Assembly (NCBI GenBank): GCA_026023565.1
Contig: JAPETS010000019.1
Location: 434,001 to 498,000 of the forward strand
Direction of reading: 5' to 3'
DNA length: 64,000 bases
Source of the DNA: Cirrosporium novae-zelandiae
Lineage: Eukaryota
Numbering within the stretch: the stretch's first letter is position 1; the number at the start of each line of letters is the position of its first letter. The translations under genes and the position numbers were made by a program. Positions 1-64,000 of the stretch are shown piece by piece. The notes beneath the pieces were generated by a model, which had not been told where the DNA came from, made no database searches, and worked only from the letters and a program-made list of their open reading frames with translations.

Positions 1-196
1 AAACAACTTAATAAATAAAATAAACTTTTTTCATTGAAAAAAAAAAAACCTGAAAAAATTACTTTTGAACATAATTAATTAGATAATAACAATAAAAAGA
101 AGAAGAAAAATATCCTAATTCTTTGTTTATCTAATATGGGAATAAAGGAAATTTGATATTATTTGGGTTTTGGGTTTTGGATTTTGGATTTTTTGT

Positions 197-955
197 TGAA
201 GGGTGAAGGGTGAAGGGTGAAGGGTGAAGGGTGAAGGATGAAGATAGATATATACCTGAGGCAGAGTTTGGTATCGATTATATCTAGAACAAAAGTTCTG
301 TGGTTGGTGGTGGTTCAAGTAATACATAGGCGTCCTCCTCCCCTTTCTCCTCCTCCAAAAGTCCAAAAGCCCAAGATACGAAATAAAAATAAAAGAAGCA
401 CAGAGAGGAATAGATAAGTAACTATCTAATTAAGTAATAACTCAATCTCTTTTGCTCCCTCATCGATTTAACTACTTACTACTCGAGGATAGAGTAGTAT
501 GATAATCGATCGTATCGTTATCCTTATGAGTGATCCACATCCACACACATCCACAACCACAACCACACCCATTCACAAGACAAGCCTTTCTCCAAGATTC
601 ATAAACTAACTAGGCTAGGTAATTAGTCGCAAGTCTCAAAGTCGCAATCCAATCCATCAATCATCCCTCTTCCTTCTTCCCTATTGATCCATTCATCCAT
701 CCTTATCTTTTTTTAACCTAGCAATCAAACAACCACGAACAACAACCCAAAATAGAAAACCCCCCCCCCCCCCCAAATTCAATCCATAAAAAATACCTAA
801 ATTACCTATCCAAGCCTTATCCGTAATCATCCAAGTTTATCAACACAAAGAACCAAACAAAGCAAACGACCCAACCATACCCCTCGCCACCCCTCGCCCC
901 TCCTTTCCTCTAAAAAAGCCAAGCCAAGCCAAGCCAAGCCAAGCCAAGCCAAGCC
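197..955. repeat. Simple repeats (TGAAGGG)5-6 at 197-237 and (AAGCC)8 at 916-955 in a gene-free tract
   Basis: Directly visible. Confidence 0.9.
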
Positions 956-3081
956 AAAGCCCTACTCATCCACGAGCTTCCCAAGGACCTAAGCGGGGAG
1001 CTCCCCCCTTCCACCTCCAAAAAAAGATAAGTAAGCCTTAAGCCTTACCCATCTGACCGCCGCACAGGCTTGCACGGGCTGCTCGGGCGCGCACGCGCTT
1101 CCATCAGGGATGAGGGCTGTACTTGGAAGTAGGAATTATGTATTGTACATGTACTTAGTAGCCTCATGTATGGATGGACGTACCTCTGATTGGATTGGAT
1201 TGGATTGGATTGGATCGCAACCAACTCCTACTTAAGGACAAGTACATGTACATGCATATTAGAGAGCATACAAAGACAACAAGAAAACTAAAATAATCCT
1301 GCAATTTCCATAGCAGAACTATCATGTACTCGCTCGTTCGTATAACCAAGTAAGTCATGTTCCTTTTTTTTCCATTATGATCACACTGATGATGATGATG
1401 GCGATATGTATAGTATATACCTTCTATGTTAAATTCTCTTTTAATTTAAATTAATTAATTTTGTGCTGACACTTCTTTTTCTTCTTCTTGGGGACCGTTT
1501 TCTATTCTTTTTGCATATGTATGCCAATGCCAATGCTGGCTGTGTGTGCGTGTGCGCTGTACATGTACATCATACTTGATTTATCAGGTGGTGCGGGGAA
1601 TTTTTTGTCCAATCCTAATCTATCTCTTATCGAGGGAGGGGGGGGTAAGCTCGATCTGCATGTCTCTCTCTCTCTCTCTCTCTCTCTTTGCTCTAGGAAC
1701 GAATTGTGGCAGTGGTAGTGTGGGTGGTGCGGCGCGGTGCGGTGTGCAGGATGGGATGGGATGGGATGGATTGGATATACATATGTAGGTGTACGTAGGT
1801 AGATAGGTAGGTAGGTGAAAGTTACTGTACAAGATCAAGATCCCTGTAGCTGTAGCTCTCTGTACAAGTACTTAGTAGTTGTAGCTTGTAAAGGTGTTTA
1901 ATTTTACTAAATGGAGGAAAGGATGACTTACCTAATCTTGTTTGAATAAATAGAAAAATAAAACAAGTTTATTAATTATTTATATCACCTTATTGGATCA
2001 ACTGACATATGTAATAATGTGTATGGGATGTGTTTGTTGTGTTTTTGAAAGAGGAACTTACGAAATTCTTGGTTCGGAGAATTTTTGGGTTTTTTTTAGG
2101 CTTTGTTGTTTTGGTTGGTTGAGATGAGAGAAAGAGAATAAGAGGGTTTTGACCACCTGCTTGCTGTGCTAAGTATGTAGCTATGTGTGTATTGTAACTT
2201 TGCGTATGTATGTAGCTTACAGGCCGAGGAACCGTGTGTCCTTTTTCCTTTTCTAGGCGGTTGTGAGTTTGAGTTTTGGGCGATTAGGGAATGAAGGATC
2301 AGGAAGGATTGTTGCATGTAGTTAATGTAAGGTAAATGCTAATGCTGATGCGTGCATCGTGTTTTTTTTTCTTGATGGGGTGCTTGTTAAAGAAAGCTAC
2401 GTGGTTAGGTCGAGAGAGGTAATTAGAGAATGGGAAAACCTATCGGTTTTGGTTCGGTAGTTAGATAACTCCTTAGGCGGGGGAGGGGGAAAGGAGGATG
2501 GAGCTACACATGTCATGTTTGTTTGTTTGTATGCAATCAGAATTAGAATTAGGAATGGAACAGCCAGCAAAATAAATTAAATAATATGAACAAGTTTTTT
2601 TTCCTTTTAGTTGTTTTTGTTGGGCGGTAATTGAGTTTTTGACTGATAAGTCGGTCAATCCGTTCCAGTAAAACTATGCAAGTTGGTGAACAAGCAATAG
2701 AAAAAGAAAAAAGAAAAAACGTAAAATATTATGTTACAGTTCTCCCATTAGTTGAATTTCATTTTTCCCCCTCCCCGACCAAGAGATCCCAAGGCCGTTT
2801 CCAAGACCGTTTCCAAGACCACCAAGCCCGAGATTTTGTAATGCGCCTAGATACCCATCTTTAAAGGAGACCATTTGTGTTGGCCCTAGTGATAACGCCG
2901 AGATACTCCTCAAACTCCCCCCAAAAACAATTATGCCATCTGGTATTAGAGCGGAGGTATCGCATATACAAAAAAGTCTAACCTGACCCATAACATGTGC
3001 GATCGCCAAGCCAGCCGAGGCGATTAAAGCGATAGATTCAACCCATGCGAATATAGAATAACATAGTTCGAGCCAGTTTGC

Positions 3082-5158
3082 TTATCCAGATCCATTGAGA
3101 TAGTTGTCAGGAATAGTGGGCCATGCATCCACGCCGTCCAAGAGCGCCAACGCCATGCCACCGCTTAAATGTGTTTGCATATGACAGTGAATGAAAAAAG
3201 CACCGGGATTCTCAACATGATATCGGACAGCAACCCACGCAGGTCCTTGTAGCACTGCCGCAGTGGTGAAACTGTCCCGCCGTTGTGGTGTCTCGAGATT
3301 AAAGAGGGAACTGTTTGAAGCCATAGCTTGAGCTACATTGTTCCAGGTAAAAGCACCATCGCCCTTCCCGATTATGTAGCCTTTGTTCGAATGTTTATGA
3401 ATGGGATGCGCCGGTTGTGCTGGAGTACCATCGGAGAGGAGGACGTTGAGGACAAGGTCAACCCAAGTATCGTTCAAAGTACGGATAACCAGAGAGGAGT
3501 CGTAGGCTGCATCCGATTGAGGTGAGAAAAGAAGAGGATTATTGTTGTCCCATGTGAGAGGATAGGAGGCGTTGCCATTGAGAGTCCAGTTGTAATTTGC
3601 GCCATTACGTTGGAGTGTCAAGATGTGGGTAGCATCGGCAGTGGGTGCTGGCTTTGATGGAGGAAATGGGACGAGTTGTGATTCGTCCAAAGCAACAACA
3701 TCTGCAGTTGTGTTGGCACCAGCGTAATCAATGTATGGGATCGAAGCACCGGTCTTGGTGGGAGTGTCCTGATAACGGAAAGTCGCAAAACCGGAGAGAA
3801 TTTGGTCAGCATCATTATTAGCGACGCGAATCGTGTAGTCACCTGGCGGCTTATCCAATTTTACGAGCGCTTGATACCGCTCACCGTTATAAATCTCAAG
3901 TGACTCGGCATACTGAGGTACAATGTAGGCACCGTCGACAGCATAAACATACATGGGATGTTCATCAATGGAAACGGTCAATTCCTTGATAGAAGCGGCA
4001 GCAATAAAATTGATGCTAGCCCATCCATCATAGGAAGATACTTCGATGACTGCATTGCTGGTATTGGTGGGGGTACAGCCATCAAGTAAACCTGCAGGTA
4101 TTTTTGAGACGTCATAAGAAAAGTTTCCTTGGGTTCTGGCGGCGGGAATGGGGGGCGTGCATCTGAAGGATGATTTAGCTTATGGCTGAAAATTGTAAAG
4201 GGTTGAACGATTCAGCCGAGCTTACCCTCGATCCGTTACATTGGTCCCGTTTAGAAGCGATTTGAGAGGCGCAGACAACAGGCTCTCCAATGTATCTATA
4301 CTCTGACAATTAACAGATCCTTGTCCATTAACAAGAATACTGTCCACACATCTGCCACTCGGTTAGCCGATGCGACTGCTAAATTTGTGAATTATTACAT
4401 ACGTGAGATCAGCACCAGAATCTGCTTCGGCTGCCAAGTATTCATCAAATGTTAAATGATCCCAATCTGAGAGCATCAGGATCGTTGGATTTTCTTCTGC
4501 AGAGATCATAGCCTCCAAAGTCTCATTGTCATTGTCATTCATGATCGTCGAGAATGGCCTAGGTTCCGATTGGGGTGGTCGAATAAGGAGCGAACCGTAA
4601 AGACCATCTTGGATTTGACCTTGAGCATGCCCATGATACCTGGATCAGTCAGTCGATTGTTCTGACACGTCATTGCTAATCGTACCAATATTGGCCATAT
4701 TCTGTCGCAGTCCACCTGTAGGTAAATGTTCCATTTGTTGGAATAGGTTTCTGGGATACACCAGGAACTCCATCGGACCACGGTGTCCCTATCTGTCTGT
4801 TAAATAGTTAGGAATATATTCTGTGGCAACTGTGGGCAGTGGATGTGGAGCACATACTCGATGCCATGAAAATGAACGGCAGTATCGAAGGGCATATAAT
4901 TATTCACCACAAACTAAATTGTTTAGATTAGCTGATAGCAATGTAAAGCGAGGGATATTCTACCTCGACATCATCTCCATAATCTAATGTCAGTGGTGGG
5001 GCAGGAAATTGGCCATTGGTAAAAATTAGATATCTGGTATTTCCATCCGGAGCACCTTGCTCCCAGGTCAGATCGATCCTAAAGTGAACGGTGGAAGCTA
5101 ACGAGAGGGATGTAAAAAAAAGGAAACAAAGAGTGGAAAGTTGGTTGAACAAGGCCAT
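3082..5158 (-). CDS. Secreted multicopper oxidase (laccase, Abr2-like), about 5 introns
   Basis: Signal peptide MALFNQLSTLCFLFFTSLSLA. All four copper motifs can be read across exons: HFHG (~4863-4875), WYHGH (~4627-4688), HPIHKH and HCHMQTHLSGGM. Introns include 4914-4963, 4797-4857 and 4640-4685. Confidence 0.93.
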
Positions 5159-8100
5159 GGTTAGTGTATTCCTCCTAATCAAGCAGTTGAGACGACAAGC
5201 ATGGGAGTGTGATGGACATCGAGGAGCTCCCAGCCATCCTATATATGTAAAGGTTGACCACAAGAGAATACTGCAGGACCACTGAAGTTAAGATCTACCC
5301 GTCCAAGCCTCCAAGCCTACAAGCGCACCAAAGTAGCCAACGTAATCCAGTTAGGAAATGAACATAGTCCTAAGGCCTGTTAGTTCTGGCCAGGGCGGTC
5401 ATAGCCGAGTAATCTCAATAATGTATTTCCCTAGGGGAATAACGAATGAAAATGTCTTAGGAAACTGACAGAGAAAGACCAAGCTAGGATGGACATCTCG
5501 AGAAAAGAAAGTTGAGTACCCATGGTATGCTAAGCCTTTGCAAATCATATGGGTTGTATGGAAAATATTCCGAAAATTGGACGAAACCGATAGGTCGAGA
5601 TACCCTTTTTTTTTTCAGAGAACTTATGATGCGATATGTGATGGTGGGTCCATGGATACCATAGGTATCATTTGGTAGGGATTAGCTGGGTTGGTACAGG
5701 TTGGGACCCAAGACATGGCATTTGGAACCCTTGACAAGTATCAATTTAACCTCTCAATAGTTTTGCCTACAATCGGAGTATTAGGCTTTCCAAGTGTTTT
5801 TCTCAGAAACAAGACATCTTTTAAAGCGTTGATGGTGGCATCGGCATCCGAGAGTTTCGAGACCATCTAAAGAAGCGTGGCATGTCGGCCACCGAGACAG
5901 CGAGAGAACCAGAGCCAACTAACGACAGCCATCCGAGGCTCTATTACCGCTTGACCTCTGACATATTTTGCTTAATTTGCAGTAATCTGATGCATTATTT
6001 TTCTTATTCGAGAAAGGGTCCCAAGTCACAAGTAAAGATACGCGTCTGATCCAGTCTCACAGTCTTTTTTGTTATGATTGTTTATGATGAATTAGTTGAA
6101 TATTTTTTTGTTATTGCAAGAATGTCAATTCTGCTGTTTGGATAAGCTTAAATCACCCTAAGCTCAATTGATAGTTAATCTAGGCATCTTTTGGACACAT
6201 CTCCATTTTCTTTCTCTTGATAATTTGGGTAAACGATGGCAATCACTGAATTCATAATGTTAGGTACGTATCATCATAGCATTCAAAAGTACTTTGATAC
6301 TTGTCCCAAACTGACTTTGAAGGGCTGACCATGTCTGCATAGATGCGCTACGTACCTGCATCCTCTCAAACGCCAGATTGACTTTGCGTCGCCGCTTTCC
6401 TAGACACGACTTGCCAAATCTGAATATTCTGAAGCCATGGCTCCACAGTGGACAACAAGCATTTTCAATGAAACAGCCCTTTCAATAACTTAACCGAGAG
6501 CCTTTTCTCAATATCATATCCAAAACGCAGTGGGACTTCCATTCAGCCGGTCCTGTTGAGAATTCCTTTTACCATCCTACCGAGTCATCGTCCTCCCATT
6601 TGGTGCGACGACGTCCCGGAGGATAACCAAGGCCATGGAATCCTTGACGCCCGTCATAGATGGTACGGGGAAGACCTAATCGTTTTCTTATTAGGTTTCT
6701 CGGTTAGCTCTCCTTCTAATATGTTTGAATCATTGATGCTTCTTCCTGCGACCACTTCGTGGATCTAAAGCCACCCTCGCATTCCATCCAACATCTCTTT
6801 GTTTCGAATGCCAATCTTAAGGTACCGTTTTATCCAAATAATATTGTACCACTCCCTTGAATGGCTCGCGGTTCAATATTCACCTAATCCTGACTGGAAT
6901 TCTCCATTTAACTTGCGGCTATGCTTCCAATACACCATTTTCGTGCAGGAATCGCATTCAATCCCACTTTAGATTAATATTATATGCAGGGATTGCTTGG
7001 TAGGACCCTTTCGCTACTTTAGACATAATCCAGCATTTTCCGACTTCATAAGATGCTGGATGATCAAGGATTTTCGCCACATATCATCATATAGTGATCT
7101 GAAGTCTGGCTGATTCCAGTACTCATGAAACATTGATTGCCAGCTCGGCTTAATAAGAGGTAGATGGTGTGTCTCCACCAAATATAACCGTTTGAGGAAT
7201 TTACAAAATTATTCAGCCGTCCCGTTCTCCTCTTATTTTCCGATAGTGCCATATCAACGGTAAAGAATTGTTCTGACTGCCAAGTCTCCCATAGAATTTA
7301 GACCAGAACTTAGCCGCGTGTGCTGTTGTGATATGTCATTTAATACATTAGTAGGATATTTTTTGCATGTGTTGTTGAAAAGACTTGGCTTCCTTGACGG
7401 TGGCCTCGGCGGACCGTCATCCGGTGTGCGATTAAATGCCAAGTCAACCTATAATGAAATGTTGTAGATCCGTGCAACTTTTGATATTTTACTATCTGAA
7501 AAGGGATATAATTCATTAACCTAAAGGATTGCTTCTGGGCTCGGTGGCCACAATAAATAGTCCTGACCACTCCTATGCAATGCATGATTTGAGGTGGTGT
7601 GAACAAGACTTTGTCAAATCGACGACGAATATAGTCGGATGATCTGCTCAACATGCTTCAATGGTGATGCTATTATTATTCTTGTTATGACTTTCAACCC
7701 AATGCCTTTCCTCCTCCCATCGCCTATATGCATTAGGAACGAATGCTGGCGCTATTACCAAGACCTCCATCATCTATTTCCGCCAAGACATCCGCTTTAC
7801 GTAGATTCTCGGAGCTGTTCAAAAGGTGGATGTGCCAAGGATATTGTACCTTAGCAAGGAGTTCCGCTCTGCACAGGTAGACTAACTATTGAGATGCACT
7901 CGACTAGTCCGCCCAGATATATTCATAAATACGAGGAGGCCTTGGCTTGATGCAATTAATCGCTAGGAACGATTTTTGCTCACTGAACAGAGGTCATTGA
8001 AGAAGAAGCGATCCAATACTCATCACTCCAAAGTTCATGTCACGATTTGAGATACAAGAACTGCCGTTATCAAAGCCCTAATGGAGTTGTTTGCATCTGA

Positions 8101-8577
8101 GGCTAACGAGACATTGACAATATCGGCCCTTTTAGCAGGATCTTTTTAACTATGGGCTACGTGACGAATTTAATCAAGTCGGCGGTTCTAACAGTTTGAA
8201 GTAGACTGATGGAAATGTGAGGATTGAAGAGTCCTTATGAACATTCCCTTTAATACACTACTTCATGTCGTAACTTCTAGGTGGGGGTTTTGATTGGTAA
8301 GTAGACTTGAAGACATTTTCTGCTTATTTTCTTCAACAGTAATGTAGCTAGAAGAAAGACCCCGTTATTAGGGTAGCTTTTGCTCATCTCTAAACCATTT
8401 ACTTCTCCAGATAGCGGTCTATGATTCACTCTTGTCAACCCATATTCTACAAACGGTAACAAAAAGGCTTACATTAATTTCTTCTATCTCTCCACTCCTT
8501 TCCTAACCACGATCTCGCATCTAGAGTTTTCTATACCCCAAACCCTGAGTATAAGCCAACTAAGAGAAACAAGCAAT

Positions 8578-9069
8578 ATGGCATTCAGCTTTATCCCACT
8601 ATTCACAACCCTCCTCTTCCTCACCCTAGTCGCTGGCGCTCCCGCTAACATGACGCTCATCACAAGGGATGCCGACCTTCCAGCTGGTCTTCCAGACTTC
8701 GAGTTCACCTGCGCAGAAACCGAAGGCTTGCTTGACAAATCAATTGGTCTCTGCTGTTACGACCAAGACTATCCCGACATCTGGTGTAAGTCTGCCATGC
8801 TTGTCCTTGTTTCATCAATAGCTTATCTTTACTTGACTACAGGTGAATATTCTGGCGGCGGCGACTACGGCGTCTACTCTTGCACCCAAGGAGATTGGAC
8901 CCATGGAAATTCACTTCATGCATGGTGCTGTGATCCTGATTGGTGTATCTTTGGATCTGGAACTCCATTTGTAAGTTTGCTTGTGTTTATTGTTCAGGGA
9001 GATTCTTTCCAGATCATTAATATGTGATAGGGACCTTGTTTGGCACCAGAGTGCTACATGCTGTTCTAG
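8578..9069 (+). CDS. Small secreted cysteine-rich protein, 124 aa, hydrophobin-like Cys pattern
   Basis: Exons 8578-8785, 8843-8970 and 9031-9069, both introns GTAAGT...AG. Signal peptide present. Spliced product has C-X13-CC-X9-C-X12-C-X14-CC-X4-C-X10-C-X4-C. Confidence 0.8.
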
Positions 9070-9749
9070 ACGAGCTATCCCCTTTTCCCTTTCGCCAATC
9101 CTCATATGCGCAAACCAAGCCAATAATCAATTTTTTAATAGGGGCTTTTAGGAAAGGAAAATGAAGCAAATATGGCGATAGCGTGTGACTTGGGTTGACT
9201 AGTCTTATGGCACTACTGTAGCCTTGCTTTCTTGACGGAGATGCAGGGTTCTGGATAATAGTGTGAACTTGCAATTTATACCGAGGTAGACTAGGTATAG
9301 CTAGGTAGGAAATCAACTAAAATTGAACTGCTAGTTCCGGGTTGTTTTATCAAGATATTCCAGAGTACCATGAACATTAGACAATCCAAGTAAACTTCTA
9401 TTAGCGCATATATTGTTGATTTATACGTTGTACGAACCATGTAAGCCAAGAAGAGCCAAGACATTAGAGTAGAATATCCTTTACCTCCCACATGCCTCCC
9501 CGCAAATTGCTATAGACTAGAAGAATATAACACTCAAGTCAACACAGCAGGCTATTTTTACTGGACAATCTGTCCTCTTATTCTAGACCTCGTAACTCAA
9601 CATATATCACATCACACCGTGAATGATCTAGAGCTCGTAGAACTTGGATATCTATCTCGGAAGTTCGCCAAGATATAATTATATGTAGAGACAATTTATC
9701 ACACAGTTCAAAGACAAGTGTAGTACAGTACAAATCTATCCGACTTATT

Positions 9750-10077
9750 TGTTATAAATATCAAATTAACCCAGGTGTCTACTCTCAGCATATTCATTTA
9801 TCCAATTAGTTGAAAATGATATTAATTAATTAATATAAAATTCTAAAAGTGGAACAGAGATTAAGAAAAGAAATTTAATCTTAAGTTTAGGTCTAGAGAA
9901 ACAGACAGGGGTTGCATTTTATTTTTATATATAAGTATATAGGGTTTATGGATAAGCCTTTTAGATAGATTGATGGATGGTTTGAGCGATGTGGCTGATG
10001 GACGAGGAGTGTGTTGATGGACATGAAGCAGCCATTAAGCGGAGGGCTTGTTGGATGGTGTTTGATGGTGTGTAACA
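9750..10077 (-). mobile_element. Possible degenerate solo LTR
   Basis: Bounded by TGTTAT (9750) and GTAACA (10077), with TGTTA/TAACA inverted termini. Internal TATA-like tract on the minus strand and AT/TpA-rich sequence. No matching TSD (TTATT vs CAAAG). Confidence 0.35.
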
Positions 10078-10561
10078 CAAAGGCCATGCTAAGACATTAG
10101 CGTCCCTCATAGCCGACGAGTCTAACACAGCCTTATCGCAACAACGAGAACACTAGCAACCACCAGCCTTACAGCCTGCATTATTATTCAGCCGATCATC
10201 TCCAACTCCAAGCCATCAGCATCTTTTCCCTAAAACGGGTATTTCTGTTACGTGCTAATATGCCACATGAATACGAACAATTTAATAGTAGATCAGGTGT
10301 TCTCTACCATATCATCTTTCATACTCTTGGTTGATGGCGCCTTAACACAGGATTTCCTAGATAGGAACTCATCTTAGGATTAATAATATATAGGGGGACT
10401 TTCTGTTGAACAATTATTGCATTCTTGCGTTGTTGTGAACCGTACAATTCTTGTTCGTGGCAACACTTTCTAACTAGCTGCTAAAGGAGGAGCAGAGTCA
10501 GCAGGGGTGGGAGGGAGAGCCTTGCATAAGAAGGTATAGACTATCTCAAACAGCTTGGGAG

Positions 10562-10662
10562 TTTGGAGTGTCCCTGGAGTGCCCTTTGGAGTGTCCCTAG
10601 AGTGCCCTTTGGAGTGCCCTAGTATGCCCTTTGGAGTGCCCTAGTATGCCCTGGTGTGCCCC
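10562..10662. repeat. Minisatellite, about 9 units of a (TTT)GGAGTGCCC / TAGTATGCCC core
   Basis: Tandem units of 10-13 bp are directly visible and alternate as a ~22-23 bp dimer. Confidence 0.85.
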
Positions 10663-10852
10663 TCACGTGATGACGTACTGTTACTGACAGTCTACAAGAG
10701 TAGGCTGTATCCCATCCTCATTTTGGCCTCTTTTTCGAGCACTTAGCTACCTTGCATGTACCTTATTGGTTCGGTTCATCTTTTTTTTGTACGATTTAGT
10801 TCTCACAACGCCTGTGCCCTTCCTGCAAAAACGCCCTGATTATCTAACCGTC

Positions 10853-11719
10853 ATGTCTCAATCCAACCAATTCAATCAGATTCCGCCCTTTTGGGAACAT
10901 GCCACGCCGTCCTCGACTTCTGGAACTCAACACCAGTTTAGCGCACAGTTACCTGTAGGGTAGGTTTTTTTTTAAGCTGACGTTTCTCGCTTAAGCAGCC
11001 TGGATCTTTCCTTCTGTCCTATAGGAGAATGCTCCTTACCTTTCGAGACATTGAGAGAAACCTTTGACCACCTTCGTCATGCTCACCTAGGCAAAGTCTT
11101 CCCGTATATTGAAGACGTTCGGACCTGTTATAATCTGCTCGGAAAATCCAGTGGTCCCGTCACCCAGATAGTCAACAATGCTGTAGTCAATCAATATGTT
11201 GATGAAAATGTTCATCCATCTGTGATGGTGGGAATCGGCATTCCAAGGAATTATGGCATTGCCTACAATGCTAACGTTCTGACATATTCTCCTCAGCCCG
11301 GACAAGCCAACTATTCCATCGACAAAATGACTCACAACACTGTCGACAATGCTTATTTTGTGGATGAAAATGCTCATCCATCCTCGATGGCAAGTGTCAT
11401 TCCAGAGAATTATGCCACTGCATCAACCGTACTAGGCGGTAGCAGTAATCTCGCCGACCTTCCTCTTACCCCTGAGGTTAGAGCGGACGTTACTCTAGGG
11501 CGAGCTAGTGTCACCGACGATATCCCTTTTCGGTGCACTCAATGCAATGCCACCTTCGCTCGTCAAGCAGATCTCAACCGTCATATAAAAAAGCATAAAG
11601 AAGGTCTGCGGGAGTTCCAGTGCCATTTCCCCGGCTGCGCCTTCAATGGATCTAACGGGTTCTATCGAAAGGACAAGCTTAAGGATCATCAGCGCATGAA
11701 GCATAAAATGGTCATTTGA
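10853..11719 (+). CDS. C2H2 zinc-finger protein (putative transcription factor), three fingers
   Basis: C-terminal fingers CTQC...HIKKH and CHFPGC...HQRMKH. A further finger, CPIGEC...HLRHAH, begins in frame upstream of the tracked ORF start (~11015-11086). ATG at 10853 requires a short intron near 10948/10960-10995/10998 (branch GCTGAC at 10976). The exact splice sites are uncertain. Confidence 0.8.
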
Positions 11720-13910
11720 TAGGGCCACATACCCAGAGTCTATTTGTATCTCTAAAGACCAGAATCGACTTTGGGCTTCACACGGGAAGATGGGAATCTG
11801 ATTAAGGGAGAACTGGGGGCTCATGGGGGGCAATATCGGGAACGTGGAAAAGATCTTGCAAAAACAAAGGCTATGATCATGAACGAATTTTCGGGTTATC
11901 TTTTATTGACATTAGTGTCATTTATTTAGCTGTCTCTTTTACGATAGTATCCTATCAACAGTTACAGCGTATAGCTCTCATCCCTTGAGCTTCTACTTCT
12001 AGTCGAGCTTCCCTTCTACTTACCCCTAAGCTTACCCCATCCCTCATCTCCCCCATCTACATATCACCTCCACCTCCATCTCCACAACAATCCCACAACA
12101 ATCCCATCCCATGCCCTCTCCTCTCCATAACTCAACCCCCTAACCTAAAAAAACCTATCCACCCTCAAAAGACCAACCACCTACCCAGGTAATCCAAACC
12201 AATCCAAACCAACCCAAACTAACCCCTTTCTAATACATTTTATCAATTTACACGATGCTTTAAGATCCGGTCTAAGCTCGTAGGACTATACTATATGTAT
12301 GTATACAGTAAAAAAGAGGAATCCTACTCGCAACTCTACAAAAATAAACAAACCCTAAGGATATTTTTTATAGCTTCGAGTCTACTCGAGTAGGAGGAAA
12401 GTATCTAGGTAGTTAGTGGTGGTGCCTAGAGTAATGGGGCCCGGGCCGACAGCACCGACGGCACCGACGGCACCGACGGTGCCGATATACCGATGTGCTA
12501 AGCCTTCTCTTAAAATTCTATTCAATATTTACTTCCTCCCTTTACTCCACTCCACAACATTACGTATAGAGAGGTATGTGTATACGAATGCCGGATACCG
12601 AATCATCCTACAATCCTACCATACAAGCAAGCAGGATAGGCAAGGCAAGGCCTTCAGCGATAGCAACCAACATCCCAAATCATCAAATTACCGCATCCCG
12701 AAAAGCAAATCCTACCTACTTTACCGATTTGACCTAATCAACTTTAAAACCAATTATAAATAAAATAATTACAACAACGATGACAAAAATCCAAGGAGTT
12801 TACACTAATTCACTCACTACACAAACACAAGCACAACTAATATAAAATTATCGATTTATCAAATTAGTTCTCTGACTAAATGAAAAGTTAATGTTTTGGC
12901 TTTAATGTTTTGATTTGATGGAATTCTTCTGTTGTGTGTGTGTGTGTATGTTAGTTGAAGATAGATCAAGTTTAAGGATGGGGAATAAGGGTTTTGGGGA
13001 TTGGTTGGTTTAGGAGTGAGGGAGGTGCTGAATGTTGAATAACGAATATTGATGTGTAGATGGAGATGGATCCTGCATATGGATGGACGCGCATTTTCAA
13101 GAGCAAGAGCAAGGGCGAGGATCGGACACCTATCTCTCCATCAATCTCCGATTAGGGATCTAAGGAACAAGTGGGTGAGGGAGTTGTCCGTTTGGTCTTT
13201 ATTTTTCTTTCTGAGGAGAGGTAGAAAGGCAGGGAGAGTATGTGTGCTGAATCTGTGAGTTTTTCTGTGTTGTGTTGTACTGTACTGTGGTGGAGTTGAA
13301 GTCGGAAGTCGGAATTGTCGAGAAATAAAGAAAACCCCCTTGGTTCCTCTGGGGGTGAGTGTTTGTTGCTCTTTGGGATTTGGGATTTTTCACCCTTTTC
13401 CTTTCTTTTGTTTCTTTTTATAAGGCTATCGGACTACTTCATATACACCACAGACAGACTTGCCCAGGCAAAGAACCCCCTCCCCCTCCCCGGACAAACA
13501 TGCCCAAACCTACCACCACCATACCTCGCATCACCCCATTATCAGTACGGGCCCCAACGGCCTAATCCTTACCTCATTCTTTCTATTATCAAATATACGT
13601 ACGTGGACTCTGATTTCTAGGTTTCTAGACATGCCTAGCCCCTCCTCTCTTCGCGACGACAACTACTTCGACGACGAGCCCACGGGCTTTCCCCACCGTT
13701 TTAGCAGATCCACCCGGTCTTACTACGACGATTATAGCCTCTCGCCGGCACCCCGACGGGGCCCCCCATCTAGCACAAGCCGCTGCAGCCAGTTTAGGAT
13801 ACCCTAAGTGATTCAATGAAAGGATAGCCTTGACATTTATTTTTTTATCCAACTCATAAGGTATCTCTTATCTACATAGACATGTCATGAAACATAAAGC
13901 ATCGGCTCTT

Positions 13911-15026
13911 CTACGCCTTCTTTTCCAATTCCAACAGACTCCTGGCGGTATCCGTCATTGTCTCCTCTAGCGACCTTGGGTACGTTAATCCTAAGATCTT
14001 CCTGCTCTTTTCGTTGTTGACCTTGTACAATTCCATTCCGCCGAACTCGGTGCCGGGTTTCCCGATCGGTACTCGGTCCCTCAGCTCCGGCAGGTTCTTC
14101 CTAATGATATCGCAGACGCCCTGGTACGAGAAATTGCCGCCGACGATGAAGAATCTTTGGTTGGCGGCTTCTTCCTTCTCGTATGCGCGAAGGTGCGCGA
14201 GAGACACGTCTCGGGCATCGACCCAGCTGAAAACGAATTGTGTTGCTACGGGCATGTCTGGCTTGTTTGTGGGTGCCATGAATTGGTAGATGTCGGCGGC
14301 GCTTGAGTTTAGGGTCTTGATTGTCACCTTTTCTTGCAAAAGAGGTCCGTACACCATGGGTGGGCAGATTGTTGCCACGGTGAAGTTTGGTTTCTCTTTC
14401 TCGAGGAAATCCCATGCTGCCTTCTCGGCAAGCTTCTTGGAGGCGCAGTACGCGATTACGCCTGAAGTATCCTTCTTGGCTGCCAATTCATATGTGTCTG
14501 GATTCCAGTCCTCCTCGGTGTAGGTGTGTCCTGGCCATGCGCCTTTGGACATGTCGGCTAGAGCAGCGTAGGATGAAGTGATGACGACCCGGCGTACCTG
14601 AGGGGCATGGGCGTGAACAGACTTTAGGATGTTTTGAGTGCCAAGAATGGCAGGCTTCAAGAGATCACGTTCGTTGTCCTCGACGGCCAAGACGAAAGGA
14701 GAGGCTGTATGGATGACCTATGAAAGGGGTTAGTATCTATCTAACCGGGAGAAGACGAAGAGCCTTGAGCGGCAACGACGTACCCCATCAACACCCTTTA
14801 CTGCTTCATCAAAGGCTGATGGTGCTAGAATGTCTGGAACAATGGCAAATGAAAGCCTATCTGCATATTTGGCATGGCTCTGACGGACTTGGTTCGCTGA
14901 ATTCTCAGATCGAACTGTTCCTCGGACTTTGTACCCAGCTGACAGAAATTCATTGAGCACATGTGCAGCCACGAAGCCTGAGGCACCCGTGATAAGGATA
15001 AGCTGTTCTGAGGGTCCTTTGGCCAT
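13911..15026 (-). CDS. NAD(P)-dependent epimerase/dehydratase-family aldehyde/methylglyoxal reductase (Gre2-like)
   Basis: Rossmann motif ILITGASGFVA, HTASPF, TSS and catalytic YCASK. One intron, 14718-14783. Confidence 0.92.
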
Positions 15027-18000
15027 GATGGAGTTCTTTTAGGAGAGAAGGGATATATTTTGAAGCTTGTAAGGTAGTCCAGAAAAAGTAATGAGATTGG
15101 TATCAATATCAAATGGATACCTTGGAGGGGAATTGAAAGAATAAATATGGCATTGCAACATCTCCACCATAACCTAGTGAGGTCACATTTAGATTCTACA
15201 TGACGCTCATGAAACAAAGCCTGGCCATTGTTGTTAATACGGAGAAGAACTAAAGAAAATGCTCCATATAAAGGAGAGAGAACCGCGGTTGTTCTAATGG
15301 GGTAGTTGGAATTTGTAAATAGTGTTAGCTGTTTTAATATGGCATGAAAGAAGACAGCTCGATAGTGGGTCCCTTTGGAGCTGTAACGTGGAGCGGATAA
15401 CAGTCTTCCTTTCGACATCTTGCTTGAAGATCCATTTAGTATCCACACAAAAGAAAAAGGCATGGCCCGGTTGATCATGCCAATTTACAATAGTTTGTAT
15501 GCTTAATAAAACTCCAAAGTTATTTACCATGTAATTACTGAAGATGGAAATTTTATCAACGCCAAGACTTTCGGGATCAAGCGACGACGACGGCAACAGC
15601 AACAACAACGACGACGAAACAACCTGAGGCCACCAGGGTTCCATGAATTTTGATTTCATCTTCTTCCAGCAGTAGGCCCTTGTTGTTCTTCACCGACATA
15701 TCAAATATTTTGAGTTTTATTAAAAAAATCGAGTCTCCACTTGTCCCTCAAAGTCGTGCCTGGAAGATCCGGTTTTTGTCTTGATCCGATTTGCGGGGCT
15801 TAACACTGATAATGATAATTCAAAAACAAACTCTTTTGCGGAGATATCTTCCCCTTATCTCCCCTCTTTCTTCACCTTAAGAGGAGTTGAAGATAACCGC
15901 GTTCTAAAGGACACCCAATTCTCAATTGCCAATTGAAGAGAAAAAAAACTTGTTGTCACGAAGAAGACTTATATTTAATACTAATTACGTACGTGCTATT
16001 GCTAGCAAGTTTAAATGCTCGTACGATCTCAGCACCCTTGAGTGCCGATAAAGTGGAGATATGCGGCACGGCAATGGGCAATGGCGGAATAATGATGATT
16101 GTTCCAGCCAAACGGCTATGCACACGTTCAGGAATAAGTACCTAGGTAGTTACCATCGTTCTTACCAGTATTATACATGGCCGTGATTTCTTCAGCATCA
16201 TCTTCGATACTATATGTTTCACGCTATCCTGCTAATAAAACCTCCTCCTTGAATAATTCTCAACTACAGCGATACCAACCTATGATTGGGTTTTCCTCAC
16301 AAGCATGTTTCTTTAACCAATGTCTCGTGGACTTTGACCGCGTATCTCATATGCGTGCAATGAGAAAAGCCTGAGATGAGATAATGTCTATCCTTGATCA
16401 AAGTCAATTTCTATGCATAGAATGTTGAGAATGCTTCCGAATAAACACCGACTCTTGGTTTTAGTTGTCCTAGTTACCAGCCCAGACCATGACAGCCCAA
16501 GGGCTATGGTGGTCTCTCAGTACGAATTTTATCGTGGGGAGGGGATTGAAAAGGGATTTTTTGCGGTGTTGAGGTTTGAGGAAAGGGATATTAGGGCCTC
16601 GGGGTTCGGTGATATAATTCGCCGTGCTCACTCCCGATGCTCGCCGTGATGTTCCTGAAACCTGAAAGTCTTCTGTTAACCACCGAGGCTCGCTGACAGG
16701 GACTGCAGGCTAAACTCTTGCCGCTAGGCCAAAAGGGCGATGGCTACCTGCTATATAACCGACTACTCCGGAACACTCGCACTTTATTGAACGCCCTAAT
16801 ACTAAAATTAAAAATTTACTGATTTTTGTCCAGGTAGGTAGCCTAGCTAGCAGGTCTCTCTAATTACCCTAAGAGGTTGAGGGGTGTTTTCCAGAAATAA
16901 ACTCCCAATTTGGGATAATTAGGTCCAGGTCGAACACGCACTCATGGGGTACAGTATGCCGGGTTAGGGCCCAACCCTCTCCCGATGTTTAGCTACCCCA
17001 GCTTTACACCCCTCAAGTTCATCATTCGCTCCATTCACTCGAAAAGCACTCATTCGAAAGGCATTCACTCACCAATATCACCATTCACCCCCTCAGCCCT
17101 GCAACATATATCTTCTCGTTCTCACCTACGCCCTTACAAATCCAATCCACATATTTCATCCATTAAATTTGCTTGCTCGACCAAAAAGCCATCTTGTCCG
17201 TTCTATATAATTCTTACGATAACCAGCCTTGAAAATCGTATATACTCAGATTGTTAACAAGAGTTTTTATATTATGCTGTGCAGCTATGACATTTTTGCC
17301 ATCTTTTCCTTATACTTTCCTGTCCAAAGCGTTCCTTTTTGTTAAGCATAATTAACGATACTAATCTTTCTATCATTGGTAGAGATACCTCTTCGACCCG
17401 CTGGCGTGACGAGTCCTATGGATCAAAAGACTAACATCATGTATTCTGTGAAACCAAAGATCTTAAATATTTTATTACCTATCTAGAACCAACTTACTGC
17501 GGATATACACTTTGCAATGCCATCATCCCCATCACAGTCGGGAACCAAACTCAAGCAAAGCGAAATATAAGGCTCATGAAGATATCGAGGATCAGAATGG
17601 TAGCATTGCAACCTTCCTGACCTTTCAATAAAACAATTTTTGTAGAATCGTTAAGGCAGCTAATCCAGAAAAAGGATAACACACAGCAATCTGAAGAAAA
17701 TCACACAAAGAAGCATGCCCAATACTATACCTAACACCGCCAACGACGGAATACGTCGCTTTCGTGGAGCCAAGCGATCCTCATAGCCCCACCGCTCCCC
17801 CTACTCTTACTGGTCGCGATCTCTATATCAACTTCCTTATTTCCAACGACGATCGTGGACAAGCCTATCTCTTCACCAACCCCCTCGCCAATCTCTTCGC
17901 CAGTCATTTGTCCAGTCCATTCGCCTCCCCCTTCGCCACCACCCTCCATCGTTACTCGCTGTCCACTTTCTCTCATTTCTCGTTGCCCACTCCTATCGTC

Positions 18001-18870
18001 CCGCTCCGTCGATAGGTAAGTCAGGCTCAACAATTTATAAGGCCCTTATGCGCGGGCGTATCCATCGAGAGATCCATTGGGCTCTGGGGTGTACCGACCC
18101 TTTCTCCCCCACCATCCGACGAGAACATTAAAAGAATAGGAAAGATGTAATTCATTGCTCTTCCTAAACTCGCTAAAAGAAATAGAAACTATTTATAGAG
18201 TACGGATGTACCAATAAAACATGTTTCCTCCAAAGCCCTCACAAGAGCAAGGAGAAGAACAAAGGCACCAACAATCGTTGGCAAAGCAGGAGGAACTACT
18301 ACTGGTCCTACAATCCATGAATATAAAATTGGACACCACCATATAACGCCCCCCCACTATTCGACCACGCCCCCTAAACCACATTACAATCAATACCACA
18401 CCCATCATCCATAGATCGCCAATTTTCCTTTAACCCCAGAGTTCGCCACACCTCCTAGCGCCAACCTCCTGCCCTGTGGGTCTGGGCCTGGATTCGCCAG
18501 TTCCGGACTTATCCATCCGTTCCTTCGGGATGGAAGCTCGTACCTAGCTTAGAGATGATGAGGTTAGGGTTGTTGGGCGGTCTCATTGAAGATTGAGAAA
18601 AAGCAAGCGATGGTATCTAAGTCTTTGAGCTCCCTAAGGAATTTACTGACATGGTTGCACATTTATTTATTTTATATACCCTTGTTATAAGCATCTACTA
18701 ATTGACCGACTTGGTTCGTCAATAAATAGGGTTCCGGGAATATCATAAAAAAAAAAGAGAAAGGAAGAAAGAAGAAACGAGAAAACCCTGGCTGTTATCT
18801 AACTAGAGCCAAGCCAACCAACCTACCAAAAAAAAGCCCAATCATTCAATTATACTATCCCCCTTCACAC

Positions 18871-20512
18871 TCACTTATAAACCTCCCCCGCAACAAAATC
18901 ATACAAATCCAACTCTTCAAGCGCTTCTTTAATAATCTCTAACCCCCTGCTAAACTCTGCATCCGAAATCACCATCGCAGGACTAAGTCTCAATCCATTA
19001 TACGACGGCTTCCCATCAGCGCGCGGGGGGTCCTGGCGGGGATAAATAAACAGACCCTTATGCATACATATGGACGCGAGCCTCCTCACGGAGACCTCCG
19101 GCACGACTTCGATCTCGGCGTCGGCGCCACGGTTCGTGAAGGATTGGACCTGGGGGCATTTCCAGGAGGAGACGGTGGAAGTAAAGAGGGCGCCTATTTC
19201 GGCAGCGCGCTGGACCAGGTTTTCGGAATCGATGACCTCGAGCGCCGCGGTTGTGGCGGCCACGGCGATGGGGCTCAGGGCGAAGGTAGAGGCGCTTTCG
19301 TAGGAGCCGATTACAGACATGACGTCTTCGGTGCCGAGGATGTAGCTTTGTGGGTACACGCCCCCCGTAATGGATTTGCCCATGGTAACCATGTCCGGTT
19401 TGCAGTCGGCGCCCAGGTGGTTGAAGGCGAAGAATTTTCCCGTCTTGCCGCACCCCTGGCGGATCTCGTCCGCGATGAAGAGGATGTTGTGTTTTTTGCA
19501 AAGGTCGTATATCCCGCGTGCATAATCGACTTCTTGTTGGAAGGTACTAGAGGGGGAGTTGGGTGTGTTAGTTTTATTTTTTAGGGGGGGGGAGAGGTGA
19601 TATGTGATGGATAAAGTTAGGTTAAAAAGGTGTGGGTGCTTACAGTAAATGGCCGTGTGTGACTTCCAATATCACGGCTGCAATTCGAGCGTGGTGTTGC
19701 TCGATGCATGCTTTCATCGGTGCGAGATTTCCGTACTCCAGTGTTTCTTTGGTTGTGGGGTTATAGTTAATTTGCTTGGACCAATCTAGGCCGTATTCTG
19801 GATGGCGAAGAATATTAGTCAGGGGCCTCTGTGAGTGGGTGTATCAGTCCAAGGCTTCATCACATACCGGCTCGTTTTGGCGAGGGGTCTTGCAAGTTCC
19901 AGACACCCCCGGTCAAGCCATGGTAGCAGGCCCCCGTTCCCAGAACCAAAACATCATCGGCCGAAATTCCCTTTTTGGTGATTCCCCATTTGCGAGCAGT
20001 CTTGCAGGCTGTGTCTGCAGCCTCTGCACCAGATATCATGGCGCAGATCTTGTCGTATCCGAATCGCTTGCACATCATTTCCGCAAAGGGTCCCCATGTC
20101 GCCGTGTGTGCGGCCATGTTGCTTAGCGTAACTAAAAGACCATTGATCAGAACGATCTTGAGGTGGTCGCAAAGCAATGTCATAGTGCTTACTCTTCTGT
20201 ATTTCTTCGGTGACGGCTTTGACAATCTTGGGGTGGCAGTGGCCTTGGTTGACTGCGCTGAACATGGCCACGAAGTCAATGTATTCTTTTCCATCAACAT
20301 CCTGCAGAGATATTAGAGACAAAGAAACGATCACGATCAAGGGATGGTGAGTGATGACGAACATATAGCTTGGAACCTTTGCCTTCCTTGAGGAATATAG
20401 GAACAGGTTCGAATCCTCCAGCACAATATTTGAATTCTGTCTTTAGCAGCTTCTGCGCCGTAGGACTCAAATCAAGCCTTTTCAGAGGCTTGGTTTGTTC
20501 TATTGAGCCCAT
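18871..20512 (-). CDS. Class-III PLP aminotransferase, divergent ornithine-aminotransferase-like paralog (about 4 introns)
   Basis: SAVNQGHCHPKI, SGAEA, ADEIRQGCGKTG, PLP lysine in DMVTMGKSITGG, and LRLSP. Exons are spread over ORFs 20294-20512, 19954-20424, 19860-20300 and 18871-19392. Confidence 0.9.
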
Positions 20513-21078
20513 GTTTGAAAGTAGAAGATGGAGATGCTGCTTGTGGGGTAGGGTGAATATGAATATTGAGGTTGGAATAAGGACGAATGATTTAATAATT
20601 TAAAACTGGAGATAATAGCTCTCCTTCAAGTGCAGCAGCTTAACATTTATAGACAATTATCATGTCCGTCATAGCCTAGAGACAACAAATGGACAATAAA
20701 ATGAATCATCATCATAGACAATTATCGGGCCCCCATCTTGCTTGAAACCGCACTTGAACAGCAGTAGCCTGGAACGGCAGCTACAGAACCTAAACGTGGA
20801 TCCATTATCACAAAACCCCTCTAATCACATTATCCAAGAGAGTAAGATTTAACATGCGAAGCCCAGCTATCAGCCATGGACCTGGTAGTGAATCCATTCG
20901 GCATGTAAAGGCGAGAAATATGGGGTGATGGGCAAAGTGTGATATGCGCGCTTGAGAAAAAGTAGTATCGGTATGGAGTGGTTGTGTTGCATTACACATA
21001 GATTCAGAGTTATATATAATCTTGGGTCTTGTTGGGTCTTGTTGTTTGGATGTGAATATCGCATATAGTTTCCCAACC

Positions 21079-21283
21079 GGGCAAGGGGCGATAAGCGCGT
21101 TCCAACGTCCTTATCGTGCCCACGCCGGAACTTGGCAGTACCCGAGTTCGACATCTGGTGGGGTTTTTTTGTTTTGAACCTTTGATTTTAATTCTTTTTT
21201 TGTCCTTGTTTATTGTTAGTTTTCCTTGTAGAGGGTTGTGATCGGAGATAGCCACATGAAAATATAAAAATGCCACAGATAAG
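21079..21283. promoter_or_regulatory. GATAAG cluster (candidate AreA/NIT2 sites) upstream of the aminotransferase
   Basis: Inverted pair CGATAAG (21089-21095) and CTTATCG (21110-21116), 14 nt apart and flanked by GGGCA/TGCCC. A third GATAAG lies at 21278-21283. Confidence 0.4.
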
Positions 21284-21346
21284 AGCGCTGCGACTGTATG
21301 ATCAAGGAGAGGCCCCACTATACACCCTCTAACACTTCAAAACATA

Positions 21347-22556
21347 TCAATCATCGTTAATATACTTCTCAAATACCTCCGCATAATGTCTCCTCCCCAC
21401 ATCTGGATGGCTCCTAATTTTCGTTCGCAGCTGTGACTCTCCCCAAGTGTCATACTTTCCCCTCAAGAATGCCGAATCGATCCTTGAGCCCTCCTCGGAC
21501 TCAACACCCTCCCCCTCACTCTGACCGAAATACTCCCATAGTGCGGCAAAATCTTTCTTGGTGAGATCACCCCTCACGCCCTGGAAGAACGGGACGCTGT
21601 AGCGTTCCCATGGACCCGAGAGAACCCGATGCGTCGTCGCCTTGCAGACACCATTCGTCACGACCTCGAATGCCTGTCCGATATTAACAACAAAGGTCCC
21701 CGGAATAACAGGAACATCGATCCAGTCCCCAGCTTTATTCAAGGCTTGCAGGCCTTTGACCTCTGGCGGAGAAGCCTGTAGCAGGAATGTCCACCAGCCG
21801 GAAGAATCCTTGTGGGGGCCGACGCCTTGGTTGCTTGAGGGGTCATGGGTGTCAACGGGGGCGTAGTGCGCTAGCTTTAGGCGGTGCTGGTGGGAGAGAA
21901 AGGGGAAGAATGTGCTGGGTGGTAGGTTGAGGGCTTCTGCGACTAACTCCAGGAACCGTTCAGATAGAGCGGTAAGTTCGCGCAGGTAGGTTTCTACGAT
22001 AGGGCGGAGTTGGGGAAATGCGGATGGCCACTGGGGATCGAAATTAGCAATTTTATAAAGAACCCAAAAAACAATAGCTATGAAGCTATGGAGAATATCA
22101 AAGTTGGAAAGAGAATCCCAAATACGTCGCAATACGCCATCATTCAAATAAACCCACCTGATTCACCCCCCTCATTAACCGCTCATAAGCCTTACCTCCC
22201 TTCTTATCCCCTACCCCAACATCTGCTGTCCCAAACTCAAACTGCTCCCTCCAGTCTGCTCTCCCTCCGGTCCTCTCCTCCCCAACGCCACTCCACCCCA
22301 AAAACGCACTACTCTTCACCAACGCAACCTCCTCCTTCTCCTTCTCGCCAAGCCGAAACAGCTCTGGTAGGACATTGATGAGATCGGAGATTATGTTGGC
22401 GGGCACGCCGTGGTTTTCGACGAGGAGGAAGCCGGTTGTGATAAGGGCATCATGGAGAGATCCGAGGAGGGCAGGACGGGTTTGAGGGGAGGAGGCGAGG
22501 GAGAGATCGAGGAGGGGGATTTGGGTAAAGGATTGGGATTTGGAAGAGGGGAGCAT
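21347..22556 (-). CDS. 2-oxoglutarate/Fe(II) dioxygenase (IPNS/DIOX_N + 2OG-FeII_Oxy), 360 aa
   Basis: IPLLDLS...GFLLVENHGVP, HKD, NIGQ...TTHRV and RYSVPFF. One intron, 22031-22157, joins NQ to WPS. Confidence 0.92.
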
Positions 22557-23333
22557 GGTTCGTGGGTTTGGAGCCTGAGTGAAGAGCGAATGCGATGGAG
22601 AGGTAATTGGAAATTAGAGAAATTAGAGACCTGTATATATATTGTCTGCGAATTTAGGTACGAATGACTTCTAGGTCAGGTATACGATAAGACTCGAGTT
22701 TAAGTAAATATTTAAAGGATAATTTTGTGTATATGTTCGCTGCAATGCGATGCGAACAGATCAAAAGCACGCAATCAGGTTCTTGCAGGACGTCATAAAC
22801 TAATGTCAAGTTCGTAGCTAGTACAGTACATCAACTCAGCAAGGAATGTTTTTATTCTTCTTCTTCTCGACAGTCAGTAATCAATGAATATAAGAAAACG
22901 CAATTGTCATACAGGATTTTTTATATCTCGAGATGGCAACTAAAGTATGGAATAATTGAGGGTAGTTGATTTTGAGTGTGTGAGGGATACGGGGCTTGGT
23001 TAGGTATGTTGGAGTTTTACAAGGCAAGGGTCTGAGGGTACAACCCGAAAGTGACATCCCGAGGCATCTCCATTGAGAACCCAGACTTGAACCCAAAGTG
23101 GAATCGACTACAGCTATGCAAGATAATGGAATATACCTCGGTAAGCTCACAACTCTCCAAAGTTTCCATGGCACACCTTCTATCATCCCATATTGTTTCT
23201 AGGAGCAATTTTATGGGTAATAACATGACTGGGAGACTGGCATCGACTTTTTATGACATTCCAGCCCGAAGCCACCAAGTTACAATCCCTTCATCAGTTA
23301 GTACAGGACTCTAAATAAACTCATCTACTTTCT

Positions 23334-25409
23334 TCACACCCTATGTTCGGTTTTCAAGTGGTCTTTCGAATTAGCATGGATATCGACATCATCAAGAATG
23401 CATTCCTCCCGTTTTGCTGCCTCGATCCTTGCCAACTTGAGCTTCCGGGTTCGTTTCTCGGTATCCCAAGTCACAACCCAAGTTATAAGTGTGAAGACAA
23501 TGGCACCCCCAATCATAGCCATCGCTACAGCAAATGAGGTAGTGTAATGCGGTGCATATTGGGATCGAAAAAGCTGGGGACCTATGGCCCCTCCAATTTG
23601 ACCATAACTGTTAACAAACCCAATCGAGAATGCAGATCCAGTTGCTCGTTCCGTCGTTTGGACTCGCCAAGGCCACATCATTGGATACCTACCACTTGTC
23701 AGCCAAGTACACCCATTGATGGATTTGGGCACCTACCAGGATGAAGCCATGGCATTAGAGATGACTGTGGCAGCATATACCCCCCCATTACTTGGGAATG
23801 TATAAAGCACACTGTAGCAAGATAAGATGACAACGAGAAAGAAAAGCGGATATAGTGGTCGTGGTAGACGGGCGCTGTCTGCCCAAATACCAAAGACGGC
23901 AATGGTGATGATTGTTAGGACAGCTGTTGGTATGTTTAACAGCTGACTCTGTCCAATGGATCTATATGAAATAAGCTTTGACGAATATAGACGACGGAAA
24001 GCCTTACGTGAAGCCTAGATTTGCTATAACAGTTGGTTGATAGAAAGTTAGGCCACTGGTTCCGATTGTAAGGCATGCCCAAATCAGGGTAAACAGCCAA
24101 AGCTTCTTATCCTTGAGCGCAACAAGAATCTCTCGGTAGTTGAAGTTCATCTCGGATGCTAGAGGAGCATTGCTGGGGAGTCGCGCTTGAATGAATGCCT
24201 TTTCTTTATCCGTGAGCCATTTGGCTTGGGTTGGGACTGTGAAATATATGAACAAGAGATCCATTTAAATATTTTTTAATCTTACAATCAGGGAGGATAA
24301 AGAATAGAGCTATTCCAAAAATCACAGTTGCGATTCCCTCGACCAAAAACATCCTAAGGAAGAGTTACTGTGTGTAAAGAGATCATGAGGGTATGTCTTA
24401 CCATTGCCAACCTGATAAGCTTCCATGACCGGAGACACCGTTAAAAGCGTATGCAAGAAGACCGCTAATCACGCCAGAGAAGTTTCCCAACATATCTAAA
24501 TCATCAAGTGTTAAAACAATCCTTACGACTGATTCCTGATACACTTACAGAAATATAGCAACCTGAGGGACATTTCATCTGGGCGATACCAATATGTCAT
24601 CTGAAGGATAACTCCCGGAAACATTCCAGCTTCGGCCTAATTTTGAATAGAATAAGAGTTTGGTTTCTTTCATCAATCAAAATGTACTGCTTACCAGCCC
24701 AAGGAAAAAACGTGCAATATACAGGCCCTGCTTACTCGTCACAGCTGCATGGCACGCCAAGGCTGCTCCCCATGTTACCTTTATTTTGTTAGTAAAGATA
24801 TATTGGTCTTGGAACCTATTTTTCAGGGTATTCCGGCAGTCCTCACCATTATACGCGATTGCCAGCGCGATGGAAGCAGTCGCTTGATGAGCAAATTGGA
24901 AGGTGCTTCAAAGACAATATAAGGGATCTATGACTAGATTAACATATAATCTATAATAATTAAGGGGAAGATATGAGGATAAAACCTACGTAATACACCG
25001 TGGTTACAAGGTTGTACTCATTAGCTGTCATGGATAGCTGGGTTAGAATATTCTGATCCGTTCCTTTGTTCATAATTTTCACGTTTGAAACCTAGGCAAG
25101 TACTTGTTAAGTGGACATATTTTTCCAAAACATAGGAGGCCATACATTTGAACTATCAAGATTCTTTGCCAAGAACATCAACGCACAGAGAGGCATAAGG
25201 TGCCAGTCGATTCGTCGAAGCAGTTTCTTCTCATCAGCTGCTGAGAGAGACATCCGAGCTTGCATGCGCTCTGCATCGTAACCTTCGATGCTATCCTCCA
25301 CAAAAGCATTTTGTTCAAGTACCTCTCCTCGACGTGTGTAGTGAAGTTCTTCGCTGCTGGTATCTGACCCTGTGGTCACAATATCCGGTATAAACTTGTC
25401 CAGCGCCAT
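23334..25409 (-). CDS. MFS transporter, allantoate permease (Dal5/ACS) family, multi-intron
   Basis: KLLRRIDWHLMP...NLD, RFFLG..EAGMFPG, YWYRP, GWQWMF..EG, and NSYGQIGGAIGPQLF. Many short introns. Confidence 0.9.
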
Positions 25410-26124
25410 GAGCTCGAGAACTTTACCGTAAAAAGCTTTCACAACTCACGTTAATTACCAAGGTTTTTGGGCGAGATGTCAGCTTGCAGCGAGTCCTTGG
25501 AAATGTCTTTAGTTGGAAATAAAAAGGAGAGGAGAATTTGTCTATTGAAAGCCACCGTAAAGCCTTTATTCTTGTTACTTGCAATAGACTCCATGGCGAT
25601 GTCCTATATGAAGTATCTTTTGTTTGTAGAGTCAAAATCCGCAATGTATTCCGTAGAGTCCGAGCGGTGGGGATTTTGGATTGCGCCATTAGCCCTAATA
25701 ACATCACACCTTCTATCTCCCAATTATAAATGGATGTCTCCAAAAATACCTATTAGTGATGACAAAGTAAAAAAAAGTCTCTTATCGTATAATTTATTCA
25801 TATTGCCAATTGCAAGGTTTGCCTGACGTGCTTTTTTGCGGGGTTCCTGACGTATTCCCGACATACTCAACCACATCAATCCATCCTCTAAGCATCCATC
25901 GTTGAAGAGCTAGAAATGGTGAAGATGAAAAATGACCATGAGATAGCGGGGCTACTTCTATGATCAATCCAACAACTCCAAGTTGTGCAGTTTCGTAATA
26001 TTTGACGTTCATATACGGTGGATTGAACTCTACAAATAGAGCAGCATCGCTCCGAGACCGAGACTCTCCTGAAATTTGGTTAACATATACAAACGTATTT
26101 CAGTCATAATATTAAAATTCGATC

Positions 26125-27330
26125 ATGGCTCAGACGGCGACATTGACCAGCTCTGCACCTATTCCTGCGTTGCCTCTGTACCACCAGGTACCGGAGACCA
26201 AGTATGATCGTAAGAGAACACACTGAATGAAGCAGTTTGATTCTAACATAAATGTGTAGTCAACTGGGCAGACTTAGTAACACTAGACCTTTCGCAATTT
26301 GACAAGCCTGGAGGGAAGCAGAAACTTGCAGCTCAGCTTTTTGATGCTATTCAAAAGATCGGTACGAATGAATTGCTGTTGTATTAGATGATTGCTGATG
26401 AGGCTGATACTAGGCTTCTTTTATATTATCAACTTTGGGTTCACTCAGGAAGAAGTCGACTACCAATTTGCAATTGGCAGGGAATTTTTTGAGCTCCCTA
26501 CTGAAGAGAAGTTGAAGTACCGTGCCGACCTAGAACATGGAGGTTACAATGGATATAAACCTCTTGGAATCCGAGAACTCAAACCTGGCCACTACGATAA
26601 CACCGAAATATATAATATACCCAAATTCATACCTGAATATACGCGGCCTCATCCAGAGGTAATAAAAGAGCATTGGAATAAGATTGAGCACTTTGGCCGT
26701 CACATTCATGAGCATATTGTTGGGAAGCTTCTCGTACTGTTAGCCATCATTCTCGAACTACCTGAGGATTATTTCCTTCAGAGTCACCGATATAATGAGA
26801 AAAGCGATTGTCATCTCCGTTATATGCTTTATCACTCTAGATCAGCCGAAGAGAATGCAGAGCTAGATAATGTGTGGGTCAAGGGCCACACGGATTTTGG
26901 AAGTTTGACCCTCCTATTTCGGCAACCTGTAGCAGCATTGCAGGTGCGCACACCCGAGGGACAGTGGAAGCATGTGAAACCTTATCCCGAAAGTATAACG
27001 GTCAACATTGCGGATTCTCTTCAGTTCCTCACCAATGGTTTTCTCAAGAGTAGTATTCATCGCGTCATTGCACCTCCAGAGGACCAAGCAAACATTGATC
27101 GACTCGGTGTCTTGTATTTTGTCAGGCCAGAAGACAAAACCGAGCTGACACCAGTCAAAAGCCCTGTGCTTGATTGTCTGAACTACCAATCAACCGACAA
27201 CTCAGCTAAAGGAATAACAGCTGGTGAATGGGTTAAAGCGCGTGTGACAAAGAATGTGGGCAAGTATGTTGATGTTGAAAATTCTGAGCAATCAATCATC
27301 AAAGGGGTAAAAGCGAAATATTATGATTGA
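26125..27330 (+). CDS. 2-oxoglutarate/Fe(II) dioxygenase (IPNS-like), divergent from the MFS gene
   Basis: WADLVTLDLS..GFFYIINFG, HTDFGSLTLLF, NIAD...SSIHRV and RLGVLYF. Introns near 26210-26259 and 26362-26413. Confidence 0.92.
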
Positions 27331-27605
27331 TATTATAATACCACCTAAGACCCTGACACCATAAAATTGATGGTTGTAAGAGATTTTCAAATCAGTCAAC
27401 TGGAGGAAATTTAGTGAACAGAAATCGTTATTGTATATTGCGATACGTGTAGATAGGAACAAAAATAAGAATAACGTGGTAGCTTTGGCTCCGCAGACAG
27501 TTAGGCTAGCCTTGCCAATGACGTAGCCTCGATTTTCCACAGCTACTACAAGTAGTCTACAGCGACTCCCAGACACTCAAATAACAAAACAACATTACAT
27601 CTACT

Positions 27606-28391
27606 ATGACCGACCCCACTCTCTCTTATATCTCTCTGAATTCTTCATGCCGCCCTGCCATCGTCCTCCTTCACGGTGCTTTCTCCTCCCCGAACGAATA
27701 CAGCCTTGTCACTCCTCATCTTCCGAACTACCACCTTCTGATTCCATCCCTTCCCTCACACGCCGCCAGTGCCTCAATCAAGCCCTTCACTCTCACACTC
27801 ACCTCCCGCCTTCTCATGAACCTAATCCGCACCAATGCCAAAGATAAAAAAGCACATATCGTCGGTGTTTCACTCGGTGCCCACATAGCCATACACCTCG
27901 CGGCGAATTACCCGGATGTCGTGTCAGCGGTTTTCGCATCAGGGTATGGCCGGTTCAAGCCGTCAATGTGGGGTCCTGTATTGCCGTACACCGTCTGGAG
28001 CGTACATCGTTTCGAGGCCGCGGTTCCAAACCCCGTAAAGCGATATTTCATGGACGGCGCAGACCTCGATCTTGGAGAAGAGTCTATTTGTACCATTCAA
28101 CTATGTCGAGAGGTTCTTGCTGTTATCGTGTCGCGTGATGAGATTAAGCCGGCAAAGGCGAGGACGTTAGTGATTGCTGCAACCAAACGGGGGTTAGTGC
28201 CAAGCAATGATAGCGTGGAAGATGCGAAGATGGTCGCGGAGATTATGAAGAAAGAGAATGGGGAGAGTAAAGCTGTAGAGATGAATACGATGAGGCATCC
28301 TTGGGATATACAGGCGCCCGAGTTATTTGCCAGATGCGTGGCGGCCTGGATTGAGGGGACAGCGTTACCGGTGGAGATGGTAGAGCTATGA
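27606..28391 (+). CDS. Alpha/beta-fold hydrolase
   Basis: Intronless 261-aa ORF with LLHGAF oxyanion loop, GVSLG nucleophile elbow and a C-terminal His in MRHPW. Confidence 0.88.
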   Translation: MTDPTLSYISLNSSCRPAIVLLHGAFSSPNEYSLVTPHLPNYHLLIPSLPSHAASASIKPFTLTLTSRLLMNLIRTNAKDKKAHIVGVSLGAHIAIHLAANYPDVVSAVFASGYGRFKPSMWGPVLPYTVWSVHRFEAAVPNPVKRYFMDGADLDLGEESICTIQLCREVLAVIVSRDEIKPAKARTLVIAATKRGLVPSNDSVEDAKMVAEIMKKENGESKAVEMNTMRHPWDIQAPELFARCVAAWIEGTALPVEMVEL

Positions 28392-31172
28392 AGGTGAAGA
28401 TCGTGAATGCCAATGACCAGTGCATCATATATGCGCATTTATTTCTAGCCAATGGAATTTGGATCTAGAATCAAGATGCGGTCCGTCATCCGTGTATGAA
28501 TTTTCATATCACCTCCTCAAACTCAAGAGCCCGCACATCTATTCAACGAAGCCCTAAGTCCTCGCGCCCAGGTTTAAACGACCTAATACACCAGCTTAGG
28601 CTATCTGAATACGGCCCTAATGCTACAAGTACTTGACAATCGATCTCTCAAAAGAGCGATCTATTAGGAGGTCTTGGTGGTATCATCCGCGCTCCTAGCT
28701 CACCGTACGTCGTCACATACAGCCAGAATCTAGTCGTCTCGCTCATACGATGTTTTCGAGAATTTGTGTTGAGGCTTCTATTAGCACTGCTAGCTACGAC
28801 TGGAGACACAAATGAAGAGACAATGCTGGATTTGGATTAAATTGTTAACATTTCATAGAGACATCTAACGAGTTTCTAGGCCTGAAATACAAACTACCAA
28901 CCTTCAGGGGCACTGCAAAGTGCCGACTCTGCAGTCCTGTTATCAGCTGTGTAGGGATCTTTGCCGGTTTGTATGTGGATCTCCAGCAGCTGGTATACAA
29001 ATCTTCATGCCAGCAGTATTCTATCTCCTGACACTTAGTATGTAGCCAGTCTTCTTCTGAGATACCTCTGTTGGAAATGAACATGCTCTTAATGGGTGCG
29101 ATGCTCCCTCGAATATCGACCTAGCTCTTACCACTAAATATTGAAATTGTCAAACTACCGTTGCCATCACCGATCAGATCGCGACCTGCAATCACACCTA
29201 GCTGTGACAGAATCTTTGTATTCCAAAATAGTAGCGCCTTCACCATTTACTATTCCTACTTCGATCTGCTGTATACAAATTTCTAAGGACACCAGGACCA
29301 GCAATACCACGAGATATTATCGAGTGAATGGGGTTTATGGACTACAGCACTGGCCCCTATAGTGAACTTGGTGACGAGCCTTATAGAAAGTCTTGATGAA
29401 ATGAAAGGAGAATATCATGGTGTAGCTTAAAAGAACTAGAAGGATTTCATGAATGAATGACAAGGTAAGATTGAGTAACATTAATGTCGTGAGGCTGCCA
29501 GAAGAAAGTCAGTGATTCATACGACCTATAAAGCGAGAAAGATTAATCAGTAGAATATGATCGAACATAGATATTATAAAGACTTTATTTTCTGCAATAA
29601 ATATTTATTTGTACTCCCTAGTTTCATTTCCATCTTTTGAAAGAACGAGTAACACCGATAATAAGATATCAGCGATGAGTCCAGTATTCAAGCCGAATAG
29701 ACTCTACAGTAGGTACCTAGGTAATTAGGGCTTAAGCATCATCCAATTCGAGTTAGCAACTCCCAGAAAGTCCAAGCTCCTCCGCACCCAAAACCCATTC
29801 ATCAACCCAAAAAATTTCTTTCCCTCAAATCTATCTTCCATCTAGAAGACTACCGTAACTGGATACCCAACAACGACCACTAAGTCTAGAGGTATCCAAT
29901 GCCAAAAACATCCTTAATTAGCTCATCATCATATCCCCCCCGCTTTGAAATTGAAAGCTCCCCTTCCAAAGCCACTAAGCTCGAAGAGGCTCACTCGCCA
30001 ACCTGACCCGAGAACGTTATCTATCGTTGGCTTCACTTCATCACGCAACGTTTTTAAGTGGGCCTAACCGGTAAGGTAAGTTATTTTTTCAGATTCGAAA
30101 TGGGAAAACGTATCATCATCACTACCACTAGTCAACAAACAAACAACTCTACTCCACTTCTCATTGAATGGGTACCCAATACCCAATCAACACACACACA
30201 TCAAAGTGCATACATGACATGATGATTGATGCTTAAAAAATATGTTTCAACCCCATATGAAAACTTATCAAGTTGATTCGAAATTGCGCGTCGATTTTTT
30301 CTGAAAAAACTGGTTTGCTTCAGCCAGCCTTTGTTATATATATGGCTATACTATATCGTTTTGAGAGGGGAGAGGGATTTGAATTGGCTAATTCGGAGCT
30401 TTTGGTTTGTTGCGAAAACTAGGTAAAGTGTGATGATCGATTTGACGTCGATGACTATCTACTCGATTGCGGTATCGAATTCGGATTTCCTGATCCTTTT
30501 ATCTATTGGTCTGCTGGATTTGCCGGATAGGTTTTGGTGAGTTTTTTGAAGGAGTTTAATTTACTTGATAATACAATATGTGATTTGGGTTTAGGCCTTT
30601 GTGTACACAATCAACTACTTTAAGATCCTAAGAGCATACATATGTCTAACTAGCTCCCTATGGATCTTGCTTGACCTATTTTTATTGTCCCCTCTCTGTA
30701 ACACAGCTGAAGTCGAAGCATTCTCCATACACTCCTTCCTACACAATTCTCTAAGATGAACAAACACGTTGACTCATGATCAAATAATTCATACTATTTC
30801 CTCATTCTCGTCAAACCATAGGAACAACTCAAAAACTCAATTCGCATAGCGAACAAGAACACCCCCATAGTTCTCATCTCTACACCTCCCAACTTCAGGC
30901 CCCCAAAACCACCCCGTTTGTTATATGCAACTCGTTTCCATGACTGCAACGCAACGCAGTTGTGGACACCCGTCCAATCCTGGTATTTGTATTCCCTGTC
31001 AAACAGACTCCTCTCAAACAAAAAACAAACAACCCCAATTTCATTCATCAAAAGTCATCGTATAGTATAGTGTATAGTACCAGCAATAATAATAATAACA
31101 ATAAACACCCATCCATCCATCCCCCTTTGCTAGCTAGCCCTACCCCCCAATACTATCCTCGGGAGTTTTGGT

Positions 31173-31349
31173 TTAAATAATAACACAAGGAATGCAACAA
31201 AACTCGCACTCGCCGCACGGGGTAGGACATTCACAGCATCCCTTCTTGACACCGGGTTTTGTGAGCGAGGAGGAGGATGTGGTGGTTGAGCCTGTGGTTG
31301 TGGGGAGGACGGAGTTTATGGGTGATGAGAGGGCGGTGGTGATGGCCAT
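31173..31349 (-). CDS. 58-aa Ser/Thr-rich peptide with C-terminal Cys cluster and CAAX box (CVII)
   Basis: Reads MAITTALSSPINSVLPTTTGSTTTSSSSLTKPGVKKGCCECPTPCGECEFCCIPCVII*. Strong start context (CAACCAACAATGG) after a CA-rich leader. It falls below the 60-aa cutoff of the ORF track. Confidence 0.65.
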   Translation of the reverse strand: MAITTALSSPINSVLPTTTGSTTTSSSSLTKPGVKKGCCECPTPCGECEFCCIPCVII

Positions 31350-32292
31350 TGTTGGTTGTGGTGTTTGTGTGTGTATTGTGGACGGGTTGATGGATAAGGA
31401 GGTATGTATGTAGGTATGGAAGTATGTAAGATGCGGTTTGGTTTTAAAAGCTGTGAAGAGAGAGTAATTAGGTCAGTAATTAAGAAAACAAGAAAAGAAG
31501 CTTAAGCTTATCCATTCATCCATACCTTGTGTTTTCTTTGGTGTGGGGGAGAGATAATTTGCTCCGAGTTCTTCAGATCGATATTTATTCTTTTCGCAAA
31601 AGAAGAAGTTAGATGTTGAGCGTTGGGCGTTGGGCGTTGGCGTAAATAAATGTCCAAGAAAGAAAGAAAGAAAAAGAAGTCGAAGTAATTAGAAGAAACA
31701 AGGTCCTTCTTCTTATTTGAATATTTAGCTTGGGTTTCCCTACCAAGAAACCAAGCCACTCATTATTCTCCACTCTCCATCTCATTCACTCCATTCAACT
31801 GCCTTGCCTTTGCCATACCCTTGCCATACCCTTGCCAGAGACTCGCGCCAAGTTATGGTTAACGTTATGAAATATGCAAGTACCTTGTAACTTACACTAC
31901 CACCAACTTAACTACAGAGAGCTGAAAGTTAATTACGGTTAATTACGTTAATTTTACCCACTTACTCGAGTACCTAGGTAGTTAGTGACGATGATGATGG
32001 AGCGCAAGACCTGCAACGGGCGGTTAGTAGCTAAGTTAATTAGCTAATTATTCTACTCGAGTAGAGGTAATTACTTGTAGCTACGTCAATTGAAACCAAA
32101 AAAAAAAACAGCTTTTTTTTTGTTTAGGAATTCTTGTACCAAAGTATTTTATCATTGTTAGTTTAATCTTCCTTTTCACTCTCTCTGATTGATCAATAAT
32201 TGGGCATACATTATAGGTATCCATGAATAAATGAATGAGCCTGACATGCCTGAGCCTTTGGCTTGCATTGGCCTCTACACCGTACACAAATG

Positions 32293-32294
<2 letters not shown>

Positions 32295-32350
<56 letters not shown>

Positions 32351-32351
32351 C
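32295..32351. repeat. (AAC)19 microsatellite
   Basis: Perfect trinucleotide run, directly visible. Confidence 0.95.
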
Positions 32352-33961
32352 TTAAAAAAAATAAAACAGTCGCTCTGTATTTCCCTTTTCCATTCCCACG
32401 TCCCATGTCTCCCATCTACCAAAAACTTAATCCCATTCATCCACACATACATCCATGCACAAGGGAGGCGGGGGGCATTGCCTTGCCGCCGCTGCACGCT
32501 GTGGCGCCTAAAAATTCCTCCAGTTTCAACAAGAATATTCCATGGATATGGATATGATTGGGGAGAATGATTTTCTTCTTTTTCTTTTCGTTTTAGGTTT
32601 TATGCACACCGCCACGAACTTTACCGTTTGAACAACACTTTAGATGTTTTGGGAGAGTTTTTTTTTTTCATTTTTTCCAATGTTGGTTGTAATTAACTGG
32701 ATGGATTGATGAATTGGTTTGATTGGGGTAGATTAACTTAAATTATTGGATAAAGGTGGCTGGGGCGGTACGGTTGTGGACGTCATGGATGTGTGGGTGT
32801 ATTGCGTGTGGCTTGTGGCTTGGCGGGTTAAAGCACCCACGCATAAATGTACAGCCTCGAGCTTGTTTTGTGATGAATAACTAATAGGTATGCGTGTTAT
32901 GTAATCGATGATATAAAGATTTGCCATGTGTTTGCTTAGTTTGAAGTTCCTCTATAGTGAGGTAGGGTAGGTGTGCCTCCGTGATGAATGGATTACCTTG
33001 AGAGAAGCCACTCACAACACACTTATCGCTGTATTCTTGAATAACGAACAGCTTAAAAAAACAACATTCGAGGTTTCAAGGTCGATTCGACGACTCTATG
33101 GGCCATATGGAGCAATCATCTGTCATCTTCTTCATCGGCCTTCTCGTTTCAGTCCCTCTCGCATGAACGCTTTCTTTTCAGGTTGGACGAGGCCTTTTCT
33201 TTGAAGGGTGAATGGAATCGACCCCCTGATGATATATATCTATGCGCTCGAGATCAACGAAGATGGCACGCCGTCGTTCGATACTCTAGAAAAATATATT
33301 TGTTTGCAAAGGTCGCGAAAAATGACATCGGTTGCAGCGACAGAGCTTTACCGGCGGAGCGCTGCACAGAATCGTCGCATTCATAATTATCTTTGACCAT
33401 TCCTCCAGCTCAAGAAATTAATATCATGTGTATAGTCTTTACACCAAGATTAAGATTCTACTCTATTTAGATCCTTTTTATTGCTGTTATATCGCGTGGA
33501 GAGATAGCGTCCTTACTCTCCGCTAGGAACTGATGGAGCTTTCAGTTCGTTGGACGGAGCTAGGAACGCAGGGCTCATGTCTATATTCACCTATCAAAAA
33601 GAAAATAAAGGAGCACACTCGGCATTATGAAAAATTTAAGGTTGTGTATAAATTCAAGGAGTGGCTAGAATGTTTTTGGACTGTGAACTTTGATGGATGG
33701 ATGGATGAATAGATACTGAATGAGGCGTGGGACGTAGTAAAGGATGTGCACAAGGCAGTGTATGATGAGTGGGTGAAAATAGCTCGGGAGTTAAGAGTTT
33801 GCGGAGATGGCCAAATGGTAGAGAAGGCTGATAGACAGGCTATTCGGTTCTGGGTGAATACGTTATTTTTAAGTGTCTCGGGGATAATGATGTCCCTAAT
33901 GTCTCGCTTGCATTGCGCGATTATCTAGGTCTGCTATTTACGCGGCTTCTCCTGGAATGTG

Positions 33962-35487
33962 TTACTCCTTTACATCGCCATCGTGCTCTTTATGCTGTTT
34001 CCCGCACACCAGTGGGCTCGTACAGTGGGTCTGGTGTATTGCTGGCTGACCCCATTTCTCCATCCATTCCGACGCAACTGCCGCACCCGCAGTGATGCGT
34101 TCAGAAGGCTCATAACCCAGCATTCCTCCCAAGAGCTTCTCAAGACACATCATTTCCTCTGGACAGAACTCACATGTTGCAGGGTCCTCTCCTCGTCCCA
34201 TGATACATAATCGCTCAGATAGCGGGCGGGGATATGGCGCATGACCGCGATTTGTGTCCATCTTCCATGCCCCATCTTCAAGGAAAAAGTCTGTCCTCTG
34301 CTGCCATTGCTCCCACCAACGCTTTGGAAGGTGTCCTAGCGTACTGACCATCTCTGCAATCACATGGTTCTGGCCTGGCATGAATCCTTCAAATAGAGGG
34401 CGATCGCCAAGAATATCATAGAGAGTGCAACCAAGAGTCCATATATCAATTGCCGGGCCTATAGGCTCATGAAAGAACACTTCTGGTGGAAGAAGTAAAA
34501 TAGGGGTATGCAGTGCTTTACGCTCTTCATCGTTAAAGAACGCCCCACCAAAGTCTGAGATGACAACTCGGGCGTCCACAATTTCCTCGCTTGACTGGAT
34601 CATAACAGGTAGGACACAGTATCTTGGAACTTCTGGGCCGAGAGGATTCTTATCCAGTCGTTCCACAGGTAGCCTCTGAGGTTCCCCTAATCGGCGATAC
34701 AGATCCTCGATGGTACACCATTTGAAACCAGGAGATCGGAATAGGATATTGTTTGAATGCAGATCTATTCTCGGCCATCAATATGTTATTGTACTAAGCA
34801 ATGAACCTAGCTAGTCGGACTTACCGCTGTGTATCACACCACATGAGTGGATATAGTCCAATCCTAGAAGAACTTGAGCGGATATAGCCCTTGCTATGTT
34901 GACCGGAAACTTCCATGTGGTGCTAGTTTCCTTTGATTGAGCAACACTACAACTAGCAGCGTCGCTCACGATACACAGGTGGCGGCCGTTGGGCCCATAA
35001 ATAACAAACTCGTCCAGCAGCGACGAAACATAGGCCCGTCCTGGGTGATCTGGCTTCCCTGAACTTAACACACGTAAAATCCAGCTTTCTGTGCTCTTTT
35101 CAAAGGCAGCTGCAACAAGGATTTTCAGTGCAAGATATCTCTTTTCTAGGTGATCTTTAGCAAGCCAGACTGTAGAGGAACTCCCATGACCGAGTTTATG
35201 GACGACTTCATAGCGACCATCAAGGTATTTATCGCCGATATAAGTTGGATGATAACCACCCGGGCGATAGCGCCCTAGGTCCTCAACATACCCTCCTGCC
35301 ATTGGTATATTAATTCAGGAAGAGTAGTCGAGTCTTCTTGAGGCTGCATGGAAAGATTCTGGTATGACAGAAAGGTTCTCTTGTGCTGTGGAGATGACAG
35401 TTGAAAGACGCTGGGGTACTTTTTCGGAATGCGTAGACGGGAGAAATCAGGTATCCTCTTGGGGGCAATAACATCTAGTAGTGCCAT
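33962..35487 (-). CDS. SRPK-like (CMGC) Ser/Thr kinase with an apparent frameshift near the 5' end
   Basis: YRPGGYHP, KLGHGSSSTVW, ALK, HSDLHSNN (intron 34765-34824), DFG, PPE and DIWTLG. The upstream frame (…YQWQEG) is out of frame with VEDLGRY at ~35288. The ATG at 35302 would rescue the kinase domain. Confidence 0.8.
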
Positions 35488-36327
35488 ATGTTGAAGAAAT
35501 CTATTTGGGATACCTTCAGTTGTTGCCCTATAAATAGTGTTAAATGTGTGCAGCTGTCGAGGGAAGGGACCTTCAGGGTCGAGAGAACCAAGGAAAGGGC
35601 GCTTGAAGTCGAATCGGGTACCCTAGAATCCGTACAAGGATATCCGCGGACCTTGATATCAATAATTAGGGCTAGGCTATTTTTATCCACCATATTTATT
35701 CGTATGGCTCTGTTGCTATACTTAAAGGCAGGAAGTCTTTGTTGGTCAATTCATAATCCCAAAAAATCTATTTGATAAGTTTGCTACCCTTGATTAGATT
35801 CTAACTAGAATCATAGCTCAGCGTAACACTCAGCTAGCTAGGCTCACAGACCAAAGCTTTGTTTGCCGCTGCCTGTTCTTCAGTAGCCAATCTCACGGTG
35901 GCATGCTCTTTAGAGTTACAATGGCTAGTGTGGGCTGGGATTCTACCAGTCTGTCAGCATCCAACGCAAACAGCATGATAAGGGAAGTCGAACTTGAGCA
36001 TGGCTCTTGTGAAATGAGCCAAATCAGGCTTGGTAGTTGCCTCCTCGATGAGACTTAAGGTACTATTTCGAAGCGCTTGATCCCTAAGCCTCTGCGTAAA
36101 TTTCACCCCACTTCGAGCAATTGAGGCCATGGAAGCTGATTGAAAACATGATGAAGACAGTCGGGTAGAATATGATGATTATACGAGTAATAGACGTCAA
36201 ATAAAATTGACTGAGACACTCTTAACTCATGATCTGTGCTGTAGTGCCTTTTATATCAAAGAATCTTGTCTTCACCTTAGATCTAGATTATTTCCATAGC
36301 TCTGCTATTGTTCCATATTAGCCGATC

Positions 36328-37869
36328 ATGAAGCTCAGGTTATTTCGTCCGTTCTTGAACTGTACTACTAATCTTTCTCGATATGCTCTAGTTCCTAGTT
36401 CCTTTCATCATTGGCCTTATGTTAACTCTATTCCTCAAATATTCATGAGGTCATATTTAATGGAACCACACCTTTATTCCTGCACAGTCGAAGCGGAGCC
36501 GTTGCATCGATATCGCCCTAGTGGCTATCATCCAGTCCATCTAGGTGATATCCTAAAAGATGGCCAGTACAAAATTCTCCACAAATTGAGATTTGGCGGT
36601 TATTCAACGGTGTGGGCAGCAAAAGATCAAAAGTATAAATACAGCCATTCTTTCTCAAGATAAAGGCTCATTTGAAATTAGATTACAGCGCTACGTCGCC
36701 ATAAAAATTGCCGTGTCCGAAGTTGGACCAGAAAGCCATGAGCTCCAAGTGTTGCGGACTCTCTCTGCCAGTTCTCCAATGGTTAGCTCTCAGTATGTTA
36801 TGCAGCTTTTAGATGACTTCCAGCTGGTGGGCCCAAACGGCACGCATACTTGTCTTGTATTCGAGTTGCTTGGACCAAACATTCCAACCGTTATCGAGGC
36901 ACAATTCCCCGATGGTAGGCTTCTGGGAATATTGCCAGAACCGTCTCGAAACAGGCTCTTCTTGGGTTGAACTTTTTACATCAACATCAAATTGAACATG
37001 GAGGCGTGTTAGACGAAACATGACCGCTGTCCTCCATCAGAAACTGCTAACACCGGCCAGATCTGCATACGGGGAATATTGCTTTCAGTATGCCATCGCT
37101 GGACTCATTGTCAGAAGAAGAGCTCCTCGAGCAGCTTCAGACTCCCAGAACCGGTATCGTTACCCGGTTGGATGGGAAGCTAATTGGGTCTGGAGTTCCA
37201 AAGTATCTTGTTTGGCCAAGTTTTATACCAGTTTCAGAGATCATTTCTACCAGTCCCATTAAGATTATTGATTTCGGAGAGTCGTTCGCGAATGGTATCA
37301 AGCCTAAAACTCTTCATACGCCATTAGCGGTACGCGCTCCCGAAGTCATCTTCGAGGATAATTGGGATTTTCGAGTCGATTTGTGGAGCGTGGGCTGCAT
37401 GGTAATTTTCTCATCAATTTCAGTATCTGTATCTCAAATTCTTACACCCCCCCTTCTAGATATTTGGATTGGTTACTGGACAACCCCCTTTTGATAGTAT
37501 TATGATGGATAAAGAGCGCCTTATTTGCCAAATGATCGAATCCATAGGGGAATTGCCGGAAAAATGGTGGCACAAACTCGGAGAATTGATGAAAAAAGGT
37601 CCGTACACGATCAATCCTTTATCCGTCACTATATCTAAAGGTGATATCTCCATTCGACGCTAACAGTCCCAGAACCCACGGAAGGAAGTGGATATGATCT
37701 TCAACTGTGGCTTGAAGAATTATATTTCGACGACGAAAAAACTATAGACTTCACACGCAGCGATATAAAGGACCTAGGATCATCGCCTCGGAAGTTGTTA
37801 CGGTTTGACCCTTCGACACGTTCTACAGCTTTGGATGTCCTCCAGGATGATTGGTTTCGAAACATTTAG
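36328..37869 (+). pseudogene. SRPK-like kinase, probable pseudogene
   Basis: YRPSGYHP, VAIK, DLHTGN, DFG, RAPE and DLWSVG. A 1-nt frameshift at ~36922 (CTTCTGGGAAT) is needed to reach GNIARTVSKQALLGL. The Gly-loop reads LRFGGY, and one intron donor reads GC (~37004). Confidence 0.72.
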
Positions 37870-39420
37870 TGAATTCAACGACGCAGGTTTGTTTGTCGGT
37901 CTCAGTTGGTTGGGCAATCGCATTCGCTATCGATGCAACCCGAGCTAATGACGTCTGTGATGGATAGAACGCATGCGTTATGTTGTTGCTACGGTGCAGC
38001 CAGGTTATATACCCTAACACCAAGTATCCGCTCACGTATCAGATACCCCACGGCTTTTTGACGTAGTGAGGTAAAAGAGTGTTGGCTTACCTTCTAACAA
38101 TTATCCACCCCATTCCCGTCGTCGTTGAATATTCTCGAATGATCAATCTCTTTTTTTTTTTTGAATATCTATGCACTCATTCTCTCTCTTTCTTCATTCA
38201 CAGAATCAACAATAAGACCCCCCCCTCTACCGAAGATGGAAATACCTACGTCCTCGACCTATACCCCACAAAAACACCCCATCCATACATAACAAAAAAA
38301 AGGAAATCCAAGGTCCATGGTTCTGCTACACACTTGACATGCTATTTCCTTGACACAAAAAAAATAGCCTCAATAATTGCAACTATGGATTCTATCTTCC
38401 TTTTTTTTCGTGTGTGTTCTTAGAAACCTAACATAAAACCTAACCTAGAGTTGTTGGTAACATTTCACCAAAAACCAAAAATCTAGTCCAGTCCTTGAAA
38501 TACTGTACAGTAAGAGAAGTCGAAAAAAGCCGGGAAACAACTAACCAACTTACTTCTGGAAGAAAGGTGACTTAACTCAACTTTCTAGGTTGGTTGGCTG
38601 GTTGGTTTATGTTGTGGGTTTTGTTGGGATGGAGATCTTGGAACGTGGGGATGTTGGAAGGTAGGTAGGTATGGCTAGAGTTGTTGGGTATTGTGTGATA
38701 TATAGGGATGAGGGAGGAGAGGGAAGAGAGAGGGAAGAGAGAGGGAAGAGAGAGGGGATAGGGGTGGTATAGTACAGGTACAGGTATAGGATAGTGCGTA
38801 TGCCATCCGTCTATCCATATACAGCACAGCACTAGTACCAGTACCAGTACAGTCGTCGTCCTCGTGGAGCGCTGTTGTCTATGTTGTCTGTGTTGATTGA
38901 AGCGCATTATGATATGCCTAAAAAAAGGACATATTGTATAGTGTAGTAGTAGGAGAGCCTGATATGGAATGGATATGGATATGGATATGCAATAAATAAA
39001 TGAAAGAAAAGGAATCAGTAAGTGGAAATACGCATGAGGAGCATAATGTAGGGTTAGTATAGTAGTAGGGTATATAGTTACTCAAATTTTACAAAAATAA
39101 ATAAATAATAATGAGGAAGGAGAAGGAGAAGGAGGAGGAGGAGGAGGAGGAGGAGGAGGAGGAGGAGGATTAATGACTCACCCCTTCACTCCCCCCTCTC
39201 TTATAACTTATATCTTTCATCTTGTGTCTTACGTAGAATAAAATAAAATAAAATAGACTGGATTAGACTAGAAGGTCAGCATACCTAATTCAATTAACCT
39301 AATCAATGTAATCGATATAACTAATATCCCAAGTGTTCCCTCTCATCCCCTGACTCCCCCCTTGACTTTCTGTGAAGATGACGATGGCGATGGTTGGAGA
39401 GGGAGAGAGAAAGAGAGCTT

Positions 39421-39460
39421 GGAGTTTGGAGTTTGGAGTTTGGAGTTTGGAGTTTGGAGT
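39421..39460. repeat. (GGAGTTT)5-6 tandem repeat; (GGA)n at 39131-39169 nearby
   Basis: Directly visible. Confidence 0.9.
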
Positions 39461-41771
39461 AGTCTAGTTTGTGTTTGTGTTTTTTGGGGGGTTTGGAGTT
39501 TGGAAGGGTTGGGGTAGATTTATTTCTTCATCATACTACATCATACTACATCATGATAGATAATAGTGAGGGGTGGGAGAGGAGGAGAGGTTGGGTTTGA
39601 GAATTGGCAACATAGAAAAGTAGGTGGGTAAGTACAAAAGACAGAATAGACCGCAGACCGGCAGCGTAACATACCATACCACTGATAATAAGAAGAATGG
39701 AATATCGAAGAATGTCTATCTGAATGTCCTAATATCATCACCCATCCGTCCACACAAGTTGGAACAACAATAATAGCAATGGGATAGAAATGACGGGTGT
39801 GAATGTAATAAATCGAATTAACAGAATATATTATTGTTTGTTTTGGTGTCTGTCTCTGAAGACTAGCTTAACTAGCTAACTAGGGTTGACTGGGCTGGGC
39901 TGGATTTTAAGGGGAGGGGCTCGTCCTTTTCTCATTGATCAGCTAGGGAATAGGTAGTTGAAGTAGGCAAGCACTCTGACCCGGCCTCTTCACCTACAAT
40001 GACAAGTTAAACTTAATACGCACAACGGGAAACTGAGTACCCTTGATAATGTTGAGAATATCATCCTGGAAGAATTCAACTTCATTTTCTATAGTAATCT
40101 AGGGACCCCTGATATAGAGCTAGATATATTGGCGCTTTTGTATCTGTATCACGCGTGCGCGTGTGCTGTAGCCTACGGACATGGTCGAAGCCGATGCAGG
40201 TAGTGTGTAGAGAATTGAGATGCTAGAGAGTTGTTGTTGTTGTAGTACGAAGTTCCTCGTGTGGAAGTGTAAAAGTTCACATATGATTCTCTAGAAAACG
40301 GTTAGCATGGCTATTAACCTCTCTAGAGGCTTCATATATCTATCGTCTGAGACCCCGTTCGTTCATATTTCTAGCGGTAGAACATCTCGAGTGGCTATTT
40401 TTTGATAGCCAAGTCAACAGGAGGAAATGTAAGTTCGAGTATCCTATCCGGTGTGAATTGGCAAGTAAAAAAGATTACTGTTCACTAGTTTTGTGGACCA
40501 CCATAAGCAGCTCTTGAAGTAGATACATCCACGTTGTTCGTACTTCACCCCAGGTTCAAGCGGAACCTCAGCCTGCCAAATATGCACAAATTACAATCCT
40601 AGAAGTAGAATTGGTCCGTCTGTGCCTAGTCAATAGCTCATGATAACCAGTTTTGAGATATTCTCACAATCTGCTAGGGCATCTGCAGTATTTTCTTTGG
40701 GGTAGGCGAATTGATAGTGAATCGGTGATTAAGACGGTTATGAATATTGCACTGGACTCATTGTCAAAGATATTTTGCCATTGGAGGGAGACTGCAGGCA
40801 ATAGTTAAGAAAACCTTCAATTGCACCATAGTGATCAAACCATGACTCTTAGGGATATAATTTGGTATCAATTATTACACGCATGTAGATTACCAACCAT
40901 TCGGAAATGGTGCAAATGACAACAGATACTAGGATGGCGGATTGGCGTATACTTTTCTCCGAAAGATGGGGATCACACCGTGGAAACCCTAAAATCACAG
41001 GCAAAAAATCAGAGGTTATTCAACCATTCTGGTACCCAATCAATTCATGGTCTTGAAAATAGATATGATGCCATGAATCCAAGCCAAGACTATGAAAATT
41101 CAAATTCTAGTTGTCGGTACCTGTCAGAATATCAAATATTCAAATTCAAGGGTACCAGGGTGGGTGTCTTGAAAAATGCTAATTCCATCATGTTGCCGAT
41201 GTGCCGGTCCCATCATTTCTGTGCCTGATCTGTCAGGCAACAAAGATATAGGAGCCCAAATGCTCTATCAGCTGCATTTGAATCTACGTGGCTTTTTTGC
41301 AGGTGATCTCGGAAAGGATCATAAAATCAGCTGTTGTTGATGTCTGTGGCTGATCTTGATAGGTGATAATCTCCTTTTGGCGACGTCGTCGGAGCTGGTA
41401 AGTAGCAACAAACTCGGAATGAAAGTTATGAAGGCCCACAATAGTTTAGATCCCATCTAGATTCCCAAGGTGAATTGAATGATTGAGTCATGGAAATTCG
41501 ACCCACGAGGGAGGTTAGAGACCTGGAGAGGAAGATGGGAGATGGGGGATGCGGGGCCGAAGCGATCACAAGGAGTTCAAGTCAGTCAGTCGGAATCGGA
41601 GTCTCCCGTTGAGGTTTGGGGGGGTTTTTTCTTTGGGGACTGGGGAAGCTGGAGCCAAGCTGGTCGTCTGGGGTCCTTTGGGTCGTCGGAGACATTTGGG
41701 AAATCTGGAAATCGATGGATGCCGAGGTCTGGAAAAACCTTGTTCAATCTCTCGCTTCCAACCAACCAACC

Positions 41772-41816
41772 AAACCAGTCAAACCAGTCAAACCAGTCAA
41801 ACTAGTCAAACCAGCC
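41772..41816. repeat. (AAACCAGTC)5 tandem repeat
   Basis: Directly visible, with two degenerate units. Confidence 0.9.
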
Positions 41817-43075
41817 AATTAACCCAACCAATTAACCCAACCAACTTTGTAATTTTTCTTATGTGATAGTTATTAATTCTGGGGTAACGAGCTAGAGGTC
41901 GAAAATGGAAGGTGACAAAGTCCAATCATGTTCTAAAATTCATGGTCCATAGTGGGTTTCGGTAGTGTTGTGAGCGATTATTGAAAATATTGAACGATTG
42001 CGGAGAGGCGATGAAAAAACGAGGAAAGAAAGAGAAAAAAAGGGACTACGGGCGGCTGTACTTCGGGAGTTGAATAAATACTTGATCACTACAGAAGTAA
42101 AATAGGGGGGGGGGGGGGGGGAGGAATACGGATTGGAAGAATAGGAAAAAAATGGGAGAATTGGAAGAGAAATGGGTATTGGAAATTTATGATAATAGCC
42201 GGTAGACCGAACCCGAGAAGGAAGTTTACAGTGTCCCAGAATCAAGTAACCCGGGGGGGGGGAGGGGAGGGGTCCGGGAGTCAAAGGATCAAAGGACTAA
42301 AAGTCAAAAGGTCAAGAGAATCGAGTGTTAGAGGTTGAGGGGTTGAGGGGGGGTCCGTGGGAGTCATTGGGGGTTACTGGGGGTTACTGGGGGTATCATT
42401 GGACCATTGGGAACCATTGAAGCTAATTGAGAGCCACTTGGAGCCTCAGGCTAACCAAAAATATCCCCCCCCGTCCAAAACTTTACTTTCCTTTCTTTTC
42501 TATCTAATGAGGTACTCTCCAAATGTTCTTTTTCGGCCTTTGAAAGGATTCTTCGGCTTATATCTATCCTGTTCCTCTTGTTCACCCTGTTCATCGGGTA
42601 TACCCTTCTCTAGATCTTAACTATTTTCTTGGAAAAATGCTTACTCTTGACGACACTCTAATCTCATCTATATGTATAGACAAGTATAGGTAATACGGAG
42701 AACCCGTAATCCATGACCAAGTACCCACTTTTTTATTATCGACGGAGGAACTTCACCACGTTTCCATCAAGCTTACAAGAGATATGATACGTGTTAGCAC
42801 CATTTATTCTTTTTTTTCCAATTCGTTTATGAACCTGTGATCCACCACACCCGACCGGCCAAGATCCCCCCATTAGGATCTTAGTCCTTTAGTCGCAACC
42901 AAACAACCAAACAGCATCTTCCTAGAATCTCCACTACAAGCGCGAACGAACCTCAGAAACAGCATTACCATCCCAATCTGACCCGAAATCTTTACCACAA
43001 TTTTAAATACAGGCTTGAATAGACTTCCAAGTTCCATACAATTAACTAACTTAGTTATCATTCAGTCACCCTTCC

Positions 43076-43109
<34 letters not shown>

Positions 43110-44445
43110 ACAATACCCCCCCAACAATGCCCCAATGTTACCCACATTAATATCCCCAGGGGGATAGAATGGAGAGGTTGGAGATAGAAGGCCACTCGGC
43201 TTCCAGGTGACGCGGCAGTGGAATCCTTCTCCAGGCCTCTCCCCACCAATGCGAAACTCTATGTCTCCAGGTTTTCAGGTATCCAACACGTTGGGACATC
43301 CGGGGATATACAACATTTCAGAGGAACTATGATGCATATTTATAAACCGATTCAAGTATGTTCACCATGAATTAGAATAGCATACTCGGGATTTGAAAGT
43401 CGGTTTTTGGAACAAAGGGATCCGATTGCTTGTTCGATGTGCAATAATAACACTCTTATCACACCTTTAGGCAGTAAAGGATTCAGGCTAAGGGGAATTT
43501 AGCCCTGCCAGGACGCCAAAACAACTGCACACGGGAGTGGCTTCAGCCATACAAAGTCAAGCCTGCATGTGATGGATCCCCTGACTCGTTTCCTTACCAT
43601 CTCTTGCTTGTTCCAGCCTTCGGATCTACTCATCGCGACTGTGTCAGTCTCAGCCTGTTGGAGAAGCTTCTCTAACTCCGAGGGAAAAAAAAAACGTTGA
43701 CGGCCTATGACGGCTTAAGCACCACAATCTCTTGGGCCGAGTCCCCTGTCCACCCGGCTTTCATCTGGTTTACATCCCCCCCACAATACTGTATAGGGAA
43801 ATCAAGGGAAACTATAATGGGCTATTGTGCTGTGGAGAAACGCCATTTGCCGTTGACAATTGATCCATAGAAGACACTCAGTAGAATAAAACTGATCTAA
43901 TCCTAAAATGCATTGTTCCCCAGATCTATACTCATCCCAGAATATCTTGCCGAGTTCAATTCATCTTCGACTCCGCATTGTTCGTCGAGAGGCTGATACT
44001 ACTCTCATGATTTCCAACCAGGTCTCAAATCCCATGGCAGTGGATGTAACCTTGAACTCTAGACAGGTGTTGGACATGCGTATTCGGTTCTCAAATCCAT
44101 ACAATCCAAGCAGAATGTCGGCATCAGGTCACAGGTCAGTGTCTGAGCGGAGTGGAGAGAGCCGCTTCTCCAATCCCCACTACATGTCTGGATGCGCCCG
44201 CCTTTCTCCTTGATCGGTGACTTTTGTTAGAGAGTCATGATTACTTTAAAAGACCTCACCCTCCCCATGTCTCTACCTTTCTTCCCCAGGCCCCCCTCAA
44301 TCTGAGTTCCTCGACAACCTCAATCCAAGACCTGTCTCGTTGGTCCCCACCCTCAAGGGTTAGACTTTACATAATTTATTTTATATAATACCCCTCGTGG
44401 TCCCTCAGAAAACCACCCTTCGACTATAATTCAACTTTCGACATC

Positions 44446-46113
44446 ATGGGCAAAGAAGAATCGCAGGAGGTCGAGGTGCCAGCACCACTTCCGGTCGGCA
44501 CCTCCGATGTTGAACACACCGAGGCGAGGATCTCTATTCGCGCCTACCTCATTTGCGGTTTTGGCAGTTTCGGTGGTATGTTGTTTGGTTACGATTCTGG
44601 TTATATCAGTGGTGTCTTGGCCATGGCCTATGTGAAGGAACACATGGGCCACAAGGTACCACTGAGTGTGGATGACACTGGATACGTCCTCAAATCCTCG
44701 CAAAAGTCATTGATCACTTCAATTCTGTCCGCCGGTACCTTCTTCGGCGCTCTCCTCGGTGGTGAAGTTGCTGAAAGGATTGGTCGTCGTGTCACCGTCA
44801 TGCTCTCTTGTCTCCTCTACAGTGTTGGTGTTGCCATTCAGGTGGCTGCTACCAATGTCAATACGCTTGTCGTTGGTCGTCTCATCGCTGGATTCGGTGT
44901 AGGTGGTGTCTCTGCAACCGTTATTCTTTACGTCTCCGAGATCAGTCCCAAGAGGGTTCGTGGTCTCTTGGTTTCCCTATATCAATTCGCCGTTACTATC
45001 GGTTTACTCCTCGCCTCCGGTCTCGATCAAGCAACACAGGGCCGCAATAACGCCTCCGCGTACCGAATTCCCATTTCCATTCAATTTATTTGGGCTTTCG
45101 TCTTGGCTGCTGGATTGTTCTTCCTCCCTGAATCTCCTCGATATTTGGTCAAGAGGGGCCGAGATGAAGATGCTATCAGGGCTCTTTCGTCTGTCCGTGG
45201 TGCTCCCGAAGACTCTCTGGAAATCAAAGCCGAGTTGGCTGAAATTCGCGCCAACTTCGAATACGAGAAACAAGTTGCCAGCACATCCTGGAAGGACTGC
45301 CTTAGCGGCGGCTGGGCTCCCCGTGGAAACTTCCGTCGTGTCGTTACCGGTGCTGCTCTTCAAATGTTCCAACAATTGACTGGTGTCAACTTCATCTTCT
45401 ACTATGGAACTACCTTTTTCCAACAAGCCGGCATGTCGAACAGTTTCCTGATGTCCACCATCATGAACATTGTCAATGTTTGCGCGACACCCTTTTCGTT
45501 CTGGGCTATCGAGAAATTGGGACGACGACCACTTCTTCTCTGGGGTGCTTGTGTCATGTGTGTTTGTGAATTCATTGTTGCTATCGTCGGCACAGCGGAT
45601 GAGGGTTCTCAGGCCGCCAATGTCTGCTTGATTGTCTTCACCTGTGTCTACATTGCCGCATTCGCCGCTACCTGGGGTCCCGCTGCCTGGGTCATCGTTG
45701 GTGAATTGTTCCCTCTTCCCATTCGTGCCAAGGGTGTTGCCATCTCCACCGCCTCCAACTGGTTGTGGAACTGTATCATTGCCGTCGTCACCCCATACAT
45801 GGTTGATAGCGACAAGGGAAATATGGGCTCCAAAGTTTTCTTCGTGTGGTAAGTCGATTTTTGCTGCTAAACGGGTACTGGTACTAATATGCTTTCTAAC
45901 AGGGGTGCCTGCCTTTTCTTCTGCTATGCTTTTGCTTACTTCAACATTCCCGAAACCAAAGGTCTTTCCCTCGAACAAGTCGACAAGATGCTCGAGGAGA
46001 CTGTGCCAAGGACATCCGGGAAATGGAGGCCTCACGACACCTTTGCTCACGAGATGGGCTTGGACAAGAGTGCCGCCACCCAGCTGGAGGATATCGAAAA
46101 GGTCAACGTTTAG
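44446..46113 (+). CDS. MFS sugar porter (hexose/monosaccharide transporter)
   Basis: FGYDSG, ERIGRR, YVSEISP, PESPR, QQLTGVNFIFYYG, EKLGRR and PETKG. One intron, 45849-45902. Confidence 0.95.
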
Positions 46114-47392
46114 ATTTGATTCTAATCATAGACAGATAAAATCTGGGCTTGATGCTGGAATGTGTGAATGTACTGGCACGCACTGGTTACGATGATATTC
46201 TACCCACGGTTGATGCTGTTAATTATCCAACTCGCACTCATTGTTATGCATAGTCTGGTGTTGTGCCACATTGTCAATTGACATATGGGTTAGCTAATCT
46301 AGATAATAATCACTATACCCATTCTGTTCTTCGATTAAATGTCTTTGTAAGAGATTTGAAAATAATACTTGATGCATTGTAGTTGGAATATTGTAGATGT
46401 AAGTACCTCGGTGGAGAGGTTCAGCGGGTGCACTATACTACATCGGGAACGGCAATAATATATAATTCTCGTGGATAGAAGAATGGCAATTTCATGCAGG
46501 ACGGACGGCAACTTCAGACTTTGCAAAATCAGATTGAAATGCTCAGCTCGACCAAATACTCATTCTAGGTTGGTAACGTTATCACCAAGCACCTGATGAG
46601 AGAAAAAAAATATATATATAGGGGGGCAAAGGGAGGATAGAAGGGTATCATTACCAGGGAATAATACGATGTAACAGAGAATCCTTCAATATAAAGACTT
46701 TAGTACATTACTAAACCTGTAGGAAAATTTGCATGAATGCCCCCCTTTCTTAGCTTGCTTGGCCTCGTTCGTTGGTAATATTTAATGTAAGTAATTGCCG
46801 GAATCCTTCCAGCCCTGAAAAGCCTCTCCCGTTTTATTTAGCCACTTCGGCTATATCTCATTAACCGCCTTGCTTCTAACCCTTTTTTTCCCCTGGAAGT
46901 TGATCGTTTGATCTCCTGCAAGCCTCTTTGACGCCCAGCTTATTGTTCCTTGGTTCTTGGGAATTGCAAAGACCGAAGAGAAGAGAGAGGCGTTTTGTGT
47001 AACACGGTAAATGAAGGCATATCTCAGGTATCTGTGTAACAATGTCGGGAACTGGAATCAGCCGAAAAGGCTGATTAACTCTTGGAGTCTTGGCCTCAAT
47101 CCCCGCATGTATCTCTGTACTGGGAACCGTCAGCTTACGGGTGAATAATCAATTTCTGCCGTCTCTGTCAACCGTCGACGAGGAGGGATGAAGGTTCATT
47201 TTGAAGGGCCAACCTGATCTGACTTCAGAATCTCTAGGGAACTTGAATTTCAAGTCCTGCTTACCTCCTTTTCTTATCATTTATCCGTCTTTGTATAACT
47301 TCATTTATCGTCTCGATACTATTTTCATCAATCCATCTCTTGAAACTATTAATCTCAGATCAGAGCACTTGACAGCTTCCATCTTCTTAATA

Positions 47393-48424
47393 ATGGCTAG
47401 CTCCAATAACTCCGAAACCTTTTCCTTACCGATCCTCTCACTCCCGGCCTTGTCAACTCCTGACGGAGCTTCTGCTCTCCTCTCCGCAATCCGTTCCTCC
47501 GGTGCCTTTTATCTTACCGAACATGGCCTCGCCTCTTCGTTGACCGAACGCGCATTCTTCACCGCCAAAAACCTCTTCTCTCTTCCTCATGACATAAAGA
47601 ATTTAGCCCCTCATCCCCCGGGTGCGGCGGTCCATCGAGGATACAGCGGAATCGGCCTAGAGAAGGTATATGACCAAAATGAAGTTCGGAGGTTGGAAGC
47701 AGAGGGAAAAGAAAAGGAAGTCGAGGACTTGTTAAGGAAGGTTCAAGATTACAAAGAAAGCTACGAGATTGGAAGCGAGGAGAACAGTGACCAGCCAAAC
47801 CAATGGATCCCCGAGGACAAGTTTCCACGATTCAAGGAATTCACAATGGAATTTTACTGGGCGTGCCAGAGACTCAGCATGGAGGTCTTGGAGGCTTTCG
47901 CGCTAGCCTTGAGTCTTGGTGAAAAGAGCAAAAAGCAGTTTTTGACAACACATAGTTCCGGTCATGGAAATCAGCTGCGTCTGCTGCACTATCCTGCGAT
48001 TTCGCAATCCCAACTTGATACAGGCACACAAGAGAGAATGCCAGGTCATTGCGACTGGAGTACGTTTACTATGCTCCTCCAAGATTCTGCTGGCGGTCTT
48101 GAAGTCGACGTTGGTGAGGGCAACTGGATTCCCGTTGAACCAATTCCCGATGCTATCGTTGTGAATTTGGGGGACGCATTCGTTCGATGGACGGGCGACT
48201 TTGTAAGGAGTCCGAAACATAGAGTTGTGGTGCCTCAGGGGGCGGCGAGAGGAGAAGAGCGGTATTCGATTCCTTATTTTATCGGACCTCCAAACCATGG
48301 AATGATTGAATGTTTTTCGGAATTTGGAGGGGATCCCAAGTATAAACCAATCAGTTTTCTGGATTTTGCGATGGAGAAGGCCAAGTATTCATATCAAGAT
48401 AAGGAAGAGGAAGAAAATAATTGA
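47393..48424 (+). CDS. 2-oxoglutarate/Fe(II) dioxygenase (IPNS/thymine-dioxygenase-like)
   Basis: GAFYLTEHG, HRGYS, HCDWSTFTMLLQD, NLGD...SPKHRV and RYSIPYF. Intronless, and the likely start is the ATG at 47393. Confidence 0.9.
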   Translation: MASSNNSETFSLPILSLPALSTPDGASALLSAIRSSGAFYLTEHGLASSLTERAFFTAKNLFSLPHDIKNLAPHPPGAAVHRGYSGIGLEKVYDQNEVRRLEAEGKEKEVEDLLRKVQDYKESYEIGSEENSDQPNQWIPEDKFPRFKEFTMEFYWACQRLSMEVLEAFALALSLGEKSKKQFLTTHSSGHGNQLRLLHYPAISQSQLDTGTQERMPGHCDWSTFTMLLQDSAGGLEVDVGEGNWIPVEPIPDAIVVNLGDAFVRWTGDFVRSPKHRVVVPQGAARGEERYSIPYFIGPPNHGMIECFSEFGGDPKYKPISFLDFAMEKAKYSYQDKEEEENN

Positions 48425-50103
48425 GATGACTGTTTACGTTTGAGAAGAGCTTAGGAGAGATTAGGGATATACTTGAACAATTGGAGTTAACTGACAAGGA
48501 CATATGAACGTTAGATGGAGGAATGATAAAGGTAATGATAGTTCATTTTATTATCCACATGTCACCTTCGGGCTATGGCGGACATAAAGGGAAATGACAA
48601 ATGATAAAAACAAAAGTAAGAAGGGATGACAGCCAGTCATCTATTACTTGAGACAGAACGAGATTCTGGAATGATGACCATGAAGAGACGACTTGAGACC
48701 ATGGTCTAGTCTAGGTATGTCTCGGTATTTACAACCAGAAAGATGCAAATAAATAGGTCAGGGTCGGTCAAGGTCAAGGGAAAGCAAAGGAATGGCATTA
48801 TGAAGATTGGATGAACATAAATGAAAACCAATAGACCTTATGGGAAATTTCAATTATTTATATACTTACGTACTTAGGTACCCACAACGTCAGGTTTAAC
48901 AGGGGAGCTAAATATAACCTGGGTGGCATCTTGGGGCCTTGGGCATAAAATTAGGCATAAAAATTAGTTCGGGTCCGGAATTTCTCATTTCTCATTTCTT
49001 ATTTCTTATTTCTTTCTCTCTATTGACATCGCTGTCTTTTTATTTTTCTTTATAATTTTATTTTTAAGGTGGATTGTAAAATTGTAAATTAGGATTATGA
49101 ATTGGGTGTTCTTTGCAGGGGTCGCCTACTTACAGAACTGAGGTCACTGCTTTCACCACACTTAGTCACGTGATATCACATACCGAACTAGGCGCACGGG
49201 CCTTAGGCCTTGGCATAAAAGTAATCTTTAAGACTTAGGAATAGAATCATCTTTACAGCCAACTGAAGTTTTCCCTGAGATTCTGCATCACTTCAGTCAC
49301 TTGAGTCGAAATCTGCCTGCACATGCATGCAAGTTAAAGTGAAGTGACTTTTTTTCAAATCCACTAATCAAACTTCACTTTTCTATTACACCTTATTTCA
49401 TACCAATTCAATTCCATGACCATCATTTCAGCTTAATACGTTCTTTACACCTCACCTTTTTTCATTTGAGCTCAGCTCGACTCAACGGATACTTTTTCTA
49501 CGTCACTCTCGATATTCGGAAACCCACCTTACGTACCTAACCTGCCTTCATAAACCTTACCTACTACATACCTTTCTTTGGCTACCGAAAATCCGTATCG
49601 ACTTTCCTTACCTTCAATCCCTCCCTTTTCCTTTCGAATACATACCACATATAAATTTATGTGCAACATCTACTTTGAAAGTAGGGTTGAAGAACAAGGG
49701 GGATATATATACCATACCTATTCCGAGACGTGGGAATAGTACGTGTGGGATCAGTGGTGTTATGTACCCGAGCAGCTTGTATCTCGTGGTGCTCGTGACA
49801 CCCTTGCATGGACTACTGAATAAGTAGGGTAGGGTCTAGGGAGTACAGAGAAGTACAGGCCAAATTCGAGTCATGAATGTACACGAAAAACTCCTTATGT
49901 TCATAGAGTTTTACGTGTAGAGTGAGACGAGTGTGACATGCAAATTCCAGTCCACATGCAAATTCTGAGAGTGAGACATATGCAACACATTGCAATCCAG
50001 AGTACAATCTTCGTTTTCGGCTTACTGGATGAACTACTATCAATTCTCTTACCAAGAGCTCTTTTGTTCAGACTCCTAGATTATCTAGTTCCAACTCTCA
50101 CTT

Positions 50104-51403
50104 ATGGCTCATTTTCGTCACCGATCTTCTCTTGAAGGTGTTATTGATTTTACAATAGCTGAACCTTTGCAAAATGTACAAGGATACAATCCCGCTGATA
50201 TTTTTGAGCATACAATCAACGTCTGCGAACCATTTCAAGCGGACCGCCCTTATAGGCGGATTACTCTCATACGTACCACCTATGAGCGTATCCAGTCTAA
50301 GGAAGCCTTTCTTAGACACTTTTTTCGGCATATTACCAATGAAATGCATCTAAACGAGCAATCACACGAACTAGACTTTTCCCAAGGATTACTCTATATT
50401 GCTAGGATCAATACTATGACAATGGAACAGATATTTGAGGTTCAAAAACAAGTGTCTACATTTGGAGACTATCTTCTTGATTATTTTTTTCTTCCACGTA
50501 AGGTTTTTTCTATTGTTATTATGATACTGTACAACTACTAATATAAATAAAAGTGAGAACATCATCCAAAAAAACTCCTCAGCCTTCACCCGCTTCTCTG
50601 TCATCCCTTCGTTCTTTCCAACGTAATGAACCAGTTGGTTCTGTTGAAAGATTATCTTCTCTCCGAACAGAATGTCTTATACGTGATCGTCATCGATGCA
50701 TAATATCTCGATGTTTTGACCGAAAAGAAGCGAAAAAAAGATTCGCAAGACATAAAAATCCTCGCGACGATGATCATATGTTACTGAAAGATGAGAAAAA
50801 CTTAGGTTTTCTTGAGGTAGCCCACATTATCCCCCACTCATTCATGTCGCTCTCCATGACTAATGGAGAATTACAATTGGTATGTCTTCAATATACAGGT
50901 CGCCAGCAATAGCCTATTAACAGATTTTATAGAATGACTCGAAGAAAACCACCCTGGCAATTTTGAATATGTTTGACCCTAATATCCTACATTCGATAAA
51001 TGGAGAATGTATCGATAAACCAACGAACGCGATAACTTTGAGACATGATTTTCATATCATGTTTGGTGATTTTCAAATTTTTTTTGATCCTATTGAAGAT
51101 CAACCACACACCTACAAAATCGATTCAACAGAAACAGTCGATTCACTCCGTCTTCCAATTTTTCCAATTACTCGAGCACTTCATCTTACTCATGAACATA
51201 CCATTGATCCACCGTCTCCACAACTTCTGGTATTTCATAGTGCCTGTGTCACAATTCTTCAGATGAGTGGGGCGGGAGAGTATATTGACAAAATATTAGA
51301 GGATCTAGATGAAACTATTGTAAAGGCAGATGGCTCTTCTGATCTAGGGCGGATAGTCACGTTAACAATAGGTGGTTGGTTAGACCACGTTTCTGTTCAT
51401 TGA
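50104..51403 (+). CDS. Fungal HNH endonuclease-domain protein (HNH_2-type)
   Basis: RDRHRCIISRCFD, LEVAHIIP, NAITLRHDFHIMFG and DPPSPQLL..H.A. Introns 50498-50553 and 50880-50932 restore one frame. Confidence 0.82.
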
Positions 51404-51535
51404 TCCATGCCCTATATTTAGGTAGAGTATCAAAAGATACTAGCTAGTTAAAATTATAGTATTTAAAATAAATAACAACCTGTTTATATCGTTTCTACTT
51501 CCGTTTGCTGTGGTATTAGGCGAAATAACCCTTAG

Positions 51536-51699
51536 TGTTACGGATGCCAAGCCACATGCACGTGACATCATGTGACACAGGTCACATGACCCACTGTATA
51601 TAGATCCCTGAGCCTTGCACCTTAGATTCTAGACCTTAAGTCATATAATCCACACCAAGTTACCGCTAGATAATAAGCATTATCCTAGGTGTTGTAACA
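51536..51699. mobile_element. Solo LTR (164 bp) with 5-bp target-site duplication
   Basis: Begins TGTTAC and ends GTAACA (perfect 6-bp inverted termini, TG...CA). CTTAG flanks both sides (51531-51535 and 51700-51704). Confidence 0.85.
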
Positions 51700-52471
51700 C
51701 TTAGTATAAACTCAACGACTATGCTCGTTAGCGCAATTTTTTAACCCTAGAGCCTTGCCATAACAGTTAGAATGAAAGAAATAGTCTAGTGGAGGGGTAT
51801 ATTTTTGGGGTTTATAGAAGGAAATTTGGGGGTGTCGAAGTTCGGTATTTTATTTCGTATCGATTACTAAAAAATCTTATCTCAACGTGATGTCACGTGG
51901 AGATAAGATATGGTGTGGTGAATCGAGATTCAAAAATTTTGGGCTGGCTCTGCGCAGGTTATATTATTCGGGTGTCATGTGACCGCCGGTCTGGCCTATT
52001 CACAACACTGGTTGCTAAAGCTGTACTGTACCTGGTTGCATGTTGCTGGGGGGTTTTTCAAGTCGACAAATGGGCTTCCCGTAGTAGGGTAAATGGTAAG
52101 TGACTCCGTCACATGATTAACGCTTCATCGATTCAAGCAGTCTAAGTCGCATTTCTTCCATTCTAACTGTTAAGGGCAAGGGGCTGGGGTTTAACCAACC
52201 GCGCCAACCGAGTCAAAAAAAAATATCATAGTAATCGAACGTACGCCTAACACCGGTTATCTTGGTTGGAAGCAATGCAAAGCTGGGCACGTCTTGACGT
52301 TAACTTGTTAATCATAATTCATGTTATCGTGTCCATGGACATTAAATTAGTTTGTGACATATACGGAATCCGTTGGCCGTAGGAGATGGTTCATTCCCCA
52401 GTACAGTACAATCGAGCGGAATGAGATTTATAGACAAATTTCCTGCCAGTTCCATCGTGGCCCTTTTTCGT

Positions 52472-53767
52472 TTAGTCGGAGGCATTTTCTGGCTTCCTGG
52501 CGACGAGGACAACACTACCGGATATCAGTGATATCTCCGCGATGTATTAGGATCTGAATGCTTACACTGGGATGTATCCATGGGTCTTCGTGTTCTTCAG
52601 TTCCTTCCGAACATTGACTGATCACGGCATTAGCTCTAATGGATTCATTCCAATTCATAAACAAAGGGGATCTGGAAATATATACTCAAAAACACTTCCA
52701 CTTCCTCCTTGGTCCATCCTAAGCCTCGTGTAAACATGGCCAGACAGAACCCCGATAGACCTTGCAGTACATTCTCCAGATTCCAGAGGCCCAGCTCTTT
52801 GTGCTTTTTATCCTTGGGCCACGTATTAAGTGGCCATTTATAAAACGTCTCCTGGATACTGTCTGCAGGAAATCCAGCTTCTTGCATCCATTTCTTATAG
52901 TGCTTTGTTTGATCTAAATCCTTTCCCAACTTTTTTGAAGCCTCCAGCCATAATTCACACCACTTTGAAATTATGTTCGATGGAGGCATGGTGTTGTCGT
53001 CGCTGGTGTATGGATGAAGGAGATCTTGCATTTCGAAATAGCCGCCTGGTTTTAGATAGCGATACGCTTCCTTGAAAACTTTGACAGGATCTTGAAAGCT
53101 GCTGGTAAGTACCCGACCGTGAATATAATCAAAGTGTTCGGGATATTGCCAGTCCTCCTCAGCATCATCAATCAAGAACCTGCAATTCGGTGGAGCCCAA
53201 GTGGGCTGAATAGGGCTGAGATCCGTTCCAGTAACTTGCGCTGAGGGATATTCGTCGGCGAATTCAATAGCCCAGATCCCTGTACCCGTACCGATATCCA
53301 AAACATTCTGTGGATTCTTAAGTGGAGCCAGATGAAGCTTATTATCAAGGGTTAACAGAAAAATATGATGTTGAAGATCAAGGCGGTCGTTTTCCGTGTC
53401 ATCATTTGGAAATAGGTATTCTAGCGCACGATGCTAATTAATACCTTCAAAACATTTAAAGATACTATACTCACGGCCATCTTTGTATTTATGATAAGTC
53501 CTTATTGACACCATAGTTAGCCAGAGTATCTACAGAGTGATGACGGTTCAATACGATAGCATCGAATCCATCATCGAGGTAGATAGGGTATTGACAGGTA
53601 GGATACCTTCCGTTTTCTCTTCGATATTCAAGAATACTCGAAGTGACAGATGTAGTTGTAGAGGCCTCACTCAGATCAGTAATTGCCGAGTCCGTATCTG
53701 TGCTTTGATCATCTGCCAGGAGTTGGTTCCCTGGAGGCTCATGCGCGCGCTCTGTTACGACAGGCAT
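52472..53767 (-). CDS. LaeA-like SAM-dependent methyltransferase, multi-intron
   Basis: SSILEYRRENGR/TYHKYKDG, YLFPND..ENDRLDLQH, LDIGTGTGIW, GTDLSPIQP and LKPGGY.E. Two 3' exons give NVRKELK...GYIPV and VVLVARKPENASD*. Confidence 0.88.
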
Positions 53768-55506
53768 GCTTGAAAAGGCAATTAAATGGATAAGAAGACA
53801 GAAGAATTGAGAATAAAATAAGATGTTGCGGAAAAGCAGTGAGGCGCTTTATTATATTCTTTTCACAATCTGCGTTACGAGTCGCCAGCCAACAAAGCAA
53901 CCTCGCCTTGATGCTACCGCATGTTTTCCTCCGTTCCCTGTCTGTATATCGGTAGCAGAAGACTTTTGAAGAGCATTTTCCATTTCCATTTTGCGGCTAT
54001 CCGATTGCACACGTCTCCACGTTCTGCAAGACGAACAAGAGTCGAGGAAGTAGGAGTCAGAGAGGATAACGTGAAGGCCAATGATCATGTTGTAGGGGTC
54101 AACCGGTGGGTCCATACCCAACCGTTTTAGATTAGGATTACCTTATTATGTGTTGTGGTGTTTAGTTGATTGATAAGTTGGACGTTCAGAGCAAAAGTTG
54201 AAAGGGCAAACGGAAGTGGTCCGACCACAGTGGTATAGACAGATGAATGTTTAAGAAAAGAGCGGATCCCCAGAGGGCTCCATGTTGCTTTGAAGCTGGA
54301 CCTGTTGCTAGTTGGTTGGACGCGATATACAATCTCGATAATGGCAGCGATGCATTGGGACAGTCACTCCACGAGGGTTCACAAATGTCCAAGAGCGTTC
54401 CAATTGATCTTGATATGGCTAAATTCCGTGTGGAGCGCCCCACCGTCTTAGGAATGACTTCGCCCGAGACCACAGCAAACTAAGCCTACTATAATACTAT
54501 GCGGATATTTCTACATCTCGACTCTAGCATTCAAACTTGTTGCTATGAGTATTCTGCACCTCCTAACCGTGTTACCTGGCAATGCTGCGCCGGAGATGCT
54601 GTGCCGCAGCTAAGCAGGGGGTGAACGGCCCTGCCGTCGTGACAACCATCGACCCACGAAAGTGGCTACTTACGGGCAACGGGGAAATAAAAACCGTCTG
54701 ACCGTCTACGACCGACAACATCGGCTTAAGCTCGATCCTAATAACGAACCAGTACTTGTTGAAGTAGAACTAAACCTAGGACATGAATAGCACACCCCTA
54801 GACTAAGCCCGAGGGTAGTTCGCATGTTTAAAGGTGCAGTCGCTCAAAAATGAAAGCGACTAAATCTAGAAAAGTGACCTTGGGAAGGCCTTCAGACATG
54901 CAAACCACCCTTGGCCTATAATTAAATATATTAGTTTTCCGGAAATTGTAAAGGCTAATTCTGATAGAACTCGTTGGGACTGCGTTTAAGAGCCTCGTTG
55001 GATTTGACATGGGTTAGCTATCAAGAGCTGGAACTACAGGTCAATTAGAAGAATAGTAGGGATATAAGTTTGGTTATAGGAAAGGCGTTCAGTAGATTCC
55101 CGGCGTGGGTCTGTAAAGAGCTCTCCTGCAAGACGCGGTTGGCCTGTCATAGGGAGATTATAGATATCGCGAAACGGTTATACCAAGGGAATAGTATATG
55201 CTGCAGGGTGAGGCGTGTAGTGACAGCCACTTGACCGCCCCAGAAACCTCATCCCTCAACGGGCACTGACCCCTAGACTCCTTGGTGGATGAGATAGGCT
55301 ATAGGCACTGTGATTTGCGGGTTAGCATTTTGGTCAGGGTTGCTAGAACTAGTGTATGTACACCTGTACATGTATATATACATACAATCAAGTACTTTTC
55401 AATTTTTAAACATGCAGGCAGCAAGTATCCGTGGAACCTCCAGCGAATGAGTGATGGACGCGAGTCTTTATTCCTCATCATGCATATATATAAATGACCT
55501 ACCCCC

Positions 55507-56772
55507 TCAAACCCAAGAAAGACTCCACGTCTCCTGCCCCCTCCTGAATGGAACAACCTCAACATCCTTTGCCTGCAGCACATCCATAATTCTCTCACCG
55601 CCCTTCTGAACAGTTATAAACTCCCTCGTCTCCTCCTGCAACCCATAAAATGCCCTCCCAAACTTACTCATAAACCCCTCCAAAACCTCCGGCGTAACCT
55701 CCTCCTCCTTCACCACTCCCTCCTTACAGCCCTTCTCTAACGCATCCAGCACCAATTGCGTTGCATACGGTTGACTGAAAACTCCCGCTGCAATCTTATC
55801 TCCCCCTCGCTTCGCCGCTACCGGATGCGGCGCACTATCGGACCCAAAAAAGAACTTGGAGTTTCCTGATATCACCACCCGTAGCAGCGCGTTACGATCG
55901 GCTACTGTCTTTGCAACTGGTCGGCAGAAGCAGAAGGGATCACCGGCCCAGGAATCAACGATTATGGACAGGTGATGTGCAGTTATGGTGCCAGCGACCG
56001 TGGGGCCGCATTTCAAAACTGCGGCGACGGCCGCCGCGGTCGTGAGGTGCTCGAGTATGATTTTGAGGTTTGGAAAGCGCCTGTGTAGATCAAAGAGAAT
56101 GGGTAGGAAACGCTCTTCTGCAGACATGACGGTAATGTCGCCCTTTGAGGGGCATTCTCCGTGTAGGTTTAGGATCAGCCCCTGCTGTTCCATCTCTGCG
56201 AATGTAGGGTAGAAGGGCTCGTAATCCACAACCCCAGCGTCGGAGTTGGTAGTTACCCCTGCCGGGTAGCTTTTTATCCCTGTAATGTTGGCGCATTTGG
56301 CGGCAATTATTTCTGATGGGGTTATGCTGCTGTGTAGATAGAGCGACATGAGGTAGGTTACTTTAGGGTCGAGGGCTTGTAGCCGCTTTTGGTATTGCTG
56401 CGCTTGGTCCACGGTTGTTATGGGCGGTAGAAGATTAGGCTGTGTGGACAAGGGTGGTGGGGTTTAGCAGAGGTAATAGGTATGGTAATTGCATTTGGAT
56501 ACATAAGGCTGAGGAGATGTATATACCCTACCATGACGTACACGGTGTTGACTCCCCCGTTTCGGATCGTGGGGACGACAAGATCCATCATTGCACCGTC
56601 TCTGAGATGGACTAGGTAGTTTAAGGGTTAGCCGCCAGAATGCTAGTGTAGTTATATGCAGGCATGAGGAGGTAAGAAGGGAAGGCATCATCGCATTGCT
56701 TCTCATCGCATACATACCGTGGAAATCAGCAGATGCCGGGAGTTTGACCCCCTCGAGTTTTGGGAATGGCAT
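55507..56772 (-). CDS. URA4: Dihydroorotase (homodimeric, Ura4/PyrC type)
   Basis: DFH/VHLRDG, VYVM/PNL.PPIT, KSYPAGVTTNS, LHGE, LEHLTT and GSDSAPH. Two introns in the 5' part. It could be a paralog rather than the housekeeping copy. Confidence 0.9.
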
Positions 56773-57377
56773 GATTGGTCTATTATATTAGACTAAAATC
56801 GGTTGATTGCAGCGGATCTTGATCGCAGGGGCAGGGTGAAATATTAGAATAATGAGGTGAGATTGATTGCAATTGATTCGAGGCAATTGAGAGTTAATGA
56901 TTAAATTTCAAAGCGCTAAGTTTACCCCGCTAGGAAATGGGCCAGAAGGGCTCTTTCTAGGGGTATATTTGTAACTGTGGAGATGTTGTTGGTGGAAATG
57001 TAAAATCTAAAGATGGAGGGGTAGATAATGTAGATATATCTGCAGCTGTTGGTGGGGCGTGGCCCTTATCTAATCTCGGCGTAGATTCCCGAGGCAGCAA
57101 GGCTCGCGGGTTTAGAAATACTCTAAAACCAATGGTTAATTATCAATGAAATAGTATGGACAGATGTTGAGAGGAATTGTAATTTAATTGCTGGAGTGCC
57201 GCACTACACTCACTGGAGCTGAAATGATACCAAACAAATTAGCTCTAATTACTACCTTCTCTAATATTCCGCTGTGTTACCCGCCATCACCAACCAAGGA
57301 ATTAATTCTGGTGGGATATAATAACCATGCTAATATCCTCCCCGGGAGGATCTCTGAAACTCGTAAACCCATGATAT

Positions 57378-59449
57378 TTACCACGTCCACCACCATCTTT
57401 TCACCAGTCCTTCATCCACTACTAGTTCAACCTCCGACTCGGGCTTTTTGGCTAGTATCCGGTTGCTGGCAAAGTACCACACCATCTGACCGATTACAAC
57501 GGCCTCGGATGCGGCGGCTAGAGCCGTGATGGTCGTAAAGGCTCTGTGGTAAAGGGGTTTGTCGTCATCACGGAAAACTTGGCTACCTGCGATACCAGCG
57601 GCATTGGCGGCCATGATGATCATTCTATAGAGAATAAATGTTAGTTTGGTTTTTGTAGGGGGTAGGTTGGGGGATATTATAGAATCTAGGCTAAGATGGG
57701 TTGAAAGGTAACGAGGATATACAATAGAGATAAGGAAATGCTGTTTGGGGACACTTACGCCATAGCAACACTTCGTTGTTGTGGGCCGATACAATTTGTT
57801 GATAGCCAACCGACGTTGATGATGCTGTAGCCGCATGTTAGCTGTCATGATTCCGTTCCATTCTTGGAAATCAACAAAAGCCCGCCAAGAGATTACTTAC
57901 TGTACAGTGGAATTGGTGACATTAGCCAGTACGACGATGGCATACCGATGCATACGTCCAGCCGTTGAAGGCGTTGATTTCAGCACCGCGTAAGTAATCA
58001 GACTCCAGGTGGCCGCAATGAGGGCAAATGGACCCCGGCGTTTTGTCCAGTCGCTATACATCAGAAGCGGCATGTTAGTAACACGAAACAGGATTTAGTT
58101 TCCAAGTTTGGGTAACGTACGCAGAAAAACCAAGAATGACGACGAAGACAGCGGCAGCAAATATTCCAACAGAGTACATTGCATTCGCCTTCACTTTACC
58201 AAATCCTAGGCTCTTGATGATACTTGGGGAGTATGTTCCGAGAGCATTTACTGGAATAGTAGCGAGCAAAGTGATAAGGACGTGGACCCATATCCGTGGC
58301 TTCTTAAGAGCATCCATGATATCGGAACCGGCAATCCTAATTGCCCCATGCGCCTTGTTAGGGTCGTCGAGGAGTACACGTCTTCTCAGAATATATGTCT
58401 CCTGCTCGGTGAAATAACTCCATCGGCCATTAACTGCTAGACGACTGAGGAGGAAAACACCATCTCCAACCGTTGGTGGAATGAACAAGAGAAAAATGAT
58501 GCCGATACCAATACTCATCACGCCCTCAACTATTGATTGTCAACTTATCTCCATCAATGATAGCCGTAGATCTAGACTTACTCAGAAATAACCATTGCCA
58601 GCCAGCAAGACCGTGTTTACCGGCAAGAGTTAAGATGCCAGCTCCGATCAAGGCACTTGTCGCCACTGCTAAGATGTTTCCGAGGAAGAAGATGGACACA
58701 CGTAGACTGGTTTCGGATTTCTTATACCATGTCGACATAATGTAGAGAGCGCCTGTATTTTATTAGCGTAATGTTACAAAATATCCCGATAGGGCGTACC
58801 TGGAATGAATCCGGCCTCGCACAGTCCCAATAAAAGTCTTGTGGCCAAGTAACCTCCCAGATTTGTTGCAAAAAGCTGAAGGGTCGCAACCAGGCCCCAA
58901 CACATAATCTGGCCGGCCAACCATTTCTGCGGACCAATCTATGTCAAATGTGAGTACGGGTACAGACATGGCAGTGTAGGACATCCTACCCTTTGGAGGA
59001 TAACATTCGAAGGGATCTCAAGAATAACAATTCCAGCAGAAAGGAGTTGGTTTCCAATATTAATTTGATTGGTGCTGATGCCAAGATCTTCAGTGATGGT
59101 ATCTGTCAATGCCTAGCGGAATCGTATCAATGTCAGCGAAAAATACTCTTTTCCAACACAACGGGAATTCAAGGGCTCTTTACAGCGCTGATGTTTCCGC
59201 GATCCATTTGCAAGGCGAAGAATGCAAGCATCAAAAGGGGCAAGAATATAAAATCAACCCTAGCAGATGTTTAGCATTTGAATTATACATGAGTTAGAGG
59301 TCACCATACTTTCGCTTGACTTTGATTTCTTCCTCCGCAGGCCAGTCTGGCTTAACCTCATAATCATTTGTTCCTGTTGGGGTGATGTCCTGGATCTCTT
59401 CATCCTCGGGAACCTTTATTCCTGTCACGGAGTCAGGATGTTTGGCCAT
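57378..59449 (-). CDS. MFS transporter, Dal5/ACS family, multi-intron
   Basis: MDRGNISA, LEIPSN, EAGFIP, TWYKKSE, GWQWLF and ANAAGIAGSQVFR. ATG at 59449. Confidence 0.88.
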
Positions 59450-60373
59450 ATTTACGAATAAAGAACGCAAGACCCAAACGATCAGTGTATGAGTTTAGGT
59501 TTTGTGATCGTCAAGCCAAGATATGATGAGGTAAGGGAAAGTAAAATAAGAAGGAAGAAGTGAATGTTAAGAGTTTGGCAATAGGAAGCCTGACATGTAG
59601 GAAAGCATCAAGTCCGCGAGTACTTGAGCAGAATGATGAAAGTCGGAATCCAAGCAATATTTCATTGATTATAACTGGTGTAGGGAGAGCTCAACACCAT
59701 GGACGAAATACAACAATGGAGGACCCAATGTTCAACGTGACAGAAAATGGCGTTATTGGCAAGGTTAAAGGTGTACGACATGACCTCCTCATCCTTCGAG
59801 CTCTCCAGCCAATAGATTTAAGATTTTAATAGATTTGCATCGTAGAATAGGAACGGGATATTTCGGTGCGGCGTCGCATAGATATGAGAATGGCCTGTGT
59901 GGAATAAATCATGGCATCTTGATTCGCGTTTGGGCGTTTGGAGGGTTCAGTCAAAGGCTTGTTCAACTATTCAGCTGTATCACCATTCCGCCTCTAGCGT
60001 TCCCCCACAGAATTGCTGAGACTCGGTGAGCTTTACAGTACAACCTGAGCTTCAATCACGTTTTCAGCCAAGGCGATGGTGCAACCGACAGGGATGATTA
60101 ACAAACATCATGTCTGTTAATGAGGACACGAAGCTGGGCGTCATTAGACCTTGTCTATCATTGAGTTAACCAACAGAAGAATTCAATCAATTAATAGGTA
60201 GGTATCACGGTATCTAACTATTACATGCTCCATGTCACCGACCACAACTCGGTGGACTAATGACGACGCCCTAGCAAAGTCGGAGATAAAACCATCTATT
60301 CCCGTATTCCCGAGTTATCCGAACAACCTTATTATATCTTACTTCCTCCCCTCCTGTTGATTCCAAGTTATAT

Positions 60374-61745
60374 TCAAGCATAAATGTAACAAAATGGTGT
60401 CCCTCCCACCGTATCCATCGCATCCCGGATCTGCATTTTCTTTGTCAAGTTGCCAAGCTGAAGGGTCAGATAGTCATCTACCGTCCCGTTGTCACTGGGC
60501 GGACTATTGTAAAACGTTCTTGTGCCGAAAATCCCTTGACGATTTTCAAAATTTTGACCTTGCCAGATCGAGTATACACGATCGATATTTCCATGATGGA
60601 GGAAGAATACCGGATCTACAGGAGATGAGAACGTGTCTCCATGGTCTCCGCCAACAGTGAAATGCCCACCCCCATGGATGCCCAAAGTACCCTGAACGTA
60701 GCGAAGATCTCCTTCTAGGAATGCTTGAAAGTATTCTATCGTATCATACTCTAGTATCACAGATGTTGATTGGTTGAAACTGGCAAAGCTCTGCGCAACC
60801 CATGGATTGAGATCACGTCTGAGGCAATGGGGGTTATAGGCGAGAAGATCCGTGCTCGGCACGTAAGTGATATTGGGTCCGTTCGGGAACTGTTTCTCAT
60901 TGACAGGTCCAAGGTTGACCGTATAGTTGACGAATGGACCTTTGAAAATACAACCTCCTCCTGTTCCAGGTTCTCCTGATAAGGGTGGAGTGGAAGGGGC
61001 TCCTGGGGGAGATGTGAAGATGACGCCCTCATGCTCAAAGTACTTCCCATCGCTTCCAAATGAGGTGTCAGAGCCATCAAACATCGGAGAGTCTCGAGGA
61101 GAATCAATGTCTAGGCTCCAATCCCAATATGGAGTTGGTCCTGCATAACCGCACTCGGTTCGCAGTGCTTGATCATATGTCCAAACGTAAAAGCGATGCC
61201 AGGTGAGAAAAGATGCCTGAGAAAGAAGGTAAGTGTTTCGGTACAAATTGTAATTTTAGGGATGAGTGCTAACAGTATTATGAATAACAAGCGTCTGATT
61301 TATATGGGTCGCAACAAAGGAATCATAGAGTGACTTGACTCCTGGAGCATCTTTTGGCTCATATACGCTGGGTTTCGATTGGAGGCATTGAACTGCAGCA
61401 ATGTAGCTCCGACGGTTATCGGATGACAACGTTCTCCTAAATTCAAATCAGTTTGAACTTGACATGCATTGATGCAATATACCATTCCCTCCTGACTGTC
61501 AAAGTAGATGGATTGCAACCGGTCGAAGATTCAAGTTTATCCGTTTTGTTTGTGGCGCGAGTTAATCGTTCCAAAGAAGCTTCATTTGCACGGCTAAGTA
61601 GGTGTTGTAAGACTTCTCCACTATCAATAGCAGATTGATTGTATAGACCATCTGGCAAGGATCCCTTTGAGGGGTGGGCATTGAAGGGAATTGCTATAGC
61701 AAAGGTAACCCAGACAAGATATAACGACAGGTAGAGAAACCACAT
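60374..61745 (-). CDS. Secreted tyrosinase / di-copper oxidase
   Basis: Signal peptide MWFLYLSLYLVWVTFAIA and VRREW. CuA site THINQ...IHNT/ASFLTWHR, YWDW, and CuB site HGGGH...DPVFFLHHGNIDR. Two introns. Confidence 0.92.
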
Positions 61746-63269
61746 GATAGTGTCGTGTCTGCTTATTACACACAATAATCTGAAATGAGAATTGCACGAT
61801 TGATAACTCAAAGGTATATATATGGCCAAGAAGGTAGAAATAATAGGACAAGTAAGAATTTGTTCTTCTGCTATCTAAAGCATTAAACTTAATACCGGTT
61901 GATATTAAATACTGTCAGTCAAGAACTTTTGCACCTAAATATTCCAAAAGGAATGTTTAGAATAAACCTCTGAATTAGGCATCCAGCTAACATTGGCCAG
62001 CCTGGTTATGATCCTTTATTATCACCGGATATCCATTGTGCGGTACTGCAGCACTGCATCAGGCGAACTATGGGATTGTCAAGTTTTATCGAGGATGCTG
62101 ACAGCCAGGATCAACGAAGAACCTCTGGAGTTGAGGTACTAAGCTTTATGGGATACATCTTTAGGGCATACAGAAAGGTAGAAATCTGACAACTAAAATT
62201 GGTCATGTTTCGAGGCATGACAGTTTGGGCCATATATTTTCAAGAATTATTGGTCCTTATAGGTAATGGAGTTGAGATATTTCTTATCCTGGCATATTCA
62301 AGTCCGACTCGTGCAACATAAGAGTAGCACAAGAATATATGACTATTAATTAACTGGGTGAGAATGAGGTATTTCAGGCCGACAAGCTGATAAGGCTGGA
62401 AGCCGACATGTGGAGGCCTGACCTAGAGAGATGGAACATTGGAATAAACGCGGCGTTTTTTTGTGAGAGACACACACCTCGATATGGGAATATCACGCTA
62501 AATATACAAACATGCAAGTATTGAATTGCTGCTGGGAGTCCCTTCGAAAGTAGTCTAGAGGATTTTGTTGAGATGGCTGTGAGAGATTTGACATGTGACT
62601 GTAAAATGCAGAGCTTACGGAGAAGAGGAAAGGTCTCCTGTTGGTGCGGAGGTCCGTTATTCCCCGCTGCTCACTACCCTCCACGCGAGTCCCGAAATAG
62701 GCGGGACTCACAAATTCCTTTTTTTTTATTCTTTTTCCTGGGGATACCTTTAAATATTATTGAAAAGCCGAGGGTGAGTCGCCTGTTTGAATAATTTCCT
62801 AATGCCGTGAAGACATTTAAATATACGACTCACCTTCGACCCCCGAAAAATCATTTTTGAGCAAAGTATAGAATTATTGTGTTGTTGTCTCTCCTGTTAA
62901 TTGTAATTGTAGAATTAATTTTGAGCACAGAATTTTTTTGGGAATATATAACTAGTACCTCTTCCTCTACAAATCTGCATCCTTTTTGCATCACGCTTTT
63001 AATCCCCAATGCAAATAGTGAAGATCCAAGTTTGTGAGGCCTGCGACCAGCGTGGTCCGTTATTCCCCGCTACTCACTACCCCTCCCCCGCCAAAATTCT
63101 CAAACCGCACAGCTAGAAAAATTGTATATATAGTTCAGACCAATTCATATCCTTTTATGCCTTTTCTGATCATTAATTCTGTCTTTCTTTCAATTCACTG
63201 CCTCAACCCCCCAAAGACGCCTTAAACCTACCTTGACTTTTGTCCTGATCTTCCCTGCTTTCTGCAACG

Positions 63270-64000
63270 ATGGGCAACAACTACGATGAATGGTCGAGCC
63301 CCTTTAGCTCTCGCTATGCTAGTTAGTATAACAATCCACCACATAGGCATTGACTCATATTTGTTTGTTTGTTTGTTCAGGCAAGGAGATGAAAGAGCTT
63401 TTCTCACCTCGAACTCGGGCTTCAACCTGGCGACAGTTATGGATATGGCTAGCTGAAGCCGAAAAGGAATTGGGCCTTGATATAACGAATGAGGCAATTG
63501 CTCAAATGAAAGAACATGTCAAAATGACGGATGAAGATTTTCAAATTGCTGCAGTTGAAGAAAAACGACGGAGACACGATGTCATGGCTCATGTTCATGC
63601 CTTTGGTCTGGCTGCTCCAGCAGCAGCTGGGATTATCCATCTGGGGTGCACCTCCAAATCCTTTCGTCTATCCATAACGCACTTGCTGATAAACCCTTTT
63701 CTCCAGAGCAACGAGTTGCTACGTTACAGATAATGCCGACTTAATCTTCTTAAGGGATGGACTTGATATTCTTCTTCCTAAGCTTGCATCTGCTATCCAG
63801 AAGCTCAGTGACTTTGCATACGAGCATCGACATCTTCCCTGCCTTGCATATACACATGGACAGCCTGCACAACCTACTACTGTGTATGTTTATGCTTAAT
63901 CCTGCGATATTCGTGGAATATATCACCATGATTAGATCGTCTAATTCTCTCCAGTGGAAAACGAACCTGTCTTTGGATTCAAGATCTTCTCATGGACCTT
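63270..64000 (+). CDS. ADE13: Adenylosuccinate lyase, 5' part (runs off the window)
   Basis: [49 protein letters not shown] and [14 protein letters not shown]. Introns 63322-63380, 63646-63706 and ~63884-63954. Confidence 0.95.

Follow-up and report, generated by a model that had tools for sequence, protein, structure and literature searches.

A predicted eight-cysteine CaaX peptide of the putative Leotiomycete a-factor family and its possible role as a lipid-anchored microprotein

Introduction

A C-terminal CaaX box directs prenylation of its cysteine, removal of the aaX residues, and methylation of the new end. Cysteines adjoining the box are the usual sites of S-acylation, as in Ras and G-gamma subunits, and an acidic tail tends to suit metal binding more than S-acylation. 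The heavy-metal-associated isoprenylated proteins (HIPPs) of plants combine CxxC motifs with a CaaX box and contain a folded HMA domain.

Among fungal pheromone genes, the a-factor locus of Sordariomycetes is marked by cyanate lyase, with the pheromone gene located downstream in variable order (PMC3068285), and this linkage is not universal among a-factors (PMC3068285, PMC10182648). The h-type precursors are defined by three copies of the peptide, one of them at the C-terminus (PMC3068285), and the Huntiella repeats begin with Arg (PMC10182648). Aspergillus fumigatus ppgB is cited in PMC11787670. Wilson et al. (2023) described a "putative Leotiomycete a-factor" (S10 File, PMC10569646), defined as peptides of 45–64 aa with a Ser/Thr-rich N-terminus and a terminal CAAX/CPAX, present in at least 111 Leotiomycete species; GY occurs near the C-terminus in 87 of the at least 111 published members. 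Palmitoylation serves as the membrane anchor of the yeast CYSPD proteins (PMC10840359).

Here, we analyze a small gene in a 64,000-nt stretch of fungal DNA on contig C40, hereafter the window, and compare its predicted product with these systems.

Results

An isolated open reading frame with a cysteine-rich CaaX tail

The gene is an open reading frame (ORF) of 58 aa with a TAA stop codon on the minus strand of the window (31349-31173), and its translation terminates in KKGCCECPTPCGECEFCCIPCVII*. The preliminary description of this DNA had recognized the ORF; the minus strand and a 75-nt 5'-UTR intron candidate (31525-31451) were missing from it. The start codon is flanked by CAACCAACA-ATG-G, a strong context that agrees with the excellent one claimed there. 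The coding region was defined as follows.

31173-31349, minus strand: coding sequence of 58 aa plus TAA, without coding intron (single match in its own genome)

One match was obtained in the 31.4-Mb assembly by protein search and by the C-terminal motif pattern alike, and the gene is the sole family copy found in its genome. A strict CaaX box together with at least five Cys in the last 21 residues was present in 1 of the 365 window ATG-ORFs of 30–120 aa. No ORF in 200 third-order Markov simulations of 64 kb each had both a strict CaaX box and a dense Cys tail, and none reached at least eight Cys in the last 21 residues. The ORF is real and beyond chance, and the previously reported eight-Cys tail with a CAAX end was confirmed, being unmatched among these ORFs and simulations.

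None of the 32 stop-to-stop frames of at least 60 aa between 28.1 and 34.2 kb matched Pfam, in agreement with the earlier remark that no other clear gene lies within about 5 kb, and Rfam gave no match in 28000-34500. The nearest recognizable genes are located on either side.

27585-28388, plus strand: alpha/beta hydrolase
33965-35314, minus strand: kinase

The window is fungal, judging from its intron-split genes; these code for kinases, 2OG-Fe(II) dioxygenases, a laccase, a tyrosinase, and a sugar transporter. Its region 3000-61300 is rich in oxidative enzymes (laccase, three 2OG-Fe(II) dioxygenases, and tyrosinase) and also contains genes for NAD epimerase, class-III aminotransferase, alpha/beta hydrolase, sugar transporter, methyltransferase, and amidohydrolase. 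No PKS or NRPS was seen among the window frames scanned.

Layout of the predicted peptide

The following elements were distinguished in the peptide.

31257-31349, minus strand: residues 1-31, Ser/Thr-rich N-terminal part, probably disordered (composition; no confident fold)
31254-31268, minus strand: residues 28-32, S-L-T-K-P, corresponding to the family motif S-[IL]-x-K-P (alignment A4 and homologue count)
31188-31238, minus strand: residues 38-54, Cys cluster with the CxxC units C38/C41 and C45/C48 and the CC pair C51/C52 (alignments)
31173-31187, minus strand: CaaX box CVII and stop codon (C55 invariant in alignments A1, A3, and A4)

Ser and Thr account for 55% of residues 1-31, and the segment SPINSVLP (residues 9-16) fits the P-[VI]-N-x-x-LP block of Aspergillus-type members. 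K31 is near-invariant in alignment A4, and the relaxed form of S-[IL]-x-K-P was found in 76 of the 88 complete homologues; judging by its sequence, the motif may be a docking site. Around this lysine, many Leotiomycete members in A4 read [IV]-K-x-[ED], the SUMO-type consensus, which is not the case in the window peptide or in Botrytis.

Cysteines occupy positions 38, 39, 41, 45, 48, 51, 52, and 55. The last 24 residues thus hold eight Cys, against six (83/88) or seven (5/88) in relatives, and the cluster is about four residues longer than in the closest relatives. The tail is acidic (net -1 across residues 34-58), and the last 20 residues of the homologues contain on average 2.9 D/E. No hydrophobic segment was detected (best 19-residue Kyte-Doolittle mean 1.0); a transmembrane segment is absent, as is, by hydropathy alone, a signal peptide. 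AlphaFold2 modeling with a 38-sequence alignment yielded no confident fold (pLDDT 51.6, pTM 0.12).

Upstream region

Three elements were predicted upstream of the start codon.

31350-31450, minus strand: 5'-UTR exon of 101 nt, C/A-rich, ending in the start context (inferred from sequence)
31451-31525, minus strand: predicted 5'-UTR intron of 75 nt with GTATGG donor, ACTGAC/CTAAT branch site, and CAG acceptor (sequence signals)
31581-31588, minus strand: TATA-like element ATAAATAT, upstream of the intron (sequence)

The intron candidate ends 101 nt upstream of the ATG. A similar 5'-UTR intron was predicted in 10 of the 16 family loci that could be used, the window gene counted, compared with 164 of 3200 shuffles (5%) and 0 of 16 antisense controls, using a splice pattern written after the sequences had been seen. 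An upstream coding exon was considered and rejected: the frame stays open with the intron removed, but the nearest in-frame ATG (-339) leads to a stop after seven codons.

The 8-mer ATAAATAT occurs upstream in 6 of 12 family loci, a weak recurrence. A crude scan for metal-response motifs found one MRE, no Ace1, one CuRE, and three loose ZRE-like sites upstream of the window gene; in relatives, MRE-, Ace1-, and Mac1-like motifs were not consistently enriched in the upstream regions. Sites resembling CACAGCC, a motif described for calcineurin/Crz1 (PMC2873923), numbered 13 in 11 relatives against a shuffle mean of 5.2, a count reached by 2 of 300 shuffles. Regulation by calcineurin/Crz1 was rejected: the motif had been picked post hoc from 13, the window gene has no site within 1 kb, and three of the sites, at about -71 to -76, seem to represent the intron acceptor. 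The promoter scans yield no usable regulatory clue. Two repeats were noted in the same region, an 11-bp tandem repeat (31810-31837) whose 2.5 copies lie some 470 nt upstream of the ATG and a (CAA)n microsatellite (32293-32351) that yields spurious poly-Cys and poly-Gln/Thr/Asn ORFs.

Relationship to the published family

The exact peptide was absent from the sequence collection searched, and with the single window sequence a search by five-residue words gave no candidates and phmmer gave one 1000-aa low-complexity match and otherwise none. A metagenome motif scan returned at least 113 loci among the matches listed. Complete family ORFs were found in 19 of these 113 and a split ORF in one more; within each of two pairs the encoded protein is the same, and the remaining listed loci are chance matches. 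The split ORF (L096) is distributed across frames, unlike the window gene, which has no coding intron.

When the window peptide was compared by hhalign with 16 relatives aligned without it, the probability was 95.9 (E 5.4e-9). Its HMM score was 21.3 bits, the next best of 2120 window frames scoring 8.0, and this value was reached by 0/5000 full shuffles, 2/5000 half-wise shuffles, and 0/5000 CaaX-keeping shuffles. The Cys-free N-terminal half by itself scored above shuffles against Aspergillus-type members (its score was reached by 0/3000 each for P0126, P0127, and P0075, 1/3000 for P0128, and 14/3000 for P0129), and it was not above shuffles against P0011 (Sclerotiniaceae) or P0131 (Fusarium). 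The same three ESM Atlas clusters ranked top for the window peptide (0.79-0.84, taken as a lead only) and for Fusarium graminearum FGSG_05361 (0.88-0.94). As judged from sequence, the window peptide is a divergent eight-Cys member of the putative Leotiomycete a-factor family.

A FastTree phylogeny of 38 members, built on a short alignment with midpoint rooting, placed the window peptide as sister to the metagenome sequences L111/L104 (support 0.92), inside a clade of Aspergillus and Cercospora members and not with the Leotiomycete ones. In a test of synteny, tblastn matched none of the window frames to 18 family loci, many of them short.

Codon comparison of the window gene with L111 gave pS 0.61 and pN 0.26, with 13 of 23 identical residues encoded by different codons, and eight pairs of relatives had pN of 0.05-0.20 and pS of 0.38-0.93; these values come from protein-based alignments, which lowers pN. 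The family relatives are, by this measure, under purifying selection. The window ORF might instead have arisen by chance, or be a copy that is decaying or not expressed; this would accord with its divergent sequence, for which phmmer and common five-residue words gave so little, and with its as yet putative transcript. Its frame, start context, and intron signals are nevertheless all intact, its synonymous divergence from L111 exceeds the nonsynonymous, and its genome holds no other family copy that was found, which together make a dead or chance ORF very improbable.

Range and conserved features of the family

A search with the family profile yielded 121 matches (the best 120 of 121 listed) in Botrytis, Sclerotinia, other Leotiomycetes, Fusarium, Colletotrichum, Apiospora, Xylaria, Hypoxylon, Diaporthe, Gaeumannomyces, Ophiostoma, Sporothrix, Claviceps, and Sordariales. 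The orders matched outside Leotiomycetes were Hypocreales, Glomerellales, Xylariales, Sordariales, Diaporthales, and Ophiostomatales. A search with the subfamily extended this range to Cercospora beticola (E 4e-5) and two Aspergillus species, whose matches are weak (E 6e-3 and 3e-2) and have the same layout. Aspergillus family members are 54 aa long, and A. fumigatus ppgB, which we take to be a 24-aa peptide, is shorter.

A terminal CaaX box with the Cys cluster was present in 88 of 126 matches, and relatives differ mostly at synonymous sites, so that the earlier reading as a conserved protein-coding gene holds. In these 88, the box ends in M 64 times, in L 22 times, and once each in I and S. 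The other 38 matches have a divergent C-terminus and resemble mis-spliced gene models. Many Sordariomycete gene models stop after the first C-x-E or within the CaaX box, pointing to small coding introns that were mis-spliced in annotation. Conserved features of the family include the invariant CaaX Cys, the CC pair 3–5 residues upstream, the invariant first Cys, and CxxC. The GY dipeptide is not defining, because it occurs in only 52 of the 88 complete homologues, where it lies inside the Cys cluster; it is absent from the window peptide. For 38 aligned members, no Pfam family was found at E up to 1 and no meaningful match in PDB.

FGSG_05361 (P0131) belongs to the family, and its 55-aa sequence is found in identical form under names of F. 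oxysporum as well (UniRef n=21, Fusarium). This gene was not found in 12 of the 19 supplements of PMC4559316 and is named in no paper of the literature searched, which lay mostly outside subscription journals. Some Apiospora members are auto-named "Metallothionein" in UniRef; these names carry no weight, because a member of the same cluster is called "Transcription factor BYE1."

The window peptide has the published size, Ser/Thr-rich N-terminus, and terminal CAAX. The suggestion of an undescribed class is not supported, the family having been described in 2023 as a putative a-factor (S10 File, PMC10569646). Within the same literature, again mostly outside subscription journals, it was published once, in that article. 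New here are the eight-Cys variant, the named Sordariomycete members including that of F. graminearum, and the within-genome a-factor test.

A conventional a-factor candidate in the same genome

The genome was searched for C-x-[VIM]-M-stop codons, that is, with the last residue restricted to M, and one of the 63 translated matches was a 39-aa ORF with a good start context (P0154, G000:C43:251307-251426, plus strand, equal to L158:1396-1515). It contains three GGCTVM repeats with Arg-Gly as the linker, and every unit begins with Arg. It thus fits the three-copy h-type definition and the Arg-initial repeat pattern. Its ATG is located about 1.18 kb from the predicted start of cyanate lyase (C43:250125), the two genes being head to head. 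The cyanate lyase gene on C43 therefore adjoins a CaaX gene different from that of the window on C40, and P0154 is unrelated to the window peptide. No EBP2 or MYND neighbors were found near P0154 among the frames scanned (those of L205 being outside the scan). P0154 is a strong candidate for an a-factor/h-type precursor, and it would be notable if the host lies outside Sordariomycetes.

Several other observations were made in this genome. An alpha-factor precursor (L011, G000:C66, about 205500-206060, minus strand) contains the repeats WCHRPGQPC, WCGRPGQGC, and WCGRPGQPC; WCHRPGQPC is absent from the PMC10569646 supplements, and the other two are known in Leotiomycetes. A 38-aa ATG-ORF on C75 (L173, G000:C75, about 155040-155152, plus strand) ends in GCCGGCVVM and may be either a CYSTM-like microprotein with a CaaX box or the final exon of a larger gene. 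Contigs C35 and C47 have identical pattern matches at identical coordinates (L180/L190 and L181/L191), which suggests a duplicated contig in the assembly.

Discussion

In line with the membrane-anchored micropeptide option of the preliminary description, we somewhat favor the reading that the family represents a conserved intracellular microprotein of filamentous ascomycetes, tethered to a membrane by lipids, and is not the a-factor. The window peptide would then be prenylated and probably S-acylated, with its CxxC units available as free thiols or metal sites. A protein prenyltransferase would add farnesyl or geranylgeranyl to C55, after which aaX would be cut off and the new end methylated. 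A DHHC acyltransferase would S-acylate the neighboring C51/C52, by which the peptide would be held stably at the cytosolic side of a membrane. Glu/Asp and Gly flank the CxxC units, which are doubled in the window member and may remain free as a thiol or Zn/Cu site, and the disordered Ser/Thr-rich arm with S-[IL]-x-KP may contact a partner. Such a protein would work in a mode like that of the lipid-anchored Cys microproteins of yeast CYSPD (CYSTM), with a prenyl group added. As a speculation, the insertion of about four residues, which creates the second CxxC, would suffice for one four-Cys metal site and leave C51/C52 free. Counted against the lipid anchor are the acidic tail, which is suited more to metal binding than to S-acylation, and the lack of a Pfam match to CYSTM or any family for the 38 members.

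An alternative is a prenylated metallothionein, in which most of the seven non-CaaX Cys bind Cu(I), Zn, or Cd, not palmitate, and the metal is buffered or handed over at the membrane. The CxxC, CxC, and CC spacing with acidic neighbors, the gain of Cys in lineages by CxC or CxxC insertions (from six to eight), and the modeled absence of a fold without ligand are consistent with it. Against it, MRE-, Ace1-, and Mac1-like upstream motifs were not consistently enriched in the crude scan, no metallothionein profile or solved structure was matched in Pfam or PDB, and palmitoylation of CYSPD proteins has been argued to leave their Cys unavailable for metal (PMC10840359). Nor is the family F. oxysporum Mt1, an identity that was considered and rejected: of the Mt1 RT-PCR primers at +150 and +396 (PMC7549990, compared by eye), one encodes residues absent from the family. 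On balance, a metallothionein seems unlikely.

The published pheromone label is probably wrong for the family. As a precursor of a secreted a-factor-type lipopeptide, be it a mating pheromone or a second, autocrine signal, the peptide would undergo prenylation and cleavage upstream of the Cys cluster, and a Ste6-type ABC transporter would export it. It is indeed short and Ser/Thr-rich, has no signal peptide by hydropathy, and ends in CaaX; its genome contains STE3 and an alpha-factor precursor; one genome may hold more than one lipopeptide signal; and the proposal has been published for at least 111 Leotiomycete species (PMC10569646). The last residue of the box does not exclude an a-factor either, because CxxL ends also occur in listed Colletotrichum a-factors. 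The pheromone option of the preliminary description is nevertheless weakened by the coexistence of the family with unrelated recognized a-factors in Fusarium and Colletotrichum and by the separate three-repeat candidate at the cyanate lyase locus of the same genome. In G. zeae, the a-factor is a 21-aa peptide unrelated to the family (S2 File, PMC10569646), and expression of GzPPG2 is MAT1-2-specific (PMC4559316). C. asianum, C. gloeosporioides, and C. orchidophilum have an S2 File a-factor plus family matches that are partial, as are the gene models. For the Botrytis cinerea family member, RPKM was 180 in a MAT1-1 strain, and mixed tissues gave 46-198 (S4 Table, PMC10569646); that of M. fructicola was undetectable in five RNA sets (PMC10569646), so expression is not constitutive everywhere. 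The authors of that article themselves pointed to mating-type-independent expression and identical sequences across species, both of which, in their view, argue against a mating role. The a-factors in S2 File of PMC10569646, read by eye, lack a Cys cluster before CaaX, and in its Neurospora-type peptides GY directly precedes the CaaX Cys, a position it never takes in the family (0/88); the window peptide has no GY at all. A secreted lipopeptide is accordingly quite unlikely in our view, and a small membrane-tethered protein is more likely because the family is widespread in fungi with a different pheromone.

There is a modest chance that the family is an unrecognized filamentous-ascomycete class of prenylated metal-thiolate microproteins, a minimal counterpart of plant HIPPs. 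If so, Zn or Cu would be held, or redox sensed, at a membrane, the window member having a doubled CxxC; the published Leotiomycete a-factor would be misidentified; and P0154 would show where to seek true a-factors in classes lacking one.

The a-factor claim of the literature becomes directly testable, since the family sits beside recognized a-factors in F. graminearum and Colletotrichum. At about 55 residues, the gene has been retained in at least two, probably four, classes of fungi, and it is identical in F. graminearum and F. oxysporum. Gene models mostly miss or mis-splice it, no Pfam family covers it, and it offers a cheap target in the search for new lipid-anchored functions. The comparison also exposed P0154, the strong conventional a-factor candidate.

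The closest described system is the homologous BCIN_13g03330 family of B. cinerea, which the window peptide resembles in length, the Ser/Thr-rich N-terminus, S-[IL]-x-KP, and the succession of CxxC, CC, IP, and CaaX. It differs in having eight Cys instead of six and a second CxxC, in lacking GY and the NGPG motif, and in ending in CVII, not CTVM. Fungal metallothioneins are likewise small and Cys-dense, and we know of none with a conserved CaaX box. Plant HIPPs have a folded HMA domain that is absent in the window peptide.

The mfa-1, ppg2, HPP1, and Huntiella a-factors share with the window peptide a short length, no signal peptide, and a terminal CaaX/CpaX. Unlike it, the Sordariomycete a-factor/h-type precursors have no Cys cluster and are often repeated; they lie by cyanate lyase in many species (PMC3068285) and are mating-type specific (PMC4559316). 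It is P0154 on C43, not the window gene, that fits this description, although it is head to head with cyanate lyase, whereas the pheromone gene lies downstream in the published loci. The yeast proteins Cpp1-3 (CYSPD/CYSTM, PMC10840359) resemble the window peptide in being small with a C-terminal Cys cluster; the term CAAX does not occur in the consulted part of PMC10840359. They show no sequence match to the family, which adds a conserved CaaX box, CxxC, and a Ser/Thr-rich N-terminus. The Cys cluster of Cpp1-3 anchors them by lipid and not by a transmembrane helix, in the same manner as proposed for the window peptide.
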